NCBI GenBank assembly: GCA_010405405.1
Contig: MU004236.1
Span: forward strand, 508,576-572,575
Reading direction: 5' to 3'
Source: Microthyrium microscopicum
Lineage: Eukaryota
Length of the DNA stretch: 64,000 bases
Shown here: piece by piece, positions 1 to 64,000 of the stretch
How the letters are laid out: every line of letters starts with the position of its first letter
Position numbering within the stretch: position 1 is the stretch's first letter
Position numbers and translations under genes: made by a program
Notes under the pieces: generated by a model
Database searches by the model: none
What the model saw: the letters and a program-made list of their open reading frames with translations, nothing else
Told to the model about the DNA's origin: nothing

Positions 1-299
1 ATTGCTAGATACCTGGCAGCAATCTTTTGGAGAGACGTATGTCGCCAACTACAGTGCTAAAGGCCATCGAATGACCGATCACCTTGCCCATAAATGAAAT
101 CAACTGCATGAGAAACATCTCAGTGACATGGCAAGTTTGGTTTGAGCTGGGAAAACAAGCGACATTGGATCATGATTCTGGCTCTGGAAAGGAGATATCT
201 CCATGTAAATTGCTTTCGTAAGGAATGAGCTATTTGACTAGAATTTAGTGCCTCTCATGCTTGTTCTAAACACACTCCATACTACCAAGTGTTCTCCTT

Positions 300-2291
300 T
301 TAACCCGAAAAGGGACAGTGTATCGTTGGACTATCGGTAACATTCATGTCAAGATCCTGGAGAAGTAAGGACTCGAACACTGCAGAGTCAAGCGTTTGAT
401 TTGACCATTGGTTTGACCATTGGTCTGACCGTTGATTTGACCAGTGGTCGTTTTTCCTGAGAGATCCGTCCATAACAGGGCAAAGAGAAGCAACATAACG
501 GTACTGATTCCAGTGTTCAGTAGTTTCAAGGTTATGGGACTGCAGTTGTTTTGACATCCTTTCGTATTTGTTTCGAACCACATCAAGAACTGAGTCAAAC
601 AGATAATAGATATCTGGTGCGCTATTGGCATCTGCCGTTGTTGACGATAGTTTGCTCAAATGGGCTTGGATACTCTCCAAGTATGGCCCAAAAGAGGCGA
701 GATCTGTGACACTTAGGGGATTCGGGTTCGGGTTCTCAAGGGCCCAAGTAAGAAGCTGGAAGACCGAAATGATGCCTCTGATAAGCAAGTTCCAATCAAT
801 GGCTGAGAATTCATGATAGACCTCGTCATTAATTTCCATGAAAGCGCTAAAAAGGGACTTGAGTGCGCGACAACTTCTAGCCAAGTCGTCTTGGGGTTCT
901 TGTGAGTCTAGAGTGCTCATAATTGATATGCGAGTCGACACAAATTGCTTCAAAAGCCGAATGTGTGCTTTGGTTGTTAGCAAGGTTCGGAAGAAGTGAA
1001 GTCTACTGACCCATTCGTTGCAACTCTGGCTTCAGCGATTGCGTTAACTCTGACAGTCGTGTTTGTAGATCAGGGGCGGAGGAAAAGGTTTGAGTGCATC
1101 CAGTGGTTTCGAAATCTATAAGACGAAGTGTTGCCAGAACAGAGGCTGAGGTCTGCGTTTGCGATATTTCTATTAAGCAGGACTCTAGATAGGGAGTCCA
1201 ACATAAAGCTGCTGGCCTTACGGGCGGAAGAGAATAACTGAGTAAGTTAGGATACGGTTCTCCTTGATGCAAGAGTGACTGACGTGCTGCAAAGACAGAA
1301 GCAGCCCAAATACGCCAATTTTATAGCCAGACTCTCTGCCTCTGATCTTGAATCAAAAGAGTCTGGCGGAGAGTCATATCCGAGATCTTTGACCATATTT
1401 GCTGCAATTGCCAGCATATTGAATAGCCGGCCCTTCCGAGGGCTCAGATGAAGAGGAAACCTTTGCACGCATTAGTCGTTAGACACCAAAATACAAGAAG
1501 TGTATCCAACCAAGCGAGATAGATCAAGAGGCCTTGCAGGACATCGAGCGATCCTTCTGAACTGACTAAAACTTTCTCATTGACTGCTCTTCGGAACTCG
1601 ATGTCCAGTCTTTTCTGGACATCACTTTTGTTTGCTGACATGGCGCATAGTATGGCGAGTGTTAAAAATGGACGACTACGGAGCATAGCAGTCAAGTCCA
1701 AATCTCCCGATAATGGTACGAATGGGAAGTGATCTTCTCGCTCCTTAAAAATGGCTAGATAGGCTGTTGCTTCATTGCGATTCAGTCTAGGAAGAGATTG
1801 AGATGCATCTTCTTTTCCATGCTTAGATTCTCTGCTTGGTGCTGCAATTGATCCATTTTCTGAGCATTGCATCCAAGATTCAGGGAAATGTCGCATCAAC
1901 ATTGAATCGTGATTCTGCGCGAGAGAGAGCAAGATTTGTTTTTGACCTTTCTTCAATTCTAATATTGAGTTGAAGAATCCAGACACCACATCGGTATGGT
2001 TTTGGTCTTCATCGGGCACCTTTCGAAGCGATTGGGCTACCTGGCCGCTGTCTTTGTCGCTTTTTTTCCTACCACCAAGTCGACGAACAGTATCACGCTT
2101 GCATTTCGATCGAGTAATGGCACATCTATCATATGTTATTGCAGGTCCGTCTAGCTAGCGCTACTCTCATACCTTTCACAAATTCCTGGAGTTGTGCTCG
2201 CGAGACACCTCAGCTTTCGACTGCGACAATTATCGCATGCTGTAAGCACTTTCGGGGCTGGACAAATTGGTTGAAGGATCTTTGTACTCAT
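300..2291 (-). CDS. Zn(II)2Cys6 fungal transcription factor (multi-exon)
   Basis: ATG at 2291 reads MSTKILQPICPAPKVLTACDNCRSRKLRCLASTTPGICE|intron|RCAITRSKC, a C-x2-C-x6-C-x8-C-x2-C-x6-C cluster. Downstream exons (ORFs 1444-2019, 1247-1468, 1003-1272, 300-983) carry middle-homology motifs (HFPFVPL, SLDVLQGLLIYLAW, WTPYLESC). Confidence 0.9.
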
Positions 2292-3027
2292 GGCAGCATA
2301 AGGCAACACGGGTCCTAGTTCTTCGCTGTTTCTGAGATTGCGATGTTGGGAACTGTGGTTGAGAGTGGAGACTTATATCTTACAGCGTTTCCAGGATGTC
2401 CTTCAGGGTTAAACTTGCTCAAACTCATCAATCTGGCACGTGTAACCTACCCTCCTCCAGAGCTCTTGGGGATACTTGTTCAGGAAGTGATGAGTTCAAA
2501 GTTTATTACTTATTCTATTGGTTCTGGTAGTTCAACTTCAACTCTGTTACCCTGTTCGCTTGCACCCCTCCTGTCAAGCTTGCGACTCGCCAAACGTCTA
2601 GAAGCAGCAATACTTCTCATTGGACTACTTCAGACTAGAGTAGATACCCAATGCCAATGCTCAAAGTAGAAAGTTAGAGCCTTGATGGAGAGTGGGCACT
2701 ATCAATATTCAGTAGCAATGCCAAACTTCAGCCGATGAGACCTAGAAGAAGCATACCAACAAACTCACTTCTAGGCTCATCTCTTGACTCAAGCCTACGT
2801 TTATGAAATCGTCACTTATATGCAATTGTAAGAGAACAACTCAGCAGGTGAGGCTATTCTGCTGGCTCTCTGCATATAACTTGACCCATTCCTCTCCAAG
2901 ATCCAAACTTCTTCATCCCTCGCCAACTCTACAATATCTTGCCAAATCGATCTGGCACTGCAATACTACAGAGCATCTCGCTTATAATCCACTCCACATT
3001 CCATCAACAACGAGACGAACTGAAACG

Positions 3028-3818
3028 ATGTATGTTGACCTCGACGAAGACATGTCTGAGCGGTCTGAGTTGTCTGATACCGCGAAGTGAGTTTGCAGCC
3101 TCACTAGTGTTGTGTGACTGGCTAATTTAAACTCATAGGACAATCTTCGATGTTGAGGAGGACGCCGTAGCAGAAGATGCTGTTGACGAGGATGCTGTCG
3201 ATGATGAGGATGCTGCTGAAGAGAACGCCGAGGGTGACAGCGAAGATGATACCACTGACACATACACCAACATGGTCAAAGCAATCTCCTCATACGATCG
3301 CTTGATGAAAGGTGACACGATGAAGGCCCCTGAGCTAGAGGAAGCTATCAACTGGAAGTTGCGAATCGACATGGGTCTGTCCACTCTCGTGATCGCTCGC
3401 TGGGAAATGAATAGAATCGTCGACTTATACAATGACCCTGTCGTCGGTGGTCCTCATGAATGCCTCCCGAATTATCTCCGCTCGAAGGTCAAAACAGCCT
3501 TGGAAGCCAAAAGCGAGCACCTACCGACCTTCCAGGTAAGCATAACTGCATCCGCAAGGACTACAACTCATGAATTGGCATACTGACGAGTTACAGCACG
3601 ATCTGAATATTGAGCGCAATGACTATCAGGTTCAATACGTACGGCTTCTGCAACGCCTCCAGCAGCGCAAGGCGGAATTTCAGAACACCAAGGCAGAACT
3701 CCAAGAGACCGAGACGGACCTAGAGCGTTTCGCCTGCTCCGTCAAAGCGAGATGTTCTGCGGCTCGACTTCAAGCTCGAAAAGCCCGCCGCGTGGCTCGC
3801 ACCAAGGCACGCAAATGA
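3028..3818 (+). CDS. Hypothetical protein with acidic N-terminus, coiled coil and basic C-terminus (3 exons)
   Basis: ATG at 3028. GT..AG introns at ~3087-3138 and ~3536-3596 join MYVDLDED..., a D/E-rich stretch, ORF 3272-3586 and ORF 3570-3818 in frame. Confidence 0.65.
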
Positions 3819-4151
3819 GTTTAGATCACTGGTAGATGCCATCAGGCTCTGACTGCGGTCTGCAAGGTCATTGGAAGTGTGATGATCAAGAGTCTGAGAT
3901 TTATTTGGGTTCCGAGTAGATTACCTCAGCCTCTGGGCCTACTTGTTCCATTTCGGAGCCTTGTTGAGTCAAAATGTTCTGTCATCGTTGCAATCATGGG
4001 TATCACTGTCATATTTTCTGAAGGCCATGATTGCGCTGTTTTCAGACATTAACTGTTTTAGGAATCTTATAATCATCCGGACATAACAGCATAATATACA
4101 AAACTCCTCCACCTCCTTACATAGTTCTACACATACCCATCCCATTTCTCC

Positions 4152-4784
4152 CTAAGCAGTAGCACCAGCAACAGCAGCACTATAAACCTGCATCTGCAAC
4201 TCCGCCAACGTAAACCCCACAACAACCAACTCATCCACCAACGCCCTCCCCATCTCCCTCTTCTCCGTCCCCTCCGCAATCTCCATCGTCCCCGCCGTCT
4301 TCACCCAATGCCCAAACACAAACTTGCCCAACGGCATCGCCTGATCATCCAAAGCCACAAGATCCGGAAACTTCAACACGCCCTTGCCGTTCACTTGCCA
4401 CGTGACTTCTGCGCCGTTGAGGGCGGGCGAGGCGTATGTGAACTTGCGGCAGCTCATGCGGGATGCGGTTTTGAGTTGGAGGGTTTGGTTGGCGATGGTT
4501 AGGTCGATTGGCTTCATGGTGTGGAATGTTGATGTCCCGACTGTGGTGCCATTGGCGGTGAATGTTAGGTTCGGCTTGCGGGTGCAGCGGACATTGATTG
4601 TGTAGAGGGTTGTGGATTTGTCGAGGGTTGTTACGGTTATGTTGCGTTGGAGCGCGCCGTTGAAGTTGAAGAGGAGAGTTGTGGGAATACTGGTGTCTTG
4701 GGGAATATATTCCTGTTCGATTATTTGGGGTTTTGAGGTGGATTTCGTGGTGTCTTTGCTGGAGAAGCGATGGAGGATAGTCAT
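4152..4784 (-). CDS. Hypothetical protein, possibly Tubby-C/LURP-one-like beta-barrel
   Basis: Single 210-aa ORF with a beta-strand pattern and a C-terminal hydrophobic helix (LVDELVVVGFTLAE), as seen in this fungal family. The fold assignment is inference. Confidence 0.7.
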   Translation of the reverse strand: MTILHRFSSKDTTKSTSKPQIIEQEYIPQDTSIPTTLLFNFNGALQRNITVTTLDKSTTLYTINVRCTRKPNLTFTANGTTVGTSTFHTMKPIDLTIANQTLQLKTASRMSCRKFTYASPALNGAEVTWQVNGKGVLKFPDLVALDDQAMPLGKFVFGHWVKTAGTMEIAEGTEKREMGRALVDELVVVGFTLAELQMQVYSAAVAGATA

Positions 4785-5838
4785 GATGTATGGTTGGTGG
4801 TCTTGTTAGAATTAAATGCAGAAAGACGTATTGTATTTGATTGTATGTGGTTCGTTTACACTTGGAATGACTTGGAATTTGATAGCCTCGATTTCAAGGG
4901 GAAGTGCTCCGTATTTATATCACCTTTCTATATATTTTTGGAAATGGCCAAGATGTTCGTGAAATCGCAAAAGCGTTGGATACCACCATATTGAGGAAGG
5001 ACTAATCCCAAAGTGGTTGTACGGAGCGCTCTAAGCCTCTGATCGGCCAAAACCAACCGCAGCCTTGTAGAGCATGGGGCTCGTTGCGAGTCAACTTGTT
5101 GAAAACGCTGATCTTTAGTATAAATCTACGTCACAGCCCCGATTTTCAGCCTTATACATGTAGCTCGCTCTATGATTGGTCGAATGCTGTCGATTCTAGT
5201 CGCTAACATAAGATCGGCGGGGAATGTCACGGAGTTGGATCCGAACACTATCTTAATGTTGATCGTATCTCTGAAAGCATTGAGAAGGTAATGGCTTCTA
5301 ACATATTGCAAGGTCAGTCCATGATGAGCCGGAACAGCTAGGCCAATGGTCGTTGTTTGGCGAAAACTAAAGAAATCAGAACGTGTATTGGTTTCTTTAT
5401 ATCATCTTCCCGCTTATGGCATTGAACATCTCAGCATTCGGACTTCGGATCATTTGAACCATCATACTCGAAATGTGCTGGAATCAATCCTTCCCTGGTC
5501 GGGGGATGCCACACTAGAAGACGAATATCTTGTTGCTTCATATCACTGGGCAATGCGACGAGTTTTTAATTTGAGTTCGTCACAACCATTCTCAACTAAC
5601 ATATGATTACTATCTCAAAGCTACTAGTATATTGATCTTGGTGTTTGATCATGGCATGGCACATGAATTTAATCGGTCTTGAACGTTTAGCATTGTCAAT
5701 TTTCTTTTTTGTAGGTATCATTAATCATTGTCCTCTGGTAGCCATTATACAAAGGTCCTCATCCTATGCCTGTGCAACATCCAGCCTGAGCCTAACATTC
5801 CGACGACCAGTATACCCGACGAGCTATATGTCTGACCT

Positions 5839-6815
5839 CTAGAAATCTCCTCCTCCCATATCACCTCCACCAAAGTCTCCACCACCATCACCACCGCCAA
5901 AGTCTCCACCTCCGTCGCCTCCTCCATAGTCTCCGCCGCCGTCTCCTCCGCCATCACCACCATCGTGACCCATTGCTTCACCTAGGAGCATACCGCCTAG
6001 CAGTCCACCTCCTGCACCCAATGCGAGACCACCGCCCATTCCAAGCCCGCCTGGCTTCCGACCACCCATTTGCTGCTGCGCATACGGACTCTGTCCATAG
6101 CCGCCCTGCTGAGGGTAGCCTTGCGGTGGATAGCCTTGTTGCGGATAGCCCTGTTGATAACCTTGCTGTGGGTAACCGCCTTGCTGTGGATAACCACCTT
6201 GTTGCGGATAACCTTGCTGCTTATTCTTGCCGGCACCTAGCAGTTTACCCAAGAAGCTTCTCCGCTTAGGTTCGCCATCAGGCTGGGGACTCGTCGACAT
6301 GCCCGGCCCGCCCGATGGACCACCATATCCCGGAGCTAAGCCACCTTGCTGAGGACCTCCACCATAGCCGCTGTCATAGTAGCTATCCGACTGTCCCGCG
6401 CGGCTCGAGTCTCCCTTGTTCCCAGAGGCGCGTGCATTTTCTTCTTCTTGCAGTTGGCGCGCAAGTCTCTCGTCTTCAGTCATGTCATGGCCGCCGTGTA
6501 GACCGCTCTTCTCAGGGTTGAGCATTGAACTGCCGCCGGCTGCGTAGGCTGGTGGTGCGCCGGGTGGTGGCGCTTCGTCGGAGCCGCCGGATGGGTAGAT
6601 TGGCGAGGTGGGTTTGTCCCATTGTGATTTTTTGGTGTAGATGTTTACGAAGAACCATTCTTTGTATTCAGAGTTCCAGACGGCTTTCCAGCCTTCGGGG
6701 ACTTTGGGTGGCGGTGGGCCCTGGATGCGCGAGGCTACGTCAGTGGATTGCTTGGCAAAAAGCGATTGAGCAGGTAGATGTAACTTACCGGTGGGGGCGC
6801 GTCGAAATCTGCCAT
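5839..6815 (-). CDS. WWM1: WW-domain, Gly/Gln/Tyr-rich protein (Wwm1-like)
   Basis: ATG at 6815 (MADFDAPPP), intron 6788-6721, then WW domain VPEGWKAVWNSEYKEWFFVNIYTKKSQWDKP, a PPAY motif, GYPQQ repeats and a GGLLGGMLLG...GGDF tail. Confidence 0.85.
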
Positions 6816-7305
6816 GTTGGAAGAATCGAAGTGGTGTATTTGAGTTTCTCAGAATTGTAAAGTGGTGATAGAGAGAGAAAGTAAGGAATGGTGGTAAGGT
6901 TGGGTGTTTATATGGAGGGGCAGGGTTGATGGAAGACAGCAAGAAGCAAGAAAGAATGACAATGACAACAGGAGGCTTGGTACCGCTTGCCCGGTTGAGA
7001 TGCTAGCGTTTGTAGCGCCATATCCAGTGATGGCAAGTGTAGTCGTCAGCATGCCAGGCGCAGTTTCCAGATTTGTTCTATCGCCTCCCTCAACTTCCAA
7101 ACCTATCACCAATTGAATCTCCAGCAATGTGTGGCTGTGCCCAGCATATTTCACCAGGCGAACGCCGTTGGCAGCCTGATTGACACCAGAATCAATCAAG
7201 ACCAAGCGGCCGTTGTCAAGTTGTGAACGGATATCAGCAGCCTATGAGGTCACTCGAACATGACACTTCTGGCACGAGTCACGACATTTTGCCCCGCAGG
7301 TACTA

Positions 7306-7333
7306 TCAAGATTCAAGATTCAAGATTCAAGAT
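7306..7333. repeat. (TCAAGAT)4 microsatellite
   Basis: Tandem 7-mer read directly. Confidence 0.85.
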
Positions 7334-9196
7334 CTGATCTTTCATGTCCGTTGCCGTTGCCAAGGTATGATCGCGTTGCTTGCATTGGCTTTCATGTTCC
7401 AAGGAGGTAGTACTCATCTTCATCTTCACGATCGAATTGTTTGGGAGCCGCATGTTGTACTATAATATGCTCTTGGAGCAATTGGTGCTGGAAGCCGTAC
7501 GCCTTCACGGACGCCATATGCAAGTCAAGTACTGATGCAGGAACCTTTAATCCACAAGACAATGGCGCGCATGCCTTGAACCCTTCCAAGGATGAAAGCG
7601 GCTCCAGAAACAAATGTCGCGTTGACCCAGTTGTAAGATAGGAGGTGCTTTTACCGCCTTTCGAAAAGAACGCGATGTTGTTGACATGCCCCTGACGAAC
7701 CTTGTCTACAGGGAGAGTTTCGTAACCAACTCTCAAACAAGAGTGGAAACTGTCGCAGCATTTCCGACCTTGTGTTCACGTCTCCAACAAAAGATCTGGC
7801 GGTAATTGACCAAGGAGCGCGGTGTACGCCACACGCACGTTTGCTGAACGCGGGTTTGTGGTACTTGAGAGAATAACGATGCAGAATAAAAGGGGTGGCA
7901 AGCTGGCCAAGAGAGCCCTCCAGCCAAGTACGGTAGCAATGTGTTATCACCACATACATAGATAGTAAGCAGTAGTTTAGCAAACCAATCAGGCCCCCAT
8001 AGCTCAAGGATATTACAGGGCGTGATTTAGCTACAAACTAGGACATAAACGTGATAGAGTAGTAACGTGCAATTTCGCTCTCTTCGTATTCAACCATCTC
8101 TTTAACTAGAGTTACACCTATTATATGGTAAGAGCTTGCATCAGGCTGATTACTGTATGTAGCCTTCTCCAATAGTTGGGATACGCGAGCGCGATTGATG
8201 AACACCTGCATGCACACATCTCCCGAATTCAAAAGTCGATACGAGAAAAACAACTCCTATAGAGAATGCCAGTAAAATGCTTTCGATTAGCTACTAATAG
8301 GGTCACGATATCTACAATCTATATAGCCCCCGATATGGTACAAGTCACAGCAGTACATGGAACCATCGTACCACACACCGCGAACATGGCTCGGAAGCAA
8401 TAGCGGCAATCGGATTAGTTCTCGATCATGAAGAGTTGTCAAGTTCTCAACCGGGCGATTCCTTGCGTATAAATCACTAACTATTCTGCGAGTCCCTTAT
8501 TAAACTAACAGGTCCTTCTACGATGCTTTCTGAAAGGTGTTACCAGCTATTGTATCCCGTAGAGTTGAAGTTGCAGTATGACTTGAAATTAATCAATTCG
8601 CTCGCTCCTACAATGGTTTGCGGGCTCGAGATTTTCATCCTAGAGTGGGGAAGTCCCTGCTTACAATTGATTAATTGTGAGGGGATTGGGAAGGAATGAG
8701 GGTCATCTGGTCTTGAATCTCGCCCTATCGTTCGCAACTTTAATCCAACTCGACTACAATTGTACAGGTCTTCAATATCGCGATTCGCGGTTTTTGTTCA
8801 GCTCTTTGTGTATAGCAGAAGAAATAGGCACAGTTTGAGGATGGTTGTATCGGACTTGCGACCTATCAAACTGCTTTTAACCTTGAACTCACTAATGCGC
8901 CTGCGAACAGGATCAGGATATAGGATTCATGGACTGAGGTAGGGAAGGACACCTGGTATCAACAAGGATCCCTCACTTTGATAGGAGTTTGCTTGTGATA
9001 TTGAGGTTATCTCGAATCGCTCCCTGTTGCAACAGCAGCAGAATAGGTAAAATAAATCTGACGATGGCGATCAATGTGCTTGATATATACAGAGTACTCC
9101 GTACAGGCAGACATTGTCGAATTATAAAAGATCCAAAGTTTGTGTGATCTTCTCGCAACAGAGATATTGGACGTCCGTGCAAGTGGTCCCGATATA

Positions 9197-9343
9197 CCGT
9201 TTTTACCCTTTCAGTTGGGATAGGTTAGCGCGGTTTTTTAGGCAAGGTTTGTCCGTGAGCGATAGCGAGTCCCTGGCTAAATTCACAGCGCCACCAGCAA
9301 GAAAAAGCGCGCTAACCTATCCCAACTGAAAGGGTAAAAACGG
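9197..9343. mobile_element. 147-bp MITE, copy A (TA target duplication, Tc1/mariner-type)
   Basis: 36-bp perfect TIR CCGTTTTTACCCTTTCAGTTGGGATAGGTTAGCGCG, flanked by TA (9195-9196) and TA (9344-9345). A homologous copy lies at 25128-25274. Confidence 0.85.
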
Positions 9344-10923
9344 TAGCATATACCCAGAGACGGCGCAATAATGGAGCATGTTTGAGATTCAACGCGTCCC
9401 ATTTCTGGAAACGGAGGCTCTCCACTGGCTCACAGACGCTCTACACGGGAAGGAATTGAGTGGCTCAGGACCATGAATGCTCCGAGGGTCCTGGGCAAAG
9501 AAAGGGTTTCCCTTTCCCCAGCAAAAAAGTAGGTATGGCCGGGTTGAAGCATGTCGCCGAGTTCTCTAGTAGGCAGTCATGGTGAAAATGTTTTGGGACT
9601 ACTGCAGGCCCCGCAGAACTTAGAAGGCCTGCGGCGATTTGGTTGCAGCGCTGAGCAGATAGGAAAAAGGAATCAAGTATGCAGTGCATGTGTGTTCCTT
9701 GTACCTGTTCTAGTAGGAGAACGAATGATCTTGCGGACCTGACGGCATCTCTTAGGTACCAAAGAAAAAAGATGACCTAAGGAGCCTCCATACTTAGCGC
9801 CATAATGGAAGTATCGCAAGTAATGTCTGTAATGGACATCAGCGATGAACATGTTGTCAAGTGCTTACCAGTACAGCTGATGAGGATTTTGAGTCAACCT
9901 ATTCGAGAAAGTAATCAGTACTTATCAACGTGAGATGTAAGAGGTCATGCTGGTGTAGCACACTTTCTGGCCTCTGCACAAGCCCGCTCCGTCTGTCTCG
10001 CCAACCAGACGTGTTCTCGAAATTTATTCTTGTCTGCAGCAATCACTCGCCCAGTGTCTGCTCATCCCGTCCTAATTTGTACTGGCACGTTGGCCTGCAG
10101 TCTAGGCCTCACCAATCCCATCGCATTCTCCCCAAATTGCTCCACACGGGAGCCTTTCCCCACCCTTCAAAGTTCTCACAGTGGTTCGGTACATGCCAGG
10201 AGCCCAATTGCGCTGGGAAACTGCATCATTTTTCGAGGGCCTTTTGCTTCTTTCACTTCTCCTACAACTGTCTGTCAGGCTGTACAGAGGAAAGTAACAT
10301 ACCTTGAAGGCAGCTGGCAGGGACTTGAGCTGGGCTGTCAGGGCTATTCATAAGACTTCCAAGACAGCGCTGAGCGACTAGTACCAGGGGAATTCAATAC
10401 GCCTCCGCTCAAGCTCAGACACTGCCTTTCTGGTGCTTTTCTTTTCCACTCTCCCTCCATCAGAATCGCTGCCGTGTCTGGCCATTCAGGACTCTCGAAA
10501 GTTCCAAACCTTGTATCCCTCAATCCACTTCAACCCTCACCTCACTTTCACTTTACTACCTCCAAGTGTTCGTCTTAGGACCATCACTGCTCTCTCATCC
10601 CCTTCATCCACTGCAATAACCGATCCTTCCATCACTCTCTCACATACATACTGCCTCTTCGGTGCCTGTTTCATGGTCCGAACGCCTCGAACGCCCCTCG
10701 CTACTCTCGACTGCCCCAACTGACTTCCCTCGCTCTTCAATCATCGTCCAGCTGAACAATCAGCCTACACCCGTCGCAACTCGATTTCTCATCCGTTGGA
10801 TACTCGAAATCCATCGTCCTTGATAACAGTTCGCGACGATATCATCCACTATACTCGAATAACAATACGGCGAATCCCTTGATGGTGCAGACGGCTCATA
10901 TGAGCTGCTAGAAAGTTTACAGG

Positions 10924-13900
10924 ATGCTTTCGCCTTCGGCTTACCACGATGCTCAGCTGGAGCAGGAGGAAGTGTACCCGTGCAAAGGATGCGGCGAGGT
11001 ATGACTTGAATTGTCTCTGGATAGACAAGAGGGTGAATGAGACATTGGCAGAACGTGCTGGTGGTCTCAGCCTCTGGTTCTTGGAGAGATCGCATGTCTG
11101 TCATTAGCTTGTGCTGACGATGTTCCACAGATTTTAGAGGAAGGCAAGGCCTTTGAACTTGGTAAGCAAATCATCTTTTCATCGTCTTTCTATGGATGGT
11201 TGTTGTTCTTTGGGCATCTCAAGATTCAGTTGGACAATGTGCTAGCGCCATTGCTCAAGTGCTCCTTCTCAACCTGTTCGTTGTTGCGGTTTGTCAACGA
11301 TGAGACCAACGACTTCCTCAATTGGCACAACACTACTCACATCCATCGTTCGCGCCTTCCTTTTTTCCTTCACAAAGGTCGCGCCTTCCTTCCTTTCATT
11401 TAGACAGCCATCGCGCCTTCCATACACTTCCCCGCTGTACTTGAGCCGCGACTTCTACTCAGACTCAACACCATGACCTCTACTTCTACTTCTTATTCCT
11501 TGCTTATCTTCTTTTCTCGCTAATATGAACCCTCTCCTAGCTGGCAACCGATGGCATATTGATTGTTTCCGCTGTAATACATGCAGTACTCTCCTTGACT
11601 CGGACGCGAACCTCCTTCTCCTCGGCGATGGTTCCCTAATTTGCAACAATTGTACATATAGTTGCAACGCCTGCGGAAACAAGATCGAAGATCTGGCTAT
11701 TCTCACCGGCGACCAAGCTTTTTGCGCCAGCTGCTTTCGCTGCCGCAACTGCAAGCAGAAAATAGAAAATCTTCGATATGCTAGGACTACTCAGGGTATC
11801 TTCTGCATGGCCTGTCACGAATCTGTTATTCAGAAAAGACGAAAGAATAGGAACAAGCACAAGCAAGCCAATCCCAGAACCGATGCGCTCGATAAAAAGC
11901 TCCCCGAGCTTCCCAAACCCGACATGCCTCCTAGTACCTTTTCTTCCGATGGCACCGAGCCTTCCCTCTCCGAGAACAAATCCGATCTAGATACTCTCGT
12001 CGACAGCGAATTCCCTCGCCCAGCCCAACCTCATCACGAACACTCGAACCATTCCACCACCGAAAGATCGACTGCATCAAGAGACGAGCCAAAGGGTATA
12101 TTCTCTCTTCAAGATTTCCAACAAACTCTGACCACATCAGACAACTTGACTTTGCCTGCAAGCACCTATCAAGGGTCTCAATCCACCCCTCAAACTCATT
12201 CTGGTCTTAGTGCTGCAGTGTACGACCCAGCTAATGAGCTCGGCGGTTTTTTCGTTCCTCTCGTGCTCGACCCTAATCCCCCAACGGCTTCATCCCCTCA
12301 TACTAATGGCCGTGATTACGATTCTCCCGCGTCTACCAACATGGTGAAAGCCAATGAATCGAAGCCAGTGTCCCGAGAGTACATGAATACTGCTGCTGCT
12401 TCGAACAATCGGCCAAGTAGAGAATACTTGCACGACGGTAGGCATCAGTCATCCCGGTCATCGTCTACCGAAGGAAAACCTCCCCTCAGCCCTCATATCG
12501 CCTATCAAGAAAAGACTCGACAATCATCAGATCATATCTCAGATCAAGCGCGAAAGCGTCCTCCTCCACCTGCCTCCCCTCATTCTGGAGATTCCACTGC
12601 ACCTTCACCATATCCACCTACCCAGAATGATTTCAAGCTTCAAGACGCACCCAAATCCAAGAAGAATGGATCACGTAGAAGCTCAAAAGACAATGCCCGA
12701 TCCCCACCAGTCGTATCACCTACGGATTCACATTCTCGAAACATGACTCCACAAATTGATATGCCGCTCACATCTTCTCCAATAGAATCGGAACACAAAA
12801 ACTCGTTCTACTCTGCGCCACAGGATTCTTATCCCGATCGATTGCCAAACGGAATACCGAATAGATCGAGAGATAGACCGCCACCACAACAACAAGTTGA
12901 ACGGCCACGGAGAGGTGATTCTTTGGCTGCTAATGTCGTCCGAAAAGAAGTGCCATCTTCTTCATCAAGTGTACCACATATTGCTGAACTCGGCCATGAT
13001 CGTAGAGGCTCATCCAATTCTCAAACGAACGGGGGATATTCAGCACCCAGACATGTGGAAAACGGTAATGCATCTAGACCAGCTCATGACGGTTCAAATG
13101 GGCGTGGGCCAGGTCGACCTAGCACTTCAGAGATTAAGTCTGGGTCAACCTTCACCGCTCCTAGGAATGCTCCTCAACCTCCGGGAAATCACAAGTCCGC
13201 AGACTCAAATAGCACAGCACCTAGCGATACCAGCACTTCACCCATTAATGCTACACAAGAAGAACATCGGAGAGAAGATGCACATGACCAGGGAGGAGTC
13301 CTACGTAAGATGTCCAACGCCGTACGCGGTCACGCTCGAAGTGTTAGTGACCGAGTGGTACCGTCACCGCGCTCTCAGAAGTGGGCAAGATCCCCCCTGA
13401 ATGGATCTGTAGACCTAAACAGTCCCACTTCCTCACTCAGTCCTGAACGTCGTACACCGGAATACCGCAGCCCAGACTCTCGAGACGAGAGTGCCGTTCT
13501 GAAAAGTCAACTTCGTCGCGCACAACAGCGAATTGCTGATCTTGAAGGAGAAAAGAACAATTTGCAAACGATATTAAACGGAGCACCCGACATGAATCAA
13601 CTAAACCTGTCTCTTAAAGAGAAGCGCTCTACCATGGCTATTCTGGACACTCAACGAGAAATAGTAGTCCGTGAATTGGAGGTCATGACGGAACACCTGA
13701 AGAGAGTTAAGGATTCTAATCAGCCTTTGGAAATGACGACATTCAAATCCGAGGTGATGAGCGATTTCGCTGGTTCTCTCAAGAGATTAAAGGATACTTT
13801 GACAGCAGAAATCGAGGGCCTCATTCAAAAGCGCAATGATCTCAACGTCGAGATTGATAACCTCGTTCGCATGAAAGACAAGGGCTTCCAGGAATACGAA

Positions 13901-15140
13901 AATCTTAGCAATCGCAATCAGCAACTTCACCAACACAATAATATGTTGGCTCAAAACATTCAAGAATCAATGAAGGGTAACAAACAGCAACCAAATGGCC
14001 TAGGTCTTTATATGGCGGGCAATGGCAAAGAGAAATCCGAGACCTCCGCCAACGATTTAAGACAACTTATGATGGACTCTACCACCACCTTCGGGCAAGA
14101 CAGTGAGCAGGAACCAGCTATCATAACTACACCACAGGTTGTCAAGATGAAGCAGACTAAACCCAACATGCTGCGCAAAGGTGGTGGTGGATTCAGCAAA
14201 ACGTTAAGAGGCATTCGAGGAGCACTTGCCTCGGATCGTAATGAGCGCGGTCCTATGACGACTGAAGGAATCGCCTATAATCAACACCAAGTCCCTCTTG
14301 ATGCGAATGCTGGAGCTCCTCGATCAGCGAACGAGCGCGGCAATTTCCGTGGCTTTTTTGGTGGGAGCGACAAGAATGGGCCTCGCCATCTGAAGAACCT
14401 TCAAAACAGCAGCAATCCAAACCTTGCTGCCGAGGCTGTGTCTCCATCTCGTAAGTCTACTATTCTTTTTGTCATGATCCCTAACACTAACAATATCCTC
14501 AGAACTGTTCGGCTCGGAATTATCTGCACGATGCGACTTTGAGAAGCGAACCATTCCATGCATTGTCGCCCGATGCGTTGAAGAAGTTGAACTACGAGGC
14601 ATGGATGTTGAGGGCATCTACCGCAAATCCGGTGGTTCTGGCCAAGTCAATCAAGTCAAATCTGGCTTTGAGCAGAGCAGCGAACATGACATTTCTGATC
14701 CAGAACTGGAAATCCATGCTGTTACCTCATGTCTCAAGCAGTACTTTAGACGATTACCCGTTCCGCTTATCACCTTTGACGTCTACGACTACCTATTGGA
14801 CGCCAGTCGAGTTGAGGATATCGACAAGCGTGCAGTCCGGATGCGCGAGGCGATTGATCGATTGCCAAAAGCTCATAGAGATTGTCTTGAATTTCTGATA
14901 TTTCATCTTGCTCGGGTTACTAGCCATGAGAAAGACAACTTGGTATGTGAATTCACGTCGAATAAAGACTTGCTTCTAACACTTGAATAGATGACTCCAC
15001 TGAATTTAGCGGTTGTTTTCGCGCCCACGATTATGCGACCCATCAGCATCGAGCGAGAGATGATGGACATGCAAGTCCAACGACAGGCCATACAATCCCT
15101 GCTCGAATTGAATAAGGTCATCTTCGAGACGGCGCCTTGA
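10924..15140 (+). CDS. RGA1: LIM-domain Rho GTPase-activating protein (Rga1/Rga2-like)
   Basis: Exon 1 MLSPSAY...YPCKGCGE (10924-10998), exon 2 ILEEGKAFEL (11131-11161), then GNRWHIDCFRCNTC and a second LIM domain, a coiled coil, and a RhoGAP domain (LFGSEL...GMDVEGIYRKSG...NLMTPLNLAVVFAPT). TGA at 15140. Confidence 0.93.
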
Positions 15141-16076
15141 TAGCCAGATCAACCACCATCTAAACCCCAACTGGCTTTGCCGGTCCACATATCACCAACC
15201 TTTTCCAATACTTCTCTTCAGCACCTTCATTTCAGCGACCAGCAGGCTTGTCACTGGCCTCTCCGAATTCCCGTGTAGACTTGCTGTGGATATACCCATT
15301 TGCGTTTGCTTTCTTGCTCTCTTTTTCTCCTGGCTGTTGCTGACCCAAATTATTCCCGTACGAACTTTGTAACTCGAAAACTTTTTATCACCCCCAGTAT
15401 GCTATTGCTACTACCTTGCCAAATTCATTGACGACTTTACGCCACCCGGTCAGTACAGAGGGTTGATCTGGGCTTTGGACATATTTTTATAACTTGGACT
15501 CTTGACTGCACATTGATTGCACAACTGTGCGGAAGGCTCGAACTGGGATGCTCTGGTTCCGGGTTCGCTTCCATTGCTTTGCGTTGAGAAGGCTCAAAAG
15601 GAGGATGGAAGAACAGTGTTGACAATGAAGACTGAGGGGGTCGTTCGTTTGGACAACTTTCTTTCATGTCTCGTGTGTGTACATTACTTGCAGATGAAGT
15701 GAGAGATAGTTTGGATTCGAATCAAATGCGAATTTGACCGAGAATGTTCCTGTGCCGTGCTTTGACTTTTGAACTGTAACATCTTGATACAACTCCTTCA
15801 TTCTCACTTCTCCAGCTCAACCAACGGATCGCGCATGCCTTTTGCTGTTCAATGTGAACGCTTGAGTTGTTATGACTGCTCACAAGCGCTCTAGTGAAAA
15901 CTGACAGTCAAACGTCTCAAGCCTGATCCCTTATGTGTCAGTGAACCCCTATGGACTCATATCAACTGGACATCTTACTGACGTACCACTCAGCTGCCAA
16001 TATCACCTAGATTCCTAACCCTCCCATCAAAGACATATCATCAAAGCAGTATCATACACCACCTCTCCAACCCCAA

Positions 16077-16502
16077 ATGCCAACATACACAACCCTCTCC
16101 ACAATCGACGACTGGACCCGCTGGCACGCGCAAACCATGCGCTTCGCCCAATCCCGCTGTATAGAAACATACCTCCTCTCCACTGATACTACTTACTCAT
16201 CTACCGCGGATCCATACTTACATCTTCCAGCATTACCAAATCTCGGCGATGCGCCGAATGATATTGGACTGATGTATCGAGATTATCGGGCACGAGAACT
16301 AAGGCGTGAGCTGGGCGAATTGAGTGAATTGATGCTGGATACAGTTTGTGAAGAATGTAGGAGGAAGGCGGGCGTGTATATGACGCCGGCGGAGATATAC
16401 CATGCTGTTATGCGATGGGCGTGGTTCGATGGTGGAACGACGAGAAAAGGAGTAGATGGGACGCCGAGCAATGGCGTGCATGATCAGAAAGGAGTTCTGT
16501 AG
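16077..16502 (+). CDS. Small hypothetical protein with weak resemblance to Ty1/copia Gag N-terminus
   Basis: Intronless 141-aa ORF preceded by a C/A-rich leader. Pattern LSTIDDWTRW...YLL...LGELSELMLDTV...TPAEIY. Confidence 0.55.
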   Translation: MPTYTTLSTIDDWTRWHAQTMRFAQSRCIETYLLSTDTTYSSTADPYLHLPALPNLGDAPNDIGLMYRDYRARELRRELGELSELMLDTVCEECRRKAGVYMTPAEIYHAVMRWAWFDGGTTRKGVDGTPSNGVHDQKGVL

Positions 16503-16762
16503 AGAGGAGATGATCAAGCGGGATGAATACTGAAAGGGAGGTCTATTGTAGGAAGATGGTCTATTGAGGAACAAGTTGAACAGCCGCCTTGATATAACAA
16601 ACAAGCAAGACGAGTCTCTATACAACAATACATCCTGGAAATCCAGCGCCATAACCATGCAAGACAGAGGAATGAATGCATTACCACATCCAGAAACGCT
16701 GCAGCAACTTCTCCGTTGAACTCTGCCAACAATCATTACTAGAACGCTCTCCCGGCGTCACC

Positions 16763-19074
16763 TCATTGGAACTGGAACCCGCCGGGAAACCCTCCACTAC
16801 GCGACCGGCCATTAGCTCCGCCTGCACCAGGGAATCCGCCCGCACCACCGAATGGATTTCCACCGCCGCCGCCAAACTGCGAGCCACCAAAGGGAGATCC
16901 GCCGCCGCCAAAGCTGTGTCCTCCGCCTCCACCGCCAAAACCACCAAAGCCACCTCCTCCGCCGCCGCCGCCCATCATGTTGAAGAGTACGCTTGGATCG
17001 ATGTTCATGTGGCCTGGATGGCCGCCGAATCCACCGCCGCCGCCGAACATTTCGGAGGGATCGATGAGATCTTCGCCAGAGTCGTAGCGAGCGCGTTTTC
17101 TGGGAGTTGTTAGCTAGTGGTTGTGAACGGGGGCAGGGAAGTAACATACTGAGGATCACTAAGCGTCTCATATGCCTCGTTCACGTCCTTGAAGCGCTCA
17201 GCCGCGTTTTCATCGTCGGGGTTTTTGTCAGGATGGTGCTGCAGTGAACACTTATGGTATCCCTTTTTGATTTCAGACGAGGAAGCGTCTTTGGTAACGC
17301 CTAAGATCTTGTAGTAATCTTTACGGAGGGCCTTCTTCATCTCGAGTTCGGCATTACGAATGTCACGCTGAATGCCGGGTTCGCTGGGATTGTTTTCTTG
17401 CACGGACTTGTATTCACGAACAGCGGATTCCCAGTCGCCAGATTCGCCATAAGCTTTGGCGAGGGTTTTGCGGGCTTTGGTGTAGGATGGGTCTAGTTCG
17501 AGGGCTTTTTCACAGTCTGCGATTGCGGATTTTGCTTGGTTGAGCTGTGAGATGTTAACTTGTTGTGAGTAAAGAAAAAGCTGAAAATTCCATGCTTTCT
17601 AGATCAAAGTTACATACCTTGGTATAACACATTGCTCGATTTTGAAGAATCTTTGCGTTTGTGGGTTTGTTGGTAGAATCGACGTCAAGCGCTTGCGAAT
17701 AGAAATCAACAGCTTCTTGATATCGACCTCTCTTGAAGAAGTCGTTTCCTTCGGCCTTTAGCTTATCAAGCTTTTGTACCATTCGCAGATATCTGACGGC
17801 CTCTCTATAATCTGGATCGCAGCTTAGAGCCTGTCTGAAGTGCAGAATCGCCTTGTCGTTTTCTCCCTGACCATACAGAACTCGACCCCTCAATACTAGT
17901 GCTTCCGGGTCCTGATTGTTGTTCCTTAGTAGTGACATGGCAACGTTTTGAGCTTCGCCTAGTGAATTGACATTGCCCATTTTCAAATATGCCTCACCAC
18001 GCATAAGCTTCCACCGACGTGGCTTGTCGACTGCAAAGCCTAAACCTCGCTCAGCCTGATCGAGAGCATGAAGAACCATAGATCCAGAAGCGTCTTTTAG
18101 AAATGATTCGGCCTGAGTCAGATGTTGTAGCATTTGTACAGCTGGTGCTCGATCTTTAGCCGATGCTGGTGGCTGTATTGAGTCGTATATTGCTATTGCA
18201 TCTTGTGGTCTGCCCAAGCCTGTGTAAATTCTAGCCAGTCGGACAAGAAATTTGGGATTATTAGGTTCGAGCTCGTCTGAACGTTTCGCATCTTCTAGAG
18301 CCTGATGATATTGATGCGCGGACATATGGGCAGCCGCGCGATTGGCATAGTAGGTTGAGGTCTGAGGATTTGCCTCAATGGCTAGAGGCAAAATTAGAAC
18401 ATGTTTACAAAGTGGCCGTATCAGGCTGTGGCAAACTTACCCTTGGAATACTCCTCAATGGCTTTGGCATATTCCTTTGCCTTGAAAAACTTATTTCCAG
18501 CGGTTTTGTGGGCTTCTGCATCAATTGGATTGTGGATGGGTAACGGGCTTGTTGGATGTAGGTGTGGTGGGACAGGGGGTCGATCGTCGGGAAATGGTGA
18601 GCTTGCGTATCCATTTGAAGGAGTAGTAGGCGCGCTTGAAGCTGGAGGAGAGTTTGTTTGACCTCGCTCTGGATCGCTAGCAGGAGGCTCGCTAGAATTG
18701 GCCGACATGGCCGATAGTGCGGAACGACGAAGTTCTGGAGGGAGATTGAGAGGATGGGTGGTTTCTTTGTCGTATCTTGCAGAAGAACGCTTTGATTTTG
18801 TAGGTTTAGAGGATTTGGAAGGAGACTTGGTAGGCGATTTTGGAGGAGACTTTGTGAGATATTTGGGTTTGGTGGAATCCGAAGATTTGGTAGGAGATCG
18901 CAAGCGTTCTTTGTCGTGTGAGCTGCGTTGAGAAGAGGTTGAAGGCTGCTTTTCCGGGCTAGCTGGCGGGCTGCGCAGGTCGCTCGAATCTTGGGAGGGC
19001 AGTTCAGTTGTTGTGGTGGTATTGATGGGCTTTGTTCTCGAGGAGGATTTTGAAAAGAGTTTAGGCAGGACCAT
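16763..19074 (-). CDS. DNAJC7: TPR-repeat + C-terminal J-domain co-chaperone (DNAJC7/Tpr2-like)
   Basis: TPR repeats ([46 protein letters not shown]), J domain DYYKILGV...HHPDKN...EAYETLSDP, and a Gly/Phe-rich tail. Confidence 0.92.
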
Positions 19075-20064
19075 GTCTTTTCAGATCTGGTGGAATAGAC
19101 AGGCAAGACAGGCTAAAGGGCTCGAAGCTAGAGATTGTGGAGCCTAAGGACGAGAATTGTTGGTTCCCGCAAACGGCAGTGTGGAACCAGAGAAGGAGAG
19201 CAGTGTTTTTTTGGGTGGTGGTTTGGCTTGGTTTGGGTGTGCAGCGGCCGCACAGCAAGCAATCCCTGGCTTGTCTTTTCTTTCTATGACCTTCTAGAAT
19301 CTCGACTTTTGACTGGTCAACTTTTATGTAGCGGCTCCAAAGATTTAGGATTCCAGGATCTTGGTTTGATATCTCTGATTCCAACAAGCACCTCAAAATG
19401 CTGTCGAATGCTATCAAAAGGATTGATTGCTTCTCTGGGACAATCTGGAGACAATCTGGAGATTGCAATGGTGTTGAAGTTGAATCTGCAGTAGGCAGGT
19501 GCGCGGTAAATGTGAGGCAACAGCGGGGGTTGTTCTTTCCTCAATCAAAGTCGTGAGATACACTTGCCTAAATCTGCAATCGGTCAGGGACGATTATGGC
19601 TGTTGATCGCGATTGCCCTGTCGAGCTCTTGAATAATGCGATTGACTTATTCTGAAGGCTCCAAAACTTTGAAAGGTATTCAAAAGCTCCTTTACTTACA
19701 GTGGGGAGCGTATTGTTGTTGTATATTTTTTGGCCCGTCTGCATCCTCCAACCACTTTCATGCAATTGCCTCTGCGCCATTTCATGATTGGCTGCGATTC
19801 ACTTCTTGTCCACGAATGGCCTCTGATCAGCTGTGAGCGCCAACCTCATCTTACTTTACAACTTCTCATATTGGCCCATAAAAGGGGTCGGGCTCGTTGT
19901 TGTCTTTGCATGCTACCTAACTCACTACGCAGTATTCGTTCCTCTGCGCTGGGAATCTCTTAACAACATGTCGCAGCATATCAGGATGTCGAGGAGGCGC
20001 TGAAAGCCGATGATTGTTTGGGTAGTGTCAAGCAACCTTAGCCATGTCAACATTCAATTGATCA

Positions 20065-22570
20065 TGTCGCCGCAAAGCAACGCTGATACGTTGTCTGCCA
20101 TCCTAGGCCAACGGACCAGACGATCTTTGGGAAAGACCAGAGAATTTTAACAATACCTTAAGCTCCGAGCCACTTGAAATTCCGCTAGCGAAACTTCAAC
20201 ATTTAAAGCAACCTCTTCTGCTATAGAATCTACTCTGGAGAATGTCATTCTCGGTGAAAGTCGCACCTATGAAGCTCTATTATATGTCTGGGGCAACTCC
20301 ATATACTCAAAAAGGAATGTCCTGAACGGATCTCCCTGTTATATCACGCCAAACTTCCATCTAGTCCTACTTCATCTGCGCCATGAAGACAAGGAACGCA
20401 TTCTTTGGATCGATGCTTTCAGTATCGATTAAGAGAATGTACAAGAGAGGAATCTACAAGTAGGTCGCATGCGGGAGATATATACGAACTGTTTCCTCCA
20501 TTTGCTATGGCTAACAATGGACAGAACATGGGAGGAGGACAGTCCCGACATGTACCGTGGGATGGATATCATCACCAAGAGGAGCGCCTTGTTTGAAAAG
20601 GCAAATGAATCGTCTGGGTCGAAATATATTGGCGTTGCTTTTGAGGCACATTGAGACTGGAGTGATCATGTGGCCGTGGGCGAAGTTCTGATGTGGCCGA
20701 AAATATGGTCTCGAGTCTGGATTATCTAGGAGATGAGCTGCGGTACATCTTATCGTTTGACATCTCATGATTGTCATAGAGTTGTTTTCGTTCAAACACA
20801 GTCTCGCATGACTTGAGCTATTTGGCTCTGCAAATCGGCCATTGCTACGCTTTATCAGGCAATGTTTGTCCACTATCCCATTTGCTATTGGCAGAACAAG
20901 ATCTTTCCGAGGTCCCCCTTTATATCTTCATCGTTGATGCTCTACTTATCTAACGAATCTCAGCTCCAAAAGTCAAATTAGTATCGCGCAATGCTACACT
21001 AGATTGGGATATCATCGAAAAAGCCATTCCAGACCACACGGATGCCACTAGTACCTCTCACAAAAGCCCGGACAGCCCGGACACGTTATCACTTGTTCTG
21101 TCCAACTTCCAGGTCATGATCAAAGCCCAAAGACACGTATACTTGGAGCTGCTCACGGGCGAAAAATCTTCTAGTCTCCTAGACGTCCTAACCAAGTTCT
21201 GTTTCCCAAACGCAACCAATCCCAGAGATAATGTATATGCTCTCTTCGTGTCTGACCGATTGGGCATCGAGATTGACTACAGCAAAAGCGTTACGGACAT
21301 GTATATCGATGTTGCTTGTAGAATAATCAATTTCATGGAGAACATAGATATGATCTGCAAAAGTCCATGGCCAGCAGCTGACAATCGAGCACTGCGGATT
21401 GATATACCATCGTGGTGTCCGGACTTCTTTGCCCACGGAGAAACACTTTTCCTATTTGCTCAACACAACCTCTATGACTGCAAAGCAGAGCCCCTAGCTC
21501 GCCTGTCTCACAGCGATATTGAGGCTGATCATGCGATCTTTGAAGTACGTACCTAGACAGGCTGCGAGGAAGCAGTTGAAGTGGCCGGATTTGAAATGTG
21601 TACCGTAGCGCGCGAGGGGGAGTAAAGGAAATTTACTAGTGATCGTCCTGTTAAGCTTCTAGACTAGAAAATGTATATTCTACAGAGAGGTACAATCGAT
21701 GCCGCTTTCTAAGAGAAGATACCTATTTTAGAAAACCTATATTTTCTGTTCAAAAAAGCATTTTCTGAAAAAACTATGTTTTAGCTATTTTTTAGCTATG
21801 TCATAGCTATAAAGAGGGGCAAAAAAATCACTATAGAATTCAATGAAGGATTAAGAGAGCGAGATAATTAGCAATAAATACTTTTTTTTTAAATTACAAT
21901 TTGAACTACAAAGGAGGCTAGATCAATACGCTATAGCTTAGTCAGGCGAGGCATAATTACGGCTTAGATTTACTAGGATAATCACAATTACTAAATCGAA
22001 ATTGCGGGGCAAATGTATATATCTAAGCAACTTTTTAGCCTCTCCTTTTAGAGCCTTCGTTCCTTCTAACATGCTATCGTACCTTCTTTATCTTTAGTCG
22101 TAAGTGCTTTTATTCACAGAACATAAGATCTAGTCAAGACATCATATTCTAGAGAAGAATAGGCTTCTAAAAGAAGTTCAAAAGGTAATGTAGTTTCATC
22201 AAAAGATCAAGTCCTTTACTCCCCCCTCCACGCTACGGTAGGTAGATATGCTGCGGATGTTTGTAAAGGATTGGTGGTTTTGCCTTACTAAAGGGGGTTT
22301 GTTTACAATGGTGCCGGATAGAGTGAGGAAACATGTCGTTGCTGTGTTGGATGGTGGAATGGTTCCTGTCATACTGCGGCCGGTAGTTGGGGGTACTTTG
22401 ACTGATACGGTAAGCAGAGTGAATGCTGCGCTTGAAAGCCCGAATCACGCTCCGTCTGAAGACAGATATCAGGTCGTTAGGGGGTGCTTATGTGCATGGC
22501 TTCATGCGGTTCGATAAGGAGTTTCTTAAGGATTTTGGCGCAAAAGAGCAGAATTTCGTCCTAGCATAAA
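20065..22570 (+). pseudogene. HET-domain (HET-6-like) heterokaryon incompatibility pseudogene; ends approximate
   Basis: ~20240-20490 reads TYEALLYVWG...ITPNFHLVLLHLRHEDKERILWIDAFSID*ENVQERNLQVGRMREIY (HET motifs, in-frame TAA at 20430). Later parts read ATNPRDNVYAL, IDYSKSV, IPSWCPDF and, after an insertion, FCLTKGG...VAVLDGGMVPVILRP. Frameshifts and a transposon insertion are present. Confidence 0.88.
21603..22238. mobile_element. 636-bp non-autonomous TIR transposon, AT-rich (RIP-like), inserted in the HET pseudogene
   Basis: Left end TA|CCGTAGCGCGCGAGGGGGAGTAAAGGA, right end TCCTTTACTCCCCCCTCCACGCTACGG|TA. About 27-bp imperfect TIR, TA duplication, TpA-rich interior. Confidence 0.85.
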
Positions 22571-22738
22571 ATAAGGGTAACAAAATCTGACAGTCTTCAA
22601 AGAGCTCAATCGTACATGTCAATTCCAATAAAGGATTGATTACACCACATCTTCTGATTCCATTTCAATCAATGGATTGCTCAGCTCCTAATAAGTCATG
22701 GCATATTTCTTTGGCGAGAATCATATGGTCTCATATGT

Positions 22739-23701
22739 TTACGTTCGCTGTGTATACCCGCGATAAAGCCAGCTAGGCTCACCAAAGTTAACATCAACAT
22801 CAACATTCCCAAAAACCCCTATCGCCGGAAAGATATCACACTCCCCCCTCAATCCCACAATACTCTCCCTCGCATCATCCGTATGCAACAAATCCCAACC
22901 GCCCGCCTTAACCCCATTCCTCGTAAAGAACACCTCCGTCCTCGTCTGCGGCCCAGCCTTAGTATGCAGCGGCGTAAACATCATGCCCAATCCAATCGTC
23001 TCACCAGCCCTAAATGGCTCCGTAAAGTCAAACCCACCAGCATCATTACCAACATACCGTCTTCCATCATCGCTGTGGACCGCAAGGCTGCCTCGCTGCC
23101 ACCCCGGCAAACGAAACGGTGGGTAAGGCGGCGCGAAGAATCCAATCGCTATTCCACTATCTTGAGAAACCTCGTTGTGACGGTGAAGCATACTTCCGAT
23201 GCGTGAGTGTTGTTTGCCGATACTGTGGATGCCGATTTCAAAGTAGATTGTTTTTGCGCGCTCGGTTAACATGGGGCTGTCATCGTAGTGTGAGTATGCT
23301 GGGAGTGCTGTTTGGAATAGCGTGTCTTTGCATCCATTGGACGTAACGCGCCATATTGAATGGTTGACGTTAGTTTGGTTGACTGTGCCGTTGAAGCCGG
23401 GAGGCATGATCAGTGTATGTTGATGTGCATGAACTGATCGCAGAGTAGCGTCGTCCATGGCAAAAGGCGGCGCGAGTGGAAATGCGGCACACCATCTTTG
23501 GGCATTGTCTGCTTCGTCGGTGGTTGCATTGGCGGCGGAGGAGAATTCATGCAAAAGACCGGGTGGTGGAGGATATGCTGGGGCTGAGTTGTCGTCCCAG
23601 GCTGGTTGTGCTGGTGGAGGATGGGGTTGATGTCCAGGAGGAGGACCAGGTGGAGGGGCTGCTGAGTAGGCTGGTAGTTCTTCGTCGTCGTTGTTCGTCA
23701 T
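22739..23701 (-). CDS. SPRY-domain protein (Ssh4-like)
   Basis: 320-aa ORF with PY motifs (LPAY, APAY) and SPRY signatures TIYFEI, IAIGF...PYPPFRLPGWQRGSLAVHSDDGRRY, GETIGLGM, VFFTRNG, FPAIG. Confidence 0.88.
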   Translation of the reverse strand: MTNNDDEELPAYSAAPPPGPPPGHQPHPPPAQPAWDDNSAPAYPPPPGLLHEFSSAANATTDEADNAQRWCAAFPLAPPFAMDDATLRSVHAHQHTLIMPPGFNGTVNQTNVNHSIWRVTSNGCKDTLFQTALPAYSHYDDSPMLTERAKTIYFEIGIHSIGKQHSRIGSMLHRHNEVSQDSGIAIGFFAPPYPPFRLPGWQRGSLAVHSDDGRRYVGNDAGGFDFTEPFRAGETIGLGMMFTPLHTKAGPQTRTEVFFTRNGVKAGGWDLLHTDDARESIVGLRGECDIFPAIGVFGNVDVDVNFGEPSWLYRGYTQRT

Positions 23702-25127
23702 TGTACGAAGTGTTCCGGTGCAATGTAATATTGCGGCTAAGAAGGTGATGTATTTTCTAAGATCCTGGCTTGGTAGTAGTTGTTGGGTTGTCAGTGATCG
23801 TTTTTATAGAGAGTGCAAGATGTGGGGGCAATTGGCAATCAGGCTACACCTTCACAGCCCAGGTCCGTATTTCGTTGGTAACCAGCGAATATCGTTTGGC
23901 GACCAACGATGATATTGGTGATCAGTGTTCCGTATCCGTACAATAAGAATATCGCATAACAAACGGAGGTCAGTGTAAACATAGAGTAAGGAGGGATAGT
24001 AGCTCCTTCCACATGTTCCAAGACTAGTTCGTTCCTTCCATGCCGCTTGAGGATTGTGCTTGCCCCAATACCCACGCGGCTGCAAGCAAGGCAGGAACAA
24101 TTGAAATGCACCCCGCGGTCGTACCTGCCGCAAAGGAAGAACGGGGAGTCTAATTTAGCCTTGCCATTTTCACTATCAAAGTCGAGGTGTGATTCAACCT
24201 TACTTCATCTTTGCCGCAACTACTAGGTTCAGTTCATTCTCTCCAGCATCCAATTTGTATCAATGCAGCTAACAGAAGAGGGAACAGGAATTGGAATCCA
24301 GGATGCAGAGATTCAGAAAGTGACGTTCGGCTTGTCCCCACTCAGAACAAGGACTGCGATATCAAATACTCCACAGTGAAGGCTTGATTACCTGGGGATA
24401 CCTTGACCGGAATTCCGAATATTCTGACTGATCAGCAAGGTTTCTTTGTGTCGGGACACCTGAAAGAGACGTGAGAATTGGCTTGCAAGGTCCACGAGTT
24501 TAGTTCCCAGCCATCTGTCTTTTGGTCTGACATGATTGGCATTGTCTTGAACATCAACAACTGCAATCCAAGATCAACACCACTTGTCAAATCCGGCACT
24601 GTGGCTCTAGAAAAACACTTCGGCACGGGCCTACAACTCCAGCCTGGCGCGCTTAGCAGCATGGCATCTGAACTTGCAGGCGGCGCACAGCGTACCCAGC
24701 GTTCATTGCTTCTTGGACGTGCAAGGGCAGCGCTGCAACAGCAAAGGCGAGGACGGGTTGTTTTGTGAGATTTGAAGAGACACCCGCAGACAGGGTCATC
24801 GTCGGCCCAAGCTCGTGCAGGCAACTGCAGATGTCGGCTGAAAGTTGAGCGCTTGTTGCGCAACTTTAACTGGTTGTCAGCAACTCTAGCCGTGCGCCTC
24901 AGCATTAACGATCCCAGCCCTGCGCCCTCAATTGGTTCCAATGACCATGCTGCTGGACGCCAGTTCAACATCTGACTTGGAGTTGCAATGCTTAGAATGC
25001 TATCAAAGACTCAAAGTGCAGACGTCAAGCCAAAGGATCCCAGGCAGAGTGCCACTCCCTAGAATCTCCCCTTGAACTGTGTTTCCGAGATTGATTCCGA
25101 GCCTCCATGAGAAACATGACAATGCTA

Positions 25128-25274
25128 CCGTTTTTACCCTTTCAGTTGCAACGCTCTAGCGCGCTTTTTAAGGCGAGGTTTCTCCGTGAAGGACAGCGAG
25201 TCACTCCCTAAAGTCAGAGCGCCCCCAGCAAATAAAAGCGCGCTAGAGCGTTGCAACTGAAAGGGTAAAAACGG
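25128..25274. mobile_element. 147-bp MITE, copy B
   Basis: 41-bp perfect TIR CCGTTTTTACCCTTTCAGTTGCAACGCTCTAGCGCGCTTTT, TA on both sides (25126-25127 and 25275-25276). Same length as copy A, with a colinear interior. Confidence 0.85.
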
Positions 25275-25914
25275 TAGAACCCCGGCATGGCTGCTATCTT
25301 TGTGGTGAGTTGCACGGGGCTCTCATCAAATGCATGAACTTTGTAGCCGTAATTTGAGCCGGAACGAGCTCCCCGTACCCATTAGTAACTATCGAAGGAT
25401 TACACTAATTGCCAAATATCTCCTCACTGACCCAAAAGCATCGCGAGGCGTCTTTTAGACCGTTTAGCAGTGGTTCGTGGGACGCGATTAACGGAAACGG
25501 GAAAGTTCTGTGCTGCTCAGAACTTCTCTATACCAAGCTGTCTTTGCCTCTACTCTTACCTTTCCAACATTTGCATAACCAGCTTCATAAGCGTCTGGAC
25601 TCCTTCTCTTCCTTTGTGTCAAGTGTAACTCTCTTGATCAATCTGGATATGCAGCTTAAGATCGCCCCTAACCATTAACATTCGACTACATGAAAGTTGT
25701 TCGTTGCAGTTATCTCGACCAATCCCGGTTGCCCATCCCGCCATCCTGCATTTGAGCATCGCTTTCGGCCTGCTGACAGGTCCGCTGCAACCTTTCTCCT
25801 CTCGCAGACTCTCTCCAACCTTTTAAAATTGCATCCACGTCCATCAGTTCTGCACCTTAATCAACTTGAGCATCCTTCGGTGTGCTGTGTAGCATAGCCT
25901 CTCTCTAGCCAGGC

Positions 25915-28476
25915 ATGGCCATGGCTTCGGCACAGGCTTTGGTATGTTTCATTGGCCCACCTTCGTGCCCACTCACATCTTGCGACTAGACTTCTCATAA
26001 CTAATACTGTAACTTAGTTGCCGAGCCCAACTCTGAAATCTGCGTTCTCTCCTTACACAGAATCCCCTTCATCACCCGCGCCATATTCGCTAGTCTTCAG
26101 ACAAATGCAGAGGTGAGACTTGACACGCCGCATGACAAGCATTCGACTTACTTTTCATTTCCAGACATTCCGCCAATTCGGACTCGCTCGCTCCGCCCTC
26201 ACCATATCCAGCTACTGTAGACCCGTCTCCAGTAGAGTCAAATACTTCAGCATCTACGGACTCTACAGACATCGAGGTGGACGATTCGCATGATGGCATT
26301 GACGATGCAAGATCTCCAGCCATCGAACTGCTCAGTCCAGCCGGCCATGACACACCGGTATGCGCTACAGTCTTCATGACATTTACTAGGCTGACCAAGG
26401 CATTAGCCACTACCAGTACGAATAGACACCGAAAGCGCCGCTCGAACGCAGCCTTCCCCAGATAACGATCCACAATCTGTTATACATGCGCCAAAAGGTT
26501 TCAAGGGATTCGCAAATTCTCTTCCGACTCATCATGAAGATCCCAACAGCCCAGATACTCATGTAGTCCAAGAATCGAGGAGGGGTTCCACTGTGCCTGC
26601 TGTAGACCGGCGACGCTCCACATCATCCCCCGATGCGAAATCCGAACATACAGTCACTTCACCTGATAGAAAGGACAAGTCCGATCCTAACGCTCAGGTA
26701 ACTTTTTGTCAACTTCCATCAAGCGAATCAAACTAACAACACACAGTCTGGCAAAGATACTGCTCCAATTGACACAAGTGTGCCTGCCAGCAGGCATGGA
26801 GCAGGATCAACTCCACGTGCCTCAACCGCCGAAGAAGCAGAAGCAGAATGGAAAAGGCGACGATCTAGGCACAGTAGAAACTTATCAGGTAATCATCGGT
26901 AGTTTGGAAGTAAAGAGTAAGCTAACTAAAAGCAGAAGAATCCGACGACTCAGAACAGACCAATGGCAACGACGACTCTGGCTCAGGCGTGGAATCCATC
27001 GGAGCTGCTCTGAGGAGTATCACTTCTTCTGAAGAAGACGTTGCATCTTTAAAAGCAGCTCTAAGTGAATGCTGGACTTTATGCAATACTCTAGCAACCT
27101 TAAGTTCGTCGCATCGGCAACGAATGTTCAGCTTCGGAGGAATTGGTGAAATACAGGAACAAGCATGGAAAAGTTGCTGGAGGCTTTGCCAGAAACTATA
27201 CGAAAGCAGGGACGAGGATCATTCTAGCCAGGCCAAACCAACTCTGGAGCTATGCCGGGACTTCTGCCAGGCTCTATTTGAAGCACGAGTTCGAGGGGAT
27301 GAAGTTACAGACTCCATCCTCCGAGTCAGTTTCGAGTTGAACAACCACCTCCACAACACTCAAGATCGCAACCTGCCCGATGTTTTTACAGAAAGAACTT
27401 TGGAATTTTACCTAACCATGTGCCATCGGTTGATGAAGCAGAGAACATCCCTCCCAGAGGAGACGGACTCTCTATTGAGAGCTTGTTGGGGTCTTGCGGA
27501 GCTTTTATTTAGCTTGAGAGAGAACAACAGGGACAACAAACCAGTAGATGAAGAAATGCTCAGTTCTGCTGTCCAAGCTTGTTGGGATCTCTGCGATCTT
27601 TTCAGAGAAGGCTGGACTCAGGTAAGGCCTGATCGAGGAACACCTCGTCCATATCAAAGCAGGTTTCCGCCTGGACCTGGAGGATATTCTTCGACTCAAA
27701 GCTATGCATCCAGCCGCACCGGCATGTCCCGACCTCCTTCTTCCCTTTCACTAGTAGAGCAAAATCTTCCCTCTGCTCAGGAGCGGCGACTCCGCAATCA
27801 GATCGTTCCAGAAACGCCGACGACGATCTTTGATGATCGCGATGATGTTGCGTCCCCGACAGAGTCCGCCATGCCAAATATTCTAGTACTCGGACCAGAC
27901 CATCCAGCTATGCAGTCTCGCGTAGCTCAGAACCGATGGCCAAGTAGTGCCTCACAAGCATCTAGCTACGTTTCCGAGGCTTCACGGAATACCGGCTCTA
28001 CTCGAACAGTAGGCGGATCGCAGTACAATCAAAGAATGGTGGAAAGTTCACAAACATCCCCAAAATCAGTAATATCTACAACCTCCAATGGTGAAGACCC
28101 ACACCTTGTCCGCATCAAAGCTCTCATCCTCAAAGCTGCTCAAAACAATGGATATCCACGAAACAGCAGCATAAATCCGCCATCTCTCCCGAACTATGTA
28201 TCAGGTCTGCCAGTCACGTCGTTCGGCCACTTGCCTTGGCAAATATCGCTCTTTGAGTCGTATCGGAAACTCGTACTGTCGGATCCGACTCTACGCGATA
28301 CCAATAGCCTTCCTATAGGCAAAAGACTGTCTGCTCACGAGATTGCCAAAGCCGTGCTGTGGATCAGCAAAAATGAAGCTTTCCAGTGGTTGCATAGCCT
28401 GTACAACTGGGTCTTTGGCTTTGATCCAGAAGAAAGTCTCAACGGGTCCAACTCTGGAGTTGGTCTACAGGTCTGA
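25915..28476 (+). CDS. Fungal hypothetical protein (multi-exon)
   Basis: ATG at 25915 (MAMASAQAL), intron, LPSPTLKSAFSPY..., two further introns near 26.7 and 26.9 kb, then a long helical exon (ALSECWTLCNTLA...WKSCWRLCQKLY) ending at TGA 28476. Confidence 0.8.
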
Positions 28477-29136
28477 TTTCCGAATACTTAAAACACCAAT
28501 TCTTTCAGGTTCAACGAACTCGCCAATCCCTTCAATTCACGGATCGACAAATATCTTCAAACATCGGACAGCGTGGTCTGACCAACATACTTTCTCGCTT
28601 TTCATCGCTAGTTATATACCCCTACCTCTCGTTTTCTTCGAATATTTCCTCAAATTTTCTCACCCAAAGATTTGGCCCGGATCGGCACCTTAGACAGTAA
28701 ATATGGCACATTGGAATAGGATACATTGGGGCATTGAGAGTGACCCAATTAGGCTTGTCGGTGGTTGGATGTCTGGGCTTTCAGGATGGGCAAATGGTTT
28801 GTATAGTTTTGGATACAGCCATATTAGACTAGAGTAGTCACATATCTGTGCCAGCGGGCAGAACAATCCAGCCAATGATCAAAAACTGTGACCTCTCCAT
28901 CCTTCTGTGACTATTGAGTAGCCAAAGATTAAGCCGATGAGTTAGAAGTTTTACGCGCGCTTGAGGCTCTAGCGCGTAAGATGAGGCTCAAATTCATGAC
29001 CATAAGGCTGAAGACAAGGCTGGCTGATCACTACTTTCATGCGCTCTCAAGAGTGCAGAGTCCGAGCTGACTTGTTATCATTATTGTTATGGCATCAATT
29101 TAATCAGCCATCTACATCAACCGCTCAGATTATCTA

Positions 29137-31262
29137 TCAAACTTCCAATTTTTGCACAGAGCTGCCCTCTTGCTTTTCACCCATATGTACACCATGTATC
29201 TCCTCGACCGAGTGATCAGACAACACATCAGCATTTGACGTGTCAAATGGCAAAATGAGGAATAGTACATAATAAATGATCCTGTAGCACGAACGTTTAG
29301 TCTAGGTTTCAGATCGCAGTGTCTATCGAGCTACACTTACATTGCAAACACCAAGCCATTCAGCCATGAGAAGGTGTAGAATTCAATCTCTCCTTTGGAA
29401 ATCTTGACGGCTGGATTGATCGCATGAGCTAGACCGGGTAGCTGAGGAGCCATGCCGAGCAATAGAGCTGCAATAGCGCGAGGATTGAAACCTTTGTTGT
29501 ACCAGTATATACCGTGGGGCTTGTAAAGTTGGACGATATTGTAGGTCTTTGCTCTCCGGATGATTAGGTAGTCGCACAGTAACACTAGGATCTCGTTAGC
29601 CCATGGATTGAATAGGATACAGCTGCAGGATAGATGACTTACCACCAACTAAAGGTCCCAAGAAAGTGCTATATCCTCCAATGAAATTGAAAAATGTAGA
29701 TGCCTTGGCCTGAATAAGCCAAGGATTGCACGCAAAGCCTACTATAGCGCAAATGACTTGTCCTCGACGGAAGTTGATGTATTTTGGGAATGCAGCTGTC
29801 AAGTCATTGCCGAATGGGACTGAGTTGCCGGAAATGTTGGTTCCAAGCATTGCAAAGGCGAATAGTAATCCAGCGAAGAACTTTGCTGGTCGGTTGTCCC
29901 AGAGCAATATGATCTCGGTCGGGTTCCAGAGTACTTGGCCATATACGACTTGAGATGTTGCTGCTAGGATTGAGCCAAGGAGTTCGGTGAGGGTGATGAA
30001 GAGTGGTAATGCGATTGCTTGGGCTGCTGCGGAGGCTCGTGGTTGTCTTGCGTATCTGGTTATGTCTGGCATGCTGGGAGTTGTTAGTATTTATTTCGTC
30101 AGAATATAGACTTGATAACGTACTTTACTGCAAAGGTGGCATTTGCGCCTATTGTTGCTAGAGTTGTGGCACAAAATACATATCCCTATAAGAGACATTA
30201 GTTCGAAATTATGGTGATTGATGGAGGATAATTTACCACTGACCACCCGCCCTCGATCTTGTTAGGTATGGAAAAGAGTGGCCCGACGCCGTGGGAAGCA
30301 GTCAAAGCCCAAGTGAACAATGCTACATAGAAGAAAGGCATCTATAAGGAATGGTCAGAAGAATTTCGTGGACTGCATTTGAGCTTCTTACCAAAACAAT
30401 CTTCACAGTGAAGATCCATCGTAGCGCCGAGATTGATATAAGCAGGAACGGAAACGATGCGAGCCAGAACAGACTGAAACATAGCAAGTCTGGTGCTGTA
30501 ATGGCGGCACTGGCTGGAAGGCTGTGCGCATGCCAGGTTTTAAAGGATGGCCAGATTGCTTGGGTTAGATATTAGTATCTCTTGTTCTTTTGATGGTCAA
30601 TGTCGAGTCGCATACCTTCTATCATACATCGTACGGCACCTCCTCCTAGAGTCGCAATGACTCCATAAAGGATGAGACAGAATATCCCGCGAATCAACAG
30701 AGCAATATAGGAACCCCACATTCCAAAAGCAGCTCGAGCAAGTACTGGAAAGTTAAGGCCTGTTTTAGATCCTAGGTAGCCTGTGATTACCACTGGTGGC
30801 TAACTTTGCTGTCAGCCCAAGTTCAGATCAACTCGAAATTTCTCATTTGCAAGAGATGGAATAGCTTACCGTGACAAGGCAATTTCCAACGAAACAAGCT
30901 GCAACAGCCAGACCAGGGTTCAAGCCTAATGCCACAGCACTCGATGCCTGTGTAAGAGTTAATTGTCAACTCACTACTTCGGGAGCAAGAAAGATCAGAA
31001 TGAAGTCGTACCGTCTGCATCTGGGCCGCATTGAAACCTTTTCAAAAGTTAAAACAAGTTCAAACTAGATTAAAATGGTTTCTTCCATACCTTCGCCAAT
31101 CCAGAATCCCGATACCTGCCACCATTCCCAAGTTCTGTGTTCCTGTGGGACAGGATCTAAATCTTTATTGCTCCATCGAGCGGAATCTCCTTCTGAGGTA
31201 AACGATCCTTCTTCAGGATATAGTACTAGGTACTTGTCATGAATGGAAGTAATCGTATCCAT
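29137..31262 (-). CDS. NCS1-family nucleobase/allantoin permease (Fur4/Dal4-like), many introns
   Basis: RWSNKDLDPVPQEHRTW, LNFPVLARAAFGMWG, PDITRYA, GTNISGNSVPFGNDL...PKYINFRRGQ, CNPW, CDYLIIRR...YWYNKGFNPRA. TGA at 29137. Confidence 0.93.
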
Positions 31263-31510
31263 ATTGGATACTTGTGAACGATAAGAAATGGTCAGGAAAT
31301 AGTAGAGACAGCTTGTTGGTTCAACCGCTCAAGCAAGATCCATGAGTTGATCTTTTCCTGGAAACAGAACGATAGATATAACTATTTTCAGACATTGACT
31401 TCTCTCATGTTCCTAAGTAAAAGTCACTAGTACTTTTCAAGTCTTCTGGACCCTTATCTTGGGATCTTAGGCGACATCGGATTTGATAGGTTGAAGCTTG
31501 ACTAGCCCAT

Positions 31511-31530
31511 TGCCCGCGGGCCCGCGGGCA
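31511..31530. promoter_or_regulatory. Perfect 20-bp palindrome TGCCCGCGGGCCCGCGGGCA in a divergent promoter; candidate Zn2Cys6 site
   Basis: Read directly between the permease and deacetylase ATGs. A third CCCGCGGG lies at ~31674, with several GATA sites nearby (e.g. GATAAG 31280, CTTATC 31453). Confidence 0.45.
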
Positions 31531-31848
31531 TCAGTCTGACTTCCCTAGTTCTATCATTTCCTACTTTTTGATTTGCTGCTTTATGATTTCTCCATATCAT
31601 GCACAAGTCTTAATGTTCGATTAGCCTGATTGCCATGTTCCTTGCGGGTAACAAAACGGCGAGGTTTATAGAACCCGCGGGCCCCGAAGCCTTTCACATG
31701 TTGTCAATGGCTTCAGAAACATCTGGATTCGAAGAATTGAGATGAAAGACAACATCTTTTGAACCAAACTGTGTCTGTTTTTCAGCTTTCTGCAATTGAA
31801 AGACTCGAGCCTACAGTTGCGGTCATCACTTCTCAACAACCCGCGATC

Positions 31849-33148
31849 ATGCCTATTGTCCACGAGAGCCCTTTACAGTCTGTTGATGGAGTCGCTGTTA
31901 GCATAGACGCGACGAACATCGACCCATTGAAAGGGACGCGATTTGACTTTCCTCGAGACCTCATTGGTTACGGGCGGGATTCCTTCGACCCCAAGTGGCC
32001 CAATGGCGCGAAAATCGCCGTGTCCTTTGTCATCAACTACGAAGAAGGTGGTGAGAGATCGCTTCTTGAGGGCGACAGTCAAACAGAATCAGTATTGTGG
32101 GAACAAGCTCACGTTCCTGTTCGGATTGGATCAAGGGATCCTAAGATAGAAAGCGATTATGAATATGGTTCTCGGGTTGGTGTTTGGCGTTTACTGAACC
32201 TATTTGAGAAACATGGTGTTCCAGTGACTGCTTATGCCGTAGGTCAGGCATTGGAAAAGAATCCAGCAGTGGCAAAGGCCTTCGTAGATGGTGGACATGA
32301 AATTGCTAGTCATGGTTATCGGTCAGTGGTTCTTTCTCGATACAGCTTCTAGGCTGTGACTAAAACTTTCCCCAATGAAAAACATTACTATATGTACTAA
32401 CACTTTTCAGATGGATACCGTATCACAACATGAGTCCTGAAATGGAAATGCAGTATATAAAGAGACAACTACAGAGTTTGAAAGCAAGCACTGGTTCATA
32501 TCCAGTGGGCTGGTTTATAGGTAAGACTCGGCTTCTCTTACTACTTTCTCTCGGCTTCGTTTGGACACAAATGGGTCCCCCTGACTGGTGATATTTGCAA
32601 GATGGATTGAAGCTGACAAGTTTCCAGGCCGCTGTTCACCGCATACAAAAGCACTTATTCATGAGGCGCATCAAGATCAAGACACCCCTCTGCTATACTC
32701 TTCTGACGCGTTTAACGACGATATTCCATATTGGATCGATGTACCCTCCGAAGAGTCAAGTCCGAATCCTAAAGGCCTGTTGATGATGCCATACTCATAT
32801 GACTGCAATGATCTGAAGTTTCAGATTGCGCCTGGTAGCTGGAGTTCTCACACCGCCTTCTCAGACTACCTGAAAGCTTCGTTTGATACTCTTTATGTCG
32901 AAGGAATTGAAGGTAGGCCAAAAATGATGACCATAGGTCTTCACTGCCGAATTAGTGGTAAACCTGGTCGCTTTTCAGCCATTGAATCATTTCTCAAGTA
33001 CATTCTTGAAAAGGAGAATGTTTGGATAACAACAAGGAAAGATATCGCACTTCACTGGAAGGAGACATTTCCGTATGAAAAGAAGAGCTCAGAGAAACAG
33101 GCGAGCAAACAAACGAACGGAAATCATGCATCCAATGGTTATCATTAG
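31849..33148 (+). CDS. Polysaccharide-deacetylase-fold protein, PuuE/allantoinase-like (3 exons)
   Basis: RDLIGYG...WPNGAKIAVSFVINYEEGGE, ESDYEYGSRVGVWRLL, HEIASHGYRW, YSSDAFNDDIPYW, PYSYDCND, PKMMTIGLHCRISGKPGR. Confidence 0.9.
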
Positions 33149-33669
33149 CTTTTGTCTCTTCGTACTAGTAGTCTTCCCCTCCGCAATGAATCCCTTAGCG
33201 ATAAAGTTTATGCTTTGACCCTGGATGTTGTTTTGAATTCGATGCTTGCATAAGCTTGTTGTGTATAACCATCCATATTGACAATTAGAACTATTGAGCT
33301 CCTGCGTGTTAGGTCCATGAAGTCAGACATGTTCAAAGTTCTAGACTACAAATATGCATGTAACAAAAAAGGAAAGACGTGTGCAAAAGAGCTCGTTAAT
33401 CTTTCGAATACCATAAATAGTGCTTCAAATACTAAAAGGCTGTGTTAAGGCAACCAATCAAGCTGTTTAAATGATGAGATGTGGCGTTCTTCCATGCCTG
33501 CATCAAGATAAGCTTGACTCAAGTCAAGATGGTGATGTTGAGCGTCCCCTGACCTCATTCCTGCCTCTCACCATCTGCTGTTGTATAACGCTTAGTCTTC
33601 AACAAGACAGAGGCCTACTTTTGAATAATCCAACCTCTTCGACTCGAATGCATTCAATTCTGGGGTAGA

Positions 33670-35871
33670 ATGGATGGACTGAAGAAGCGAGCTCGACCTT
33701 GCGACGCCTGTAGGTGAGCTTCCCTGGCGGCTACCTCCTCAACCTTCCGATTTCGACATTTTAATGTCAGAATCAAGTCGCTTCCAAAGTTTCAGCTAAG
33801 CCACATGATAAATGATATGACGTGCTTTTGACATCGTTGAAGTGTGCGTGTGAAGACCTCGTTGACTTTTTCGCAGGCGCAGAAAAATAAGATGTCTCTT
33901 CGCGGCCAATGATTCGAGACAATGCGTCTTATGTCAATCGCGTGCTACAGAATGTACATTTGTAGAAAGTGCGCCGAGGAAGAAACGACTCTCTTACACT
34001 AGGGAGGCATCTAATGACAATTCAACGACAAAGCCAGTTGTTCGCTCACCTGGTTCTCCTCCGGCGACCCCTATTCATGACTATTCGAGTTTGTCGGGAC
34101 CAACCCTGCTCAAACGAACACTGGTAGGCTTCCAATCAATTCGAAGTCGAGAATATCTGCTAAAAAGACACATATAGGGTCATCAAAATCGACAATCATG
34201 CTCTTACTTTGGATTAACGTCAGAACACGACCCCAGTATCATCAACTTGTACCCCTTCGACCAGAATGAAGAGTGCCAAGCGAGCGGTATGGGGCGACCT
34301 GGTGTCGTACGCCGAGTCAACTCCAACACTCATTATCTTATGAGAGTCGACACGCCGAGTGAGATGGAGCAGGAGCTGGCGGACCTGGATCAGATAGAGG
34401 CTACTGTCAAACCACATGGACCTGCCCTCGTTAACCTCTACTTCCGAATAGTCCATCCAAGCTTTCCTATTATCCATAAGAAGGTGTTTTTGGAGAAGTA
34501 TTCTCGAACATATCGCGGTAAGTGCGCTATTCATCATCATTCGCTGTTTCCCTTGAGTGATTCTGTCAATGCGACTGGTACTAAGAGATAGCAGAACTCA
34601 CTCCTCTTGGCTTAGCCGTAGTATATCTTCTTGCAATGGACTGGTGGTCATACAGTCGCAATCTAGCCAGCTTTACCAAGCCCAATATCAAAGAGTTGGA
34701 AAGTCTCACGTCCAAAATGATGGCAAACATGCACCTTCGACCGAAAATCTCAGATATTCAGGCATGTTTAGTATTATCACAGAGATCAAATGGCGATTCA
34801 TGGGCTCGAACAGGATTGCTGGTTTCCATGGCTCAAATGTTGGGTGTTCATTTAGACTGTACCGACTGGGCAATACCGCAGTGGGAGAAGGGCGTGCGGA
34901 AACGCATAGCTTGGGCTCTTTTCATGCAAGACAAATGGGGATCATTGATCTATGGACATGCTTCACATTTGACGTGGGACAACTGGGAGGTCCAGCCCCT
35001 GGAGGACTCCGATTTCCCTGAAACCGCCGAAGATGACGACGAGGAAGAAGGAAGCTCAGAGATTGAGGTCGGCAAGCAGATGTTTCTGTCTATGATCTCT
35101 CTCACTGAGATTGTAGCTGATATGCTTCACAGCCTGTTCAGTCTAAAGATCATCAGGAGCAATTTGGCGACAAATGAAGTTCTCGAACGCGCCAAACCCC
35201 TTCAACTTCGCCTGAAGCAGTGGTATGCAGAGCTTCCAGCTTCCCTTTCAATGGGAGAAACCAAAGCTAGGAAACTCTCTTCGAATGGGTATCTCCACCT
35301 ATCCTACTTTGCTGCAGAAACAACTTTACACAGGGCAGTCATTCGCTCTCATAATGTCCCGGGATTGGACGAAGAACTTCGACTTATCACACGTAATGCC
35401 GCCAAAGTTAGGTTTACGTCTGCAGTGGATTTCATAAAGAGACTGAGATCCGAACATCTGCAAAGCTTCTGGTACTTTACTTCCAAACTCAATCTCGCAA
35501 TCATTGCGACCTTCGGCATTGTTCTTTGGATCACAAGCTCAGCGGAACAAGAACGAGAATTCTATGCCTCCCAGCTAGCAGAATATCGATGGATGTTACG
35601 AGTCAGCAGTACATCGGCTGAGTTCATGAAATACACTGTCACTCAATTAGATGTGAGTAGCTTTTTGCAGCAAAGTCTTGACTCTAGTGCAACAGCCAGT
35701 CATCCCAATGATTCCGAATTGGTGGTAAATGGTGGAGGAGCTCAAGTTCTGACCGATTATTTGAGTCCAAACAGTCAGCTGAATTGGTTGCAAAACATCA
35801 ACCAACAGTTCGAGCTCAATCTTGATGACCTTGCAGGATACTCGGTTGGCGACTTTTCGACATACCAGTAG
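33670..35871 (+). CDS. Zn(II)2Cys6 transcription factor with Fungal_trans domain (Dal81/TamA-like)
   Basis: MDGLKKRARPCDACR|intron|RRKIRC...CVLCQSRATECTF, then VKPHGPALVNLYFRIVHPSFPIIHKKVFLEKY, LGVHLDCTDWAIPQWEKGVRKRIAWALFMQDKW, HLQSFWYF. Confidence 0.9.
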
Positions 35872-36039
35872 AGCTACATGCTCACGATAACAAGTCCTAG
35901 AAGACGACAGCGTTCGCAAGACCTCCATGGAAGGGTACTGAGGTGTTTCTCCTTTGAAGCGAACCAGATTCATGGGTAGATGACTGCGGTATTCCACTCA
36001 TCTAACTAGCTGGCTCACATATCTATCTTCTCTGTTATT

Positions 36040-37261
36040 CTATTGGCCATTCGACATCGCAGCTGGTCTTCCAGCGCCTTTCGGAGCACCACCGGCTCCT
36101 TTTGGAGCACCTCCAGCCATTGTTGAGCCGGATGAGCTTCCTCCTAGATTCTTCGGCTTGATGTGTCTCCACCAATCTCGAGCCATCCAAGCGTCGAACT
36201 ATCAACTATCAGTTCTTTTGATCTCCGGACAATCACATAATCTTACCTCAGTGATGTAGCTAGAGCTACCGGCCATCATGATGAAGTTGGTTTGTCCTTT
36301 AGGCTTCCAGTCGTAGAAGTCATCAATAGCGTAGCTGTGACCCTATACAGAGTTAGAAACACTTCTACAAACTACAGGCCCAGACTTACCATCTCATGTA
36401 GATAGATCATGGCATCACCACCAGCCTTGAATTGAGCAATCGTCGCCGTGCGATAAGTTCTCTGACCCCAATCACCACCCTGCAGTCATTCATTCATTAG
36501 TAACATCAACAGCTAACATCTCGCTTTGGTACTTACAACACCACCAGCACCACCACCCAGGTTGTCTGACAGCCACAGACTCATCGAATACATATTCTCC
36601 TTTGGATTCTGGCACTTTGGAAACTGATCTTCGCACCCATTAGCCTCACCCTCTCTCCCCAAGAGACAAACTCACTATTCATATGGAAAAAATGCCCACA
36701 ATCCGGATTACACTGCGGCACACCCTCCTGATCTTTATACGCACTATACTTGCCCTCCGCCGTCTCATTCAGCCCCGGAAACAGTGCCTGACTCGTCCCC
36801 GCCCACCCCACAATCTTCACCGGCACCTTCGTATACGGCCACCCATCAAACCCAACCAACAAATCCGCCCACTTCTGGCTCTGCACCTGCAGCCCTTTCA
36901 GAATCGCCGCGCGCGTCGCAGCATCTGCGGTCGCGCTGGAGTGCCAGCGAACACAGTAGTTCAGGGCGCCGTTGTTATCGAGGATCTGGTTGTAGACCCA
37001 GCCGCCGCGCTTGAGATCTTGCGGGCGGCGCTTGATGACCCAGGCCCAGACGTCGTCGAGGTCTTGTTTCATGGAGGCGGGTGGGTTCCAGGTGGTTTCT
37101 TTGAGGGAGACGGCGGTGTCGGCGCGTTGGGCGCGCGGAGCGCCTTTGCCTTTAGGGGCCTGACGGCGGGAGAGGTCATTGAGGCCTGGCTCGAGGGGGG
37201 AGCTGGTTGACAGGGTGGTGAGGAGGCCTAGGATGGCTGCGGTGGTGGTTGGAAGACGCAT
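36040..37261 (-). CDS. Secreted protein with HExxH zinc-metallopeptidase-like motif (multi-exon)
   Basis: Signal peptide MRLPTTTAAILGLLTTLSTS, then LNYCVRW, GFDGWPY..V.VKIVGWA, GGDWGQR, MIYLHEM|intron|GHSYAIDDFYDW, FIMMAGSS.YITEFDAWMARDWWRH. Confidence 0.8.
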
Positions 37262-38150
37262 CGTGAGTCGTCTATTCTACGCTTCCAGGGCGTTGATACC
37301 AGAAAACAATACAGAAATCCAAAGGAGTGACAAGAATTTGGACTTTGATGTTGAGTGCCCCTTAGGGTCGGTATTATAGAATCGTTTACCAGTGCTGAGT
37401 TCATTGAGTATCTATCATATATTACCAGGATATCACTGTTACTACTTCGTTGTACTGTAATCTTGGAATTTCTCCGGACCCTACTCCTATATTAACTGTG
37501 CACGGAAGGCCCGATGATTGGCAGCTTTAAGCCAACATACAATAAAGGTCTGTATAAAGCTTCCAGGGTTTCTGCTTAATCGGTTACTTACCATCACACT
37601 GCTAACATCGCTGTCAATATACCGACTAGGCCTACCAACAACCTGGCTATGTCCCGTTCCTTTCCTGGTTTAGATGGCAGCCAAAGCTCAAACCATGACT
37701 TCTGTAATATGAAATATTTCAAGTAGAACGATATATCATCACTCTCTCTAGCTTGTTTGCTTGTCTTCGGCGAAGATTGTAGTTGGTTTTGAGTCTATAA
37801 ACAGAAGTTAGTCGTTGCATATTATCTCAACTCACCCCCTATCATAAAAACAACAATCTGAAAACGTTACATAAATTAAATATCAAAACTATCACTAGCG
37901 CTGCCAAACGCTCACACCCAAAGCCTATAATAGTACAACTGCTCGCAAAGAAAACAACAACCTTCAAAAGCAAAAGACCCAAACGACGGATGCAAAATGG
38001 TATATACCAATAGCACCGAAAACGCCAGACACGAAAACAACCACCCACTGATGCCTTTTCTTTTACCACAGAACACCATCAGGAAAATCAATCGCTGGCC
38101 ACGCAAGAACCTGTTTCCAACCAGGCCATTTTCAGCAATGTCGGATCTGA

Positions 38151-41100
38151 CTACGCCTTGCCCCGTCGCGCAAGGTAGTAGGTGATCAAATTCAGCCCAC
38201 TCTCCTTCGCACCTTCCACAGCTTTCCAAAAGCCCTCGCCATTCTCACCGCCCAAGCGCTCATGGAGCGCTAAACAGAATTCGAGATCTGCACGTCGGAC
38301 TTCTGGGTCTGTGTCTTGGAGTAAGCGTACCGCTAGACTGCCGAGACGCTTTGTTTGATCTGGTGAGATCGGGACTTTGCGTGTCGAGGCCGCGGCCAGC
38401 AGAGAAGCTAGACTGTTCAATGCCATGGTGACGGTTCGCGCCATGTTTTCTCCTTGATTACCTGCCGACGATGGACGAGGTGATGATGGAGAGGAAGATA
38501 CGGTAGGTGATGTAGGTGGAGAAAGAGAGGCAGAGAGAGCGAGCGAGTCGATGAGGTCAATGACAGCGGAGATACATTCGGTAGGCTGGCCATTGCGGGC
38601 AATGTCGTCAGCGAGCTTTTCCATTTCGCTAGTAATGTGGCTCATGTCGTCGAATTGGCGGCGTGCGGTGAGCACAGAGCAGAGGGATTGAGAATAGAAA
38701 GGAGCAGCTTCTTTGCGGTGCATAGCGAGCATGCCGCGAATGGTAGCGAGAACTTGGGTCTTGAGGTTTTGCACCTTGGAGCTACTAGGAGTGCCGGAGA
38801 TTTTGAGACTATCTGCTGGTGCCTCGAGGTACTCAAGAAGAGCGACGAGCAAGTCGCCAAACTTGTGGGCGTCTTCGCCCCAGATGTCTTGGTTAGTTTT
38901 GACAATATCTTGTACACGGCGGAAGCCATGTGCGTCTAGATTTTTGCCTCGGACTCGCTCAATGGCGCTGTTGAGAAGGCGCTTATTCTTGGCAGCTTCT
39001 GCTGCATCCCCATTAGGTCCGAGAATGCTGCCAGTGCTAGTCGTCTTCATATGGCCACGGGGTGTCCGAGTTTCCTCAACGTTTTGCTCGTTGCTACGAG
39101 TGCTTTGAGCTAGGTCAACTTGCTCACGCTCAACATCTGAGCTTCGTTCGTTCAGAGCAATTTCGCCCAAGACGGGCTTGAAAGGGCCAGCTGGAGCAAC
39201 GTCAGTCTCATCAGCTTGAAAAGGATCCTCATATATTTGTACTGCTCCAGCTTCGGTTTCAGCCGAGTCAACAAGGCGCGATCGGTCCGGCGAGTGGGTT
39301 TTTCGTTGTGCATCAATTCGTTGAACAAGTGGCGATCCAGGTTTGACATTCTCCGCCTTCATGGGTGTCCGCCGAGGTAAGCCAGACTTGTATGGAGTAC
39401 CGCTTGAGCTTGGTCGAGGAGAGCTCTTATCCCGACTCTCTGGGCGTAGATTAGGAATTACCATCGTAAACCCACCAGTGTCGTCTTCTGAAGCTACAGT
39501 CGCGCCGCTATCGCGTGTTCTTAGATGAGGTATATGTGATTGATGGAGGGGTACCGAGTGGGATGAAAAATCATCCGGTGGATTGAATGGTGTTACAAGA
39601 GTAAGAGTTTCGTCCTTTTCTGGGCTGACGGGCACAGAGTTGGTTCGCCCATGCGTAGGCGATGGACGCGAAACAGTTTGCGCTCGTGCCTTGCCCCTAA
39701 TTGCCGGTGTCATCGCACCACCGCGTGCAGGAGTTCGGCCAATCGTTCGAGCAGCGCTGGCAGCCGTTGGCTTAGCTACCGACCCTATCTTAGAGGGACT
39801 AGTCTGTGGACTAATAGTAGGGGTTGTTTGTGTTGTCTGACCACCTCTCCTAGAGGCGTACGGATCCGCAGTCGCTGGGCGAGCAATCTCTGGCTTTCGA
39901 GGCCGTCGAACTGGGGCAGCAGTCAGAGTGCTCTTTGTCGACGGAGTGTCTGCTAATTTGCTAGGGGCAACTGTATGTGAGCGAGCTCCCGCTGGGCGAA
40001 TAGGTCCACGTCCAGCTCCAGAAGCTTCAGTGCTAGGAAAAGCAGCCAGTGCCGAGTTAGGGCGATCTGGAAGATTCTTCCCTAGAGCAGCCTTTCTCTG
40101 AGCAGCTATTGCATCTCTTATCGATGGCCGAGCTGTTGGAGCAGGTCGACTTTTTGTGCTAGCAACACTTGAGAATGAAGATGCCATGGATGATTTGTTG
40201 GGATTGTTCGCGTCCTTTTCTAATGCGGTTCGCATTTTGCTGTCTTCAAGACTGTTCATGAATCTAGAGATTTGTTAGTAATGGTCACTGAAGGACAGCG
40301 AGAACCTTACTTTTCACCCTGATCCGGCCAAACCTGGGCAAACACCCAATAAGCACTTCGAGTGCTTTCACGAACTTTTGGATTCGCATCTTCGAGACCC
40401 TTTTTCAAGCATTTCAGTATGACGTCCATACCACCGGAGTGTTCAATCTGTGCTTTATGGGATGCGTTTCTTCGAATAACAATCTTAAGCCAGCTGGGAC
40501 CAAACGCTCGAGTTTGCATATTCTTCTCTTGAAAGGTAAGCCAGAGATGGTTCATCATGCGTTGATTGTAAGAGGCATGAGACAATATCGCTTCCATAGT
40601 GGTGTCTGCGTTCTTGGCTGCAAGCTGTTTAGTGTTGGAACTCATCTTGATAAAGTTCTGGATCATAATCTCAGTCATTGGATCCATGGTGGTGCCGAGA
40701 GTGCGATACAACTCCTGCACCAGCTGGCACGCATTGGTTGACATGGTTGTCCGAAGAGTATTAGCAGCCTTGAGAATGCCGTCCATCATGCCCTTGATTC
40801 CAGCAACAAATGCGGCATGAAATTCCTCCAAGGCGTTGCCCTTCAATAGTCGACGAATCTTCTTGATGCTCTTGTCTCTCGCTAGCCAATTGTGTTCACT
40901 CTCTCGTCCTTCAAACGGTGGTTGCATGTCTCTAAAAGCATCTTCGAGCTCGCGCTGAGTGTGTATGTAAAGTGGATCTATGGAAGAATCTTGCGCAACC
41001 GGAGCCTCGGACATGATACTCTCGTTCATTGTGGAATCGACATGACCGTGATCTCCGGCTGGTGCTGACATTATGGATGCGCCGAGATCGAGTTCTACTG

Positions 41101-41885
41101 TGTTTCGCATTCCAAGATGTTGAACAACGAAGGCGACGATAGCTTTTCGTACGTCGCGAGAGGCCATTTGCTTCTTTAAATCGACCTTTGCATGTTCGGG
41201 CGCATTGCTAGCAAATTGTTAGCAATAAGCACAAGAGAGACTGGACAGTTTGACTTACCCAAATAGCTCCACAACTACACTTTTGGCAGTTTCTCGAACG
41301 CCACCATCTGAGTCTTCAAGACAAGCAACTAAACTCGGAACAAAGCCTCGGAATGGCAAACCGTCGCTGTTATGCATCTAGCCAGGCCATTAGTCGCCGT
41401 ATATACCAAGATCGAAAGTAACAAACCTTAACGACCCACATCATAGCCATCTCTTTTGAACGCGCATTGTTCCCAGCCAAAGCTCCCTCCTTGATCATGC
41501 GCTCCACATCGTTCTTCGAATATGGCCACAGATCGCAAAGGGTTTGGCTAGCAGCATTTCTTGTGCTCTCGCGCGCATCACCAAGTCTATCCAACAAGAT
41601 GGGCAGTAACTTTGGTGACCAAGCAGCAATAACCGACGTCTGTTCCTGCAGAGCAAGACGCTTAATTAAATGTGCAACGGTAGAAAACGCGGTGGAAACG
41701 AGAGTCGGTGAAGTTTGAGCGCTGATGCCTAGACGAATAGATTCGAAAATAACAGGTTGGGCGGAATCGGGGACTCGTTGGTGTTTGATGCTGCTTTTGA
41801 GGTTGTTGAAGGCAGCGAGTTTGGTGTCGATGGCAACAGAGGACTTTTTGAGAGTCGCCAACAGGTTCTGGGCCTGCTCATCCAT
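38151..41885 (-). CDS. STU1: CLASP-family microtubule-associated protein Stu1
   Basis: MDEQAQNLLATLKK...LKSSIKHQRVP, LLDRLGDARE, CLASP_N region (FEGRESEHNW, LRTTMSTNAC, LEDANPKVRESTRSAYW), RPATADPY, and C-terminal LITYYLARR. Confidence 0.93.
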
Positions 41886-42555
41886 GATTGTTGATGTTAG
41901 CAAAGTAGGAGGATCATGAACAGATTATTTTGAGTAGGGCGGGGGTGGTCTGTTTGGTGGGAGAGATGGTTGTGATGTAAGGGCTCGGTGCTGTTGGGAT
42001 ATCGCGGTTTCAATGTTGCCCGGTTGGATCTTGCATTGTTTATGGGCAGCCACGCAAAGGCACGTTGCGGCAGGAGCAACCCGCGTGCACTAGCCTAATC
42101 TACCACCCCTGTCTCTGGTTCCTTCTTCATTGGGACTGACCATTGGCCACCTCTTAAAAACATCATTGATCATCTGCATAAGGACAATGGACTTCTGGGC
42201 GCGACGACACCAAAATCAAGAAAATAGGGGTAACATTCGCCATTCGGACACGGCTGACAACATATTCATCACTATCTAAAGCCCTTATACTCTCTATGCG
42301 GTCTATAACCAGAACACGAAAGCGATTCAAACCACCCGTCCAAATCAGTAAGACCATAGCACACAAAGCTATACATGTCGCAAAAATGCTGAAATCCACA
42401 TGCAGTCTAAGACAAACTTGTATATGTACAACGCTATTCCCGCTGACCCGCAAATGCATGCAACGTTAATTGGGGTATCTTCATGTCGTCCAAACAACCA
42501 ATTTCATGCTGAGCTTAAGCCATCCTAAAGCCTTCACCAATTCATCCTCTCAGTT

Positions 42556-44816
42556 TCATGAGGATTCGTCAAAGTTGGCCGCCTTACAGCCATTCACCAA
42601 CGAATTTAGTGGCCATTGATATGGCGTTTGCGCCCTGGAGCACACAAGTCAGACAATATTCTTCATCGAGTGGGAGGATTACTTACCAAGTAGTCAAGTT
42701 CGCATTGTTGTACGCTTCAGGGTGTCGTGCAATGTATTCGGTAGTTTCATATCCAGGAGGGTCACAGGTGATTGACGTCTCTCCATCTGGTTGATATATT
42801 CGGATGTAGTCAATTCTCATTGTGGCTGGCATGAGCTTTGCCAGGCCTTCCATATTCAGCGCGGCAAACCCATTAGACATGCCAAAGTTGATAACCATCG
42901 ACATGGGCTCCTGTGGAATGACGCGCTGACCAATGTTGCCATTGGGGCCCATTGAGCGAGCGTCTGCAGTCCAAGTTGCTGAGTTGCCTACGAACCAGGT
43001 CACTTTTCCCTGAGGCCCAGGTTGGTATTCAAAGGCATATGTCTGGTACTCTTTACCATCATACCATTTGTTGTTGAGATTCGTCACTCCTGAAATGGCT
43101 TGTTGGTATATTGACCCCAGGTAATCGTTCATGGTCGTCAAAGAATGATCATAAATCTCGAGAAAATCTGCAACTCAGGTTAGGGCTGGAATATTATTTC
43201 CTCAAGGCGCAGCACTCACCATAGTCTGGTCTCCAGAACACATCGAAAGGTGCTGTTTGAAGACTCTGCGAGGCTGAACCAATTGGAGCGCCACTCGGCG
43301 GATCCAAATATCCGACACTGGCTTCCAAAGCATCAATTTCTGGAGCGCCTCTTGACTTGCCCGGGCTTGGATGATCCTCTCCTTTACATGTACACGCCGG
43401 AAGTCTCATTCCTGGAAGAAAGCTCAAGCCGCTGGGATCGCTCTGGTTCGCTGTAATGCCAGCGTCACATATATCGTCGTAGCTATAAGGCCACATGCCA
43501 TCCGTTGTAGAAGCGTATCCAGGTCGTCCAAGATTTCCCATGGACCAGAAGCCTGGCCAAAATCCAATGGTGTCGCCTGCTCCTGGTAACGAAATGCTCG
43601 CTTCCATTCGACCTCCTTTGAAACAAAGCTTGTTCCACGACTGAAGCATTCCAGAGCGGTAGTTGAGATCGTGATTTTTGAAAGCGTCAAACCGTATGTT
43701 GAGAGTTCCGTTCTGTGTCCATATTGCGTCTGGATCATACCACTTGAATTGGTCAGACATATAACTGCTTAAAATAGACTCGTACATACCTCTAAATCCG
43801 CCGTCACTCCATACCATAGATCTACAGCTTGCCAATAGGCATCATCACCATCGTAAAACGTCCTGCCGTCTGTGTTGAACTCATCCGAGAACTGAATAGA
43901 CATTAACTCAGCTTGCTATAAATATTGGGGTTTCAGTACTTACCACAAGGTTCAAAGTTGTGCCATCAAAGGACTTCTTCGTCAACGCCGACTTGGGCGT
44001 ATCTGGGTCTATTAATCCAATTCGTTGATTCTTCAACAGAGGAATGGTCCCGACACTAATGCACATGGGATCATTTGCGCATATTGGGACCGGTTTAGGT
44101 TTATCAATGATGCCTCTTATGAATGACCTGAGATTTGTTAGCGAATGTCTTCCAGCATGAAGCAGTATATTCCATGCTACTCACACGACCGGGTAGCCAA
44201 TAAAAAGCACCATTATGCCCAAGAGCAGCAATACCAGACCTCCGCAGTTTGTGACACCCCTCGTACTGAAGACAGAGCAGCCGATTTCGTCCTTTTCATC
44301 GTCAGGATTGTGTAGCCAGTCGTCTTTCTCAATGTCCTCTGGGTAAAGTAACAATGCTGTCGAGGGCAGTATATTGTATTTCGCGGCCACTGTCTGTGTA
44401 TTGACCTCTTCACTCGGGTCATCAAAGGGCGTGACGAAGGGGCCTGCAGAGTTTGAGTTTGAAGGGCTTGAAGGTGGCCATATACCGCGATCTGAACTCC
44501 AGCTCGATCTCTTCGAGGACGCGCCTGATCTGGGAGATTGGAAGGGGGATGATTCTTCGTCTCGGTACTGCTTTTGCTCCGGCGGTAGCAGCCGTTCATT
44601 AGAGTCTGTGGATTTTCTCTTCTGCTGATATAGTCCCAGAGCTGTCGTTGAGATCTTACGTCGGCTCGCTGATAGCAATGAACGGGTGGAACGAGATTTT
44701 ACTGGCCGGTCCAGTATGTTGTTATTGCTCGAGTTGAGGCGGATATGCGGCGTCGATTGGATATGTGGTGTGTATTCTGCAGTATATTCTGGAGGCGAGC
44801 TCGGCGGAGAGCTCAT
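42556..44816 (-). CDS. KRE6: Kre6/Skn1 GH16-like beta-1,6-glucan synthesis protein
   Basis: [10 protein letters not shown], one TM segment ending [84 protein letters not shown]. Confidence 0.93.
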
Positions 44817-47800
44817 CGCGCGGTCTGGACTGGAAAGTATAACGAGTGACAAATGCAAAGAAGTATCGATGGTCCGCCGGGGGAATCAGATGCGTTGTTG
44901 GGTCTATATTGACAAAGAGTGATGTGATCTGCTTCGTTAAGGTTCCATTGATGGATGCGGAGGGCATATGGATTGAAGCTGGCAGTATTAATTCTCAACC
45001 GTCGATAACTATTTGCAGAGACAGAGAGGAGGCAGAGTGAAGTAGACGATGGACGGGGACTGGGGAGCGAACAAAGAATGTGGAGGAGAGTAGTTCTTGG
45101 CTATCAAGGGGCATTAATGGTGCAGGCACGACACATGGATCAGGCGAGGCTACCATCACTTAGCAAGTGCATTGTAGTATATGGAAAGAGCTGCCATCGT
45201 GCCTGCTCCATATTTGGTAATTCCTCGTGCTGATGGTAGTCAGCATCAGACACCTCTACTTCACCTTCCTATAACAGCCACGACGGGTGTACCTTAGTAG
45301 GAAGTAGGTATTTTGATGCGACTTCTATCCCATCGCTATCTATCATGAAATCGAATGCCAACATCACTGAAAGGATACTGATGATGTGACTAGATCTCCA
45401 CACTCGCCTAGCAGCACGATCGGAACTCACTTCGTCTCTTGTTAGAGTATGGCAGATCCAGGGATGGACCATCCACCTCCTCAGATCTTGCTTGTCCATA
45501 AAACTCAAAAGTTGGCCAAGCTCTTTCAAATATCCTTGCTATTCATGCGACCACCAATCTGTGGCTTGAGGCACTTCATAGCTCATAGCCTCGAACTTGG
45601 GTCCTGTGTTTTGCTCTTACTATCCGTGTACTGGTGAGCATCTTGATGCTGGGCACCATCAATACGACTTCTTACTGCAGCCGAGGAATCAGAAACAATC
45701 GACATATAAGCCTCTAGAATTCCAGGATCCAGAAACTGGTTCTGGAAGTTCCCCTATGTACGTGAGAGATCGCAGAATATATCAAAAATTCACTCCAAAA
45801 TCACGTGAGACGCCACCATTCAATGTTTTCTATCTTCCAAATACGAAATTCTGCACGATCCCATCTACTTTGTTACTTAGGTACTACTTACTGCAATCCA
45901 ATTACAGAGATCTACATCGCAGAAAGAGCTAGGTCAGATGAGCATACATGTATCAACCTGCATGAACTGGTGCATAGACAACAGCAACACCACGTAGCAC
46001 ACAATACCCAAACCAGCCTCCGCTGCATCAACTCAGCGTCCCCGATTCCTGGGGTCGGGAGATGCTTGCAATGAAGAAGCAACACTGGAGAATCAGGCGA
46101 GCACGACACCCGGCGGTACAGCTTCTCGCACATCGCGACCCGAGTGGATGCCGGGACGTTGCATGAGGCTTGATCTGTCGTGACACCAACCAAGTCCACA
46201 GGGGCTTTTTCAGTTGGTTGACTTTTGCGGCCTTGAGTTCTTTCACTAGTACACGATGTTGCGACTAGCCGTTGGGCTTGCACACGTCGCCGCACGTCGG
46301 ACAGTCGACATCGGACAGTCGACAGGTTGTGCTTCGTGAGCACAGCGTCGGGCTTGTTGTGAATTGCAAGCGGAGAGCGCGCAGGAAAAGGGAGAAGCTT
46401 ACTCCACTTATTCAATATCCACGAACGTGATGATCTGGAAACACTGCGTCTTCTCGTGTTTATTGTGCCGACGAAGCAAGCCCGGGACTTGCCTGTTAGT
46501 GCTCGCTGCTTGTGCAACGTTTTCGAAGAGATCATAGTGCATATCTCAAGGGGGGTTGGCTGGTTCAAGACTATTTGGATCAGCTAGGTGTTGACGGACA
46601 TTCAGAGAAGGAAACACAGAGGTTTCTCAGAGAGCCACGTTTGGTGCTTTGGGGTATGTATTCTTGTTTCTTACTAGCTGCATGCAAGAAGCTCATCGGA
46701 AACATCTTTTTGGGAGCAAGCCAATAAGCAACGACTTAAGTTTGGTCCCAAACTGCAGCGGGTTCCGTCGTGAACATGTTTCCCATGCTTCGTGCTTCCA
46801 AGAAAGTTGACAGTATGCAGAACAGATCTCCGGATTTGGCGATCTGGAATTGTTTGCGGTTTTGAGGCTATATTTGTCGGAAGAGGTACCCTCATGCATA
46901 CTGGGCTGCATCAGTTATTTTTGGCGCCTACCAACAACCTTCTAGACAAGAAATAATGTTTAAGCCTTCGAGGTTTCCTGGTTCTTAAGTCATCAAAATT
47001 TGAAGTGAAGCATGAGTCGATAAAATTGAATGGTCCACATCCGGAAGCAAGCGAGCCAATCTTACTTTATGGTAGGGCATCATGAATTGTATTAATTCTG
47101 GCAACACCACGAGTCTTTTAGGTCACCGTTTTTCAGAGAAACGCCAAGAAGAAACTAAACTGTTTTACGAGGGTAGAACCAAAAAACAAAGATGCGGCGA
47201 AAGTGATCGACAAGTAATTCCTGCGATGTCGTGTTTGATATGAAGTCGTTTGGGTTGAACGTCGAGCTAAGACCCCAGCATATCCGCACTCGAGATCAAG
47301 TTCTATATGTCCCTGAATATATAACAAATAGAGATCCACGATTAGCAGCGCCAGATAAGAACGACGGGCATCCGGCTATGACAGCCATGTGTCAGGAAGG
47401 TATGGACCAAACGACTGCTTGATCGACATAAACAGCGTGCTCCAAATTGCATGTTTATTAATATGATGCATACCCGGGTCTTTTTTGTAGTGCCCTGTTC
47501 GGTTTCTCGAAGGTCCTGAAGAACTGGCATGTGCGCTCTGGAGAAGCTTGCAATATGTTTGTTCCCCCCTGGTCGCTCTCTGTCGAGTTGATCCATGAGA
47601 GTTTCGAACCAGGGCTGGGTGCCATAGGCCGCGAAGGGGTACGCGGTTTACCTGGTGTTGCTGGTGTCACATCTTCTTAAGATGCGCTATAATATGAAGT
47701 TGATTGCAAGGGTTGCTATTAGAAACGGCTTTGCCCGGATTGGAATCTAGCTAGGTCGGCTTGTCATTTTGGATACATATTATCTGGGGGTTGGGACCAT

Positions 47801-49601
47801 TAGTTATTCACCTAGTGTGTCAATTAATCTAGGAAGGTATTTTACGATTGAATTGAAAGGAATAATGGATTTGTCTTCCTGCTGGTAGAAATGTATTGTC
47901 ACCTTTCTTGTTCATTGAGGATTCGTCGGCTCAATTTCTCGTTCCTATCAAATAAATAGTCCCGCTGGAATAGAAATAGTCAAGGAAGAATATCACTTAT
48001 GGCGAATGCAGATTTGAGTATCAAGGTATGAGGTATGGATTCTACAATCTCCCATGTAATACGTTTATATGGCATGGAGTATGTTCAAAGCTCACCAAAC
48101 GATGAATGACGAAGTTAGTCAATGACTGCCATTGGAATACTCCTATTTCACACTCCTTGACCAGTAAGGTGTATGATTAGAGAAGACGATTTGAGTACCT
48201 GGGGGAGATCCTACTAATTAGGGCCAAAACGATTCATCGTACGATGTTCAACAGGCGTCATCAATCAGATTCCGCGGATGAGATTCAAAGATCAGGTACC
48301 TATATTAGTGACACGTTCAACTATAAATTCCTCTTTGAATGTTTCAGTCTTTGCTTTGACTGCCATAGTACGAAAATACAGCAGTTTGCGGCATTGATTC
48401 TGGTTTGATCATGAGCACTAATATGCAAAATTAGAGGCTCGAATAGATAAAGAGAATTTAGTAACCTCTCTCTCATACTTACTAAACCAGTCGCGTATTT
48501 TCATCACAAGAGTGGTACAAGTTGACCGGTTCATCGAAAGTAATGAAAACTGAAGCAGACTCTCTCAATGTAGCTTGGCACAAGTTGAGTGTAAACCGAA
48601 TGCGCTGGGAGATGAAGCACCTTTCTTCCAATTGTATGATCCAATGGTCAACATTGTATTTGATGGGAGGAGCTGATTAGAGGTTTGGTCACGTCAGGTA
48701 TTGGAACCTTCCCCATGTTCAATTTCGTTGAAGAGATCTTCAATGCAAAAATCATCCTGTCCAACAAATGTCACGATGTTGATGGAGGTTGGGAGTGCAC
48801 TATTTCTCTGGCGTTAGGCCACCCCAACTTCCAAGCAGCTTCAGTCCCACGACATGCCGAAACAGGTTACCGACCACCAAAAGACCAAAGTTACATGTCC
48901 ATTTAGTGGATAGAGGAAGGCATCTTCCCAAATCGTGACGATTGGCCCACAAGGCAAGGCCGAAAACGAACTGCTGCACCCAGACTTATCCACACCTGGC
49001 TACCAAATCCATCCACGAGCAAAACCCCCCTTGGCTCGCCCCAACATTCCCCCCTAGAAAAAAACAAAAGACAAGAAACCTCCCGCGGCTAACCTTGCGT
49101 GGTTCCGCGCTAGTCTGTGCAGAATTTCAGCCATCCGCATCCTTTTCCTGCAAGCACTGACAAGGGTATGATGGCGCATTACTGCCAACCCCGCTCAAGA
49201 TAAGAACTTCTAAACTTCTAAACTTCTAAACTTCTAAACACGTTACTACATTACTACATTAGTGACGTTACCCCATTACTATATTACTATATTACCCTTT
49301 AATCTCTAGAGCTCTAGGTTATTAATTATAGATAATTGCAATCCTACCTTACTACTTAGAAGTTATTATATTTATATTAAGATATATCTTTCTAATAAGT
49401 TAGTATAGTTACATATATATTATATAATAATTAGTAGGAAGTATAAAGTATAAAGTATATAAATAATTACTAAACGTAAGTTTATATTACTATCTAACGA
49501 ATAGGTATATATATATATATCTACCTAAACTAATTAAGTATCTATCTCTTTCCTAGAGTTATTCCTTATACTTTTTACCTTATTACCTTATCTATAATAA
49601 A

Positions 49602-51400
49602 ATGCTAGGCCCTACTTCTATTAATTTAGAGTTCTATTAGGATAAGATTAAAAATCTTATTATAGGATAGTTTTTTACTTATCTAAAAGTTATATATTAG
49701 CTAAAAGAAAACTATAATATTAACGTTACGCTAAGTATACTACGTTAGAGAATTAAGCAATAGAAGATCTAACGCCTTATAGCTTCTTTATTAGAGCGCT
49801 ATAAAAAGCTTAAGGAAATAATAAAATTCTTATTCTATAACAAGAATAGTAATAAAGATAAAATGCTCTATACTCTTTAAACTATAGAATATCTAATAAC
49901 TATGCGAACTCTCTAGCGTTATTAGTAAAAGCTTAGTCTTAAACGCTACTACAAGTTTATATTAGATAAAAATTTTATAATAGCTTACTACTAAGATAAA
50001 GCAATAGTTCTAGCTAAGCTTTATAGAGCTTATTTATTAGTATCATTATATGGCTATTAAGCTCTAGCTACTAGACTTTATAAATATAGATACCTAATTC
50101 TAGAGGCCTAGATTAATTAAATTTAATAAGATTTAGATTTTGTTAATATATAAGCTTACTAAAGATAAAAATATTAAAAACGTAGCAAATATAGAACTAA
50201 AGGCCTAAACTATATCTAGTTAATTAATAGGTATAATAAACTTAAAAAAGTAGGAATTAAAATTTATAGCTATATTAACGCCTACTTACGAAATATAATC
50301 TAGTATTATGTTAGTATATTAAATACTATAAGTATAAGTTATTTATATTAGTACTTAGATTAGTTAACTATTAATCTTATAATCCCTTAGTTTATTCGCT
50401 TAGATTAAGGAAGTAAAACTATAATACTTACTAATACTTATTATAAGTTTATAAAGGCTCTAGAGCATAGAATTTCTTTCTTAGATTATTATCTATATAG
50501 GACTAGTATTATAAATTAGAGGATTAAGCGCTAGTAGAGAAGCCTTAGCAAATTAGCATTAACTAAATAATAAGTAAATTATATAACTACGTATACTTAA
50601 GAGTTAGTACTAATATAATAACCTACTAGATATTTTTTAATAGGCTAGTTAATAAGGGTTCTTATTTAAAAGATAAACTTAAGGACTAAATTATAATATT
50701 AGCTATTTACCTTCTTATCCTATAGCGCGTAGTAGAGGAATTTATTAATAACTAGAATAACTATAAAATTATTAACGACAAGAAAAAGTAACTATACGTA
50801 GTAAATAGTAAACCTTAGCATTTATATATCTTTCCCTAAAGAGCGTAAAATATAGGCCTAGTTACTAATCTAGTAGTACTTTAGGCTAAGAAAGTAGTAG
50901 TAGGAAACTAGGATAAGGACACTTTTTTACTACCTAATATACTTTAATAGTATAACGAAAAGCTAGATGTAATAAAATTTAATCCTAATAGTAACTCCTT
51001 TAAAATAGAAGAAGATTAGCATAACCTAACAAACCTATATCTTAATTACTATCTTTGCTTATAAGGAGTAATTAGTCACTATATAGCATTAGGTAATACC
51101 CTAATTCTAGCTACTCTTAAAAATCCTTAGGGCAGTAAAGCTTAGATTAGAGATTACCTAAACTACTCTATAGTTTAAGAGATATAGAGGGCTATAAATA
51201 AAGATAATAGAGATAGTAATATTATAAAGTTCTAGGCTACTATAAAACGTACAGGACTTAGCTATCTTAATAATAATCAATTAGGAGATAATTTTAATAT
51301 TAATTTAGCTAAAGAAGAGGAAATTTAAGCTAGTAATATAGAGAGTAAGGGTAATATAGAAGAGGAGCTTTAGTTTATATTTAGGCGTTTTAATTAATAA
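49602..51400 (+). pseudogene. RIP-mutated transposase: Clr5-like N-terminus + IS3/IS481-type integrase core; end approximate
   Basis: One frame from ATG 49602. At 50202 it reads GLNYI*LINRYNKL...GIKIYSYINAYLR...P*FIRLD*GSKT...YRTSIIN*RIKR**. Reversing C>T/G>A changes gives GPNYIWSIDGHDKL...GIEIYGCIDAYSR...PQFIRSDRGSET...YGTS..NQRIERWW, followed by F..NWNNHKI...GKPW.LY. Confidence 0.85.
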
Positions 51401-51493
51401 TAATAATTTATAACGATTTTATACACTTTAATCACTTTTTAAAACCTTACTATACTAGTAAAGCTTAACACTATAAGGCATATTATTAGATAA

Positions 51494-53534
51494 ATAGCAT
51501 ATTCTCTTTATATTAAGAAGTTAAAGATTTCTAAGTCTCTTAAGTCTTTTAAATCTCTTAAATCTCTTAAGTCTCTTAAAAAGGACAATATAAACGTTAC
51601 TTAAATTTTTAGTTTCTTTCTTTATTCTTAATAGCATTAATAATAGAGTAAGGGCCTATAGTAGCATTAGGCTTAGTACTCTTAAGTACTTATCCCATTA
51701 TTATAAATAGCGTATAAATTAATTACAATTAGGTAACTAAAATATAATACCTAAAGTACTAGGTGCTTATAGGCATATCTCCTAAAAGAGTTATTCTTAT
51801 GCCTTTAGTTATATTTACTAATTTATAAGAGCCTAGGTAAAGATAAATAAAAGATAACCTAAGGCCTTATACATTATCACTACTAACACTATATATAATT
51901 AAAAACCTAGATAATGTAATTAAGGTTTCTAACTCTAAAACGCTACTATAATTATAGTAATATATTAAATAAGAGCTTCTCCTTATTAAGATAGAGGAAT
52001 ATAATAATATCCTATTACAAAATCTAAGTAATAGAAGAACTCTAAATAATTTTGTTAAAGCGCAATATAGTTAGAGAAGCTACTAGAACTATGTAGGATA
52101 TAGATTAATAAATGCTATAGCAAAGCTAGATTCTATCGTATAGAAGATTTAATAAGGCGTATTAGCAATTCCTAAAAAAAAAGGTATAAGATTTTATTAA
52201 GATATAAGTATAAAAACTTACCCTAGTTTAGTTCCTAAAACAACCTTAGTATAAATAGAATAGAAAGTAGAGATCTATTCTTATATTATTAACTATAAGA
52301 CGTAGGGTAACTATATACAATTTAACTTTATTAAAGAATATTATAAGTAGCCTAGTCATTAGGGTAGCTTATACTAACGTATATAATAGCTTTAGTAAAT
52401 ATAGACCTTTTTTAGAGTAACGTTAAGAGTATTTAGGACTTTATTTATAAATACCTAGCTCCTTATTTAGACGACATAGTACTTATTAACTATAACAAAG
52501 TCTTTACTCATAGTAGGGGCATTTAAAACGTTAAACTTACTAGCAAAATTAAACTAGGCAAAGAACTTATAGGTTACGTATTCTTAAAGAACAAGAAGGG
52601 TAAGGCTTTAGGCCTTCCTCTAAAGCAAGGAGAGCCTCCTAAGATTAGCCTTATTAGTAGAATATATAATATCATTAAGCTAGCTAGCATTACTATAGGT
52701 AAGTTTATTAAAAGAGCTACCTTTAATATTAATAAGGAGGGTTAACTACAAATTTACCTAATTATATATAAGTATTAGGAGATTATTCTAGACTCTAATT
52801 CTAATGCGTCTATCTTATTAGCGCCTACTTTAAAGACCTTAAAGGTACCTACCCTAAAGACCCTAAAGGCACGCTAGTAGTTACCCTTAGAATAAACCCC
52901 TTTAAGACTTAGGTTAGGTAAAGCTATTAAAGCTAATCTAGGTGCTTAGATAAAGCTTAAGAAAGTTAAGCTTAATATAGACGTCCTTAAGAAGATAAAA
53001 GCTACTATACTAGAAGCTAAGCAAATTATAAAGGATCTATAAATAGCAAAGAATCTAGCAGAGGACAAAAGTAGATAAGGCCCTAAGTCTACTATAAATA
53101 ATAAGAATAATAGCCCTAGTAATAAGAAAAAAGCTATAGCTAGTAGTAAAGATAACAATTCTAATACCTTATTGCTATTACTAAAGACATTATTTTAGTA
53201 ACTAAGAGAGAAGAAAGCTACTAAAGAAGAGAAGGAAGCCACCGCTACTAAGCAAGAGAAGAAAACTACTAAACAAGATATACAGAAGTAGGCCACATTC
53301 TAGGTTAAGCTATTAGAGGACGATATATCTACTTACGCTTCTTAATCTCATAAGGTAGTACTTACTCTAGCGGACGAATAAGTAGCTATAGCTATTAAAG
53401 TAAATATTCTTAAGGTAGCTAAGGCTAACGTAGCAGTAAAGAAGCATAAGGGGCGTAAAGAAAAGGGTGCAAGATATAGACGTAGAGATAAGAAGTAAGG
53501 TAGCGCTACTTAGTTACGTTAAAAGGCTATTTAG
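51494..53534 (+). pseudogene. RIP-mutated cargo gene (ORF2) of unknown function, two introns; ends approximate
   Basis: Continuous frame interrupted only by TAA/TAG. GT..TACTAAC..AG introns at 51837-51910 and 52307-52389 keep the frame. Lys/Glu/Ala-rich C-terminal half. Confidence 0.6.
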
Positions 53535-53599
53535 ATATCTCTACTTATTTAATACTTATTATAGTTTTATTATACTTATTCTACTCTTTTCCTTACTAA

Positions 53600-56500
53600 T
53601 TCCTAAATAATTAAGATAGTATTAACTTACTAATAATTACTTAGTAAATACTTTCTTTATAAACTTAGTAGGAGTTCTATATATAATAGATATAATGCTA
53701 TCTTAATTTAGTAAAGAGGCTAGTAAAACCTATAACTACTACTAGCCTATTATTTCTAACTCTATTACTAGAGTCACTAACCTAGAAAGGATATATTAAA
53801 TGCTTAGCTAAAAAGTAAAGAGTAAGCATAGGGAACTTACTAGAGTTCCCTCCTAGTAGTAACGCTATAACTAGGATTAAGCTATATTTAGTAAGTAGAT
53901 CCTACGCTAGGCTTACTAAACTATAAGCTACTTATAACTTAACTAGACTTTAATAAACTCTAGTTTCTTAAAATTATTTTTTAAAGTTAACTAAGCAATC
54001 TTTTATTAAGCCTTAAGTATTACGCCCTTTATACATAGACCTTAAACTTAAATAGGACTAAATCTTAGGAAGGGCTAATACCCTTCCTAAAATAGGACTA
54101 ACTAATTTAATAATATGTCTTTATATAGGTACTATGCGTATGCTATAAAAGAATAAGTAACTAGCTTATTAAACTATTGTGCTCCTTCTTTATTCTACTA
54201 AACTAATGCCCTTATAATACTTAAGTAGTTTATTAACTTATAGGTTAAACCTAAATAAACGTTAGTAAGCATAATAATTAATATAATTTATTAAGTAGAA
54301 GTTACAAAACGTAATATGAAAAACTACTATATAAAGATAAAATAGTTAAGAAACAAGCTTAAGGAATTTACATAATATTGCTATAAATATCACTAAAACT
54401 AGAACTACTAACTAAAAATTAAATTAATTAAAAGTAGTACTAAACTATAAATTTAAAGGCTAAGGAAGTTATTAGTTAAGTATTAATATATTCCTATAAA
54501 AAATTAGTTATATTTCTATCTAATACTATTAGCTACTTACTAAGATATATAATAATAGTTATTAAGCTTTAACTTTAATTCTAATAGACTTTCTTAGGCT
54601 ACTAGTCTATAAAGGAGTCATAGTCTCGTTTAAGGTAGATATGATGTTAGTTAATAGGAAATAACTTAAAGAAGGTTAATAAAGTTAATTATTAGGCCGC
54701 TAGGTACTTAAAGGTAAGGGTAGTAGGCTCTTTAATATCTAGACTATATCCTTTTAAGATTCTCTAATTAGGAGTAACTCTGTTTTTTTCTTTATACGTA
54801 ATATAGTTATCTATATCCTTATTATTAAATTTATAATAGCGCTCTAACTACCTCTTACTATTATACTCATAAAGAGGATAGCCTTTATTAAAGTTAACCT
54901 CCTAAACTAATTGCTTATTCTCTCCTTATTCTATCTTTACTCTATTTATCTCTTTTAAAGCTCTTAAAGATATATTAATTTTTTTAGCATTATTTAAAAT
55001 GCAAACGGGCTAGTAGTACTCTCTCTGTTTAGTACTATCTATCTAAATAAAGCTTACCTTAGCCTTACTTATGCTTTTAAGAATTCTTTTTACTTACCTG
55101 CATAATCTCTATAGTCTACCTTAAAAGCGTATTAATAATATTAATACGCCCTCACCTTCTAGAAGATTTAAGTTACTAAACTTAACTAATAAGCCTATTA
55201 TATTACTATTACGATCTATATATATCTTTATCTCCTCTACTTTTGAACGTGCCCTAAAAATATCTAACTTCTCTTTACTATCTATATAGCGCTAAAGGTC
55301 CTTATAGAAGGGCTCTAGGTAAGATTCTTTAATTTAATATTATATTATATTAATTTATATCTAGTTATTAGTATTAAGAACTTAATTAAATCTATAACCC
55401 TTAGAGTAAATATTATCAAAATAATATATAAAACGAAATAAAGCTTATAAATCCTTAGCTACCTCTTAGTAAACTAAGAAAGCAGCTAGAAACATATAAG
55501 CTTTATTTATTTTAAGGACTTTTTAGCTAAATACTTCTATATTAGAATGTCTTATAAAGTAGTAACTTTAACTATAGAGTAAGATCTAGAGAAAGTTATA
55601 CCTATATTAACTTATAATTTTAATCTACCCTCTATCCTAGATAATATACTACTAAAAAGTATGCTATATTAAAAAAGGGTTAAATTTAACTTATATATAT
55701 TATCCTTAGTATTTTTAAGTCTTTATCTTTTAATATTAGACCTTAATTGCCCCCTAGGTAAACTAAGAAAATAATTAGGGTCTAATATAGCTTTAGAGGA
55801 GCTAATACCTACCTAAATTAGGATTTTTATTAATCTAATATTAAGTTAGCATTCTTTTTAATAGTAGAAGAAAGTAGATAAATTCTTATCTATTAGTTAT
55901 CTTGTCACTAATATATATTTCTTCTACGTAAAGTACTACTTTAATTAATAATATAGTAGGTAGGGATCTAGTACTTTATTAGTATATATATAATAAAGTC
56001 CTTAGTAGAGACATACTATTACGTTAGATATAACTATCTTTCTAAAAAGAAGCACTACTAGCTATACTCTAATTAATATTTATGACATATACCTAAGTTT
56101 ATAATTAGCTTTAACCTATTAATATAATATTATCCCTATAGATAGAAGACTTCCTAAAAAGATAAAAGAACTAAATATATAATAAGTACTTAGGGCAGGC
56201 GAAGTAGTGTACTTACTTTGCTATCTTAGGCGTAGTAATAATAAGTAAAAGTAAATATATTAAAAAATAACTACTAAAATAAATAGGGATACTAAAAGCG
56301 ATCCTTACTATCTTAAAGTAGATTAGTAGACAAATAGAGTAAACTTAGGACTTACCTAAAGCGTACGTTATAGGCTTAAATCTAGCAAAGGATAGCCTAT
56401 AATACGCTTTTTGTATTTTTGTTTCTATTAGTTATAATATATAAAATATAAGTCTACTGTTCTATACTCCTAGATATTCTAAATAAACCCTTAGTTTGTT

Positions 56501-57300
56501 CTTAAAGTCATTAATTATTACTAGGTAACGAGGTAGATAGATACATAAGCCTTATAAGTTAAAAGTTTAACTACTTAGATTTTATAATATCCCTTTATAA
56601 ATAAGCATAATAACTAGTTAGTAACTACTATAGCTAGTAATATATTTTTAGATATTAGCTAACTCTAAGCTACTCTTTTACTACTTAATCGTCTAGCATT
56701 TAGATATATACTATAGTTACTACTTCTACCTACTAGGAACTAGCACTTTTTAACTTAAGGAGAACGTTACTTAAATAAAGATGTTTAGAAGTAGTTAACT
56801 AGCCTACCTTTATATATTAACAAACTAATAATAATATTTATTAATATTTATTTACATTATCTAGTATGTATTAATAGAAAGTATATCCCTACCTTTCTCA
56901 TAATATACTACTAATTATATACTAAGTAATAAAGTTTCTCTATTTTTTTAGAAGCTTCTATATCTACGTTCTTTTAATAATAATATTTATTACTTTAGAT
57001 TAATAATATGTACTAAGATTTCTATCTAAGGAAAAATTAGGTATATCTAAAGTATAACTACTAGCTAATAAATAATATAGTTAAATTACCTTAATAAGGC
57101 TACCTAGAGTCCTTACCTAATAAACTTAACCTTCCTAGAAAAGATATATACTTTATACTAAAGTAAAGAGTATAACCTCTATTATGCGTTAGGGCTAACG
57201 TATTAGATATACCTATTAATATTAGATTAAGGTAGGATTACTTTTTATAAATAGGAATACTCTTAGTAAAATTAAGAGCCTATAGTTTATATAGGTTAAT
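53600..57300 (-). pseudogene. RIP-mutated multi-intron cargo gene relic(s), unknown product; limits approximate
   Basis: Minus-strand GTAAGT donors at ~56355 and ~56216 with downstream acceptors. Frames such as LEPFYKDL*RYIDSKEKLDIFRARSKVEEIK (~55320-55230) contain only RIP-type stops. Confidence 0.4.
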
Positions 57301-58561
57301 AATTCTATAACCTACTTATACTATTTATATTATTCTTAATATAGTGCTTATGCTTCCTAAGGATATAGGATAGCGTATAGAATTATCTCTATATATAATA
57401 ATAATAAGGCTATAATAATATTAGAAAGTTTTTAGAGAGCCTAGTTTAAATAAAAATTATAGTAGAAAATTATAGTAGTTAGCTTTAGTTTTTAGGCTTT
57501 ACCTTCCTCCTAATTGCTAACTTACTAGTATTTAGTTTAGATAGTATTTAAATAATATGCTAGTTTTTAACTAACTTTCCCCTATATTATAAAATATAAG
57601 CTCCTCTAATATATAGAATGACCTAATTGCTATACCCTAGACTAGAGTATAATTACTACGTAAGTATAATAGATTATATAGAACTATAGCCTTAGGAGAG
57701 CATTGTTAGTAAAATAGATGAAGGAAAAATAAGATTAGACTTAAAAGGTATACTAGAATTACTTTATTATAACTAGTAAGCCTATCTATAAGATAAAATC
57801 TCTAAATAAGGAGGTAATTAGTCGTTATTAATAAGCCTACTATAGATAGTAGTCTACGATAGGCTATAACTAACAAAGGGTAATAATATTATTTATATCT
57901 TATATATAGTGTCTCTAGGTAGTAAGTAGTTATAGCATTTAGTATAACTAAAATACTAATTAATTAATAGTTAAAAACTACCTACATCGCTATAGATTAA
58001 CTTAGCGTAATATAATATATTAACATAGAATGTATTAACGTTAAAGACGTTAAGACTTTTTTTTAAAAGAAAAAAATTAACATAAAAAATACCTTACTAT
58101 TTTGATCTTCTCTAGAAAGCGTATTAGAGAAAGGTAACTAACAAAGTATAATAAGATATCTCTAACAATAAATGCTAAAGCATAAATAGTTATAAAGATC
58201 ATTATAATATCATCACCTTAAAAGGATCTTAACATTAATTAAAATCTACTAAGATGTTTCTATAGCAATTTTACTAAGTATTAGTATAAATATACTACTT
58301 AACAAGCTTTATTATAGAAAGCTCTGCTTACCTAAGTAATACATAGTATTAAATAATACTACTTAGTAATGGAAAGGCTTTATAGCTATCCTAGCTAGTT
58401 AATACTTATATATCTAGAAAACTAGACTAGGTTATAAAGATAGGTTAAACTAGTAATCTCTACTAGTTTTGGCTACCTTAAAGCTAAGTAATTATTAAAT
58501 AATACTTTAAAAAGTAACTATAAGTTATTCTTTTTATTTTACTAAAATGAATATATATAAC

Positions 58562-58672
58562 AAGTAAAACAATATCTTAATCCCTTAATAATATCTTAAT
58601 CCCTTATGTAGTAAGTAAAATAATATCTTAATCCCTTATATAATAAGTAAAATAATATCTTAATCCCTTATA
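58562..58672. repeat. Minisatellite, core AATATCTTAATCCCTTA x4 (period ~32 bp, one short unit)
   Basis: Core read at 58571, 58590, 58622 and 58654. Confidence 0.85.
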
Positions 58673-61600
58673 CAAGGCATCTCCCTATGAAGGGTAGATA
58701 CCTTAACGTATTCTAATAGGTCGTCCATAGAGCGCGCACTATAAGCAAAATACTAAGTATTTTACTATAAGGTATCTTACTATACGTATTCTCTTAAGTA
58801 GTCTTTAGGGAGGAATAGCATAGTAAGCTTTATAATTAATTTTACGCGTATAGAAGCATACTATACTAGAGAGTATAGGATTAAGAGTAGAAAGAGCCTT
58901 TTAGCTAAGAAGGCTTACTCTATAGTAGTAAGACGTTATTCCTAAAGTAATACTTACTACTAGATTATTATAGTAAGACTACGTAGGTATAAAACTACTA
59001 TGTAGTATAAGCTTAACATTATTATAGATTTTACACAATTTTTAATATTATATATTACAATTTTATAATAATTTTACTTCTTTTTTTTCCTAAAAGAGCT
59101 AAAAATATACTTTACCTCTACTAACTTAGTTCTTAATATAGCCATAGAGGAACTTAGCAAGACTTAGGTATATATACTACTTTCTATATAAACTAGCTTA
59201 GCGCTACTTAGACATAATAGCTAGATTAGAGTTATAGTCTTCCTCTTACTTAATACTAAAAAATCTTACTTTACTAAACCTTCTTTATTATAATTCTATT
59301 GCCTAATCATGTTAATTATGCTTAATTTGACGAGGAAAGATAAACTTATATATAATTTAGCCTTATAAGATTATTATATAGTAGTGCTAACTATCTTAGC
59401 GCTAATCTTATGCTATTTCCTTACTTTTTTTACGTTTTTATAGGCATAGTGTTCTATAATAGTAGGCTAGCCCCTTAAATATTTAAGTATAGATACGTTT
59501 TATAAGATAATTAGTATTTATAAGGAATACTTACGCCTTTAGCATTAGTAGTTCTATTAATTAGTAAGCTAAATAGTATATATAATAATTTAGTACGTAA
59601 GCTAAGGGATATAGGCCTACTAAAACGTAACTTTACCTTATATAATATAAATAGAGAAGTCTAAAATACTCTATATTAATGTCTTAAAGCTTACGCAATT
59701 ATATTAAAAGCTAGAAATTACTTTTAGGGATGTAAATTAGTAGTAGAAGAGTATTAGAAGACGTTATAGCTAAAGGGATAGAAGTTTTTAGCGACTTAGA
59801 CTTACTAAAAGTTAGTGAAGTAGTTATAAGCAAAAAGGATAACGCGCTAGAATAATATTATTTAGTAAGGGATTACGTTCTTCTTACTATTAAGATATAA
59901 TACTTAACCTAAAGGGACAATATATAAAGGAATAACCTAAGAACCTACGAAAGGGACAATACCTTAAAAGAGACATCGTAGCTAAGGCTTACCTATAAGC
60001 TAATTTAGTAAGGAACTACTACTACTAAGCTTTACTAAACTTTACTATAGTTATAAATCTATAACCTTGCTTTTATCTTTCTAAGGGAGGAGCCTTATAG
60101 TGCTTACCCTAATTAAAACCCTTACGTAGTATTAGTTTATTTATTAAAGCTATTTTAGAAGAGATATTATAAGTATAGTCCTCCTAAAGAATATTCCCTT
60201 ACTAAATTTAGCAAGCTTCTTTACGAACTAATATCTTTACTTATAACATATCCTTATAACTATACTAAAATCTACATATAGCCTGCTAAACTCCTTCTAT
60301 GCAAGCTATAGTATTATATAAGGATACTACCTTACTAAATATTAGTAACCTTATTATAAACAAAGATAATTTCTACTACTAAAATATAAAAAATAATTAT
60401 TACTAAAAATACTATCTAGAGATAGCCCTAACTAAGGGTAGGGCAGAATAGGTATTAGAATTAATATTAATGGGGGGTAGCGTCGCTAATGTGGTAATGT
60501 AGTAACGTGTTTAGAAGTTTAGAAGTTTAGAAGTTTAGAAGTTCTTATCTTGAGCGGTGTTGGCGGTAATGCGCCGTCATACAAGGGCAACAAGCTCGTT
60601 CAGCCCAAGAATAAGAGGCGTAACTTTTGGGAACCCCAGCCTCCGCTTGGCCGGCGTTCGTCTCGCGAATGCAATCCACGCAACCACCTTTCCGCGCCTG
60701 GATTTTCAGCCTGGTCAAATCGGTTTCATTTCTTTGATGGGCTTGCTTTTTGCTTCGTGTCTCTGTGGCGCGTTGGAGGGCACTTGCTATAGTGTGCCTC
60801 GTGCGACATGAGGTCCGGAAAGGGTGCAGGAAAAGGGTGCAGGCAGTATTTTGGGGATGGTTGGATTTGGTTTCGAGGAGTTGGCCTGCATGAGACAGGG
60901 AGCAAGCAGACGGAAGGCAGTTTGACGTGGGACTTGCGCTTGATCGGAGGGAGGATATCTCTCCGTCTGCTAACGATTGTTACTGATTCGTGGCCTAGTG
61001 AGAATCTATCTGTAGAAGCGTTTACCGTCTGGAGGGACGAGTTTTGATAGTGTAGCCCCTGCGTCACGTTGAGCCTCATGGCTTGTTGGTTTCTATCGTG
61101 GACCTGAAATTGTGTCTTGGTCCTTGGCCGACGCCGATCGGCGGTACAAGCCTCTAAACCGCCTGGCCTAGAAAAGCATGCGGAGATGACATGTCTCGCG
61201 AGTCGCAAGGGTTCAAGATGCACTGGGCGGTGGTAATCAAATTGTTCCTAGCATGGCATGCCTGACCGGTTGTTTAGCGATGGCAGATGGGGGCTCAGCT
61301 TAATAAGAGGCGACGAGCAATAGGTTTAGATTGGGGGTGATAATTAAGATATTAAGGTTGGGAAATAAACAACAGAAACCCGATGCGCCATCCTGGGAAG
61401 GCGGAGATTCAGCTTATATGTGGACGATGTAACCATATAAAGTGTTGGTAAGAATGAACCTCAACATCGCCCACAGCGTATACAAGCAGATGCCAATAAA
61501 TATCAAAAATGATGGTAAAAATACCTTGACCTGCTTTTCCATATGCAGAGCTATTACGCGCATGGCAGCATCCAAAGCATTTATCGTATCTGATGGGAGG

Positions 61601-61859
61601 AAGAGTGCCAGGTGGAATACGCTGATCCTTTGCTATTAGGCATTTGCGGGCATGGTTCTATCAGTATTCAAGCCGGCTCTTGTCCAGCGTGCGGCACGTC
61701 TCATGTGCTCGCAGCTCGCTATATCTTGTAATGCAATTTTAGTATCAAAGCATTTAATGAGCGTTATCCTTTGAATTCAACTGAATTGAAGATCTTATGT
61801 CAGCTTTGGTCATATCTGGTAATAGCGCATTCGATGGGAAAGAGCGCATGCGCTGGGGA

Positions 61860-61954
61860 ATATAACATGCGATGGGAAATATAACATGCGATGGGAAATA
61901 TAACATGCGATGGGAGATATAACATGCGATGGGAAATATAACATGCGATGGGAG
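61860..61954. repeat. 19-bp minisatellite ATATAACATGCGATGGGAR x5
   Basis: Five near-perfect tandem units, plus two degenerate units from ~61821. Confidence 0.92.
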
Positions 61955-62973
61955 AATGGTAAGCAGCGAAGCAAGCACCCTCCCAACGCATCAGTTAGTC
62001 AGTGGAAACAACCCATGGGACAGTTCGCCAGTAAAGTGGCAAATAATGGCAGGTTTTACCAAGTCACCAATAATAATGAGCAATTGGATACTGCAGGCAT
62101 GGGCAAGGACTTGTGCTCTAGCCAGGAATGTGGTGTGGCAGGCCCAGAGATGCCGCAAGAACTCTGAGCGCGAGGTCTTGCAGCTGCTCTGCATCAAAAG
62201 TAGACGTGGATATGACAGCACTAAGCCTATAGGGTACCATAGGGGAGATTTGCCATGCATAAGCTGTCTACTACTGCTACTACTTGTAAGTACTTGGCCG
62301 TGCTGGCTAACGTGTGTGTGCTCGCTAACAGGGCCTCTGGCGTCTCTGTGCTCCCGCTCAAGCCTTGTGTCTCCCCATGCCCTGCCTAGTCCAGCCTAGT
62401 CTGCCATCTTACCGCGCATCTCCAACACCAAATCTTGGGCCTACAGGGCCTACCACGGTGCCACCACCCACCGCCAGCCTGTCTAATCATCTAATGCGCC
62501 CCTTGTCTCTGGCGGGTTAAACCGAACAGCAGCTTTGTGCCGACAAGTCCAAGAATCTTCATTTCCCCTAACCCACGCCATTCTGAGGGTAACTGAGGGC
62601 TCTGGGTCGTTTCTCCCCATCTCCTCCATTTCTCCCTCCTCCGCTCTTCTGCTTGCCTTCCCAACCAGATCCGATTCACCATCTTTGCATCACCAACCCA
62701 TCATCTGTCCATCACCACTACCCTCCTCATCCATCCCTTCCCTACTCTTAGCACTTGTTCTTGCCTTGATCTACACTTCGTTGTCTCACCTGGCTTGTTA
62801 GCTCAGGCTGCGTGCCGTTGCTCCCCCTTGGCGAGCTTCCGTGGTCGCGCCAGTATTCGAGTCCCGTCACTGCTGCTGACGGGCATCCCACAGTTCAAAG
62901 TAGCTGCTGGCTGTATCCAACTTCATCATCCCCAGTTCTGTCTCACAGTGCTGTCATCCATTAAGTTGTGTCG

Positions 62974-64000
62974 ATGATGGCTACTCATCCCCACACTTCG
63001 CCGCAAGGCCCTCTTCCACCTCATGGTCCTCCTATGGTTGGCCATGAACCCAATGGTCATGCACCAATGAATCAGCCTGCGAATACTCTCCAACAGCGGA
63101 TTGCGCAGCTCAATGAAGAATCATGGCTTCGAATTGGTAAGATTTCTTATTATGCCCTTACCGCCAAGCGTTGATACTAACAAAACAATCTCGATAGGCT
63201 CTCTTTGTGAGCTCATGAATGACCCATCGGGAGCTTCTCACGCATATGAGTCTGCTCTTCGTCACAATCGGTTTTCTGTCACTGCGATGCTCAATATCGC
63301 AAACATTCTTCGCGCGCGAGATGCATTTCCCCCCGCGATTGAGTACTTGAAAGCCATCACCAAATTCGAAGAGCGCAATGGAGAAGTATGGGCCGCTTTG
63401 GGTAATTTCTCCTGCCAAATTGCTTCTACTATTATCTAATCAGTTCAAGGCCATTGTTTTCTCATGCTCGACAACCTACAAGATGCCTACCAAGCTTACC
63501 AGCAGGCTTTATATCACTTACCGGATTTGCGGGTAAGTTAATTCTTGATATATATAGCTCATTTCTGATTTATTTGTAGGAACCGCGACTCTGGTACGGA
63601 ATCGGCATTCTGTACGATCGTTATGGGTCCCTGGAGCATGCCGAAGAAGCTTTCTCACAAGTTATGCGCATGTCACGAGACTTTGAAAAGGCCAATGAAA
63701 TTTACTTCCGTCTGGGCATAATTTACAAACAGCAGACCAAATACAGCGCAAGTTTGGAGGTATGTCAATGCTTTTGTGGTACAAACTGTGCAAATCTAAC
63801 AGAATCAGTGTTTTCGCTACATTGTCAATGATCCACCCAAGCCTCTAACACAGGAAGATATCTGGTTCCAGATTGGACATGTTCATGAACAGCAAAAAGA
63901 CGTAAGAAAACTTGCTCAATTCTGGAAGCAGTCTCTAACGACAATTAGTATGATTCAGCAAAATCGGCATATACACGTGTGCTTGATAATGATCCAAAGC
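62974..64000 (+). CDS. SSN6: General transcriptional corepressor Ssn6/Cyc8 (TPR), 5' part, truncated by the window end
   Basis: QRIAQLNEESWLRIG|SLCELM...AYESALRHN, NGEVWAALG|HCFLMLDNLQDAYQAYQQALYHL, EPRLWYGIGILYDRYGSLEHAEEAFSQV, FEKANEIYFRLGIIYKQQ, DIWFQIGHVHEQQKD. Confidence 0.95.

Follow-up and report, generated by a model that had tools for sequence, protein, structure and literature searches.

What kind of sequence is the AT-rich block that occupies positions 49167-60581 (11,415 bp) of the window, the 64-kb stretch of Microthyrium microscopicum DNA analysed here, and did it once carry genes beyond those for its own mobility? The block lies between inverted repeats, with the hexamer CAAGGG outside each end. 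At a probability of about 0.88, it represents a single complete copy of a cut-and-paste DNA transposon of the IS3EU superfamily, inserted in the genome of this leaf-litter Dothideomycete; this reading is favored by the transposase core blocks, the TA..TA ends, a duplication of 6 bp, and GCCA at bases 18-21. A flanking frame at 38151-40274 points to the same host, being 100% identical along its full length to an M. microscopicum protein. The initial annotation had made the same assignment, which now gains a core at 50214-50537, intact ends, the 6-bp duplication, and heavy RIP.

Ends, target site and RIP boundary

An inverted-repeat search of a 12.2-kb region returns two arms of 109 nt, 49166-49274 and 60474-60582, with 94% complementarity; the runner-up pair in the same region has 45 nt at 71%. 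The arm alignment contains six mismatches, five transitions and one transversion. Read directly, the left junction runs ...CAAGGG and then TATGATGGCGCATTACTGCCAAC..., the right one ...GTTGGCGGTAATGCGCCGTCATA and then CAAGGG..., and an identical hexamer at two such fixed positions (49161-49166 and 60582-60587) is expected by chance in about 1 of 4096 cases. The repeats of ~110 bp and the flanking hexamer proposed earlier are thus found on both sides. The features of the ends are:

49161..49166 (no strand): left target-site duplication CAAGGG, read directly, identical to 60582-60587
49167..49274 (+): left terminal inverted repeat, beginning TATGATGGCGCATTACTGCCAAC; GC 0.39, only lightly RIP-mutated
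49205..49295 (+): subterminal tandem repeats, AACTTCTA x4.4 at 49205-49239 and a TTACTACA-like unit x6.5 at 49243-49295
60474..60581 (-): right terminal inverted repeat, ending ...GCGCCGTCATA
60582..60587 (no strand): right target-site duplication CAAGGG, read directly

The tips of the element read TATGA...TCATA, which gives TA..TA termini, and the GCCA motif stands at bases 18-21 of the left arm, where CA+TG dinucleotides number 10 against 17 for AC+GT. The 8-nt unit AACTTCTA is repeated 4.4 times per arm, the array of the left end being mirrored at 60509-60543; these short subterminal tandem repeats are putative transposase-binding sites. Because the bases outside the arms are G on the left and C on the right, the bases are equally compatible with an alternative boundary, GTATG..CATAC and a 4-bp duplication AAGG, as the initial annotation had allowed; the duplication length of 6 bp is that of a single insertion with one duplication, and the 64-kb window holds no second copy of the element.

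Composition separates the block sharply from its surroundings: its GC content is 0.26 (0.47-0.49 in the flanks), its TpA/ApT ratio 1.73 (0.66-0.68), and its (CpA+TpG)/(ApC+GpT) ratio 0.25 (1.33-1.58). In 500-nt windows the RIP signature stops at the inverted repeats, leaving the flanks unaffected. The longest stop-free frame in the block is at most 82 codons, and with the shifted indices this agrees with the earlier description of an ORF-less, AT-rich RIP block. The element lies between genes, so an effect on the host is not evident. When the flanks are joined, the frames spanning the junction are all short (at most 143 codons), so that no gene broken by the insertion is seen. Scans of 47-63 kb for tRNAs and Rfam families found neither, on which ground Dada, whose 6-7-bp duplications fall within small-RNA genes, was rejected.

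A transposase core beneath the mutations

A RIP-aware scan, in which a codon may be read as every residue obtainable by reverting C>T or G>A changes, recovers the four conserved core blocks of the IS3EU DDE transposase. They occupy 50214-50537 (+), in one frame, in order, and at the published spacing, about 1 kb from the left end of the element and directed inward. The motifs, taken from about ten IS3EU rows of the Data S3 alignment of PMC10045372, are W-H-x-D-G..KL; G-x-I-D-G-F-S-R; R-x-D-x-G-x-E-N/T; and S-x-x-N-Q-R-I-E-x-x-W. They are located as follows:

50214-50249 (+): core block 1, present reading IXLINRYNKLKK
50268-50291 (+): core block 2, present reading SYINAYLR
50397-50420 (+): core block 3, present reading RLDXGSKT
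50505-50537 (+): core block 4, present reading SIINXRIKRXX

The blocks match at 12/12, 8/8, 8/8, and 11/11 positions, a chain total of 39/39 that describes four short motifs under a permissive reversal rule rather than a full-length alignment or tree. Twenty positions are compatible unchanged and 19 after one reversal each, 17 of these 19 in the canonical TpA context. The gaps between blocks (6, 35, and 28 residues) equal those of the IS3EU-1_CGi_2p row, and the IS3EU-1_PGra1p row has 6, 35, and 29 (our own count from Data S3, PMC10045372). By comparison, 200 shuffles give a mean of 26.5 (sd 0.8, maximum 30), the unmutated flanks give 25 and 22, and a control for the wrong family, assembled from the Ginger2 rows in that alignment file, reaches 21/32. 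Of the three catalytic residues only the second D survives (GAT, 50403-50405); the first D has become N (AAT, 50226-50228) and the E has become K (AAG, 50526-50528).

Around the core, a gene remnant can be outlined:

49602..51622 (+): probable transposase gene remnant of estimated extent, its N-terminal part and the core in one frame to 50537

The coding-like stretch at 50552-51622, in a different frame from the core, is counted to this remnant; it scores 42.3 bits with a RIP-invariant dicodon measure (null 95th percentile 35.9), which does not pick up the core itself. Stops number 29 among the 312 codons of the first part and 29 among the 357 of the second. Taking the ATG at 49602 as the start is a guess; according to PMC10045372, the first catalytic D lies 100-300 residues from the N-terminus. 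The remnant of about 2 kb sits well with the ~1.8 kb originally allotted to the transposase. Pfam returns 0 families for the core region alone, and 50387-51619, used as query in a word-indexed search among 5.8 billion proteins, returns none at E up to 1. A RIP-erased transposase that Pfam and phmmer miss can still be classified by a short RIP-tolerant motif chain, which could serve for the numerous AT-rich blocks that stand unclassified in the genomes of ascomycetes.

These features suggest a history in which the transposase would have bound the terminal repeats and the 8-nt subterminal repeats and cut the element out before inserting it between genes, through a cut at CAAGGG staggered by 6 bp. 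The family, then present in at least two copies, would have undergone RIP in a sexual cycle, with about half of all C and G changed, mostly in CpA; this would have left two of the three catalytic residues as N and K and dozens of stops in every frame. As a carrier of genes this copy is defunct, though little has changed in the outermost 110 bp.

The remaining interior and its possible readings

Beyond the transposase, three stretches can be distinguished:

52383..53171 (+, strand uncertain): second coding-like segment, lysine/glutamate-rich, GC 0.33, 11 stops in 263 codons
54338..55288 (no strand): weak coding-like signal, 21.8 and 20.1 bits, under the shuffle threshold (null mean 25.2)
55300..60473 (no strand): right half, without coding-like signal; 32-nt tandem repeat at 58587-58672

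The segment at 52.4-53.2 kb was probably a second gene: its GC content of 0.33 is the highest within the element, and it scores 52.9 bits on the plus strand, where the reading looks more protein-like than the antisense frame at 52416-53618 (43.7 bits). It has no match in Pfam, in the PDB, or with phmmer on 1.84 billion proteins. More widely, Pfam returns 0 families for the six-frame translation, in which each stop was written as X, phmmer returns 0 matches at E up to 10 for 51501-53600 against the PDB, and 0 at E up to 0.001 for 51501-53000 against the 1.84 billion representative proteins; DUF2812, the sole Pfam match on eight shorter pieces, is at chance level (E 0.049) and was discarded. Motif chains across the element behave similarly: the PE type of TET/JBP reaches 26/39 (null 24.2, maximum 25), the PU type 21/28 (null 21.7), and an alpha-kinase chain of generally known motifs 14/19, equal to its null, with the proviso for all three that a real gene interrupted by introns or shifted in frame could escape notice. 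Half of the element yields no recognisable content. Of the ~9 kb postulated to be cargo or accessory genes, only one further segment is significantly coding-like, and the TET/JBP, alpha-kinase, and reverse-transcriptase chains are at chance.

This emptiness bears on the unlikely reading that the IS3EU element measures perhaps 3-6 kb and that the rest, especially the right 5 kb, consists of later nested repeats RIP-mutated together with it instead of cargo. Mosaic structure is frequent where ascomycete DNA is rich in RIP, and the lack of coding-like signal or recognised content at 55.3-60.5 kb would suit such an origin. However, in a RIP-blind self-comparison (collapsed to purines and pyrimidines) only the terminal repeats reach 100/120, with no internal direct or inverted repeat, so that LTR pairs and long nested inverted repeats are absent. 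The reverse-transcriptase motif chain, at 18/23, lies close to its null of 17.2; LINE fragments, solo LTRs, and short-repeat elements are of a kind that would escape both tests. A "YLDD" near 52460 was rejected as a reverse-transcriptase motif, since this chain is at chance and the site is absent from its top chains. The length of 11.4 kb, moreover, falls inside the 8.3-12.9 kb range of the 15 fungal IS3EU consensus rows seen by us.

An IS3EU element as a whole remains preferable to membership in another integrase-type or large mobile class, be it Ginger1/2 with a 4-bp duplication, Polinton/Maverick, or Starship, which we regard as very improbable. The ends can be read as GTATG..CATAC with AAGG, and Polintons have 6-bp duplications and long inverted ends as well; yet the IS3EU blocks match fully where the Ginger2 blocks of the same alignment do not, the TA..TA tips and GCCA at bases 18-21 are IS3EU features, inverted ends of 109 nt are not a known trait of Starships, and Pfam finds no tyrosine-recombinase, polymerase, or capsid domain (a weak negative under RIP). 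That the block is not one mobile unit and its repeats and hexamer are a chance pairing of two solo ends is scarcely credible: solo ends are common in Styx (PMC10853768), but the arms are correctly oriented, one and the same hexamer stands outside each of them, the limits of RIP coincide with both ends, and the interior holds a transposase of the superfamily that the ends indicate.

The exclusion of LTR elements and Starships in the initial annotation is upheld. As regards retroelements, whether of the LTR type or not, the RIP-blind comparison shows no direct repeats, internal or terminal, the reverse-transcriptase chain is at its null, and Pfam gives no RVT match; for a Starship, the 109-nt inverted repeats and the DDE core are out of place and Pfam detects no recombinase domain, again a weak negative.

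Relation to known large transposons

With the Starships of Pezizomycotina the element shares the general character of large gene-carrying mobile DNA in ascomycetes. Starships have a tyrosine recombinase, encoded by the captain gene at one end, and are not known to have long inverted repeats.

The closest counterparts are the fungal IS3EU families. According to PMC10045372, TA..TA termini are universal among complete IS3EU families and duplications of 6 bp are usual; GingerRoot of Selaginella, cited there, belongs to the IS3EU transposase lineage and has 6-bp duplications and mostly TA..TA tips, although it represents a plant/animal group, likened here by its description. In PMC12730594 (Kojima 2025), fungal IS3EU elements have inverted repeats of >30 bp and ends TAYGG..CCRTA; those of Pucciniales and Tuber are 8-13 kb long with passenger genes, the 15 consensus rows seen in Table S1 spanning 8,337-12,933 bp, and bases 18-21 read R-M-C-A in 15/15 rows and GCCA in 8/15. 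Repbase families named there include IS3EU-4_PGr and IS3EU-1_PGra (Puccinia graminis) and IS3EU-1_TuIn (Tuber indicum, 12,049 bp); in TET-positive elements the TET/JBP dioxygenase gene sits between the transposase and alpha-kinase genes. The Microthyrium element has in common with them the 6-bp duplication, TA..TA tips, inverted repeats of >30 bp, short subterminal tandem repeats, GCCA or ACCA at bases 18-21, and a length of 8-13 kb. By eye, the nearest core row is IS3EU-1_PGra1p, whose IWSADGHDKLKK corresponds to the RIP-compatible IXLINRYNKLKK and whose DRGTETI corresponds to DXGSKTI. The Microthyrium element differs in its tip, which reads TATGA and so fits the fungal TAYGG at 4/5 bases only, in lacking a detectable TET/JBP chain or alpha-kinase motifs, in its Dothideomycete rather than rust or truffle host, and in having been destroyed by RIP. 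Large fungal IS3EU elements are thus already described, and this copy adds one more; its novelty had been overrated, given the elements of 8.3-12.9 kb with passenger genes in PMC12730594 and Styx/REP9 of 7.9 kb (PMC8232023, PMC10853768).

Styx, from the Dothideomycete Zymoseptoria, was the only large IS3EU-like element in Dothideomycetes that our literature search turned up. As described in PMC8232023 and PMC10853768, it carries four genes, two of them with DUF3716, makes 6-bp duplications, has an integrase-type transposase placed nearest IS3EU, and is called by its authors a distant IS3EU member confined to one genus. The present core, by contrast, fits the canonical blocks; the repeats of Styx are 36-43 bp long as against 109 nt, and their start, ACGGACGAC (Data S1), shows by eye no evident similarity beyond a TAYG-like beginning. 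DUF3716 has no Pfam match in the element, a weak negative under RIP. The copy adds a canonical IS3EU element to the Dothideomycetes outside Zymoseptoria. It is possible, though doubtful, that it is the relic of a canonical (rust- or truffle-like) Dothideomycete lineage with 8-9 kb of accessory genes unlike TET/JBP, alpha-kinase, and DUF3716; if so, IS3EU elements would have been gene carriers repeatedly across Pezizomycotina, most of them hidden from ordinary annotation by RIP. According to the same two papers (PMC8232023, PMC10853768), Styx and the Microthyrium element share their fungal class, large size, DNA-transposon nature, 6-bp duplications, and integrase-type transposase, and RIP-mutated copies of Styx occur in sister species, just as RIP has struck the element described here.

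Ends, mutational state and surroundings of the element

The element, an AT-rich block of 11,415 bp (49167-60581), lies between genes in the genome of Microthyrium microscopicum, a Dothideomycete that lives as a leaf-litter saprobe. The initial annotation had described its ends as inverted repeats flanked by the same hexamer, and direct reading of the sequence bears this out: the repeat finder places inverted arms at 49166-49274 and 60474-60582 (109 nt, 94% complementary; the runner-up pair in the region has 45 nt and 71%), and CAAGGG directly adjoins both on the outer side. In each arm, 4.4 tandem copies of an 8-nt unit precede a looser array of TTACTACA-like repeats. Since the next outward base is G at the left arm and C at the right, by sequence alone the ends can also be read as GTATG..CATAC with a 4-bp AAGG duplication; according to Kojima and Bao (2023; PMC10045372), TA..TA termini are invariable in complete IS3EU families, and the duplications are usually 6 bp. 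Aligned to each other, the two ends differ at six positions, by five transitions and one transversion. In all five transitions the left copy has T and the right copy C (same orientation), in three CpG, one CpA and one CpT context; this pattern resembles methylated-CpG deamination more closely than it does the CpA-directed RIP of the interior.

The dinucleotide bias of the element is the classical RIP pattern: counts of CpA (158) and TpG (101) are low and that of TpA (2,319) is raised, with a TpA/ApT ratio of 1.73 (flanks 0.66-0.68), a (CpA+TpG)/(ApC+GpT) ratio of 0.25 (flanks 1.33-1.58) and a GC content of 0.26 (flanks 0.47-0.49). In 500-nt windows RIP is uniform over the element, as had been proposed, and ends at the terminal repeats, which are only mildly hit (GC 0.39-0.43). 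RIP, which saturates the interior, has mostly spared the outer ~110 bp (49167-49290, 60470-60581): (CpA+TpG)/(ApC+GpT) is ~0.55 in the terminal repeats against 0.24 inside. No stop-free frame in the element exceeds 82 codons; the element is whole at its ends yet dead.

The neighboring genes to the left are:

38151-41218, minus strand: STU1/CLASP homologue that matches a Microthyrium microscopicum protein at 100% identity
43194-44885, minus strand: KRE6/SKN1 beta-glucan synthesis gene, in several frames, presumably divided by introns

Along the entire flanking frame 38151-40274 (minus), identity to an NCBI protein of this species is 100%, and the domains found in other frames of the window are ordinary fungal ones (CLASP, KRE6/SKN1, fungal transcription factor, LIM, TPR). 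When the flanks are joined in silico, no long frame spans the insertion junction; nor is there a small-RNA gene near the element. About 1.25 kb to its right, a 19-nt tandem repeat, CATGCGATGGGAAATAGAA (61828-61953, 6.6 copies, 89% matches), partly overlaps a stop-free frame without Pfam domain (61923-62399).

The transposase core

Ordinary homology searches, made with read-through translations in which stops were written as X, returned no match: Pfam gave no family for the six full frames, only one chance-level match for eight pieces and nothing for the transposase core region alone; phmmer gave none against PDB with 51501-53600, and none at E <= 0.001 for 51501-53000 against 1.84 billion representative proteins; a word-indexed protein search with 50387-51619 gave none at E <= 1. 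This is expected, because about a quarter of all bases are estimated to have been altered by RIP (GC 0.26).

About ten IS3EU rows of the PMC10045372 alignment (Data S3) have in common four conserved blocks, which surround the catalytic residues D, D and E; these blocks were typed as residue classes and scanned in six frames, a codon counting as any residue reached by reverting C>T or G>A. Each of the four occurs at full score (12/12, 8/8, 8/8, 11/11), starting at 50214, 50268, 50397 and 50505 on the plus strand, in a single frame and in order. The gaps between them are 6, 35 and 28 residues, equal by our own count to those of the IS3EU-1_CGi_2p row and within one residue of the IS3EU-1_PGra1p row (6, 35, 29). 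The chain, that is the four motifs scored in one frame and order, thus reaches 39/39, against a mean of 26.5 (sd 0.8, maximum 30) in 200 first-order Markov shuffles of the element and 25 and 22 in the unmutated flanks; a control chain from the Ginger2 rows of the same alignment scores 21/32 (null 19.1, maximum 20). Twenty motif positions match unaltered and 19 after one reversal, 17 of these in TpA context. Of the catalytic residues, only the second D is intact; the first reads N and the E reads K. The core has 9 stops in 108 codons. With three structural hallmarks and this specific transposase core, the assignment to IS3EU put forward in the initial annotation is well supported.

Coding potential outside the core

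RIP makes only C->T and G->A changes and therefore keeps the purine/pyrimidine class of each base. Self-comparison in this two-letter alphabet, with a threshold of 100 of 120 positions, recovered nothing but the terminal repeats; neither an LTR pair nor a long nested inverted repeat is present. A two-letter dicodon score, with 17 long frames from the window as its training set, identified the correct strand and frame for 7 of 8 frames in leave-one-out tests; three frames of the element exceed its threshold of 35.9 bits (95th percentile of 100 shuffles):

50552-51622, plus strand: coding-like frame, 42.3 bits
52383-53171, plus strand: coding-like frame, 52.9 bits
52416-53618, antisense of 52383-53171: coding-like frame, 43.7 bits

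The first begins directly after the core in a different frame, which suggests that the rest of the transposase gene follows an intron or small indel; the entire remnant would span ~2 kb. The segment at 52.4-53.2 kb, charged and lysine-rich on the plus strand, was probably once a gene; imperfect tandem repeats of 24 nt (52824-52869) and 21 nt (53207-53278) within this second coding-like segment may add to its periodic signal. Right of ~55.3 kb the score is below null throughout; this otherwise featureless half holds a 32-nt tandem repeat (58587-58672, 2.7 copies, 96% matches).

One-frame chains, in which introns could mask a real gene, gave 26/39 (null 24.2, maximum 25) and 21/28 (null 21.7) for the two published TET/JBP types, 14/19 for alpha-kinase (equal to null) and 18/23 for reverse transcriptase (null 17.2); by these scores, therefore, no passenger gene is identified. 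The initial annotation had further proposed that most of the element may be cargo and that the entire unit may once have been multi-copy. A "YLDD" spotted by eye near 52460 is absent from the top reverse-transcriptase chains.

Relation to published elements

Gene-carrying fungal IS3EU elements are already published, a Dothideomycete relative included. Styx/REP9 of Zymoseptoria (PMC8232023, PMC10853768) is a 7.9-kb element with four genes; its repeats measure 36-43 bp, its duplications 6 bp, and its integrase is closest to IS3EU. Its published repeat starts ACGGACGAC (Data S1) and past the first bases has no evident likeness to that of the element. Kojima (2025; PMC12730594) describes fungal IS3EU from rusts and Tuber indicum, with 6-bp duplications, repeats of more than 30 bp ending TAYGG..CCRTA, and genes for transposase, TET/JBP and alpha-kinase; the tip of our element is TATGA instead of TAYGG. 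Short subterminal tandem repeats also occur in several of the consensus sequences. Among 15 consensus rows from Table S1, bases 18-21 are, by eye, GCCA in eight, GACA in six and ACCA in one, and the element has GCCA there at both ends; these rows measure 8,337 to 12,933 bp, and the size of the element is usual for fungal IS3EU.
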